IMG/VR virus record: IMGVR_UViG_3300018420_001673
Coordinates: 1 to 39,234 of that record
Direction: 5' to 3' (one strand)
DNA from: a virus
Lineage: Duplodnaviria; Caudoviricetes
Length of the DNA stretch: 39,234 nt
Part shown: in pieces, positions 1 to 39,234 of the stretch
Layout: each line of letters opens with the position of its first letter
Numbering within the stretch: position 1 is the stretch's first letter
Notes under the pieces: generated by a model
What the model was told of the DNA's origin: nothing
The model's database searches: none
What the model saw: the letters and a program-made list of their open reading frames with translations, nothing else
Position numbers and translations under genes: made by a program

Positions 1-692
1 AAGCAGAAGCTAAGGCTAAAGCAGAGGCAGAAGCTAAGGCTAAGGCTGAAGCAGAAGCTAAGGCTAAGGCTGAAGCAGAAGCTAAGGCTAAAGCAGAGGC
101 AGAGGCTAAAGCTAAGGCTGAAGCAGAGGCTAAGGCTAAAAAGGCTGCTGAAGAAGCAGCTAAAGCTAAAGCAGAGGCTGAGGCTGCGGCTAAAAAGGCT
201 GCTGAAGAAGCAGCTAAAGCTAAAGCAGAGGCTGAGGCTGCGGCTAAAAAGGCTGCTGAAGAGAAAGAAATAGCGGCGGCGGCTAAAGCTAAAAAGGCTG
301 CTGAAGAAGCTGCTGCTAAGGCTAAAGCGGCAGAGGAGGCCGAGGCTAAGGCCAAGGCTGAAGCTAAGGCTAAAGCAGAGGCAGAAGCTAAGGCTAAGGC
401 TGAAGCAGAAGCTAAGGCTAAGGCTAAGGCTGAAGCAGAAGCTAAGGCTAAGGCTAAGGCTAAAGCAGAGGCAGAAGCTAAGGCCAAGGCTGAAGCAGAA
501 GCTAAGGCTAAGGCTGAAGAAGAGGCTAAGGCTAAAGCAGGGGCAGAAGCTAAGGCTAAGGCTGAAGAAGAGGCTAAGGCTAAGGCTGAAGAAGAGGCTA
601 AGGCTAAAGCAGAGGCAGAAGCTAAGGCTAAGGCTGAAGAAGAGGCTAAGGCTAAAGCAGAGGCTAAGGCTAAGGCTGAAGAAGAGGCTAAA
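1..692 (+). repeat. Imperfect tandem coding repeat (GCTAAG/GCTGAA/GCAGAG units) encoding about 230 aa of Ala-Glu-Lys repeats
   Basis: Directly visible; translates to AEAKAKAEAEAKAK and KKAAEEAAKAK. Confidence 0.95.
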
Positions 693-2228
693 ACAGGCAC
701 CCCTACAGTAACTACTTCAGATGGAACTGATGCGCCTACTACGGAAGTTGAATACGGAGAGCCAGACGAAAAGATAGAAGTCACTACTGAGGTCGAGCCG
801 GTTGAAAAGCCCGAAGACCCACCGTTAGACATAGAAAAGCCTGTTGTAGAAAAACCTGTAGAAAAACCTGTAGAAAAGCCCGTAGAGACCCCGACTGACG
901 CTGGCGGTGGCGGCGGTGGCGGCGGTGGTGGAGGTGGCGGTGCTGGTTCAGGCGCTGGTGCTGGACAGGGTGGAGATACAGGTGCTGACGCTGCAGTAGG
1001 CACCACTACATCTGGAGAAACAGAAACAACAGAAACAACAGAAACTCCAGCAGAAACCCCTGATATAGGTTTAGGGGCAAGTAGACCTATAGATGGTAAG
1101 TGGAGACGAAACCCCGAAGACCCTAACGAATGGATACACATAGCTACAGGGACTAGATTTGAAGAAGGCCAAGGTGGAAAGTGGCGTAATAAAGGCACTG
1201 GCGAAGTAGTAGAAGAGTTCACTGAACCTACAGAAAGCACAGATGAAGATAAAGAATCTATAGAGGTTACTGGGGCAGGAACTGGGCTAGGTGGAGGAGA
1301 AGACACTCCTAGTTCTACAGATACTGCAACCGCGCCCTCTGGAACAACAGGTGGTACTGAGTTAGGAACGTCTGATTCTGATACAACTGGGGTTAGCTCT
1401 ACAACTACAACCACCACAGGCACCGACGCTACATCTACAGCTACTACATCTACAGGCACTGCAGGAGCAGCCGACACTACAGACACTACTACAGGCGGTG
1501 CAGGCACGGGCGATGATTTAGGTACAAGCGATACTGATTCAGACCAAGACCAAGCGGGAGCGGGAACAGATGGAACAGGCACTGGCACAACTGGGCCTAC
1601 AGGTGGCACAGGCTCTGGCGATGCAGACACAACAGGCGCAGGTACAGGCACAACTGGGCCAACGGACTCTTCTGGTGGAGGAGACTCAGGCACAACAGGT
1701 GCAGGTACAGGCGATACAGGAGACCCCGGCGGTGCAGGTAGCGGTACAGGTGTAGGTACGGGTACGGGCGGTGGCACTGGTGCAGGCACTGGGGGTGGTG
1801 ATGGTATTGGCACGGGGACAGGCACGGGTACAGGCACAGGCAGTGGTACAGGTGGTGGCGACGGTAGTGGTACCGGGACAGGTACAGGATCAGGAGAAGG
1901 GCCGGGAACAGGTAGCGGTACAGGCGACGGTCAGGGGTCAGGTAGAGGCACCGGCATAGGCGACCAGATATTCGCAGCCCTCATGCAGCCACAACAAGTT
2001 CAAGTAAAATCAGGCCCTGTTGCAGATATAGGTACGCCTTATGATTTCAGCAGCATATTTGCAAGTAAAGAGCAAGCTGATAAATTTATTACACCTTATG
2101 GCGTGCGCAAAGCTGCTACAGGTGGCGTGATACGCTCAGACACTGATACTATAATGAAGCAGTTAGAACGTAAGAAAAAACCTACTGATACAATGGAAGA
2201 TTTGTTTCGTATCATTGGAGGAAAATAA
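3..2228 (+). CDS. 5'-truncated low-complexity virion/ejection-type protein (>=741 aa): AEAKAK helical repeats, VEKP repeats, poly-Gly, Thr/Gly-rich tract, short conserved C-terminus
   Basis: Manual translation of the frame starting at nt 3 has no stop until 2228. The track's 81-aa ORF (1983..2228) is only its C-terminus. The stop overlaps the next ATG (TAATG). Confidence 0.85.
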   Translation, partial: AEAKAKAEAEAKAKAEAEAKAKAEAEAKAKAEAEAKAKAEAEAKAKKAAEEAAKAKAEAEAAAKKAAEEAAKAKAEAEAAAKKAAEEKEIAAAAKAKKAAEEAAAKAKAAEEAEAKAKAEAKAKAEAEAKAKAEAEAKAKAKAEAEAKAKAKAKAEAEAKAKAEAEAKAKAEEEAKAKAGAEAKAKAEEEAKAKAEEEAKAKAEAEAKAKAEEEAKAKAEAKAKAEEEAKTGTPTVTTSDGTDAPTTEVEYGEPDEKIEVTTEVEPVEKPEDPPLDIEKPVVEKPVEKPVEKPVETPTDAGGGGGGGGGGGGGAGSGAGAGQGGDTGADAAVGTTTSGETETTETTETPAETPDIGLGASRPIDGKWRRNPEDPNEWIHIATGTRFEEGQGGKWRNKGTGEVVEEFTEPTESTDEDKESIEVTGAGTGLGGGEDTPSSTDTATAPSGTTGGTELGTSDSDTTGVSSTTTTTTGTDATSTATTSTGTAGAADTTDTTTGGAGTGDDLGTSDTDSDQDQAGAGTDGTGTGTTGPTGGTGSGDADTTGAGTGTTGPTDSSGGGDSGTTGAGTGDTGDPGGAGSGTGVGTGTGGGTGAGTGGGDGIGTGTGTGTGTGSGTGGGDGSGTGTGTGSGEGPGTGSGTGDGQGSGRGTGIGDQIFAALMQPQQVQVKSGPVADIGTPYDFSSIFASKEQADKFITPYGVRKAATGGVIRSDTDTIMKQLERKKKPTDTMEDLFRIIGGK
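1272..1962 (+). repeat. Gly/Thr/Ser/Asp-rich coding low-complexity tract (GTGTG repeats)
   Basis: Repeated GGN-ACN codon pairs in the frame of the first CDS. Confidence 0.85.
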
Positions 2229-2986
2229 TGGGCTGGTTTGATGAGTTCATAAACGAGCAGGTAGAAGATGCTGCTGATTTTTTCACGGATGATATGCTTG
2301 GGTATCTTACAGGCACCGATGGTGGTGGCGCTGCAAGCACGCTACTTGGTTTAGGTCTTGGGTATCTTGCAGATAAATCTGGCATAGGTGACCCTAAAAT
2401 ACCCGTAGTGGGGTATCAGGGTAGTATTCCTGAGTACACTGCAGTGCGTGAGCGTGTGCCTATGCAGGAAGACCCTAATAGAAGACCCGGATCAGCAGGG
2501 CGCAGGTACTTCTCTGACACCATATTTGCACAAAAGCCCGAAACAGAACCTATGACCGTGGAGCAAGCTCGCGCACAGGCAGCGGCACAAGCTCAAGGTA
2601 TAGCCGCTGGACAACCTCCAACCGCTGCACCAAAAGAAAAAGAATACGATCCTGACGCGGAAGAAGTTGGTATGGCGGGGCCAGATCGAATATATGCAAA
2701 AGGAGGTATAGCAAACCTCTCACAAGGTAGATACTTAGGCGGCACCACAGACGGACAGGCTGACAAAGTGCCTGCTAGGATAGATAACGGGCAAGAAGCT
2801 AGGCTTAGTGATGGTGAGTTTGTACTACCCGCAGACCTAGTGGCTCTTCTAGGCAATGGTAACTCTAATGCAGGTGCTAGAAAGCTGCATGAGTTTATGG
2901 ACAGAGTGCGTAAACAAGGCACAGGCAAAGAAACACAACAGAAGAACATAGATGCAGATAAAGAGCTATCTATGCTTCTAAGGTAG
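2228..2986 (+). CDS. Putative internal virion protein with YAKGG and DG..D.VPA...ARLSDGEFV motif
   Basis: 252-aa ORF, translationally coupled to the previous gene. The C-terminal motif resembles the GG...D.IPA.LS.GE.V motif I recognise from phage virion and tape-measure proteins. It has an N-terminal hydrophobic Gly/Leu segment. Confidence 0.65.
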   Translation: MGWFDEFINEQVEDAADFFTDDMLGYLTGTDGGGAASTLLGLGLGYLADKSGIGDPKIPVVGYQGSIPEYTAVRERVPMQEDPNRRPGSAGRRYFSDTIFAQKPETEPMTVEQARAQAAAQAQGIAAGQPPTAAPKEKEYDPDAEEVGMAGPDRIYAKGGIANLSQGRYLGGTTDGQADKVPARIDNGQEARLSDGEFVLPADLVALLGNGNSNAGARKLHEFMDRVRKQGTGKETQQKNIDADKELSMLLR

Positions 2987-2994
2987 GAGGCACT

Positions 2995-3999
2995 ATGTCA
3001 AACGGGACTGGTGATGGTACTGGTGGAAACGCCGGAACAGGTGACTACACAAACTTTACGCCTAAACAAACAGGCACTGAATCCGCACTTTCCACGTATG
3101 CTGGCCCCTATGTCACTGATATGTTGGGTAGAGGGCGAGCGCTTGCCGACCAAGGCTACCAAGCCTACACAGGGCCGTTAACTGCAGGGCAGTCTGGGTT
3201 ACAAGACACAGCGTTTCAGGGCATAGCTAACTTAACTGTACCTACTACAAGTATGGGTGCGTTTAACCCCGGAACTTTTGCTGCGTCTGGCGCTCCTACA
3301 ATGCCCACAGAAGGCGGCGATGCCCCTGCCGCTACAGGTGTAGTGGGGGAGTATATGAACCCATACCTGTCCGCAGTGCTAAACCCACAATTAGAAGAAG
3401 CACGTAGGCAAGCAGAAATAAGTAGGCAAGCAGAATCGGGTAGGTTTACTCGGGCCGGTGCTTTTGGTGGCTCTCGTCAGGCTCTTGCTGATTTAGAGCG
3501 AGATAACATACTACAGAGAAATTTAGCTGATATAACAGGTAAAGGGTATGCGTCAGCGTTTGATGCCGCCCGCCAACAATTTAATACAGAGCAGCAACGA
3601 CAGCAAACAGCGCAGGATGCTGCTAATCGCTATGGTCTTGATGCACTTGCAGCACAAGCTAGAGCGGGTGAAATGCAGCGGGGTATAGAGGCAGAGGGCA
3701 TTGCCGCTGATCTAGCACAGTTTGAGGAAGAGCGAGACTTCCCATATAAGAACGTGCAATTTATGCAGTCGTTACTTAGTGGGCTACCCTTACAAACACA
3801 GTCTTATAGTTACTCACAGCCTAGTCCACTAAGTAACATAATTAGTGGTGGCGGAATAGCAGACGTAATAGCAGCACTATTTGGTGGGGCTAGTGGGTCT
3901 CGTGGGCCTAGCGGAGAGAAAGTTAACCCAGTATCTGATGAGGGCGTAGACTTAGATAATGATGCCTCTCTTCCATATGATGACCCAACTATAGTTTAG
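2995..3999 (+). CDS. Putative DNA-transfer/ejection (internal virion) protein
   Basis: 334 aa, AGGAGG RBS, Gln/Ala-rich with YMNPY and GAFGGSRQA motifs and a C-terminal Gly-rich hydrophobic segment; lies just upstream of the large virion proteins. Confidence 0.65.
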   Translation: MSNGTGDGTGGNAGTGDYTNFTPKQTGTESALSTYAGPYVTDMLGRGRALADQGYQAYTGPLTAGQSGLQDTAFQGIANLTVPTTSMGAFNPGTFAASGAPTMPTEGGDAPAATGVVGEYMNPYLSAVLNPQLEEARRQAEISRQAESGRFTRAGAFGGSRQALADLERDNILQRNLADITGKGYASAFDAARQQFNTEQQRQQTAQDAANRYGLDALAAQARAGEMQRGIEAEGIAADLAQFEEERDFPYKNVQFMQSLLSGLPLQTQSYSYSQPSPLSNIISGGGIADVIAALFGGASGSRGPSGEKVNPVSDEGVDLDNDASLPYDDPTIV

Positions 4000-4021
4000 T
4001 CGGCTTGCACGGAGATACCTA

Positions 4022-5734
4022 ATGATTCCAATGGATAGAGAAGTCGATGAGCTTGCCGAGGTATACAGCCCACAGCAGCTACAGCAAAAATATAAAGTTA
4101 CACAAGAACTTATGTACCTGCTTGCTTTGCAGAAAGTTCAGTCAGATATGAAGGCTGCGCAAAACCAACTGGCTATGAGCCAACAGCAGCAGCCCGGAAC
4201 CATAAAAGAACAGATGGAAGGTCAAGTCTTCCAAGAAAAACTACGCCAAGTATCTGGCACCATAGCTCAACAAGAGGCCCAAAGAAGGCAGCAACAACCA
4301 CAACAACCACGACCACAACAACGCATGATGGCTAGCGGTGGTATTGTTGGGTTTACTAAGGGCGGTGAGGTCACTGACGAACAACTGCAACGATATGGCT
4401 ACACTAGGGAGCAGTTTAATTTACTGCCCGACGACCAAAAAACAGATTTGCTCAATAGAATTGCACTTAGAGGTAGGTTAACGCGCCCGCTCAAAGCTGT
4501 AGGTGAAGCCGCTAGTGGTATAGCTTCTGGCATAGGTGCTATAGGATCAGCAATTACTGGGGTACAAAAAGAAGAAGAGCAAGCAGCCCCAACAAGCGTT
4601 GCACCTTCCCAATCGTATGAAGAACGTCTTGAGTCTTATAAGGATAAACTCCCCGGTGGGGTAGAAAAGAAGCCCCCCGTAGACCCTGCAGATTTAGATG
4701 CTGCAAAGACCGCGCAGGCTAAAAGAGTTCAGCAAAATATGCAGAGTTACGAGGCACAGAGAGGTAGTGGTATAGGGGGAGGTGCAGCCCCTACAAAAAC
4801 AAGCCCATATACAAAACCTGATTCTGTAATAGAACTCTTGCCGGAAGGACTTAAGGATAGTTTAACGAGTGCAGCGGGCATGGGGCCAGAGGGTATAGCC
4901 GCCGCTGCAGAAGAGGCAAGACGTAGGGCCGAGGACGTTGCCGGTAGGGAGGGTAAAGCCAAACAATTTGAGCGCATGCGTCAAGAACAAGAAACGCTAT
5001 ATGACGAGCTACAAGACCCCGATAAACAACGAGCACAGATGCGTCGTAATATCTTTGCAGCGTTTGGTCGTGGGGGCAATTCTTTTGGTCAATTGATGGG
5101 TAATGCTCTAACCGCTATAAGTAAAACTGAAGCGGGACAAGATCAACTTAAACAACTAGCCCTATCCAAGAAGCAAGGCGTTGATACGCTCGCAATGGAA
5201 GTAGATGTAAAAATAGCAGACCAGACAAACCGATCTATAGACGCTGCTATAAACGCTGCTAGGGCAGATAAACGGCAAGCGATGGACACGCTATCTAATT
5301 TAACAGCCGAAGATTTGCGACAAAGTAGGCAGTTTTTACGTGACCAATTTGACTTTGAAGACAGGAATGCACAAAGGGCACTTCAACGAGCAGATTTAGT
5401 TAGTAGGAATGCAGATAGAGAAATTACAAGAGATATGACAAATCTCAGGTACATAATCAACTCTATTAACGAAATAAGAGGTACTAGGAAAGAAGCGCTC
5501 GTAGAGATACTTAGTACAAACCAAAGATACCTGCAATTAAAGATAGCGGAACGGCAAGGTAAGTTAGACGAAGAAGAGGCAGAAGAACTAAATCAACTTA
5601 AGAAAGCCGTGGAATTGTACATATATGAAGAGCTACAGGTGAGTGACGAGGTATTAAATCGTTTGATTGAACAAGCCGAGTCCTTGCAGGAAAAACAGTA
5701 CGTCACTCCTGACGAAATAGAAGTTGTCCGTTAA
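4022..5734 (+). CDS. Putative internal virion protein, coiled-coil/Gln-rich, with tandem MASGG-FTKGG motif
   Basis: 570-aa ORF, GGAG RBS, helical composition, located between ejection-type genes. Confidence 0.6.
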   Translation: MIPMDREVDELAEVYSPQQLQQKYKVTQELMYLLALQKVQSDMKAAQNQLAMSQQQQPGTIKEQMEGQVFQEKLRQVSGTIAQQEAQRRQQQPQQPRPQQRMMASGGIVGFTKGGEVTDEQLQRYGYTREQFNLLPDDQKTDLLNRIALRGRLTRPLKAVGEAASGIASGIGAIGSAITGVQKEEEQAAPTSVAPSQSYEERLESYKDKLPGGVEKKPPVDPADLDAAKTAQAKRVQQNMQSYEAQRGSGIGGGAAPTKTSPYTKPDSVIELLPEGLKDSLTSAAGMGPEGIAAAAEEARRRAEDVAGREGKAKQFERMRQEQETLYDELQDPDKQRAQMRRNIFAAFGRGGNSFGQLMGNALTAISKTEAGQDQLKQLALSKKQGVDTLAMEVDVKIADQTNRSIDAAINAARADKRQAMDTLSNLTAEDLRQSRQFLRDQFDFEDRNAQRALQRADLVSRNADREITRDMTNLRYIINSINEIRGTRKEALVEILSTNQRYLQLKIAERQGKLDEEEAEELNQLKKAVELYIYEELQVSDEVLNRLIEQAESLQEKQYVTPDEIEVVR

Positions 5735-5740
5735 CGCCTC

Positions 5741-8700
5741 ATGCGTTCATACAATATACTACTGGCAGACGGCACTAGCGAGACAGTACAAGCCCCTGAA
5801 AATGCCACTAAGGAACAGCTAGCCGAAGCAATAAATAGGCAGCGAGATGTTTCTTTTAGGTACAGCACCTCTCGTAAAGATAGGGTAGCCGAACGCGAAG
5901 CTAAGCTGGATCAACTAAGAGCAGAACTATCTAAAGCTAGAGAAAGGTCTAGCGAAGCACAGAGGGGTAGCTTTTCTCGCGGCTTAGACATCGGTACTGA
6001 CCTTATAGCACAAGCTACTGGCTCTGGTTTAGAGGGTATAGGTAGCATCCTTGGGCTAGAAGGGCTTGAAGAATATGGCGCTGAAGTAGCCCTTGAGAAC
6101 GAGGCTGATATACAGCGTAAATCTCGTTATCAAACCAAGTTTGACGACATTGAAGGCGCAGGAGATTTCTTCTCCTATCTTGGCGGTGTTGCTGCTGAGA
6201 GCGCCCCTGCCACGGCTGCTGGCATTGCTGGCGGTATTGCCGCTGCCGCTGCCGCCCCTGTTTTAGGTGTAGGTGCTGTTGTTGCCGGTATTGCTGGTGC
6301 CACCCTTGCAAACTTACCGTTCTTCTACGGTATGAACCGCGAACGGCAAAAAGAAGCCATAGACCAAGGGTTTAGAACTGAGATAAGTGAAGGCGCTGCT
6401 TTCCTTACTGCACTGCCCCAAGCGCTGTTAGACGGTATTGTTGACCGCTTGTTAGTGGGCGGTGCTTCTAAGTTAGGTATTACAGAAAAAGCACTGACCG
6501 GCGGCGGTATATTTACTAGAAGCACGAAGGGCGCAGGCTTAGGCGCAGTCGTAGAGGCACCCACAGAGATAGGTCAACAGATACTGGAGCGTGCCCAAGC
6601 GGGTCTACCTTTAGATAATGAAGAAGCGCTTGCCGAATATAGAGAGGCAGGCATAGCAGGCGGCTTGTTGGGTGGTGCTATCAGAGGCACCACAAGCGCT
6701 GCTGGTATTGGTGTTGATACAACGCCAGCGCCAACTACCACGCCCACCCCTGACCCCGATGTAGGTGTAGAGGCTGCAGATGATACAGGCGGTATCGCTA
6801 GTCGTTTCTTAGACCCAGAGTATGTAAGTTCCTTGGAGCTTGAAGGTGCGGATAGGGCTGCTACACAGCTAGCTTTAGAAGAAATACTAGGTAGAGATCC
6901 TACAGCCGTAGAGCCTACAGCCGTAAGACCTGCGGAAACAGAACCTGCAGAACCTACTGTTGTAGAAACTGTAGAAGCAGAACCCACTGTTGCGGAGGCC
7001 ATAGAGCCTACAGAGGAAGAAATTAGCCGAAGGATGGCTGCTGTAACTGATGAAACACTAGCAGCTACCACCGAGACAGAAGCGGCACGCGAAGCTACTG
7101 AAACTGGCGGCGTTCAAGAAGCAGTAATAGAGGCTGCTCCCGAAGTAGAAACAGAAGCGCAGCCCGCACCAGAAAGACCTATAACTGCTGAAGATCTTAA
7201 AAATTTTGGTATTCGTAAAGGTTCAAAGGCAGCGGGGTTTGTAGGTCAAGACTTAAACAACGCAGAAGTAAGAAGTGATTTTAAGGCTGCTGTTGGTAAG
7301 TTGAAGAACAGCTTGGCAATACAAGACAACATAGCTAGGACTCTTGAAAATGAACGACAAGCCCAAGTTACGGAAGTTACAGAAGAGCCAAGTGGAGTCA
7401 GCGTTTCGGGTGATATACAAGGCGCACCAGAGTCAGAAAGAGACACCTATACCACCAGCGTTGTTGAGTCTGGACGAGGAGCAGTGGGAGATGTTGACGA
7501 TAGCGCTGGACGACCTGTTACTGGAACTGGAAGAAGCGACCCTGCACTAATCCCAGCAAGTAAAATAGAAATGCTTGAGGGTATGGGCTTTAAGATTAAC
7601 GGCAGGAAGGGTAAGAAAAAGAAGCAAGAGCCAAAGCCTCAACAGGTAGCTGGTGTAGAAGTACCCACAGTAACAGAACTACCTAACAACGAACTTGAAT
7701 TTAAGTTTGGCGACACAGGGCCGGTATTTAGAGGTAAGCAAAAAGAAGGTGTCATAGATATAGAAGGCGCACCAGAAATTACAGCGTTTTCTAAGAACGA
7801 AGCGGTAAGAAAGCTACAGGCAAAAGTAGCGGGCACTGGGTTAGAAGCACAAGCAGGTAGAGCCTTAGCAGGACAAACAGAACTACCCGCAGTGGAGACT
7901 GAAGAGGCCGTAACTCCTACAAAAGATGTAGTCGAAGGCGTATCAACCAAAAGAGAAGTAGCGCTATCTAAAGAAGATACAGGTGGAGAAGCCGTATTAA
8001 GCCGTAAAGAACTGATGCAAGAAGCTAGGGCTATGGGGCTGTCCACTGCAGAGGCTAGGGAATACACAGATGCAGTGTTAGCTGGTATAGAAGGGTCAAA
8101 CCTAGATGTTGGCGAACTATACCTACTGGGCAGGGGTGTAAAAGGTCTGGACGCACCGCTACCGAACAATGCCGTCACTGCATTACAGGCCGGTGACATA
8201 AAAAGCGCTTTGGAAGCTGTTGCAAAGAGCACATCTAACAAGAACATCCGACAGATTGCTAGAAAGCTAATACCTTTGGTGGGCACCACTAGGGTCAGGT
8301 TTGCGAGGTTACAAGAAAACTTACCGGAAAACGCTTCTGAGGTAGATAAGTTTCTGTCCAGAAGAATTAGTGAGTTAGTAGGGGGTGAACCTATATATGG
8401 GCAATACTACCCCAGTACGGAAAGCATACTTACACAACTACCCCCTGATGCCACTATAGAACAGACTAGAAGGCTATCACTGCTTGTTGACGAGGTAGAA
8501 AACACCGTAGTCTTAAACCAAGACACTACAGAAGGTATGTCTGTAGCTACGCTTCTACATGAAATGACGCACGCTGCCACAATAAACACACTGGCAAAAC
8601 CGGCACACCCAGTAACGGCGCAGTTACAAACCATATACGACAGCGTAAAAGAGCAGCTACAGGGGCTGTATGGTTCAGAAAGCCTAGAAGAGTTTGTAGC

Positions 8701-11700
8701 AGAAGCGTTTAGTAACCCTATGTTCCAGCAGAGGCTCGCTAGGATAAACATAAAAGGCGAGCAGATAAGTGCCTTTGACCGATTCAAGAACGCTATACGC
8801 AAGCTATTTAGGGTTCCTAAAAAGAAAGATACTAAGCCTGTATCTAAAGAAGTTAACGCTCTTATAGAACAGATATTAGCGCCTGCTCCACAATATAGAG
8901 GGTTGGGCACAATATCTAATAGCTCTTCGCCTAGAGAGGTGGCTGCTATAGGTGAGGCTTTGAAGAACCGCACTGCGGGCGCGTTTAGTAAGACGAGTAG
9001 AAAAGTCTTAGCAAACAGAATAAAAGGTATATTTTCTGGCCCCCAAAACCCTGCTTCTGTAACAGCCAAGAGGGTAGTAGGTGGATTCTTACCGAACAGT
9101 AGTATTGGAGATTGGGCGGATTCACTAGGGTTAGACGGTGCTACAGACGTACTTGAAGCTATAGAAAATCAACGTGGCGATCTTAGTAGGTCAGAGCAAG
9201 TCACACGAAGGAAACTGCTGCCCATACTGCAGTGGGGCAACAAAGCCACTAAAGAGATAAGAGACAGATTTAACGACATCGTATACATCAGCACCATAGA
9301 GGGAGTAGATCCGTCAAAGGATTTGTCTGCTTATACAGGTAAAAAGCTAACCATCTATAAAGAGCTTAGAAAAGAGTTTAATAAGTTAGGCCCAGATGGA
9401 CGAAGGGCGTACACCAACCTGCGTGACTTCTACAAGTATCAATACGACCAACTGTTAAAAGCGCTAGAGGGCAGGATAGACGAGCTAGAAGCACCTCAAG
9501 AAGTTAAAACTAATCTTAAGAACGAACTGCTCGGCCAACTATTACGGCAAGCAAAAGAAGATCCATACTTCCCTCTGACTCGTAAAGGCACGTATTTCTT
9601 AGCTGTTAAAGACCCCAAAGCACAGGGTAACTCTGCCGTGTTTTCGTTTGAGAACAATGGCGACAGGAACATGGCTATAGATGAGTTCACAGAGATGGGG
9701 ATGGACGTTGAGATCTTTGACCCTAATGACTCAACCATGTATACGGGGGACTCGGTGCCTCCAGCGTTTGTCGCTAACGTCCTGCGGACACTAGACGCGC
9801 AAGTCGGTGCATTAGATCCGAACCAGAAAATAGGGTACGAAGCAGCAAGAGAGCAGATAACTAAGTTATTTATACAATCGCTGCCAGAATCTTCTTTTGC
9901 GAAGGGGCTGCAGAAACGTAAGAAAACGGAAGGCTACGACAAAGATGCATTAGAAGCCGCTAGAACAAAAGGTTATGACCTAGCTAGACAGGCTTCACGC
10001 ATAAAGAACAGCGCTATAATTCAGTCCAAACTAACGTCGTTTTTAGAGAAAAGTAAAGGTGGGGACACAGAAGTAGTTAGAGAAATACGCGAACGAGCTA
10101 AGTTTGCGATGAACCCACCCAAAGACAACTTTGCAAAAAACTTAAACCGCATGGCGTTTTTGTGGACTATCGGTTTCAATGCCTCCTCTGCCTTGGTCAA
10201 CTTATCTCAAATACCACTCTTTGCTTACCCAATGCTCGCTGGTAAGTATGGTTATGCCAACACAAGCGCAGCTATAAAAGATGCGGGTAAGTTGTTTGTA
10301 GGTACACCCCTAAACCAAACACAAGAAACTTTGTTTGGCGGCACTCGTAACGCTAGATCAATAAGAGAAGCGCTGAAGGGCAGAGATAAACTTAAAAATG
10401 TTATGGAAGCTACGCAGGATAAAGCGCAGCCTTCATTGGAGAACTACTACACAGTTACAGAGTCTGACGGTCAACTTACATACACGGTGCGAGAAGACCT
10501 AGACCTTCCGCAAGAGATGAGGACAGAGCTTGAAAACTTGGTGCCTCTAGTTCGGTTAGCTGCTAGACGTGGGCAGTTAGGTTCTTCTTTTATAGCGGAA
10601 ACACTTAGCGTAGATACTTCTGGAAGAGACATAAGTAGAGCCGATTTTATAACTAATATGTCTGCCTTGATGTTCCACACCGCAGAAGTTATGAACCGCC
10701 AAACTACATTGGTAGCAGCGTACAAACTTGCTTTGGACAAGGCTACAAAAGGTAAAGATCTTACAGAATCTCAATTAAGAGAAGCAGAACAGAAAGCCGC
10801 TGCAGACGCAGTGTATGAGACTCAACAGATAAACGGTGGTGCTAACCTAGAAACTGGGCCAAGGTTTGCACGTTCTGGTATTGGTCGCGTGGCTCTCATG
10901 TATAAGAACTACGGCATCACCATGTATTACAAGATGCTGAAGACTGCATGGGAAGGTACAAAAGCAGCTTACGGTGGAGACACAGAGGCAGCTAAAGTGG
11001 CATTTAAGCAGTTGGCAGGGGTGCATATGTCCGCACTGTTGCTAGCAGGAGTGCAGGGATTACCGTTGTACGGCGCAGCCACGATGATATACGACATGTT
11101 GGTAGGTGATGAGTCAGAAGAAGACTTTGAGACGTTTGTACGGCGATCTTTAGATAACGAGATGTTATACAAGGGAGTTCTGTCAGAAGTAACTGGGCTG
11201 GATGTATCTAAGCGTGTTGCGTTAACTAACTTGCTGTTTGAAGCAGACCGATTTAACTCTAACCCATCACCCGAAGAGTCGTTTATGCACTTCTTTGGTG
11301 GCCCAGCGTGGAGTGTAGGCTCTAAGGCTTGGGAGAGTTTTGAAGATCTATGGCGCGGAGAAGATATGGAGCGAGCGTTTGAGGGTATGGCACCGGGAGC
11401 CGTGCGTAACGCCTACCGTGCTCTGCGCAGGTATCCCAGAGATGAAGGCATCCTCACTCGTAGAGGTGACCCCATGTACGACGATATAACCGGCGGACAG
11501 TTGTTCGCGCAGTTGCTTGGGTTCCCGCCTACGGAATATATGAACAACATGGAGGAGTCCTCTAAAGCCAAGCGTATGAATGACGCCGCTGCGAATAAGC
11601 GAAGAAGGTTGTTAAAGAGGTACTACGTAGCAATGCGGTTTGGCGATTTTATAGAGGCGAACAATATACGGCTAGAGATGGCTGAATTTAGTGGCTCTAG

Positions 11701-11851
11701 GGCAGTGCAACAAGATCCAAAACTAGCGATAACCCCAGAAACTATTGAGCGGTCTATGAAGGCTCATGCACGCACAACCACCAAGATGCACAATGGGGTG
11801 CTGTTATCCCCCGCAATGCGAGCGGCTGTAGAGGCTGAAGGGTTTTTCTAG
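5741..11851 (+). CDS. Large polyvalent/internal virion protein with zincin metallopeptidase (HEMTH...EEFVAE) and PLxRFG-like motif
   Basis: 2036 aa. HExxH at 8558-8572 with a downstream E..AE; YFPLTRKG near 9566-9589; N-terminal Gly/Ala hydrophobic helices; last gene of the virion operon. Confidence 0.8.
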   Translation: MRSYNILLADGTSETVQAPENATKEQLAEAINRQRDVSFRYSTSRKDRVAEREAKLDQLRAELSKARERSSEAQRGSFSRGLDIGTDLIAQATGSGLEGIGSILGLEGLEEYGAEVALENEADIQRKSRYQTKFDDIEGAGDFFSYLGGVAAESAPATAAGIAGGIAAAAAAPVLGVGAVVAGIAGATLANLPFFYGMNRERQKEAIDQGFRTEISEGAAFLTALPQALLDGIVDRLLVGGASKLGITEKALTGGGIFTRSTKGAGLGAVVEAPTEIGQQILERAQAGLPLDNEEALAEYREAGIAGGLLGGAIRGTTSAAGIGVDTTPAPTTTPTPDPDVGVEAADDTGGIASRFLDPEYVSSLELEGADRAATQLALEEILGRDPTAVEPTAVRPAETEPAEPTVVETVEAEPTVAEAIEPTEEEISRRMAAVTDETLAATTETEAAREATETGGVQEAVIEAAPEVETEAQPAPERPITAEDLKNFGIRKGSKAAGFVGQDLNNAEVRSDFKAAVGKLKNSLAIQDNIARTLENERQAQVTEVTEEPSGVSVSGDIQGAPESERDTYTTSVVESGRGAVGDVDDSAGRPVTGTGRSDPALIPASKIEMLEGMGFKINGRKGKKKKQEPKPQQVAGVEVPTVTELPNNELEFKFGDTGPVFRGKQKEGVIDIEGAPEITAFSKNEAVRKLQAKVAGTGLEAQAGRALAGQTELPAVETEEAVTPTKDVVEGVSTKREVALSKEDTGGEAVLSRKELMQEARAMGLSTAEAREYTDAVLAGIEGSNLDVGELYLLGRGVKGLDAPLPNNAVTALQAGDIKSALEAVAKSTSNKNIRQIARKLIPLVGTTRVRFARLQENLPENASEVDKFLSRRISELVGGEPIYGQYYPSTESILTQLPPDATIEQTRRLSLLVDEVENTVVLNQDTTEGMSVATLLHEMTHAATINTLAKPAHPVTAQLQTIYDSVKEQLQGLYGSESLEEFVAEAFSNPMFQQRLARINIKGEQISAFDRFKNAIRKLFRVPKKKDTKPVSKEVNALIEQILAPAPQYRGLGTISNSSSPREVAAIGEALKNRTAGAFSKTSRKVLANRIKGIFSGPQNPASVTAKRVVGGFLPNSSIGDWADSLGLDGATDVLEAIENQRGDLSRSEQVTRRKLLPILQWGNKATKEIRDRFNDIVYISTIEGVDPSKDLSAYTGKKLTIYKELRKEFNKLGPDGRRAYTNLRDFYKYQYDQLLKALEGRIDELEAPQEVKTNLKNELLGQLLRQAKEDPYFPLTRKGTYFLAVKDPKAQGNSAVFSFENNGDRNMAIDEFTEMGMDVEIFDPNDSTMYTGDSVPPAFVANVLRTLDAQVGALDPNQKIGYEAAREQITKLFIQSLPESSFAKGLQKRKKTEGYDKDALEAARTKGYDLARQASRIKNSAIIQSKLTSFLEKSKGGDTEVVREIRERAKFAMNPPKDNFAKNLNRMAFLWTIGFNASSALVNLSQIPLFAYPMLAGKYGYANTSAAIKDAGKLFVGTPLNQTQETLFGGTRNARSIREALKGRDKLKNVMEATQDKAQPSLENYYTVTESDGQLTYTVREDLDLPQEMRTELENLVPLVRLAARRGQLGSSFIAETLSVDTSGRDISRADFITNMSALMFHTAEVMNRQTTLVAAYKLALDKATKGKDLTESQLREAEQKAAADAVYETQQINGGANLETGPRFARSGIGRVALMYKNYGITMYYKMLKTAWEGTKAAYGGDTEAAKVAFKQLAGVHMSALLLAGVQGLPLYGAATMIYDMLVGDESEEDFETFVRRSLDNEMLYKGVLSEVTGLDVSKRVALTNLLFEADRFNSNPSPEESFMHFFGGPAWSVGSKAWESFEDLWRGEDMERAFEGMAPGAVRNAYRALRRYPRDEGILTRRGDPMYDDITGGQLFAQLLGFPPTEYMNNMEESSKAKRMNDAAANKRRRLLKRYYVAMRFGDFIEANNIRLEMAEFSGSRAVQQDPKLAITPETIERSMKAHARTTTKMHNGVLLSPAMRAAVEAEGFF
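7350..7550 (+). CDS. Possible overprinted 66-aa helical protein in the +1 frame of the polyvalent gene
   Basis: AGGA 9 nt upstream of ATG 7350. The product has amphipathic-helix patterning (LSLDEEQWEMLTIALDDLLLELEEATLH) while the host frame here is a disordered linker. Confidence 0.4.
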   Translation: MNDKPKLRKLQKSQVESAFRVIYKAHQSQKETPIPPALLSLDEEQWEMLTIALDDLLLELEEATLH

Positions 11852-11856
11852 GGTGA

Positions 11857-11955
11857 CCCACCCCCTCGGTGGGAAGAGGGTGGGCCGGTTTTGGAGAACC
11901 ACAGCGTTCCGCTGCACCCCTATGGTATCACGTAGTTCTCCAGAATCTCACACCC
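11857..11955. terminator. Structured junction between the convergent late and early operons (possible terminator or processing site)
   Basis: CCCACC/GGTGGG hairpins at 11857-11884 and an imperfect inverted repeat 11889-11902/11932-11945; no clean U-tract. Confidence 0.45.
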
Positions 11956-12191
11956 AATTTGTTATCCTCAGTTCGGACTCGGTGCTCAAAAGTCCACCCT
12001 TTAGACTCCATAATTTGTTTTGCTTGAAGGTATGCGGCTTGCGTGTCGATACAGGGAATGAAAACAGACATCCCTACTAACATCTTACTCCAGTACACCA
12101 CTACTCTTACCCCGTCCGGGCAGAGATCATCAGCAAGTATTACTTCTTCGCTGACGTTTTGTTTGACTCTACTATCTCTAATGACCGCCAA
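11928..12191 (-). CDS. Small phage protein of the M.VG.S...WR type (start uncertain)
   Basis: KMLVGMSVFIP...GVRFWRTT shares its pattern with the ORFs at 21777 and 23047. Confidence 0.7.
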   Translation of the reverse strand: MAVIRDSRVKQNVSEEVILADDLCPDGVRVVVYWSKMLVGMSVFIPCIDTQAAYLQAKQIMESKGWTFEHRVRTEDNKLGVRFWRTT

Positions 12192-12313
12192 TCCTTGCCC
12201 ATGTGCTTACGAGCCTCGTCTGTAGCCTTGCTTTTAGCTTCCTCTAAACAGCTAGCCTCGACTGCAAAATGCTTAACTGTCGTTAAGTAAAGCTCAAGCT
12301 CATACCTCTTCAT
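12140..12313 (-). CDS. 57-aa hypothetical protein missing from the ORF track (MKRYELELYLTTVKHFAVEASCLEEAKSKA...)
   Basis: GGAG RBS, ATG overlapping the end of the primase gene, fills the gap in the operon, VEA...EEA..KA pattern common in small phage proteins. Confidence 0.7.
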   Translation of the reverse strand: MKRYELELYLTTVKHFAVEASCLEEAKSKATDEARKHMGKDWRSLEIVESNKTSAKK

Positions 12314-15122
12314 CCGTATCTCCTTGTGGTAGTTGTACAGAGCAGTCTACGACTATAACGTCAGTAGGTGGCAGTCGTAAGTGTGTGCCTTTACTCAACC
12401 GCATCTTTGACTTCTTAGCACTCATCTTAGACTTCAAGTCTTGGACGAAAGATGCATAGTTTACTTGGTGTTTACCACACCATTCCCGCAACGGTTTCGG
12501 CACAAGATAGGCTCGTTTAACGTCTGTCTCGTACCTAGCCACAAGCCTAGCGCGTGGATTCAAGTCAGGTATTACAAGCTCATCCAACCCATTCTTGTTG
12601 GTTTTTCGTAGGTCATCCGTGCTCTTAATCCACAGTACGTTGCCGTAGTGGTCGTTTAAGTAGTCGTTAAGCACCTGCTCTGCAGAGCTACTCATATCAG
12701 CAACACTCCTTTTGTTGTCTTCAAGTACGCCAAGTATCCATTTGTACACCTTCTTTGTGCTGTAGGGTAATAGTCCCATCTTCCTGCAGAGCACTAGCGC
12801 AGTGAGCGTACATGCTGCACCGGCAGACCAAAACCTATTCTCAGCAGCCAAACCAGCCTCAGAGTCCACCTTCAACTGCGTGGCTTTTAGTAACGCTTTA
12901 ACGTCGTCTAAGTTGTTTATGACGTACTGCACAAACGGTACACCTGCATGGCCGTAGTTGTTCTGTAGAGCTAGGGCAAACGCATCGGTGGCTTCTTTAG
13001 TGTTTGCGCTCTTGTAATGCTTGCTGACTTTGTACTCAAGTATGCGCTGTGCTTCTGCTTTCGGCGCTTGTTTGTCCATCATTATCTTTTCTATCAGGCT
13101 GGTGTTTGCGCTGGATACAGTCATAAAACTCCACGCATACCCATTGAAACGCTCTATGTTCGCACTGCTAGTCAACCTACGCCGCTGCTTACCGCCGTAT
13201 AGCTGGTATGCCATATCACTAAGCTCGCTAGGCGACATATTTGTAACCTCGTCCATAAAGAACGGTAGGTTGTGGTATATCTCAGCCCTATTCATCTTGG
13301 CTAAGTATTTGTCTTCTTTGCTCAGTATAAGTTCTTCTGGATTACCCCACACACCTAGCCCTGCAAACTGTGCGGTTGTTTTACCAAGCCCAGAATCATC
13401 GCTATGTAGGTGGAGCATAGAGCAGGACACAGGCATGAGTTTCATCAATATAGAACCAAATGCCGCACCTAAGACGTACTGATACGCCTCCTGCCCGTCT
13501 TGATCTAAGAAGGCTATTGTTTCTTTCCAATCCTCTAGCGTGCCCTTAGATTCAAATGCAGGGAACATGGCAATGGTGTTTGACGCGGGTGGGTTGAAGT
13601 CTATGCGATCACCAAATATCTCTTGGTTGCCTAGCACAAATGACTTCATATCATCATCTGTCCAACCAAACTGTCGGTGAGCAGTTTCTGCAACAGACTT
13701 AGCCTGTAGCTCGTTCACCCACGTAGTCGTGTAGTCCATAAGCTCATCCATCCTCTTTATGGCTACGCCTTGAGCACTCATGTTTTTACGGAACTCTTCC
13801 CGTGAAGTAACAGCAGTCAAGGGTAGCGTAAATTCACGCATACCATCTTTCGGTAAGTGTAGGCACATAACGACTGACTCACCAAGTTCGGGGTCATGTA
13901 CGCGCTTAACCACGTATATGTCATTGTGGTAAATAAGTTTATCTTCTGGCTCACCGTCTGGGCCGTTCGCCCTTACATATATACCGCCATTTGCCCCACG
14001 GAAGTACGGTCTCGGGTACTCAGGTATCACATACGTTTTAGTGGGTGCGTTTGGTAGTGAGGCAGATACTGTCTCTACTACGTTGTCCTCATCAGTCGCT
14101 TCAATTATGTGTCGGCCTAACACTATGGGGGACTTTATCTTGCCCCAGTACGGACACTTTCGGCATACCTTTGGGTTGAACTCATCAAACTTAACGCACT
14201 GGTACGGGCCTTTTATCAAGTCCATTTTGTACGCTGTGTCTTCTGGTGTGTAGCCTTCGTGCCCCCTAGATATAAAGTGTGCCGCCTTTTCTGAGTCTGA
14301 GCAGAATTTGGCTATGGATAGCCCTGCTCTCCACATAGGCTCCGAGCAGTTCTCTTGGTCGTTGATGATTGTTTCTAACTGCTTACAGCCAGAACCCAGC
14401 TTTATCTTGTTTACTATTGTCCCAAACTTGTTTTCACTGTTGCCCATCAACGCTTGCATAACAGCGTTAGCTCCACTACGCGCATTGCGTTGGGGTACAG
14501 GCAGTGGGTTCTTGCCCAGCAGTTCTGCGAACTCATCAAAGTCTACAAGCGGCGGGGGTTCCACCCCATACATGACCACTCCACTAGGCGGGTCAGTCTT
14601 GTGGTTGTGTGTATTGACTACACGCAGGACTCTCGCTGCATCGGCAGTAACAGCGGGGTCTGCTAGAAAGTTACGTTGTGCGCACTGCGCCTTCAACTGC
14701 TCTGCTACAGGTAGCCAATCGTCTGTGGGGACTGCCTCCTGTAAAGCCCAGTAGACGTGTATCCCACGCCCTGAGTTAATCATTAGAGGTTTGGGCAGCT
14801 TAAGTTCTTTAGAAAACCTACGTAGTTCGGCTACTGCCTCTTCTTGTGTTGCGAAATCTTTACTAGGGCCACAGTCTAAATCCAAGAAGAACGCCTTGAA
14901 CGCTAGCGTATTATCTACACGACGCGATCCAGCTTCAGAAAACGTAGCTAGCGCGAAGTAAACATCGTACCCCTGCGCGTCAAGGTGATTAGCGGTGTCC
15001 ACCACGTCATCTAGCGACGTGAAGAACATCTGTTTCCTTTGGTCGTTTGCTAGGTGGTTAGCGAATACACAGTAGTTACCTGTATCACTGAGCACCCTGC
15101 TTAAAAATTGCTTGGTGTGCAT
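12300..15122 (-). CDS. Primase-helicase: N-terminal primase-like domain plus DUF927/P-loop ATPase domain
   Basis: DLDCG, NSGRGIHVYW and DAARVLRV motifs; Cys cluster; Walker A SGLGKTT and Walker B FFMDE. Confidence 0.85.
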   Translation of the reverse strand: MHTKQFLSRVLSDTGNYCVFANHLANDQRKQMFFTSLDDVVDTANHLDAQGYDVYFALATFSEAGSRRVDNTLAFKAFFLDLDCGPSKDFATQEEAVAELRRFSKELKLPKPLMINSGRGIHVYWALQEAVPTDDWLPVAEQLKAQCAQRNFLADPAVTADAARVLRVVNTHNHKTDPPSGVVMYGVEPPPLVDFDEFAELLGKNPLPVPQRNARSGANAVMQALMGNSENKFGTIVNKIKLGSGCKQLETIINDQENCSEPMWRAGLSIAKFCSDSEKAAHFISRGHEGYTPEDTAYKMDLIKGPYQCVKFDEFNPKVCRKCPYWGKIKSPIVLGRHIIEATDEDNVVETVSASLPNAPTKTYVIPEYPRPYFRGANGGIYVRANGPDGEPEDKLIYHNDIYVVKRVHDPELGESVVMCLHLPKDGMREFTLPLTAVTSREEFRKNMSAQGVAIKRMDELMDYTTTWVNELQAKSVAETAHRQFGWTDDDMKSFVLGNQEIFGDRIDFNPPASNTIAMFPAFESKGTLEDWKETIAFLDQDGQEAYQYVLGAAFGSILMKLMPVSCSMLHLHSDDSGLGKTTAQFAGLGVWGNPEELILSKEDKYLAKMNRAEIYHNLPFFMDEVTNMSPSELSDMAYQLYGGKQRRRLTSSANIERFNGYAWSFMTVSSANTSLIEKIMMDKQAPKAEAQRILEYKVSKHYKSANTKEATDAFALALQNNYGHAGVPFVQYVINNLDDVKALLKATQLKVDSEAGLAAENRFWSAGAACTLTALVLCRKMGLLPYSTKKVYKWILGVLEDNKRSVADMSSSAEQVLNDYLNDHYGNVLWIKSTDDLRKTNKNGLDELVIPDLNPRARLVARYETDVKRAYLVPKPLREWCGKHQVNYASFVQDLKSKMSAKKSKMRLSKGTHLRLPPTDVIVVDCSVQLPQGDTDEEV

Positions 15123-15130
15123 GACTATTA

Positions 15131-15208
15131 CTCATAACCGAAAGACACCGTGGCAGGGGTGTCGGTACACCCTTTTCGATTACTCTAGCCACGATGGTAG
15201 TTATGGAG
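15131..15208 (-). ncRNA. Structured, probably pseudoknotted leader upstream of the primase-helicase
   Basis: Stems CAUAAC/GUUAUG, CAUCGUGGC/GCCACGGUG and GGGUGU/ACACCC plus CGAAA/UUUCG cross-pairing; the G-U pair favours the minus strand. Confidence 0.6.
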
Positions 15209-15210
15209 CT

Positions 15211-15933
15211 TTAGTCGTCCCACTCATCAATCACAGCGGTGACCGCCTCTTTCTCTTCCTTTGGAGCTGCGGACTTCTTCACCATTTTCTTAGGTTCTTT
15301 TACTGGAACATCTTCTTCCCACTCGTCTTCTGCGGGAGTAGCAGCTACAGGTTCTGGTGTTGCCTCGACAGCGAATGCACCACCATCACCACCTTCAACG
15401 GTGAATCCTTCCTCCTCCTCAAACGGATCTCTAGCCTGCATGGGCACATACTTAAGCACCTGCACTGCTCTTGGTCGGAGCTTGACCCCTGCTGTACCGT
15501 CTACGAAGTATGGGTGCAGAGAGACCTGCACGTTGATCGTGCTGCCGCTGGTCAGCATAAACCCGCTAGGCAATGGCGTTCTCTTTGCGTCTACCTGTGA
15601 TGGCGGTCTGCTAGCCTCACCGTTGTAGGCACCCTCAGTTCTGGATTTGTGTGTCCAGTTACCGTTTTCATCTTTCTTGAAAGGGCGCTCAAACGTCTCA
15701 GGCCAACTGCTGTTGCCATCAGCGCGTTTAGTTTCATACGCATCTTTCATAGCAGACCACAGACCTTTAGCCTGATCGGTGCTCATAATAAAGCTAAGCG
15801 AGAACTCTGCGCCTTTCTCTGTAGCTTCGCACGGTACGCTTTTGTTTTTAGCGTTGTCCCATCGGTAGGTCTTGTCGATCCTTGGGTATAACGCTTCCAC
15901 GCCTTTCAACAAGTGTGTTGCTGTATCAGCCAT
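15211..15933 (-). CDS. Single-stranded DNA-binding protein (T7 gp2.5/DUF2815-like)
   Basis: SGS.INV..S..PY....GVKLRPRAVQVLKY pattern, acidic C-terminal tail ending DEWDD, replication context. Confidence 0.7.
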   Translation of the reverse strand: MADTATHLLKGVEALYPRIDKTYRWDNAKNKSVPCEATEKGAEFSLSFIMSTDQAKGLWSAMKDAYETKRADGNSSWPETFERPFKKDENGNWTHKSRTEGAYNGEASRPPSQVDAKRTPLPSGFMLTSGSTINVQVSLHPYFVDGTAGVKLRPRAVQVLKYVPMQARDPFEEEEGFTVEGGDGGAFAVEATPEPVAATPAEDEWEEDVPVKEPKKMVKKSAAPKEEKEAVTAVIDEWDD

Positions 15934-15959
15934 TTTTATGTTCTCCTAAACATCTATGT

Positions 15960-16637
15960 TTATGCTATTTCACTCACAGTAAACCCCTCCACCTCATCGA
16001 ATGGCGATGCTGCACTACTCCACACTGGCGGGGCACTGAAGGTAATCGCTTTCAATGTATCGGGGTGTTTCTCAAGCTCCATAGCAATCTTAAGTTCGGC
16101 CTCGTCTAACACCCGCATGGGTCTAAAACGTAGCCTTGGTGCGTAACTTGTCTGCTCAAAACAGATCCTAGTCACGACGGTTGTAGCAGAGGTGTCGTGC
16201 TTAACTAGGTGCTTCACGTAGTTTTGCATTGACATCCAGCCGCGCTCAGCTTCACCAAACAAACTTGTTGCTGGTAGTTGTAGCTGAAACACGTCATATA
16301 GATTGTCCTCTACAATAGTTACGGCGATCCTCTGTAAGAACTTACAAGCTCTTGAACCGCCTCCTCCTGATCCCCGTATGTTCTGTTCACAATCTATGCA
16401 GCGCGTTGACTGCCTAGTTTCTGCTGGAACATCTGGGTCAGGTGCCTGTGTGTTTGATGACCAGCAACTAGGGCTAGCTGCACGGTTAGGGTCATAGCTC
16501 CCTGCGTAAAACATACGTGACATACCTGCGGCATTTACAATCACGACATCTAAAACATCAGAGTCTATTTGTACCTCTTTACCGTCTACTACCTTACGAA
16601 ACTTACCGTCCCGTATGCTGATCTTCTTGAAACTCAT
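15960..16637 (-). CDS. Conserved phage replication protein with Cys motif (CW...CxxC...C), possibly a second SSB or annealing protein
   Basis: 225 aa, four Cys in a likely Zn site, acidic/aromatic tail (PFDEVEGF), next to the SSB gene. Confidence 0.5.
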   Translation of the reverse strand: MSFKKISIRDGKFRKVVDGKEVQIDSDVLDVVIVNAAGMSRMFYAGSYDPNRAASPSCWSSNTQAPDPDVPAETRQSTRCIDCEQNIRGSGGGGSRACKFLQRIAVTIVEDNLYDVFQLQLPATSLFGEAERGWMSMQNYVKHLVKHDTSATTVVTRICFEQTSYAPRLRFRPMRVLDEAELKIAMELEKHPDTLKAITFSAPPVWSSAASPFDEVEGFTVSEIA

Positions 16638-16638
16638 A

Positions 16639-16914
16639 CTACAGGTCTTCGTCCAAATCCCCTACCGCTTCGACACGCTCGCTGACTTCTTCAATAGGTT
16701 CTTCGTTTTCTACGGGGGTGTTTACTGCGTTCAAGTCTGTATGCATGAGAGCAAAAACCACACGGTTAAGGTCAAAACGATACGTCTTACCTACGTGTAT
16801 GTACGTATTTTCTGGTATGAGGTTAGCTCGTAGCCATGAACGCACGGTGCTCACAGACACTTTTAGCTGCTTTGCTACCTCGTCAATGTCCACTAGGTTT
16901 ACTTGCTCGGTCAC
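16639..16914 (-). CDS. Helix-turn-helix DNA-binding protein (excisionase/HTH_17-like)
   Basis: IDEVAKQLKVSVSTVRSW...IHVGKTYRF pattern. Confidence 0.85.
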   Translation of the reverse strand: MTEQVNLVDIDEVAKQLKVSVSTVRSWLRANLIPENTYIHVGKTYRFDLNRVVFALMHTDLNAVNTPVENEEPIEEVSERVEAVGDLDEDL

Positions 16915-17312
16915 TTCTTTTTCCTTACGTTGATTGTGTACTCAGTATTAGCATTCAAACCTTTGGGTAGTTTCTCAGGGTTCTCCTCCAACCATTCTTT
17001 AATAGCTTTTTGGTGAAGCCGCTGCTGTAGGAACTCTGGCACTTGTTCTTCTATAATGAACTCACGCATCTCTTCCCAGTTATTAGTCTGGTACACGGTC
17101 TTGGTGGTTTTATAAAAGGTGCCTGTGTCGGTTGACACGTTCTTAGCTTTGGTCGCGTCAAGATGCTTCATCATTTCGTCTTTGATGAGATCCTGCTGTT
17201 CACTGAGTTTGCTGTCTTCTTTATCAAAATCAGACTTAAGCTCAGCACGCTTGTCCCTGATCTTCAGATAAACCTTTATCAGCTTATCTGTGTCCACGCT
17301 GTTTGATTGCAT
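16911..17312 (-). CDS. Hypothetical protein with N-terminal coiled coil
   Basis: 133-aa ORF, GGAGAACC RBS, in the operon. Confidence 0.8.
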   Translation of the reverse strand: MQSNSVDTDKLIKVYLKIRDKRAELKSDFDKEDSKLSEQQDLIKDEMMKHLDATKAKNVSTDTGTFYKTTKTVYQTNNWEEMREFIIEEQVPEFLQQRLHQKAIKEWLEENPEKLPKGLNANTEYTINVRKKK

Positions 17313-17339
17313 TTAGGTTCTCCAATTACCTAGCAGTAC

Positions 17340-17368
17340 ACTTTAATGGTAAGCAACTATCTAATCAA
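17340..17368 (-). promoter_or_regulatory. Candidate internal sigma70 promoter TTGATT-N17-TAAAGT
   Basis: Lies at the short intergenic gap upstream of the HTH/SSB/primase block. Confidence 0.45.
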
Positions 17369-18896
17369 GTATTTCCTTGTATAAATCTATTATCTTTGTG
17401 TGATCGTTGATTCTATTATCTAATAGTGAGTACACACGTTTCTCTGCGAAGGAGCCTTGCAACTGTACCACCGTACATTTGTGATCCTGCCCAGAGCGAT
17501 GCACGCGAGCATTAGCTTGCGCGTAGGTTTCTAACGAGCTTGTCGGCCCCCACCATACCACTGTATTCGCCGCAGTCAGTGTAACTCCGTGGGCTGCTGC
17601 AGCGGGTTGAATTACCAACACCTGTGGCGAGGCGCTGGTTTGAAATCGTTTGAATATGTCTGTGCGCTTAGCGGCTCCCACATCTCCTCTAATAATCTCA
17701 GTGGGTATACCGTCGTTTATAAGTTTATCCGCCAGTATGTCTATGACGTGCTTAAACGGCACGAATACCAAGACCTTCTTAGTTGATTCGTCTATCACTT
17801 CACGAAGAACTTTATAGCGATGTTTGATGTCAAACTCTAAAGAGTCACCGTCATCTGTGTACACTGCACCGCTTGAGATTTGCAGTAACTTATTCATGTT
17901 CACGGCGGCGTTGGCTGCGGTTATTTGCTCCCCAGCGGCCTGCATGACCATAGTATCTTTAAGTTGCTTGTAGTATTTCTTCTGCTGCCTAGTCATCTCA
18001 ACCGTGCGTTTGACGTACACCATGTCTGGTAGGTCAAGGCACTCTTCTTTTGTAAACCTAATCGCTGGCTGCAGTGCTTTGAATACGGTGTCTGTAGCGT
18101 TCTCCTTGGGCACCCACTTAAAGTTAGTGACCTTCTGCATCACCATGTCACGGAAAGAACTAAAGAATCTAGGTACAGCGCTAGGGTTTACTAGCTTTGC
18201 TAGCCCAAACGCATCGACGGGGCTTTGCGCTGCTGGCGTGCCCGTCATCATCCACAACCACATGTGCGGAGCTAACAACGCATTCAACGTCTTCCAACGT
18301 CTAGTCTGTGGGTTCTTATAGTGTGTAGCTTCGTCCACTATGATTAGATCGAAGCCCCCAGCGGCTATGGCATCAGCCACTATCTCAACACCGTCGTAAT
18401 TAATAATCACGAACTCGGCACCGCTTTCTATTATCTTTCGGCGCTTAGGTGCAGCACCGTAGGCTATGTCTGCACTTCTGTGCATGGCGAAGGTGAACAG
18501 ATCATCCATCCACGCTGACTCCATGATGGACAGGGGGCATATCACGAGTACACGCGAGACGTACCCTTTGCTCATCAAGTAGTCAGCGGCCCATATAGCA
18601 CTTGCTGTCTTGCCAGTGCCTTGCTCGTTAAAGCAGAACGCTCTTTTGTTCAAAGTGAAGAACTCAGAAGTAGTCCTCTGGTGCTTCATCGGTGCGTGCT
18701 TTCCCGTCCAATCGTATCGTGTACGTATCGGGGAAGGTACGTTTATATTTAAGTTCTTTAGAACGTGAGCTTCTTCCAGCCCCCAGTTCACAATTACTTT
18801 GTTGTCTTGAAGCTCTTTGCTCTTAGGTATAACGCTCGTAACTTTTTTAGGGTCACGCAACCTAAGCAACAAGGCTTTGTTATCCACAACCTTCAT
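17361..18896 (-). CDS. SNF2-family (SF2) helicase
   Basis: QGTGKT, DEATH, MTGTP and QANARVHRSGQ motifs; start moved to ATG 18896, which follows GGAGAAC. Confidence 0.92.
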   Translation of the reverse strand: MKVVDNKALLLRLRDPKKVTSVIPKSKELQDNKVIVNWGLEEAHVLKNLNINVPSPIRTRYDWTGKHAPMKHQRTTSEFFTLNKRAFCFNEQGTGKTASAIWAADYLMSKGYVSRVLVICPLSIMESAWMDDLFTFAMHRSADIAYGAAPKRRKIIESGAEFVIINYDGVEIVADAIAAGGFDLIIVDEATHYKNPQTRRWKTLNALLAPHMWLWMMTGTPAAQSPVDAFGLAKLVNPSAVPRFFSSFRDMVMQKVTNFKWVPKENATDTVFKALQPAIRFTKEECLDLPDMVYVKRTVEMTRQQKKYYKQLKDTMVMQAAGEQITAANAAVNMNKLLQISSGAVYTDDGDSLEFDIKHRYKVLREVIDESTKKVLVFVPFKHVIDILADKLINDGIPTEIIRGDVGAAKRTDIFKRFQTSASPQVLVIQPAAAAHGVTLTAANTVVWWGPTSSLETYAQANARVHRSGQDHKCTVVQLQGSFAEKRVYSLLDNRINDHTKIIDLYKEILD

Positions 18897-18906
18897 GCTG
18901 TTCTCC

Positions 18907-19005
18907 AAATGCCGCCTTTAGCACCCACGGACGGCGCGTGGTATCAACCCTTCTGATTCCGCAATGCGTGGACTTGCTTTCCAAGCGAATCAGAAGGACG
19001 TGCTA
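18907..19005 (-). ncRNA. Pseudoknotted RNA motif, copy A (helicase leader)
   Basis: UAGCAC/GUGCUA, an 11-bp stem CCUUCUGAUUC/GAAUCAGAAGG, CCACG/CGUGG, and loop GCCGUC pairing with downstream GGCGGC. Confidence 0.7.
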
Positions 19006-19272
19006 TCTCTTTTTACTGTGTCCGTTTCTACTACGGTTCTTGCTTCGGCTTTCTACCTTGTAGCCATCTTTGTTGGTACCACCTCTACTCAACATTTTGT
19101 TATGGCTAACGTCTTTGCCTTCGCGTTTATCTGCTTTGCCGTTCTTATTGGCATCGCGTCCTGTCTTATCCATTGCTCGGCGTGCGCGTTGTCGCTCCAT
19201 ACGATCCGCGTGCTCACCCCTTGCCACCTGCTGACGATACTCTTTTTTGTAATCTCGTTGTCGTCTACGCAT
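19003..19272 (-). CDS. Small basic HNH-endonuclease-like protein
   Basis: RDYKKEY...GKDVSH....SRGGTN...NRSRN; TGATG coupling at 19272. Confidence 0.65.
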   Translation of the reverse strand: MRRRQRDYKKEYRQQVARGEHADRMERQRARRAMDKTGRDANKNGKADKREGKDVSHNKMLSRGGTNKDGYKVESRSKNRSRNGHSKKR

Positions 19273-19943
19273 CAGTTCCTTCCGTTGTGTGGGCACTCTA
19301 AGACTTGGCACCACTGCTTACACAGTCCGCTAGGCTTTGGGTTCCACACATCATTGTCGAAAGCCGCTTGCATACTGTTGTAGTTACTCATCCATTTATC
19401 CCACAACGCTGTCTCATCCTCAAGCGCATAACGATCTTTTATAAGATCTTCGCTTACGACAAACAAAAGCCCAGCCCGTACAGTCTCTACTTCGGGGTAG
19501 TGCTTGAAGGTAGCCAAGGCCATAAGCTCTAGCTGCCCTTTGTCAGCATATCTTGCCGACTTACCTGTCTTGTAGTCAATGACCCAAGCCAACTTATCTT
19601 CTTCATTGAGGATCAACAAGTCTGCGATCCCTCTGAACCAAACGTCTCCATCGTAGAAGCTGCACGCTTCTAGGCTTTCAGTCAGCCCCATTTTGATCTC
19701 GCACAGCTTATCGCCCTTCTTGGCGTTCAGTGCGTCAAGCATACCCTGTGCATACTTAAAGCGTGGATCTAGCTCCCCACCGTCACGTATGTATATCTCT
19801 GCTGCTTTGTGAAACTCGTCGCCATACTTGATGGCATCGGTCATCTTAAACGGATACTTCTTTACAACTTTCTCGTAGTAAAACTGTTTCGGGCACTGCT
19901 GGAATGCCTTAATCCTACTAAACGACCACGGTGCAGCACTCAA
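19272..19943 (-). CDS. PD-(D/E)XK exonuclease (Cas4/RecB-like, 1+3 Cys Fe-S pattern)
   Basis: WSFSRI...CPKQ, GIADL, IDYKTGK, QLELMA and C-terminal CKQWC....C motifs. Confidence 0.88.
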   Translation of the reverse strand: MSAAPWSFSRIKAFQQCPKQFYYEKVVKKYPFKMTDAIKYGDEFHKAAEIYIRDGGELDPRFKYAQGMLDALNAKKGDKLCEIKMGLTESLEACSFYDGDVWFRGIADLLILNEEDKLAWVIDYKTGKSARYADKGQLELMALATFKHYPEVETVRAGLLFVVSEDLIKDRYALEDETALWDKWMSNYNSMQAAFDNDVWNPKPSGLCKQWCQVLECPHNGRN

Positions 19944-21776
19944 TTATTCACAGTCTCCGTATGTTTTAGCCACACCACTCTCGCAATCAAGTGGTAGCCC
20001 CTCTGCCCAATCTGGTACGAACCGCATACATTCTTCAATATACTGCTGTGCTTCGTTAACTTCTTCCTCTGGCACACATGCCACAATAGAGTCATGCACT
20101 GTCAGAACGGGTGGATACTTCTTATCTATAAGTAGCATCTGTTCTGAGATAATACAACGCGCTATCGCCTGACATGCGTTCTCCACAAACTTCCCACCGT
20201 ATATCTTGGTGCGGCCTCGTCTAGTCTTGTATGTAAACTCCAGCCCTTTCTCATTCTGTTCGCCCGTAAGATCTTCATACCGCATAACTAGACCTGATGG
20301 TAGCCGGACGCCTTGTAACGCAGCTATAGGCTCTATCACAGATTGCTCACCTATACTGACCGCTGAGTTCTTAGACAGTTCCTCTAGCATAACATTAGCA
20401 TCGCGCCATAGTTTATTGATTTTCCAGTTAGTTTCGCGGTAGATGTTTATGACCCTACGGCACTCATCCATAGGTAGCTCGACGCCGAAGTTCTTAAGCT
20501 GGTCTTGGAACCGTAAAGCCCCCATGCCATACCCAGCACCAAGTATCGTGGTCTTACCTACGAACCGCTGCTGTGGGGTTATGTCCTCCTCCCGCACATC
20601 GTAGATCCGCGAAGCCATCTTGACATACACATCTTGCTTGTTGCGGAACGCTTCGGTCAGGTCATCCTGCCCTGCGAACCATGCCAACACTCTCGCCTCT
20701 ATCTGCGACGAGTCACAGTCTATGAGCATGTAACCTTCGGGGGCCATGATGCTTTTCTTTAACATCTTACCGTCAGGCCCACGGCTGGGTAGGTTCTGTA
20801 TGTTGATCTTGTCTGATCCACCCCATCTACCCGTGTGTGCGGCGTAGTACCTCACTGGAACCGGCAGAGTTCCACGCTTCGCAATGTCTATGAAACGCTG
20901 CGTGCGTGTTTCTTCCAACGTACTTTTGTTCCCAAGACGCGCAGCTACTAAGGCTTGCACGTTTAGGCTGTCGTGCTCTGCTAATGCTTTGAACCCCTCG
21001 TCTGTCTTAGCAAACGCATAGGTTTCTTTACCCGTCGCTGGGCTTATCTTGGTGGGTGGTATGGCACCTTGCTCTTTAAGAAGTTCTGCAAACTTATCGT
21101 TACTCATCAACTGCTTCTTGTCAGTTATGTTTGCAGCTTCTAGTAACTCGTCCTTACGGTCACGTATACTGATTAGGTGTTGTTCCAACAGGCCAAGATC
21201 TAGCTCAAGACGGGCCTCAATAAACATACGCAGAGTGCAGTCTATGACCTTAAGTTCTTTCTTCGGGAACATAGATTCGTTCATCAATGCGAACAATTTG
21301 TATGTCAGTTCCACATCGTTGATGCAGTAGTCGCCATACTTATCTAGTTCCGACTCCGTAAAGTCCTCTCGTCGTTTGCCGAGCGCGTTAAGTACTTCGG
21401 TTCCCTTCTCGCCGACTCCATAGCGTTCTGATAGCGCTTTGAGGCTTGCACCAACCTCCACGCCATGTAAGCCACGCCCCATGCACATAGTATCAGCCCA
21501 AGCGCGAGGGCGAATACCAAATAGCCAAGACAATATAGCCCCATCAAACATGGTGTTGTGAGCCAATACCATGCTGTTCGCCCAATCGAAGTCATTGAAA
21601 TACTCTCTAAATTCTTCATGCGTGCCGCTGGCCCACTCTGTCGGCCCGTTGTTGACCTTCACAGATACACCGATGATCTCAAAGCGAGGGTCACGTATGT
21701 ATTCTTCTGTGGTCAGTTTCGACAGTGAGAAGTCTTTACTGTAGTACGTCTCAAAATCTACAGTTATAAGATCCAC
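19944..21776 (-). CDS. polA: Family A DNA polymerase with 3'-5' exonuclease domain
   Basis: DFETY, AHN..FD and YC.ND exo motifs; TGRW; motif A DSSQIEAR; motif B RFVGKTTILGAGYG; motif C TVHDS. Confidence 0.95.
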   Translation of the reverse strand: MDLITVDFETYYSKDFSLSKLTTEEYIRDPRFEIIGVSVKVNNGPTEWASGTHEEFREYFNDFDWANSMVLAHNTMFDGAILSWLFGIRPRAWADTMCMGRGLHGVEVGASLKALSERYGVGEKGTEVLNALGKRREDFTESELDKYGDYCINDVELTYKLFALMNESMFPKKELKVIDCTLRMFIEARLELDLGLLEQHLISIRDRKDELLEAANITDKKQLMSNDKFAELLKEQGAIPPTKISPATGKETYAFAKTDEGFKALAEHDSLNVQALVAARLGNKSTLEETRTQRFIDIAKRGTLPVPVRYYAAHTGRWGGSDKINIQNLPSRGPDGKMLKKSIMAPEGYMLIDCDSSQIEARVLAWFAGQDDLTEAFRNKQDVYVKMASRIYDVREEDITPQQRFVGKTTILGAGYGMGALRFQDQLKNFGVELPMDECRRVINIYRETNWKINKLWRDANVMLEELSKNSAVSIGEQSVIEPIAALQGVRLPSGLVMRYEDLTGEQNEKGLEFTYKTRRGRTKIYGGKFVENACQAIARCIISEQMLLIDKKYPPVLTVHDSIVACVPEEEVNEAQQYIEECMRFVPDWAEGLPLDCESGVAKTYGDCE

Positions 21777-22070
21777 TTACTCAACCCTCCAGTAACGTAC
21801 TGTATCCCTATCGTTACTTAATCGTGTGCTTAGCCTTATTCCCCTGTTGCGAGCCACTGCGTAAAAACGTTCACCTTCCTTAGAAAACAACTGATTTCCC
21901 CTTCGTTTTGCATCTACAGAAAACTCAATACTGTCACCAACTTCCATAACGTCTAACGCATCGTGAATATATTTAGTTTTGTGGTAACCCCTACTTTTCT
22001 CTGGAAACGGTATGCCTTTATCTATCTTCAACTTCTTACCAACTTCGGGGCGGTGCTGAATGGTAGCCAT
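21777..22070 (-). CDS. Small basic protein of the MEVGDS...WR type
   Basis: KIDKGIPFP...MEVGDSIEF...VRYWRVE. Confidence 0.75.
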   Translation of the reverse strand: MATIQHRPEVGKKLKIDKGIPFPEKSRGYHKTKYIHDALDVMEVGDSIEFSVDAKRRGNQLFSKEGERFYAVARNRGIRLSTRLSNDRDTVRYWRVE

Positions 22071-22071
22071 A

Positions 22072-22641
22072 TCAACCCCCCAGCCGCTTGATTTCAGCGT
22101 CTATATAGAAGCGGATCTTCTTGGCATCGCGTAGCTCATCACTGTGAGATGACTCGCCGTAACGGTACGCAGCGCGGAATATCTCACCGACCTGTGCGTT
22201 CATGTTCTTGTGCGAGATTAGGTCTTGCAGTTCTTTCGCGCCTTCGGGTAATTCGTAGTAAGACGCGGTGCTACCGTCGCTAACTTGTTTACAGGGAACA
22301 TTGTTGATTACCAACTGCTGTGTTGTAGTTCCCGGATGTGTTACCAATGGCGGTGTTTTGTGTTCCTGTGGGATGTAGTTCTTAGACTTAACGCGAGACG
22401 CAACGCTACTGAGCGTGGCTTCTGCCTCTGTACTGGTATCAGGTTCATCCAACGCGAGCGTGGTCTGCTCTGGCGCGTTGGGATCTGTCCGCTGCTCAAG
22501 CCATAGGTTGCGTGCGCTCCACATAGTTCCATAGGGGCGCTTAAATAACTTAACTAATGCAGATACTTGTGTGTCTGGGTTGCGGTCTAAATAGTTTATG
22601 ACCTCACTGCGTACTGACGGTTTATGCTTTCTCTTAGCCAT
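22072..22641 (-). CDS. Protein with C-terminal DUF3310/T7 gp1.7-like (putative nucleotide kinase) domain and N-terminal extension
   Basis: ASYY...GEIFRAAYRYG......RDAKKIRFYI resembles the G...KY..R.G.K....DL.KA..Y pattern; start after GGAGAATC. Confidence 0.55.
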   Translation of the reverse strand: MAKRKHKPSVRSEVINYLDRNPDTQVSALVKLFKRPYGTMWSARNLWLEQRTDPNAPEQTTLALDEPDTSTEAEATLSSVASRVKSKNYIPQEHKTPPLVTHPGTTTQQLVINNVPCKQVSDGSTASYYELPEGAKELQDLISHKNMNAQVGEIFRAAYRYGESSHSDELRDAKKIRFYIDAEIKRLGG

Positions 22642-22653
22642 TTGATTCTCCAA

Positions 22654-22938
22654 TCAAGTTAGTAATTCTGTAATGTTGTGCATATTCGCTTCATTCACCA
22701 CCAAAGCGATGCCATTACTCTCTGTAATATCTTTAAGATTCTTCTCCTGCAGTGCTGTGGGTTTGTTCTTCCCCGCCTTGCATTCAATCCCAAAGAACTT
22801 ACCCTTGTAACACCCAACGATGTCAGGCACACCGCTACGCCCGTAGCCACCTGTCGCTGGGTAAAAATAGTATGCTTTAATCTCGCGTAACTGCTGCGCT
22901 ACGACTTTTTTTACTTTTGCTTCCGGTGTCATCGCCAT
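22654..22938 (-). CDS. VRR-NUC nuclease (putative Holliday junction resolvase)
   Basis: TPEAKVK, GVPDIV, GIECKA and PTALQ motifs. Confidence 0.9.
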   Translation of the reverse strand: MAMTPEAKVKKVVAQQLREIKAYYFYPATGGYGRSGVPDIVGCYKGKFFGIECKAGKNKPTALQEKNLKDITESNGIALVVNEANMHNITELLT

Positions 22939-23050
22939 TGGTATGCTCCTTCAGCAATCGTTCAATACGAATTAGTGTGTCTAAGACTTCATTCTGTATG
23001 TCGAGCAGTCGCTCCACATCACTCTCTTCAATTTCAAATAAGATCTTCAT
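22877..23050 (-). CDS. Small hypothetical coiled-coil protein
   Basis: ATGA coupling with the upstream stop at 23047-23050; MKILFEIEESDVERLL. Confidence 0.6.
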   Translation of the reverse strand: MKILFEIEESDVERLLDIQNEVLDTLIRIERLLKEHTNGDDTGSKSKKSRSAAVTRD

Positions 23051-23268
23051 AAGGTACGCCACAGCCCCCACACGTCATCTTTCAATTGGCGCTGTGCTGT
23101 GCCATATCCCCTATCACGCATGTGTTTTCGGCACGCATTAAGTTCTCTAAGATCACTAAACTCTACGCTGTCACCCACTTCCATCTTGGTAACAAGTTCT
23201 GCCCACTTACTCCAACGCCGTTCCTTGGGTTCGGGAAGCAGTAAGTTCTTATTGATTTTGTATTCCAT
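23047..23268 (-). CDS. Small protein of the MEVGDS...WR type
   Basis: GAGG RBS before ATG 23268; KINKNLLLP...MEVGDSVEF...GLWRTL. Confidence 0.75.
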   Translation of the reverse strand: MEYKINKNLLLPEPKERRWSKWAELVTKMEVGDSVEFSDLRELNACRKHMRDRGYGTAQRQLKDDVWGLWRTL

Positions 23269-23290
23269 ACAGCCTCGTAAAACTGGTATC

Positions 23291-23317
23291 AAATCTAGTC
23301 CTGTCCAGACTAGATTT
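23291..23317. promoter_or_regulatory. Palindrome AAATCTAGTC-N7-GACTAGATTT (candidate operator, copy 1)
   Basis: Perfect 10-bp arms; the core recurs at 31416-31436. Confidence 0.6.
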
Positions 23318-23320
23318 TGA

Positions 23321-23367
23321 AAATCCCGCCTTCGACCACACGGACGGGAACGTGTCAATCAGGGTCG
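23321..23367 (-). ncRNA. Pseudoknotted RNA motif, copy B
   Basis: CGACC/GGUCG, ACACG/CGUGU, and loop CCCGUC pairing with GGCGGG; same topology as copy A. Confidence 0.65.
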
Positions 23368-23536
23368 GAGAACCCCTTAGTCTATTCGTATTAGTTGATG
23401 TGATTGTCCGTATGAAACCCCATAATGAGAAGGGCGTGCGGCGGCACTTCATCACATCTATTCTTTATCCCCGTAGTAAGGAGATGGAACAGTCGGACGC
23501 TAATACCCACCCGACAGCTATATCCGCACTCAACAT
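23364..23536 (-). ncRNA. manA-like structured RNA
   Basis: Seen: GUCGG/CCGAC hairpin whose loop GUAUUAG pairs with distal CUAAUAC, a GAUGUGAU/AUCACAUC stem, and closing GUUGAG/CUCCGAC. The segments GAAGUGCCGCCGCAC, AUACGGACA and CUAAGGGGUUCUC match my recollection of manA RNAs; not verified by search. Confidence 0.65.
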
Positions 23537-23538
23537 TC

Positions 23539-23844
23539 TTAGTCTGCTTCAACCATAAACATAGTCTCTGAGATCTTATGTCCTATGGCATCCATAGAGT
23601 AACCCTCTGGTGCAACCGCCAAGACCGCGATCTTGGTCTGCAACCAATTTGGCATATCTTTGACGCTACGGTACACTTCTTGTACATTTGAGTCAACACA
23701 TCCTACACCAATACATTGCACTTTTATCGCCTCATCAGTTGAGACAAGGTACGAGGTATGGTTTGGCTGCATAACATGTTTAGCCAAAGCACTGTTGAGC
23801 CTTAACTTTTCAGTGTACTCAGTACTAGATTTCTTAGTAAACAC
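23539..23844 (-). CDS. Hypothetical protein, paralogous to the C-terminus of the upstream gene
   Basis: MPNWLQTKIAVL.V...G.....IG.KI pattern. Confidence 0.7.
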   Translation of the reverse strand: MFTKKSSTEYTEKLRLNSALAKHVMQPNHTSYLVSTDEAIKVQCIGVGCVDSNVQEVYRSVKDMPNWLQTKIAVLAVAPEGYSMDAIGHKISETMFMVEAD

Positions 23845-24709
23845 ACAGCACCTCGTCGTTCAGTCGCACGCCGACATCAGGTGTAAACCTACCTTCTTCG
23901 ACGACAAATAGAACTGCTAGCTTGCTAAGTATTTCTGGAGGAAGTGCCTCCTTCACAGGGTATTCCGTGAAGTCAACTTCAAGGCTGCGTTTAAGTGCAT
24001 ACAGCGAGCCGTTCATAGGGTCGAACGGTGTCGTTACTTTGATCTTGTCATGCTCCATGACAATGAGCCGCATGGTGTGCTGTTTCTCCTCCATCAGCTT
24101 AATATCTTTATGGTATTCCGCCCACTCCTTGATGCTCGTTTTGAGTTCAGCATCTTTGAATATGTAGTTGGAGTTCACAAGATTCAAAAGCTCGTCCATA
24201 AACTTAGGTGAGTTACGTAACTCGTAATCACCACGAACAAGAAACTTATCCGTAGCCGCACGCCTCTTTGTAAGCCTATCGTCCCTCAAATCGTCATGCG
24301 CAGATCGCACACCCTCCACGTAGAAACGTGTGATCTCCTGCACACTCACTGGAGTGAGATACGTCCTTGCAGCTTTTGCGGCTGCGCCTAAGTTCTTACT
24401 CAATCGCATGGTGTGTTGCCTAGACTGTGCGCTGTAACGCCCGTTACGGATATGCCTAGCGCCCACCATGAAACGGTCAGGGTTATCTGATTCGGAATGG
24501 TCGAAGTAGTCACCATAGCCAATAAACCCACGGATGAAGTGCTCGTCAGGTTTGTAAACTGAAAAAATATCGTATTTATACCTAGCCACCGAAAGCCCCA
24601 TGCTCTCTACCACACTTACAATATCCGTCCACTCAGAAGGCATTTCGCCCCCAGTAAAACCATCCCCTACCAATTCCGACACGCGATGAAAATATCTATT
24701 GATGCTCAT
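23834..24709 (-). CDS. Hypothetical early protein (291 aa)
   Basis: Long ORF; start at ATG 24709 after AAGGGA, just downstream of the previous stop. Confidence 0.8.
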   Translation of the reverse strand: MSINRYFHRVSELVGDGFTGGEMPSEWTDIVSVVESMGLSVARYKYDIFSVYKPDEHFIRGFIGYGDYFDHSESDNPDRFMVGARHIRNGRYSAQSRQHTMRLSKNLGAAAKAARTYLTPVSVQEITRFYVEGVRSAHDDLRDDRLTKRRAATDKFLVRGDYELRNSPKFMDELLNLVNSNYIFKDAELKTSIKEWAEYHKDIKLMEEKQHTMRLIVMEHDKIKVTTPFDPMNGSLYALKRSLEVDFTEYPVKEALPPEILSKLAVLFVVEEGRFTPDVGVRLNDEVLCVY

Positions 24710-24711
24710 TA

Positions 24712-25728
24712 TTAGTTCCCTTTGTAAACAGTAGTTGTAGTTACCAGACCACACACTCGGTTGGCCCAGTTGTTAAAGTGCGCACGGCACTTGCGCAGAT
24801 CTTCAATGTCTGCTGCTTCTTTTAAGTTTGATTCGCTCAAGTAAAACACCAACAGCGGAAGCGCTGCTTCGTGATTAACATCTTTGAGCACTTCTATGGT
24901 TTCCTCTGAATGAAAATGCACATCAGAGTGCCAATGCGGAGAGCCGATCAGGTTGTATTTGTTCAGTACGTCTAGCTGCTTGCTGACATACTGATAGTCA
25001 AACGTCGGTAGCAGTGGTGCGTAGGCACAAGCCCACTCCCAGAATGTATCCAGATATGGCTTTAGTTTGGCCTTAGCTTCTTTATCCACACGGGTCTGCT
25101 TTACAGGCTCAGCTAATGGCTTACTTACTAGCTGCCATGCACGATCACCCACACACTTGAACACTAGAAACGCCCCGTCATCTTCGGCCTCGTACTTGAA
25201 GATGTTGTAGTAGGCCCCCCACTGTTTAGTTTGACGCAGGTCATCCATTGCCGCTTTAGCCGAAGGCCCACACGTAACCGACTTGGGGAGGTAATGCCGC
25301 TTGAGCATCCCATCCTCACCCCTAGCAGATACATACTGCTTGCCCTTTTCCACTACAAAGTTAAGACCTCTAGGTAGAAACTCTGTAAGGAAGTAGTACC
25401 GCCCAGTGTGCGCATAGTCTAGTCCAGTGCCGTTACGTACCTTCAAGAACACTTGACCATCCACGCGCTTCCACACCATAGGCGCGAGCATTATCTGCTC
25501 CTCTATGGTTGGGTTGGTTACACCTCCCGCCCAATAACGGCTAAACACGTCATCGCCGTAGCCATAACTATCCACAAACAGGTAGCAGTCATCGCTCACC
25601 TTCTTGATGCGCTCCCACTTCCTACGTCGCTCGGCTATTGGTCGCACGTCCTGCTCTGCTGTGTAGTTCTTACTTATCACAGGCTTGGTGCTGTGATACT
25701 TCTCTGCTACTTGATCGAATGTATGCAT
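24712..25728 (-). CDS. Hypothetical early protein (338 aa)
   Basis: Long ORF, AAGGAGAA RBS. Confidence 0.85.
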   Translation of the reverse strand: MHTFDQVAEKYHSTKPVISKNYTAEQDVRPIAERRRKWERIKKVSDDCYLFVDSYGYGDDVFSRYWAGGVTNPTIEEQIMLAPMVWKRVDGQVFLKVRNGTGLDYAHTGRYYFLTEFLPRGLNFVVEKGKQYVSARGEDGMLKRHYLPKSVTCGPSAKAAMDDLRQTKQWGAYYNIFKYEAEDDGAFLVFKCVGDRAWQLVSKPLAEPVKQTRVDKEAKAKLKPYLDTFWEWACAYAPLLPTFDYQYVSKQLDVLNKYNLIGSPHWHSDVHFHSEETIEVLKDVNHEAALPLLVFYLSESNLKEAADIEDLRKCRAHFNNWANRVCGLVTTTTVYKGN

Positions 25729-25756
25729 TAGATTCTCCTTAAGTTTTTAGTGTGGT

Positions 25757-27040
25757 TCACACTAGATCTGAAGTTTTGATGTGTAGCATCTTTCCGCAGT
25801 CGGGCACTGCGCGTGGGTTGTCTTGGATGCACCATAGGACAGGGCAGTCCCACTCGCCCCAATCGCCACCCAAGAAGCCATCGGTCAACACGATCACTGC
25901 TTGCGCGTCGATCTTGTTTTCTTTGATGTGCTCCACCACACAGTTGATATTGGTGCCACCACCGCCCCTCGGCTTGGTAGCTTTTGCTAGGTTGTCGTAG
26001 TCACCCTGCTCGTAAACTTCTTCACGCTCAAGGTAGCTACCCCAGTACAGTATGCGCACGCGCTCTGGCGCTACTGTCTCGACCACACCTACCACCTCGC
26101 TCATAAACCCACTAAGCTCCCTGTCACTGAAGCACGACCCAGACGTATCGACAGCGAACACAAGTTCCTCGACTGTCTCGCTGATGCCACTTGGTAAGTA
26201 CATACCCGCGTGCATATATCTGCGGTTGGGTCTGTTGTACGTTGAGTAGTCATTGCCACTGCATGTCGTAGTCACAAACTCCTGCAGTACATCAAGCCAA
26301 TAGATCTGCGGTTTCAACAGCGCATCCAGATTGATACCCTGCCCACCTCTGCCAGAGCCACGCATCTTGTTTGCGGCCAGCACACCCTGTCGTATGCCTT
26401 GGTCGATCTGCCTGTCTAGCTCCTTCTTCTCTTCCTCGGTAAGCTGCTGGGCACCATCCCAATCGTGGTCATCGAAACCTACAGATGTGTTGTCGTCACC
26501 CGTGGGGTTAGAACGTCCTTGTTGGGGAGTTCCTGTTTGAGTACCTACACCCGATCCACCTTGCCCATCTTCAGGAAGTTCGGGTTGTTCGGGCTGCTCG
26601 CTAAGGAGTATGTCGAACACCTGCGCTGAGTCCATACCACGGAACCGCTCGTCCACCAGACCTTCATAGTCACCCGATGGCATAACGGCAAACCCGTCAT
26701 CATTTTCGTCGTTAAGTTCAAGGTTGATAACGTAGTCGCACGCTGCGTTGGCTAGACTGTGATTGATGTCGTGTAAGTTCTTCCACGTTTTCAAGTGTCG
26801 GTACAGCTTGTGCCGTACCTCGTGCAAGATCACGTACCGTAGCTCTGCATCCGACAGTGCGTCGATCATCTCGCGGCCATACCGCTCGTCGCGCCCGTTG
26901 GTACACGCTGTAGGTATGGTGTCATCCACACTACGTTCGCCGATCAACAGCACCCCTGAGAGTGCTGCGTATTTCGGATTTGAAAAGATCTTAACGACGT
27001 TCTTCTCTAGTCGTTGTTCTGCCGTCACTGCTCCAAACAT
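25757..27040 (-). CDS. DUF2201-type metallopeptidase-vWA protein
   Basis: TACTNG, ILHEVRH (HExxH, 26810-26824), N.ACDYVIN, MIDAS DTSGS, GGGGT and LTDG motifs. Confidence 0.9.
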   Translation of the reverse strand: MFGAVTAEQRLEKNVVKIFSNPKYAALSGVLLIGERSVDDTIPTACTNGRDERYGREMIDALSDAELRYVILHEVRHKLYRHLKTWKNLHDINHSLANAACDYVINLELNDENDDGFAVMPSGDYEGLVDERFRGMDSAQVFDILLSEQPEQPELPEDGQGGSGVGTQTGTPQQGRSNPTGDDNTSVGFDDHDWDGAQQLTEEEKKELDRQIDQGIRQGVLAANKMRGSGRGGQGINLDALLKPQIYWLDVLQEFVTTTCSGNDYSTYNRPNRRYMHAGMYLPSGISETVEELVFAVDTSGSCFSDRELSGFMSEVVGVVETVAPERVRILYWGSYLEREEVYEQGDYDNLAKATKPRGGGGTNINCVVEHIKENKIDAQAVIVLTDGFLGGDWGEWDCPVLWCIQDNPRAVPDCGKMLHIKTSDLV

Positions 27041-27049
27041 TTGGTTCTC

Positions 27050-28150
27050 CTATTTCTTGTCTGCTGTGAACATGTAGTTGTTTTCGATGGCCCACTGCCC
27101 AAACTTGCCATTGCGTACAATGTCAGTGTGGAATTTGTAGTCGGGGTTCATCGCGCCCTGCACAAACATGGCCTGTGCCTCTTTGCTGAGCCGCCCCATG
27201 TAGTCCATCCAAGGGTTGACTAATTCGCGCTCCATCGCACCCAACACCTTGAACACCGTCATACACACCGCGCTCGCACCGTCTGGCACCTTGGCACCCG
27301 CTGGATCTTGCTTGATGGATTCGATGGATGGCAGTTGGTTTGCCATAGTCACAAACGCCATAAGATCCAAAGCGCCACGCGCACCGATGGCACCGATCAA
27401 CGCTGCGTGTAGTGCGTGCTCGCTCATGTTGACGCCCTTGGTCAGGATCTTGGACGCCGTGTGCAGCGACCTTGGTGTGATAAACGCCGCACGTTCTTCG
27501 CGTGGGTGGAAGATGTACGGGTTGTCCGATGGATCTTTAACTTCTTCAAAGCCTTGGAAGATGTGTGGGTACTCCTTGGCGAAACCCATGACGCTAGGAT
27601 TTAGTCCATTCGGGATCGCAAAGTCTACCAGCCACTCTTCTGCCGTTGGCTTGCGTGCCAACAGAGTAGACACACGGTTGCGTTGATGTGGTTCTAGCTT
27701 GTCGCCCACGTTCTCTGCACCGAGGTTGGTTGTCGCAAACACGATTGAGTCAGGGTGTAACTCGTAACTGCCTATCTTCCGCTCTAAGATCACACGTAGC
27801 AGCGAGTTCTTAACAGCCTTGTTCGCTTTGCCATACTCGTCAAGCATCAGGACAATGGGCTTGTTGATGTGCATACCCAGTTCCTCGTTGGTCAGGTATG
27901 TCACATAGCCTGTGCCATCGTCCATCTTGGCGATGTTCGGTATGGTGATGTCACCCAAGTCCTTGGTCGTACAGTCGAAGTAGCACCCCAAGTGTGTTGC
28001 GCCTAACTTCTTAATAAGCATCTTGAGAAGCTCCGACTTGCCGGTACCCATGTGCCCTTGGATAAGATAGGTCACGTCCATGCCCGTATCCATCAGGGTA
28101 TCTACAATGTCGTTCAAGCCGACTGCGTACATTTGTTCTGCTGAGTTCAT
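27050..28150 (-). CDS. MoxR-like AAA+ ATPase
   Basis: Walker A GHMGTGKS, Walker B LMLDE, sensor-1 TTN, R-finger NR, TPRS. Confidence 0.88.
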   Translation of the reverse strand: MNSAEQMYAVGLNDIVDTLMDTGMDVTYLIQGHMGTGKSELLKMLIKKLGATHLGCYFDCTTKDLGDITIPNIAKMDDGTGYVTYLTNEELGMHINKPIVLMLDEYGKANKAVKNSLLRVILERKIGSYELHPDSIVFATTNLGAENVGDKLEPHQRNRVSTLLARKPTAEEWLVDFAIPNGLNPSVMGFAKEYPHIFQGFEEVKDPSDNPYIFHPREERAAFITPRSLHTASKILTKGVNMSEHALHAALIGAIGARGALDLMAFVTMANQLPSIESIKQDPAGAKVPDGASAVCMTVFKVLGAMERELVNPWMDYMGRLSKEAQAMFVQGAMNPDYKFHTDIVRNGKFGQWAIENNYMFTADKK

Positions 28151-28169
28151 TTGGTTCTCCTTGTTCCAG

Positions 28170-29264
28170 CTATTGGTCTAGTGACGGAAGCGCAGACAAC
28201 ACTTCGTCAATTTGTTGTTTAGTAGTTACTCGCAAACTCTCGTTTGTCTTGAGCATGTCTGCTGTCAGGGTTCGCCCTTGTAGGGCTTGGTTGAGTTGCC
28301 GCCTAACTTCTCGCATGGTGTTGTCACCACCGAAGTTGAACCGCTCCAGCACGTCGATCATGTCCACCACATTGTTCAACACTGGATCGCCCCACTTCTT
28401 GTAGTCGGGATTTTTAGTACTGCTCGTACCAGAATATGCCAGCCTCTCCGACAGCGTAACCAGCTTGCCGGTTAGTTCGCCCATGATGGTCTTTGAGAAT
28501 CCCTGCATCAGCTTGGTGTGCTGCTGCTTGTAGAAGTCACTGATAACCTCATGGCCCTCGTCCACCACGTCGGTGCGCCAATCGGGTGTGATCTGCTGGA
28601 TCTCAAAGTCGATGTAGAACATCTTACGAAGCTCGTCCTTGGGCGGGTAATCGTCAGGGTTGAACAGACTGTCCACGCTACCCTGTAGCCGTACCTGCTC
28701 ATCAACTACCGCATCATCGTAATCGACCCACACAAACTGATCTGCTGCACGTTCAAAGTCGTTCTTGATCGCAGTCATGGTTGTGATGAATGGCGGTATG
28801 TCTTGGTTGGGCATTGCACCCCCACCTTTTACCCACGGTTTAGTCGCACGGTAGTACGTGTTACGCGCTAGGCCACTGAGTCGCTTGGCCTCGAGGAAAG
28901 ACTTGCAGTTGGGCAGTAGTATCTTACCGCCGAACACACCTTCGGTAGCCAGACCGTTGGCTTGTCTGATCTGCGCTGTGGCTTTGAGGTCACGCCGTTG
29001 GTTGTTCCACACGCCTGTATGAAACGTTACGACTGCTGCCGCTTCACGCATGGTGGGCGCACTGACTGTCGAGGACTGTATGTCCTGTAATTCAGTGTAA
29101 TCCACACTAACTTCTTTATCAGGAACACCTTCATCTTTGGGCGCGAAAGGTACCTCTTCCGCAAACGGGAATACCGTCTGCTCTTCTTCGTTGATCTTAC
29201 TCAACTCTTCATGCTCGTCCATTGCTGGCTCCTCGGTTATTAAGTTTCCAAACTCGGTTATCAT
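28170..29264 (-). CDS. Conserved helical protein upstream of the AAA/vWA pair (DUF3150-like)
   Basis: 364 aa from ATG 29264 (GGAGAATC RBS, ATGA coupling); T.PW and LFNPDDYP motifs. Confidence 0.65.
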   Translation of the reverse strand: MITEFGNLITEEPAMDEHEELSKINEEEQTVFPFAEEVPFAPKDEGVPDKEVSVDYTELQDIQSSTVSAPTMREAAAVVTFHTGVWNNQRRDLKATAQIRQANGLATEGVFGGKILLPNCKSFLEAKRLSGLARNTYYRATKPWVKGGGAMPNQDIPPFITTMTAIKNDFERAADQFVWVDYDDAVVDEQVRLQGSVDSLFNPDDYPPKDELRKMFYIDFEIQQITPDWRTDVVDEGHEVISDFYKQQHTKLMQGFSKTIMGELTGKLVTLSERLAYSGTSSTKNPDYKKWGDPVLNNVVDMIDVLERFNFGGDNTMREVRRQLNQALQGRTLTADMLKTNESLRVTTKQQIDEVLSALPSLDQ

Positions 29265-29458
29265 TTGCGATTCTCCAATTGCAAAAAGAAATAAACGACT
29301 GAGAAAGTCACAGTCGCGGTGAAACACACCCAGAAGGTTGCTGCGTGTGTATGGCTTACAGGCACGGCGATGTCCTCGACCACACCCAGTAATGCTATGT
29401 AGGTCATAAGACCTGAGAAGAGGGCGATGCCCCCTGTTACTTTTTCTAGTTCCTTCAT
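29261..29458 (-). CDS. Small membrane protein with two hydrophobic segments
   Basis: GGIALFSGLMTYIALLGVV and FWVCFTATVTFSVVYFFL; GGAG RBS. Confidence 0.7.
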   Translation of the reverse strand: MKELEKVTGGIALFSGLMTYIALLGVVEDIAVPVSHTHAATFWVCFTATVTFSVVYFFLQLENRK

Positions 29459-29700
29459 AACTACTTCTCCCCCCAAATAAGCTGCTCTGTTACGCTCGCT
29501 ATGCGGTCAAGTTTGGCCTCAACGACGTGGGGCTTACCCTTAGCGAGTGCTGTCAAAGAGACCTTGGCCTCTTCATGGATGTCGTTTAGCGCACGACGGT
29601 ACTTGGCATGAATTGCCGATACCTCAAACTTGTGATGTATGCGTTCATGCCGCTTCGCTTCATCCACCAAACTTCTTTCTAGTTCCTTCATAACTACTTC
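29443..29700. repeat. Perfect 25-bp direct repeat (29443-29467 and 29676-29700) flanking the 76-aa gene
   Basis: TTTCTAGTTCCTTCATAACTACTTC occurs twice. Confidence 0.95.
29461..29691 (-). CDS. Small hypothetical protein
   Basis: 76-aa ORF tightly packed in the operon. Confidence 0.7.
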   Translation of the reverse strand: MKELERSLVDEAKRHERIHHKFEVSAIHAKYRRALNDIHEEAKVSLTALAKGKPHVVEAKLDRIASVTEQLIWGEK

Positions 29701-29954
29701 CCAATGTATTGAATGTCAGACGCGGGTATCACTTGATACGCGCCCTTGTTGTAGGCAGGTGCCACAGTGAATGTGGACTGCTCAGTTTTAGTACGGGCTG
29801 TACTAGATTCGGCTGTCGGGGATGACAGCTTGCGCGATGGATACACCTCACGATGTTCGACCATGCGCTCTTGCCCAAGTGTGGGCTGCACAGAGAGTGC
29901 GCGGAACGGACGTGCGGGACGCCGTGGCTTGCGGATTGGTTTGTATCTTCTCAA
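29694..29954 (-). CDS. Conserved phage hypothetical protein (APAYNKGAYQVI motif); first gene of the early operon
   Basis: GGAGG RBS, TTG start, recognisable C-terminal motif. Confidence 0.75.
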   Translation of the reverse strand: MRRYKPIRKPRRPARPFRALSVQPTLGQERMVEHREVYPSRKLSSPTAESSTARTKTEQSTFTVAPAYNKGAYQVIPASDIQYIGK

Positions 29955-30003
29955 GACTGAAAACCTCCAAAGTAAAAATTTTGAATTGTCGAATTGCCCT
30001 ACT

Positions 30004-30032
30004 ATTATAACATGTTACACAGGTAATGTCAA
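30004..30032 (-). promoter_or_regulatory. Perfect sigma70 promoter TTGACA-N17-TATAAT with extended -10 TGn
   Basis: Minus strand reads TTGACAttacctgtgtaacaTGtTATAAT, 50 nt upstream of the first early gene. Confidence 0.9.
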
Positions 30033-30060
30033 GTGATGTCAGATTGTGTTATTTGGGAGT

Positions 30061-30442
30061 AAGTAACGTAATGTACTGTAATGTACTGTAATGTTCCTAA
30101 ATTGTTCTTACAGGTGGGTGCGCAAGTACTTGATATATAAGTAATGTTCTAATGTAGTAGAAATTTTGGAAAATTTAGGGGCTGTGAAGGGTGAGAAAAA
30201 AGAGGGTGGAATCGCTTGTAGAGGGGGAGAAAATAAAATTTTTCCAAAATGTCGCCATACTTTTCTACTACATTAGAACATTACAAAAAAATTATTTATA
30301 TATATACAATAAATTAGTTTAGTTAATACTAGATACCACCAGATACAACTGGATGATACGTTTGTAATGTTCGTTTTTGGCTAAAAATTTGCGAACATTA
30401 TAAGAACATTGCAAGAACATTAGGGCTTTTTTGCGAACATTA
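30061..30442. other. Candidate replication origin: TAATGT(T/A)C iterons, 23-bp inverted repeat, AT-rich core
   Basis: Iterons at 30068, 30078, 30088, 30141 and 30364, with inverted copies near 30276, 30393, 30404, 30415 and 30435; inverted repeat 30141-30163/30262-30284. Confidence 0.65.
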
Positions 30443-30581
30443 GGACGCGACGCAACTTTCATCACTGGTTTCAAAGAATTAGTCTGTTCCGTACTAAATT
30501 CTTACAGTGCAACACACGTTGAGTTTCTACGACCCAAGCGCGACAGTGGGACGCGGCGCAACATTTATCACTGGTTTCAAA
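30443..30581. repeat. 33-bp direct repeat (30/33 identical) at 30443-30475 and 30549-30581
   Basis: GGACGCG(A/G)CGCAAC(T/A)TT(C/T)ATCACTGGTTTCAAA. Confidence 0.9.
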
Positions 30582-30589
30582 AAGAAACC

Positions 30590-30641
30590 AAAAAAAAGGC
30601 CCCGCCGAGGCGGAGCCGAATGGATGGCCCCCGAAGGGGCC
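30590..30641 (-). terminator. Rho-independent terminator preceded by a cUUCGg hairpin
   Basis: GGCCCC-UUCG-GGGGCC, then GGCUCCGC-CUCG-GCGGGGCC followed by U8, right after the stop of 30649..31335. Confidence 0.9.
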
Positions 30642-30648
30642 GGTCGGT

Positions 30649-31335
30649 TTAGCTGTCGTCGGACTCTTCACCATACTTGGCTAGTTCATCTTCGATCTGG
30701 CGTAGGTATGATGCGATCTTCATCATGCCACCATCTTGGAAGTCGTCGCGGTATTTTTCCGCGCCTTCTTCGGGCTGCACAATTTTTTGGAATGCCGCTA
30801 CTGCTTTTACCGATGCATCAACCGCGCTGGGTAATGGTGGGTTTATCTGCAATTGCTCTTCCTCTGTAAGATCCTCGCCCGCATCCTGCTTGGCTTGGAT
30901 TGCTAGCACGGCGGCATCGCGCTCGGCAGTAGTCAATCGGCTGATTAGCCTGTTGAATTTACCGTTCCAGATTGCGCGGGTATCCGATAGCGTGGCGGCT
31001 TGGGTACTGCTTAGCGCCTTCTTCGCCTTGGGTAGACTACCCTTCGCGTCACGATACGCTCGGGCTATAGTCGGTGTCGTTACCGATCCGACATAAGTGC
31101 AGAAGATGTCGAGCCGCCATTCCGCGAAGATGCCGCCATGCTTGGATGCATACCCAGCGGACAATCGTTCCACGGTTATGCGGTCGGATTCTGGCGCGTC
31201 GGCATTGTGCGCGGCAATCGCCTCATCCAATGAGCGCTCGGCTTTCGCGTCGGCCTTGCCAGCCTTGCCATCGGCAATGATTGCTTCGCGGATGGACTCA
31301 GGTAATGGTGGTAAATTGTGATTAAAATCAGTCAT
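30649..31335 (-). CDS. Monocistronic hypothetical protein (228 aa, Ala-rich, acidic C-terminus)
   Basis: Long ORF with its own candidate promoter and terminator. Confidence 0.8.
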   Translation of the reverse strand: MTDFNHNLPPLPESIREAIIADGKAGKADAKAERSLDEAIAAHNADAPESDRITVERLSAGYASKHGGIFAEWRLDIFCTYVGSVTTPTIARAYRDAKGSLPKAKKALSSTQAATLSDTRAIWNGKFNRLISRLTTAERDAAVLAIQAKQDAGEDLTEEEQLQINPPLPSAVDASVKAVAAFQKIVQPEEGAEKYRDDFQDGGMMKIASYLRQIEDELAKYGEESDDS

Positions 31336-31386
31336 TTTTTTCGTTCCAAGTAGTTTTAGTTAATGTCGATTAATTCGACCTAATTT

Positions 31387-31414
31387 AGTTTAATGATATT
31401 TAGTTAAAAGTCAA
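31387..31414 (-). promoter_or_regulatory. Candidate sigma70 promoter TTGACT-N16-TAAACT
   Basis: AT-rich region about 50 nt upstream of the 228-aa gene. Confidence 0.6.
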
Positions 31415-31437
31415 TTCTAGTCCAGACCAGACTAGAA
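31415..31437. promoter_or_regulatory. Palindrome TTCTAGTC-N7-GACTAGAA (candidate operator, copy 2)
   Basis: Abuts the -35 element; the 21-nt core is 19/21 identical to 23294-23314. Confidence 0.6.
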
Positions 31438-31605
31438 ACGGCGCATCGCAGACCCTACCCTACCCCTATAGGCCGCTGTCTAGCACCGGAGTCCCATGCG
31501 CGTATGTATTACTAATTCCCACGAATAAATCGGTTTTCCACCAATTCCGAGACCCCACCCCCCTCTATATAGGAACACCCCCCTATAGGAGTCCCAACCT
31601 CCTGA

Positions 31606-31633
31606 TTGTAAAAAATTTTTTGTTGTGTATATT
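31606..31633 (+). promoter_or_regulatory. Possible late promoter TTGTAA-N16-TATATT
   Basis: Partial consensus about 30 nt upstream of terS. Confidence 0.35.
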
Positions 31634-31665
31634 CAGCGCAACGGCTCAACGCCAGCGAACAATTT

Positions 31666-32271
31666 ATGACCTTGCATATAGAACCTGAGATCGGTGTACC
31701 TATAGATGCTGATACTCCCTATGAAGATCTTAGGGAGCGTGCCGAAGCAGCGTGCAATACCGCAGAAGAACTAGCGGAGCACGGGTTGGATATAGAGCCA
31801 ACGAGGGAAGATAAGGATGTAGCGGCAAAACTAGCCGCTGCGTATGCAGATGACCCCGAAACAACGTCCAAAAAAGTAACAACTAAGCGTGCAGCTACTC
31901 TAACCCCTGCATCTCTTGTACTTACTAACCACATACTCAACGAGTTCGGCCACTCTGTAGCGGAAAGCGCTACTCAGATACGGCACCTAGTCACAAATAA
32001 GCTACTGCTGGAGTCTGAGAACGACGACCCGCGCATACGCATACGTGCATTAGAGTTACTGGGTAAGATTTCAGACGTGGGATTGTTTGCTGAGAAGTCA
32101 GAAGTTACAATAACGCATCAGTCAACTGACGACCTACGCGCAAAGCTACGGTCTAAATTAGAAAAACTGGTCAACCCTGAAGACGATATTGAAGATGCTG
32201 TTGTCATAGACACCTCACCTATAGATGTCGAAGCAGAAATAGCGGGGTTAGACGACGAGTACGATGACTGA
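31666..32271 (+). CDS. terS: Probable terminase small subunit
   Basis: Directly upstream of and overlapping terL; RIRALELLGK...GLF.EK.EV motif. Confidence 0.75.
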   Translation: MTLHIEPEIGVPIDADTPYEDLRERAEAACNTAEELAEHGLDIEPTREDKDVAAKLAAAYADDPETTSKKVTTKRAATLTPASLVLTNHILNEFGHSVAESATQIRHLVTNKLLLESENDDPRIRIRALELLGKISDVGLFAEKSEVTITHQSTDDLRAKLRSKLEKLVNPEDDIEDAVVIDTSPIDVEAEIAGLDDEYDD

Positions 32272-33817
32272 AGCTGTCTTCGATTTTACTGAAGAGGAGA
32301 TCCAGCAGATGCTGGATAACTTGGATGTATATACGCCAGAAGAAGTAGCTGAGATAGATCGACTTGTTGACGAGTTAGATGCACGTAGGCGCAACCAAGC
32401 AGCCTACGATGACCTAATAGAGTTCTGCAAACGTATGCAGCCCGACTTTATTGTCGGTAAACACCACAGAATACTAGCCGACATGCTCATGGATATTGAG
32501 CAAGGTAACAAAGATCGTATATGCGTGAACATTCCCCCTCGACATGGGAAGTCAAACCTCGTGTCTATCATGTACCCAGCGTGGTTTTTAGGGAGAAACC
32601 CGAACAAGAAGGTGATGATGGTGTCCCACACCACCGATCTAGCGGTAGATTTTGGTCGGAAGGTGCGAAATCTGATTGCAACGGACGAGTATGCGACGAT
32701 ATTCCCCACTGTGAAGCTAGCGGTAGACTCAAAATCGGCTGGACGTTGGAACACAAGCGTTGGCGGAGAGTATTACGCCTGTGGAATTGGCTCATCCATC
32801 GCCGGACGGGGCGCGGACTTGCTTTTAGTGGACGATCCGCACTCAGAACAGGACGTAATCAACGGTAATTTCGAGGTTTTTGCCAAAGCATACGATTGGT
32901 TCACGTTTGGAGCGCGTACTCGTCTCATGCCGGGGGGTCGTGTAGCCATAATTCAGACCAGATGGCACATGGATGACCTAACTGGGCGCGTAACCAAGGA
33001 TATGGGGCAGAATGAGCGGGCAGATCAGTATGAAATCGTAGAATTTCCTGCAATTTTGGACATAGAGGACGAAGAAACGGGCGAGATAGTGGAGAAACCG
33101 CTGTGGCCTGAGTTTTTTGACCTAGAAGCACTGCTGCGTACCAAGGCATCCATGCCTACATTCCAGTGGAACGCGCAATACCAGCAAGAACCTACCGCAG
33201 AAGAAGCCGCATTGGTCAAACGCGAGTGGTGGCAGATATGGGATCAGGATAACCCGCCCAGTTGTGAGTACATAATCATGTCACTGGACGCCGCAGCCGA
33301 GACCCACAACCGTGCGGACTACACAGCGCTTACTACGTGGGGTGTGTTTATGAATGAAGACGTAGATGCGTACAATATAGTGCTGCTCAACAGTATAAAG
33401 AAGCGCCTAGAGTTCCCAGATCTGAAAGACATGGCTATGGAAGAGTACATGGAGTGGGAGCCAGACGCATTCATAGTGGAGAAGAAGTCAGCAGGTACGG
33501 CGCTGTATCAGGAGATGCGTCGTATGGGCTTACCCGTGTCTGAATACACACCACACAGAGGGTCAGGTGACAAACTGGCACGATTAAACTCAGTAGCGGA
33601 TATTGTAGCAAGTGGTATATGCTGGGTGCCTCCTACGAGGTGGGCAGAAGAAGTAATTGAAGAAATCGCTGGATTCCCATTTATGAGCCACGATGACTTG
33701 GTTGACTCCACGGTCATGGCGCTTATGCGTTTTAGACAGGGAGGGTTCATACGCCTACCGACAGACGAGCCTGAAGAGCAGCGATATTTTAAGTCGCGTA
33801 GAGGTGGGTATTACTAA
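32264..33817 (+). CDS. terL: Terminase large subunit
   Basis: Walker A PPRHGKS, GRGADLLLVDDP, QTRWH.DDL.G, YQQ.P, nuclease motifs SLDAA and HDDLVDS. Confidence 0.95.
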   Translation: MTEAVFDFTEEEIQQMLDNLDVYTPEEVAEIDRLVDELDARRRNQAAYDDLIEFCKRMQPDFIVGKHHRILADMLMDIEQGNKDRICVNIPPRHGKSNLVSIMYPAWFLGRNPNKKVMMVSHTTDLAVDFGRKVRNLIATDEYATIFPTVKLAVDSKSAGRWNTSVGGEYYACGIGSSIAGRGADLLLVDDPHSEQDVINGNFEVFAKAYDWFTFGARTRLMPGGRVAIIQTRWHMDDLTGRVTKDMGQNERADQYEIVEFPAILDIEDEETGEIVEKPLWPEFFDLEALLRTKASMPTFQWNAQYQQEPTAEEAALVKREWWQIWDQDNPPSCEYIIMSLDAAAETHNRADYTALTTWGVFMNEDVDAYNIVLLNSIKKRLEFPDLKDMAMEEYMEWEPDAFIVEKKSAGTALYQEMRRMGLPVSEYTPHRGSGDKLARLNSVADIVASGICWVPPTRWAEEVIEEIAGFPFMSHDDLVDSTVMALMRFRQGGFIRLPTDEPEEQRYFKSRRGGYY

Positions 33818-34617
33818 TGGCTATAATTCAAGAACTAAAAGACCACATCGCTAAAGGGTCTCCTGAGTCTAAACCCGTGCTTACTAAGGCAGCGAATAAG
33901 ATGTCTGAAGCACAACAGAGGGATTTTTTGGCTTCTTTGCGGGGGGCCGACGCAGAGTTCCAGATGGAAGTAGCGCCTTATATGCCGAAAGGTTCAACGA
34001 TTGACCCTTCACGAGCCAGACTAAAAGCATTCCCTAAAGAAGCGGGTATAGGCCCGAAAGGGCTTACATCAATGGGTATTTCAACCAAAGGTGTTACAGA
34101 CCCCGAACGACTTAAAGAAAGATTTGAGGGGTATGAGATACAATATGAGCCTGACACAGTAACCGCCCTAGAAGCGGCAAATGCAAACCCACGTGTTTTT
34201 TCACATGAGTATAGGCATTTTGAGGGTACAGACGCCGATATGGAACTGTTAAACAGAGTTCAAGATGTTATGGCGTCCCAAAATAAAAAAGACTTAGCTA
34301 AAAGCACGCGCTTGTTAGCCGGATATGCATACAGTATGGCAACGGCTAATAGGTTCCGGGGAAGTGATGAAGATGATGAGACCGAGAAACTAGACATTAA
34401 ACCGTACCGAGATGCTTACAATGCGACTATTGACGGTACAGAAGAAGATATAGCTAGAAGCGCACAAGAGCTTTTAGCTAGTCCTTTAGTATCTAAGTTT
34501 ATGGGCTTTAGGAGCTTTCAGAGAATGCTACCTAGAGTAGCCGTTGGGCCGTATTTTAAGAAGAATGTTGAAATGCCAGAAGGGTACCGCGCAGGCGGAC
34601 GCACAAGACTAATTTGA
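33817..34617 (+). CDS. Hypothetical HExxH (zincin-like) protein with C-terminal YRAGGRTRLI motif
   Basis: VFSHEYRH with HExxH at 34204-34218; TAATG coupling to terL. Confidence 0.7.
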   Translation: MAIIQELKDHIAKGSPESKPVLTKAANKMSEAQQRDFLASLRGADAEFQMEVAPYMPKGSTIDPSRARLKAFPKEAGIGPKGLTSMGISTKGVTDPERLKERFEGYEIQYEPDTVTALEAANANPRVFSHEYRHFEGTDADMELLNRVQDVMASQNKKDLAKSTRLLAGYAYSMATANRFRGSDEDDETEKLDIKPYRDAYNATIDGTEEDIARSAQELLASPLVSKFMGFRSFQRMLPRVAVGPYFKKNVEMPEGYRAGGRTRLI

Positions 34618-34627
34618 GGACTGACTG

Positions 34628-37084
34628 ATGGCTATTGAGAAAGGATTGTATTCTGCCCCGTTGGGTATGGAGCAGGAGGTTGGGGCCGAAGCAGATCTGG
34701 AGATTGAGATTGTAGACCCAGAGATGGTGACTCTGGACGATGGCTCCGTTGAGATAACTATAATACCTGATGCCGACATGGGCGATATGGTGGCCTTTGG
34801 CGACAACCTAGCTGAAGTTCTGGATGACAGTGTGCTAAACAAGGTGTCTGACGAGCTTATCGGTGCGGTAGATGCTGATACACACAGTCGCAAAGATTGG
34901 GCGGATAGCTTCGTTAAAGGTCTTGATGTCCTTGGCTTTAAGTATGAAGAGCGCAACGAGCCGTGGGAAGGCGCGTGTGGTGTGTACTCCACAGTCCTAG
35001 CTGAAGCAGCCATACGGTTCCAAGCGGAAACTATGTCTGAGACGTTCCCTGCCGCTGGCCCTGTACGTGTAAAGATCCTTGGTGAAGAGACTAAGGACAA
35101 GGATGAAGCTGCGCAGCGCGTAAAAGCCGATATGAACTATGAACTCACCGAGCGCATGGTGGAGTACAGGCCCGAGCACGAACGCCTGTTATATAGCCTT
35201 GGCTTGGCTGGTAGTGCGTTCAAGAAGGTTTATTTTGACCCAAACATCGGTAGGCAGGTCGCACTATATATTCCAGCCGAAGATGTGGTCGTGCCATACG
35301 GTGCGTCTAATATAGAGAGTGCAGAGCGTGTTACGCACATCATGCGTAAGACCAAGAACGAGCTTAGGAAGTTACAGGCGTCTGGGTTTTACAGAGACGT
35401 AGAGCTAGGAAGCCCGCAGCCTTACCACACTGATATAGAAGAGCGTAAAGCTGAAGAGGGTGGCTATTCCATAACAGACGACGATAGGTATGCCATCTAC
35501 GAGATTCATGCCGACATTATTATAGAAGGTGTCGATGAGGATGATGAGGAGATCGCTAAGCCTTACGTCGTAACTATTGAGCGTGGGACAGGTGAGATAC
35601 TAGCCATACGCCGTAACTGGAACGAAGAAGATCCACTGATGCTCAAGCGTCAGCACTTCGTACACTACGCATACGTGCCGGGATTTGGGTTCTACGGGTT
35701 AGGTCTGATCCATATAATAGGGGGGTACGCTAAGGCGGGCACCTCCATCATACGACAGCTTGTAGACGCTGGTACGCTGTCTAACTTGCCCGGAGGTCTG
35801 AAGTCTCGCGGGTTACGCATAAAGGGCGATGACGTACCGATAGAGCCGGGAGAGTTTAAGGATGTAGATGTGCCGTCAGGCAGCATCCGTGACAACATCA
35901 TGCCGCTCCCATACAAGGAGCCAAGCCAGACCCTGCTCGCACTATTAGATAAGATTACGCAGGAAGGCCGTAGGCTGGGTGCCATTAGCGACATGAATAT
36001 TTCGGACATGTCAGCAAACGCCCCTGTGGGCACCACTCTGGCGCTCTTAGAGCGTACCTTGAAGCCGATGGCTGCGGTACAGGCGCGTGTTCACTACTCC
36101 ATGAAGCAGGAGTTTAAGCTACTCAAGGCGATCATGGCCGAGTATGCCCCTGCTGAGTATGCGTATGAGCCGATACGTGGAGAGGTAACCGCTCGCCAGA
36201 TGGACTACATGATGGTGGACGTGATCCCTGTCAGTGATCCAAATAGTTCTACGATGGCTCAGCGTGTGGTTCAGTATCAGGCAGTGTTGCAGATGTCACA
36301 GTCTGCACCTCAGATATACGACCTACCACAGCTACATCGGCAGATGATTGAAGTGTTGGGTATTAAGAACGCAGATAAGCTGGTGCCGACAGAAGACGAC
36401 GCCAAGCCTACTGATCCTATAAGTGAGAATATGGCCGCGCTGAACGGTAAGCCGCTGAAAGCGTTTATATATCAAGACCACGAAGCGCATATCGCAACGC
36501 ACACGGCGTTTATGCAAGACCCAATGATTGCTCAGATGTTAGGGCAGAACCCACAAGCGCAGCGAATCATGGCGTCTTTACAGGCGCACATCGCAGAACA
36601 CACCGGCTTCTTGTACCGCAAGCAGATGGAGGAGAAGTTAGGCGCACCGCTACCCGCACCGAATGCAGAACTGTCAGAAGAGGTAGAGTTGAATCTGGCT
36701 CGTTTGGCGGCACAGGCAGGGCAGCAGATCACACAGGCGCGTCAGCAACAACAGGCGCAACAGCAAGCGCAACAGCAAGCTCAAGATCCGCTTATACAGT
36801 TAAAGCAAGCAGAACTGCAGGTCAAGCAGCAAGAAGTGCAGCGTAAGATGCAGAAGGATCAGACCGATGCGCAGTTGCAAGCTGCTGAATTACAAAGAAA
36901 AACTAAGAAAGACCAAGCGGACGCGATGATCGACGCAGAGCAGTTGAAGATAGAACAACAAGAAATGCAGATCGACGCTAGAAAGGCTGGGGTCAAGATG
37001 GCCGCAGAACGCCGTAGAGATAACGCTAAGGCAGACTTAGACGTTATAAAAGCAATACAAGAAAATAGGGACAAGGAGAGATAG
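34628..37084 (+). CDS. Portal protein (P22-like, long Gln-rich C-terminal coiled coil)
   Basis: 818 aa downstream of terL; G.AFKKVY.D, PGFGFYGLG and PVGTT.AL motifs; helical Gln-rich tail. Confidence 0.88.
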   Translation: MAIEKGLYSAPLGMEQEVGAEADLEIEIVDPEMVTLDDGSVEITIIPDADMGDMVAFGDNLAEVLDDSVLNKVSDELIGAVDADTHSRKDWADSFVKGLDVLGFKYEERNEPWEGACGVYSTVLAEAAIRFQAETMSETFPAAGPVRVKILGEETKDKDEAAQRVKADMNYELTERMVEYRPEHERLLYSLGLAGSAFKKVYFDPNIGRQVALYIPAEDVVVPYGASNIESAERVTHIMRKTKNELRKLQASGFYRDVELGSPQPYHTDIEERKAEEGGYSITDDDRYAIYEIHADIIIEGVDEDDEEIAKPYVVTIERGTGEILAIRRNWNEEDPLMLKRQHFVHYAYVPGFGFYGLGLIHIIGGYAKAGTSIIRQLVDAGTLSNLPGGLKSRGLRIKGDDVPIEPGEFKDVDVPSGSIRDNIMPLPYKEPSQTLLALLDKITQEGRRLGAISDMNISDMSANAPVGTTLALLERTLKPMAAVQARVHYSMKQEFKLLKAIMAEYAPAEYAYEPIRGEVTARQMDYMMVDVIPVSDPNSSTMAQRVVQYQAVLQMSQSAPQIYDLPQLHRQMIEVLGIKNADKLVPTEDDAKPTDPISENMAALNGKPLKAFIYQDHEAHIATHTAFMQDPMIAQMLGQNPQAQRIMASLQAHIAEHTGFLYRKQMEEKLGAPLPAPNAELSEEVELNLARLAAQAGQQITQARQQQQAQQQAQQQAQDPLIQLKQAELQVKQQEVQRKMQKDQTDAQLQAAELQRKTKKDQADAMIDAEQLKIEQQEMQIDARKAGVKMAAERRRDNAKADLDVIKAIQENRDKER

Positions 37085-37278
37085 TGGCGAAAACCGTCTT
37101 AGACGTGCTTAAAGAAAAAATCGAAGGCGATAAGTCTTCAGCAATAGAATTTCTTACTGCAGGGGGAGCTAAAGACTTCGCCATGTATAAGGAAACCACA
37201 GGTTTGGTTCGGGGTCTCGAAACCTGTTTGCAATATATAGAAGACCTCTCGCGCAATTTGGAGTACGAAGATGAGTGA
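37084..37278 (+). CDS. Small conserved head-region protein
   Basis: AAGGAG RBS, coupled to the portal gene; DFAMYK...G.VRGL. Confidence 0.75.
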   Translation: MAKTVLDVLKEKIEGDKSSAIEFLTAGGAKDFAMYKETTGLVRGLETCLQYIEDLSRNLEYEDE

Positions 37279-37648
37279 TGTTGCACAGGCAACCGTTACT
37301 GAAGAAGAGTTTGAAGCACAATTACCTACGCCTGTGGGCTATAGGATATTGATTGCTATGCCACACGTCGAAGAGACCTTTGATGGCAGTGAACTACTTA
37401 AGTCTGTTACCACAAAGAACCACGAACAAGTCATGTCGATTATCGGGCTTGTGTTAGATATGGGCGACCAAGCCTACTCTGACGCAGACCGATTCCCAGA
37501 TGGCCCGTGGTGTAAGCAAGGGGACTACGTGATGTTCCGTGCTAATACGGGTACTAGGTTTTCAATAGATGGCAATGAGTATCGTCTAATGAATGATGAT
37601 TCTATTGAAGCTGTTGTACCAGATCCTCGTGGTATTCAAAGAGTTTAA
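37271..37648 (+). CDS. groES: GroES-like co-chaperonin
   Basis: P.GYRILI, G.V..MG, KQGDYVMF....G and YRLMNDDSI.AVV match the Cpn10 pattern. Confidence 0.82.
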   Translation: MSDVAQATVTEEEFEAQLPTPVGYRILIAMPHVEETFDGSELLKSVTTKNHEQVMSIIGLVLDMGDQAYSDADRFPDGPWCKQGDYVMFRANTGTRFSIDGNEYRLMNDDSIEAVVPDPRGIQRV

Positions 37649-37658
37649 GGAGTAGATC

Positions 37659-38678
37659 ATGCCGTTTCAAAAAGTAGAGTACGAGTTCCCTGAAGATGGT
37701 AGTGTCGAAACCACTGATATAGAAGTGGAGAGTTCCGATGCAATGGAAATCGACTTGTCAGGAAAAAAGACCGCCGACGACTATGCAGATACTTCTAACA
37801 AATCTGAAGTGGAGACTGCAGCGGCGGAAGAAGATATTGAGATCGAAGTTGTCGATGATACCCCGAAAGCTGATAGGAACCGTAAGCCTTCTGAGCCACC
37901 AAGTGATGTTACAGATGAAGAGTTGGAGGAGTACTCTAAGAAGGTACAGAACCGACTCAAGCATTTTAGCAAGAGCTACCATGATGAGCGACGGGCGAAA
38001 GAGGCAGCAGAACGAGAGCGACAAGAGCTAGAGCGGCTAGCTCAACGTCTTGTTGACGAGAACAGGGAGCTAAAGGGTACTGTAAATAAGAACCAAGAGA
38101 TCTTATTAGAGCAGGCCAAGAAAAACACAGAGGCTGAACTAGCGGCTGCTAAGCAGGCGTATGCTGAAGCCTACGAAGCAGGGGACGCAGATCGTGTCGT
38201 AGACGCACAAGAAGCGTTAACCACTGCGAAAATACGCTCTGATAAGTTAGATAACTTTGAAGTGGAGCCTTTACAAGAAGAAGAAACTCCGGTACAAGTC
38301 ACTCCAGAACCCCTTGATGAACGGGCTGCGGAATGGGTAAAAGACAATCCTTGGTTTACACAAGACGTAGGTATGAGGCAAGTTGCCTTAACCGTTCACG
38401 ACAGGTTAATAAAATCCGGGGTTAGCCCCAAATCGGATGAATACTACGAGACAATTGATGCTCGTATGCGAAAAGTATTTCCCGAGGAGTTTGAAGACTC
38501 CGTGGATCTTGAGGAGGGAAAACCGAAACGTCAGTCTAATGTGGTTGCACCCGCTACGCGGAGCACAGGCCCTAAGAAGGTCACACTAAACGCAACCCAA
38601 ATAGCATTAACTAAACGTCTAGGTATAACTCCCCAAGAATACGCCAAACAAATGGCTGCATTAGAACGAGGAAATTGA
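37659..38678 (+). CDS. Probable capsid scaffolding protein
   Basis: Acidic coiled coil, W...NPWF and C-terminal LGIT..EYAK; located between portal and head genes. Confidence 0.7.
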   Translation: MPFQKVEYEFPEDGSVETTDIEVESSDAMEIDLSGKKTADDYADTSNKSEVETAAAEEDIEIEVVDDTPKADRNRKPSEPPSDVTDEELEEYSKKVQNRLKHFSKSYHDERRAKEAAERERQELERLAQRLVDENRELKGTVNKNQEILLEQAKKNTEAELAAAKQAYAEAYEAGDADRVVDAQEALTTAKIRSDKLDNFEVEPLQEEETPVQVTPEPLDERAAEWVKDNPWFTQDVGMRQVALTVHDRLIKSGVSPKSDEYYETIDARMRKVFPEEFEDSVDLEEGKPKRQSNVVAPATRSTGPKKVTLNATQIALTKRLGITPQEYAKQMAALERGN

Positions 38679-38680
38679 TA

Positions 38681-39127
38681 ATGGCTGAGAATAGGATCAA
38701 GAGAGACAACGACACCCGCGAAACTAAGTCTCGTAAGAGACATTGGGTTAAGCCGGACGTTCTGCCCAGTATTGAGGTGGAAGCTGGCTATGAGACACGT
38801 TGGGTACGTATTTCTACTCTTGGAGTAACAGACGCCAGCAACGTCTCCTCAAAACTACGTGAAGGTTGGGAGCCTGTAAAAGCAGAAGACTACCCAGAGA
38901 TACTGTCTGATAACAATGAAAGGTTTGAAGGCAACATAACTCAGGGCGGGCTACTTCTTTGTAAAGCTCCAGAAGAAATGGTTAAGGAGCGTAATGAGTA
39001 TTACGAACACCAAACCAAATCACAGATGCAATCTGTAGACAACAACCTCATGCGCGAAAACGACCCTCGTATGCCTTTATTCAACGAGCGCACCACAAAA
39101 GTTACCAGCTTTGGTAAAGGTAATTAA
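38681..39127 (+). CDS. Conserved head-region hypothetical protein
   Basis: GAGG RBS before ATG 38681; RWVR, REGWEPV and GGLLLCK motifs. Confidence 0.75.
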   Translation: MAENRIKRDNDTRETKSRKRHWVKPDVLPSIEVEAGYETRWVRISTLGVTDASNVSSKLREGWEPVKAEDYPEILSDNNERFEGNITQGGLLLCKAPEEMVKERNEYYEHQTKSQMQSVDNNLMRENDPRMPLFNERTTKVTSFGKGN

Positions 39128-39151
39128 ATTTTTTGTTAAGAGGTTAACATC

Positions 39152-39234
39152 ATGGCTTATCCAACAGTCGATGCCCCCTATGGGCTAAAGCCGGTAAAGC
39201 TGCTTAGTGGTGTTCCATACGTAGGTACTACTCG
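39152..39234 (+). CDS. 3'-truncated head structural protein (decoration or capsid-associated)
   Basis: GAGG RBS; MAYPTVDAPYGLKPVKLL... is open to the window end. Confidence 0.6.
   Translation, partial: MAYPTVDAPYGLKPVKLLSGVPYVGTT

Follow-up and report, generated by a model that had tools for sequence, protein, structure and literature searches.

The two structured elements, copies A and B, on the minus strand of the window (the whole analyzed stretch of 39,234 nt, phage record IMGVR_UViG_3300018420_001673) are members of one real RNA family that is uncatalogued in Rfam. The members of this family, hereafter called units, fold into a three-way junction with a loop-to-tail pseudoknot and combine a fixed scaffold with an exchangeable arm. 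Since this arm is often complementary to ribosome-binding sites (RBSs), the units are likely small RNAs that would block the translation of selected host mRNAs. We estimate at roughly 0.55 the probability that they act like C4, as antisense RNAs processed from a transcript and directed against the translation starts of host genes.

All sequences quoted for copies A and B in the preliminary description, together with their minus-strand positions, were correct, and a structure-only descriptor based on the topology proposed there matched exactly these two sites in the window, compared with a mean of 0.125 sites (maximum, 1) in 40 Markov shuffles. An Rfam search and a search for covarying homologues had been recommended. 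No Rfam family matched the window or any of 18 member loci, and neither copy was matched at E-values up to 10, the one hit being an unrelated 18-nt match inside the helicase gene. Homologues with covariation were found, and they confirmed the P3 helix and the pseudoknot. Among 99 distinct pattern hits, collected with the outer P3 left free, three pairs held in 97, 98, and 93 hits, compared with shuffle means of 59, 71, and 64, respectively. In alignment A1, consisting of 65 short-arm units, two-sided changes occurred at 13 of the 16 pairs, which was reached by none of 500 shuffles. The strand of the family is fixed because G-U wobbles occur; G-U was counted 69 times and A-C once over four positions in the 99 pattern hits, and these counts ruled out an opposite-strand reading with CsrA-type GGA loops. 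Single-strand folding z-scores, which leave out the pseudoknot, were weak (0.30 for unit B and −2.08 for unit A).

Several details of the preliminary description were revised by the family alignment. P1 of copy B had been drawn as CGACC/GGUCG, whereas the family register pairs GACUA with UGGUC, moving the start of copy B to 23382, and places CGACC on the 3′ side of a hairpin arm that belongs to copy B itself. In L003, the nearest relative, the family register is retained and CGACC is absent from this position, and the family fold of copy B was calculated at −12.8 kcal/mol, compared with −11.1 kcal/mol for the earlier fold (pseudoknot not scored). Unit B scored 69.8 bits with model R1, to whose training set it belongs. 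A UGAU linker and an AUUU tail had been regarded as conserved; the junction linker varies freely across the family, and A occupies the first tail position in 93 of 182 units. In 169 of these 182 units, an A directly precedes the pseudoknot strand. The paired pseudoknot is highly identical (four pairs at 96–99%), the unpaired bases are poorly conserved (72% for the 5′ bases of the loop and 53–93% for the linker), and the P3-P1 junction comprises 0–1 nt. A terminator was rejected, as four or more consecutive U residues follow 64 of 182 units and no terminator was called at copy B. A riboswitch aptamer was likewise rejected, as the family has neither a highly conserved unpaired core nor coherent downstream genes.

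Table 1. Positions of the two units and neighboring features in the window
Feature	Coordinates	Strand	Remarks
Unit A	18907..19005	−	Sequence, descriptor match, family alignment
Unit A P1	19005-19000/18924-18919	−	
Unit A long arm	18999-18942	−	
Unit A P3	18941-18937/18929-18925	−	
Unit A 7-nt loop	18936-18930	−	
Unit A pseudoknot strand	18916-18911	−	
SNF2-family helicase gene, downstream of unit A	17361..18896	−	Likely start ATG 18896, SD 18906-18903
103-aa ORF upstream of unit A	19003..19314	−	phrog_4590, unknown function; stop codon starts P1
Unit B	23321..23384	−	Family alignment, covariation
Unit B P1	23382-23378/23338-23334	−	
Unit B hairpin arm	23376-23361	−	Loop CUCC (anti-GGAG) 23370-23367
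Unit B P3	23354-23351/23342-23339	−	
Unit B 8-nt loop	23350-23343	−	Followed by linker GAA
Unit B pseudoknot strand	23330-23324	−	
Hairpin directly 3′ of unit B	23289..23320	−	Relatives keep stem, change loop; z −2.77
73-aa ORF downstream of unit B	23047..23268	−	No family match
Second uncatalogued structured RNA, ~140 nt	23388..23529	−	Ends 5 nt before unit B

The family was present in approximately 290 IMG/VR stretches from phage lineages with few genes in common. The units form 143 arrays (95 single, 34 double, 13 triple, and 1 quadruple), 48 of which are thus tandem arrays of 2–4 units; the spacers between tandem units consist largely of U or A (226 of 283 bases), and different arms occur within one array. 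The neighboring genes are many and unrelated. No protein cluster was common to all 18 records compared, and therefore no dedicated phage effector is evident. In cultured phages, the 32 blastn matches to the core were partial and due to chance, each covering less than 80%. The nearest proteins are distant (41% for the helicase, 35% for the polymerase, and 45–46% for the terminase, to Pelagibacter phage HTVC023P-type), and no host therefore follows from them. Prokaryote genomes gave 57 pattern hits, about the chance level, with true units in L207 only. These lie on a 31.8-kb contig of 49% GC with up to 10 genes in common with the phages, which we interpret as phage sequence placed in a Sphingobacteriales bin rather than as evidence of a host. 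Hits in Paraburkholderia were rejected as units, as their positions fall inside a protein-coding gene. Four RNA runs contain parts of the region as contigs only and are therefore silent on RNA ends and levels.

The arms are exchanged even between near-identical phages. L003, whose helicase is 98.6% identical, differs in two arms and, at site B, in the gene that follows; the arm of its unit A is shorter than and different from that of the window. Among 70 non-redundant arms, 44 contained an anti-SD sequence, compared with 27.3 after shuffling, and in 22, compared with 4.8, an anti-start codon was followed by an anti-SD 3–9 nt on; neither number was reached by any of 300 shuffles. The sense SD was not enriched in the same arms (11, compared with 11.8 after shuffling). 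The high shuffle background of 27 is due to the purine/pyrimidine asymmetry of the arm stem, in which part of the anti-SD sits. The arm loops are rich in C or U (381 of 530 bases). Because the arms are related, their counts are not independent; when 142 arms were lumped into 21 families, one of which accounts for 101 of the 142, the values were 12.5 compared with 7.8 for the anti-SD and 5.05 compared with 1.4 for the anti-start codon plus anti-SD. The remaining 26 of the 70 arms have no anti-SD, and none is exposed in the loops of the copy A arm.

For the preferred antisense reading, we propose that a host RNase (RNase E or P) would excise the unit from a longer transcript within the U/A-rich spacers, and that P1 and the pseudoknot would protect the ends of the released unit. 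Pairing in trans with specific mRNAs, most likely host mRNAs, the arm may then cover their RBS and start codon and block translation. An array with several arms would allow several genes to be silenced simultaneously, and the arms could be retargeted by recombination between the identical scaffolds. No arm target was found among 16,107 phage gene starts, in 120 viral hits to the complement of one arm, in 401 Gammaproteobacteria and 401 Alphaproteobacteria, or in 119 of approximately 850 metagenome hits to the complement of another arm. The tally of 27 matching genomes includes three flagged as unpublished (G329, G174, and G341), which were left out of the follow-up target search.

A precedent is C4 RNA, which has three stems and is set free by RNase P; its loops occlude RBSs, and one of them confers specificity (PMC5320573). 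The C4 RNA of phages P1 and P7 (RF01695; PMC5320573, PMC2864571) resembles the units in being a phage-borne three-stem RNA of 60–80 nt whose scaffold is conserved and whose specificity loop varies, and its processing from a longer transcript and its RBS occlusion correspond to the mechanism that we infer for the units. In contrast to C4, the units do not match the Rfam model RF01695, have a loop-to-tail pseudoknot, and form arrays of different arms. C4 controls the antirepressor of its own phage, whereas no complementary site, short seeds aside, was found for the units in their own phage genomes.

The preliminary description had regarded the elements as cis-acting and as coordinating replication genes. 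A cis-acting leader, whose scaffold would tune translation of the next gene, often the helicase, by binding a protein or by shielding the 5′ end of the downstream mRNA, is an unlikely explanation. As had been described, copy A starts on the UAG stop of the upstream ORF, which looks HNH-like by eye and has no Pfam hit, and its last position, 18907, directly precedes the GGAG; the distance from the end of its pseudoknot to the helicase ATG is 14 nt. A unit stands before the helicase in all 25 relatives with at least 79.7% identity, compared with none of 45 at 78% or less. An SD-led ORF lies within 300 nt downstream of 122 of the 143 arrays, and by a crude test 102 arrays have the same orientation as the flanking ORFs (opposite, 23; tie, 18). 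However, the arm pairs with its own downstream tail no better than with shuffled tails (−7.83 compared with −7.71 kcal/mol, shuffled range −7.92 to −7.48; 165 units), and internal array units and units before other structured RNAs have no adjacent gene. The arm class CAUCAC..CCUCC (23 units) adjoins 9 upstream and 7 downstream gene families, and copy B, near which no minus-strand promoter was found, precedes an unannotated ORF that is replaced in L003. The unit before the helicase gene in close relatives is the one support for a coordination of replication genes; the unrelated neighbors, the tandem arrays, and the arm swaps speak against it, and a leader would also leave the distinct conserved arms unexplained.

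Ranking below the leader, the units could be decoys that mimic the 16S rRNA 3′ tail or other C/U-rich host RNAs and sequester a host ribonuclease toxin or an RNA-binding defence protein, much as ToxI-like tandem pseudoknot antitoxins do. The tandem pseudoknot repeats, the high identity of the paired pseudoknot, and the lack of a base-pairing target in the searches made are consistent with this idea, as are some arms reading AUCAC..CCUCC, which resemble the 16S tail. Type III antitoxins (ToxI) are near-identical H-type pseudoknot repeats upstream of a toxin gene, and the units share tandem pseudoknots and A/U-rich spacers with ToxI and phage pseudo-ToxI. However, decoys would be expected to be identical repeats, whereas arrays hold different arms; the units are three-way junctions rather than simple H-type knots, have no neighboring toxin in common, and match no Rfam model. 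In addition, the distance from CAU to the anti-SD varies between arms as in gene starts (0–11 nt among the 13 matches listed, 5–8 nt in seven of them). Tandem pseudoknots near DNA-handling genes are also described for the STAXI motif, which is repeated two or three times and has UUCG tetraloops (PMC2864571). The units may be similar in this respect, with 48 of 143 arrays tandem and a helicase directly downstream of 29, but they differ in having no UUCG tetraloops or Rfam match, in the three-way junction with a variable arm, and in the predominance of single arrays.

It is improbable that the units are antisense RNAs directed against competing phages, as in superinfection exclusion, or against late genes of the same phage by means of short seeds. 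C4 provides a precedent in immunity (PMC5320573), the loop region of unit B is complementary to GGAGAAC of the helicase RBS of this phage, and, in a single instance out of many comparisons, arm L163 scored 42 out of a nominal 43 at a gene start of another phage. However, for seeds of about 9 nt or longer, shorter ones escaping the own-genome and viral tests, the best site in the own genome exceeded those in all 16 other genomes in none of 23 units, and 120 viral hits to one arm complement contained no repeated target. Own-locus gene starts exceeded the random mean in 26 of 64 cases and the best of 8 random sets in only 5, one of them a self-match, and 16,107 phage gene starts contained no arm target.

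Least likely of all is that the units do no more than punctuate or stabilize the transcript, as a self-cleaving ribozyme or a knot that blocks nucleases: although they share with HDV-like/theta ribozymes and flaviviral class 1 xrRNAs the order P1, loop-bearing helix, P1′, and loop-downstream strand pairing, and P1 mostly begins with G after UA or UU (96/144), they lack the P2, P4, and J4/2 of HDV-like ribozymes (P2 partner in 19/165, compared with 18.7 after shuffling) and the 7-nt L3 consensus UYCHCGY (0/165 loops), they lack the pairing of the 5′ leader with junction bases typical of xrRNAs (48 compared with 47 after shuffling) and join P3 to P1 with 0–1 nt, their unpaired bases are poorly conserved, and their arms would be left unexplained.

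To our knowledge, few phage small RNAs are known, and the literature searched describes none organized as tandem cassettes in which a constant scaffold carries an exchangeable anti-RBS arm. If the arms are guides, their sequences would reveal which host genes these phages need silenced and help in linking uncultured phages to their hosts, and the units would provide synthetic sRNAs with a compact scaffold protected from nucleases. A broader and tentative possibility is that lytic phages possess a natural programmable, multiplexed RNA silencing system, in which arrays of identical pseudoknot scaffolds with swappable guides act on host translation starts (e.g., of defence or metabolic genes) with no phage protein needed, are traded between unrelated lineages, and lie in islands with other new RNAs, the ~140-nt companion perhaps being a ribozyme or a processing factor. 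Whether or not the mechanism is correct, two new well-covarying RNA families, testable in vitro, are established in widespread uncultured phages.

The companion RNA 5′ of unit B had no Rfam match at 10 companion loci, one tRNA aside, and neither the window nor any of 37 loci contained a tRNA according to ARAGORN. The arms did not match the companion better than expected (mean best match 7.4, compared with 7.8 after shuffling). It contains an invariant hairpin, whose loop takes part in a 7-bp pseudoknot with the 3′ end of the companion, an A-rich linker, and a long stem around an invariant AUGAAG. Some units are followed by other structured RNAs.

The two pseudoknot motifs in the window belong to a genuine phage RNA family that is absent from Rfam and larger than the preliminary description had seen. 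The sequences it quoted for copy A, before the SNF2 helicase gene, and copy B were both found in place, and a structure descriptor of the noted topology matched exactly these two window sites, the average over 40 shuffles being 0.125. In keeping with its label as unassigned, the motif had no counterpart in Rfam: searches of Rfam 15 gave zero matches for the window, for either copy at relaxed thresholds, and for 18 member loci. Copy B, previously begun at 23367, starts at 23382, where GACUA/UGGUC pairing (P1) encloses a hairpin with a CUCC loop, so that both copies are three-way junctions; this register was kept in the nearest relative. Neither the UGAU linker nor the AUUU tail, the latter described as the same in both copies, is characteristic of the family.

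Scanning IMG/VR with three patterns yielded at least 119 stretches (about 160 estimated in all), at least 120 (about 230 estimated), and 62, respectively. A structure-led scan of both strands of 5.2 Mb of overlapping loci gave 490 matches, of which 238 were distinct, 211 had P1, and 185 had a loop with at most two mismatches from three loop types; removal of chance matches in loci L081, L096, and L381 left 182 units. Each unit opened with a P1 helix of about 5 bp, followed by a hairpin arm (18–62 nt long in 162 of the 165 units that parsed well) and a short linker. Next came P3, a helix of 4–5 bp capped by a loop of 7 or 8 nt, and then the returning 3′ strand of P1. Beyond it, an A-rich linker of about 3 nt led into a tail strand that paired with the P3 loop as a 6–7-bp pseudoknot. 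Units in L048 (560–640), L058, and L065 deviated in having a loop of 10 nt and a compensated pseudoknot of 8 bp.

Among 99 distinct matches from a search that left the outer P3 pairs unconstrained, these pairs held in 97, 98, and 93 (59, 71, and 64 in shuffles), and a P1 partner lay at the expected distance in 60 (26 in shuffles). G-U pairs numbered 69 and A-C pairs 1, which fixes the strand of the RNA. The covariation claimed for the two copies extended to their relatives: when 65 short-arm units were aligned with MAFFT, 13 of 16 pairs showed two-sided changes, in a set biased towards pairing by its selection with a descriptor. Fully compensated pseudoknots were present among the units. Slid controls on this alignment dropped to 32–51% pairing.

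Of the 143 non-redundant arrays, 95 consisted of one unit, 34 of two, 13 of three, and 1 of four, the strict descriptor giving undercounts. Their most frequent neighbours were an HNH-like ORF upstream (39 arrays) and a helicase downstream (29), besides dozens of other contexts. The 18 compared records represented several lineages with few genes in common, and no cluster of ORFs of at least 80 aa was common to all of them, the best reaching 14. Among helicase relatives with sufficient upstream DNA (10 too-short loci were left out), a unit preceded the helicase in 25 of 25 at ≥79.7% identity and in 0 of 45 at ≤78%. Arms were swapped rapidly: in L003, the nearest relative, with a helicase 98.6% identical to that of the window, the arm at site A was shorter, and site B had two unrelated arms and another gene downstream. 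The 23 units of one arm class adjoined genes of 9 families on the upstream side and 7 on the downstream side, indicating that the arm is retained independently of its neighbour. A contig of phage character (L207; C93 of G033), in which two true units occur, was inside a genome bin titled Sphingobacteriales and was probably misbinned.

Structured RNAs associated with the units
Feature	Location	Strand	Remarks
Companion RNA, about 140–160 nt	window 23529–23388; also L742–L792	−	window copy directly 5′ of copy B
Third three-stem RNA, conserved CCGGAUGC linker	approximately L057:5510–5600, L316:10245–10335, L748:2690–2780		after units or companion RNA
Conserved bulged hairpin with U-tract	L050:6545–6600, L259, L120, L585		between arrays and next gene (helicase or other)
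Hairpin 3′ of unit B	window 23289–23320	−	L003 and L585: stem conserved, loop altered
tRNA-like gene	L745:2550–2619	−	Rfam tRNA 50.9 bits, shortened anticodon loop

The companion RNA was found by scan in 51 stretches, adjoined by a unit in 16, and had no match in Rfam. A perfect 7-bp complement between a loop and the 3′ end was present in 31 of 33 distinct sequences, including that of the window; across 22 aligned copies, 99.3% of cells were paired and 13 of 27 pairs covaried. About 30 positions were invariant, in part because the scan pattern fixed some. This pseudoknotted RNA is a candidate ribozyme or ligand-binding RNA. It has a YUCC stretch past the first hairpin, and its 5′ end is likely paired further. 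The third three-stem RNA, without an Rfam match in the loci carrying it, and a hairpin recurred in unit and companion clusters in variable order. The tRNA-like gene, which ARAGORN did not detect, immediately precedes a companion RNA and a unit. RNAs strung together in this way, with U/A-rich spacers between them, would suit a polycistronic precursor better than a gene leader.

Many arms resembled gene starts when read backwards. A sequence complementary to the Shine-Dalgarno (anti-SD) was present in 44 of 70 non-redundant arms, whereas dinucleotide shuffles gave 27.3. The combination of an anti-start codon with an anti-SD 3–9 nt further on occurred in 22 arms (4.8 in shuffles). Neither value was reached in any of 300 shuffles, and the excess persisted with the 3′ half of the arm only; both counts are inflated by kinship among arms. 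When arms were lumped into 21 families, an excess was still seen, at 12.5 versus 7.8 and 5.05 versus 1.4, respectively, and random same-strand windows gave 2.6 and 0.9. Anti-SD was absent from 26 of the 70 arms, and none was seen in the arm loops of copy A.

We favor, at a probability of roughly 55%, a model in which host RNases would cut the units free at the spacers, P1 and the pseudoknot would shield them, and the arm would base-pair with translation starts on host mRNAs. The fold, its strand, the arrays, arm exchange, and arm bias are established by the data, whereas release, pairing, and target are proposals. The host target is deduced by exclusion. The best site in the own genome beat those in other genomes in 0 of 23 units, own-locus gene starts exceeded the random mean in 26 of 64, and pairing of the arm with its own downstream RBS was no stronger than with shuffled RBSs. 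No recurring arm target was found among 16,107 phage gene starts, 120 viral matches, 401 Gammaproteobacteria and 401 Alphaproteobacteria sampled evenly within each class, or 119 of about 850 metagenome matches to one arm complement; 59 of 117 non-motif metagenome matches were plausible starts of mostly unrelated genes. As probes for a host target, these searches are weak. That the units act as cis-acting leaders is unlikely, that they act as decoys slightly more so, and that they are antisense RNAs against phages is less probable still. A ribozyme or nuclease block is very unlikely. The features of HDV-like ribozymes and xrRNAs that were looked for were not found in the units.

If the model of pairing with host mRNAs holds, the mode of action would be similar to that of C4 antisense RNA (PMC5320573, PMC2864571). 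The units gave no match to the C4 model and lie outside that family, differing in their extra pseudoknot, their arrays, and the failure to find an own-genome target. The sole possible likeness to STAXI (PMC2864571) is tandem pseudoknots close to DNA genes, with 48 of the 143 arrays being tandem and a helicase directly downstream in 29. The family, stranger than the first reading suggested, has no Rfam entry, and no description of such an element was found in literature listings and abstract openings or in passages of PMC5737381; the supplementary data searched from PMC10690425, which catalogues putative viral RNAs, contained no match, and the motif may be listed there undescribed.

The window is a piece of an uncultured podovirus-like phage genome (GC 48.5%), with genes for a primase, an ssDNA-binding protein, the SNF2 helicase, an exonuclease, and a polymerase on the minus strand. 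On the plus strand, 5741–11851 encodes a protein of 2036 aa whose matches are to DarB-like antirestriction proteins, and 37271–37648 is a GroES-like gene.
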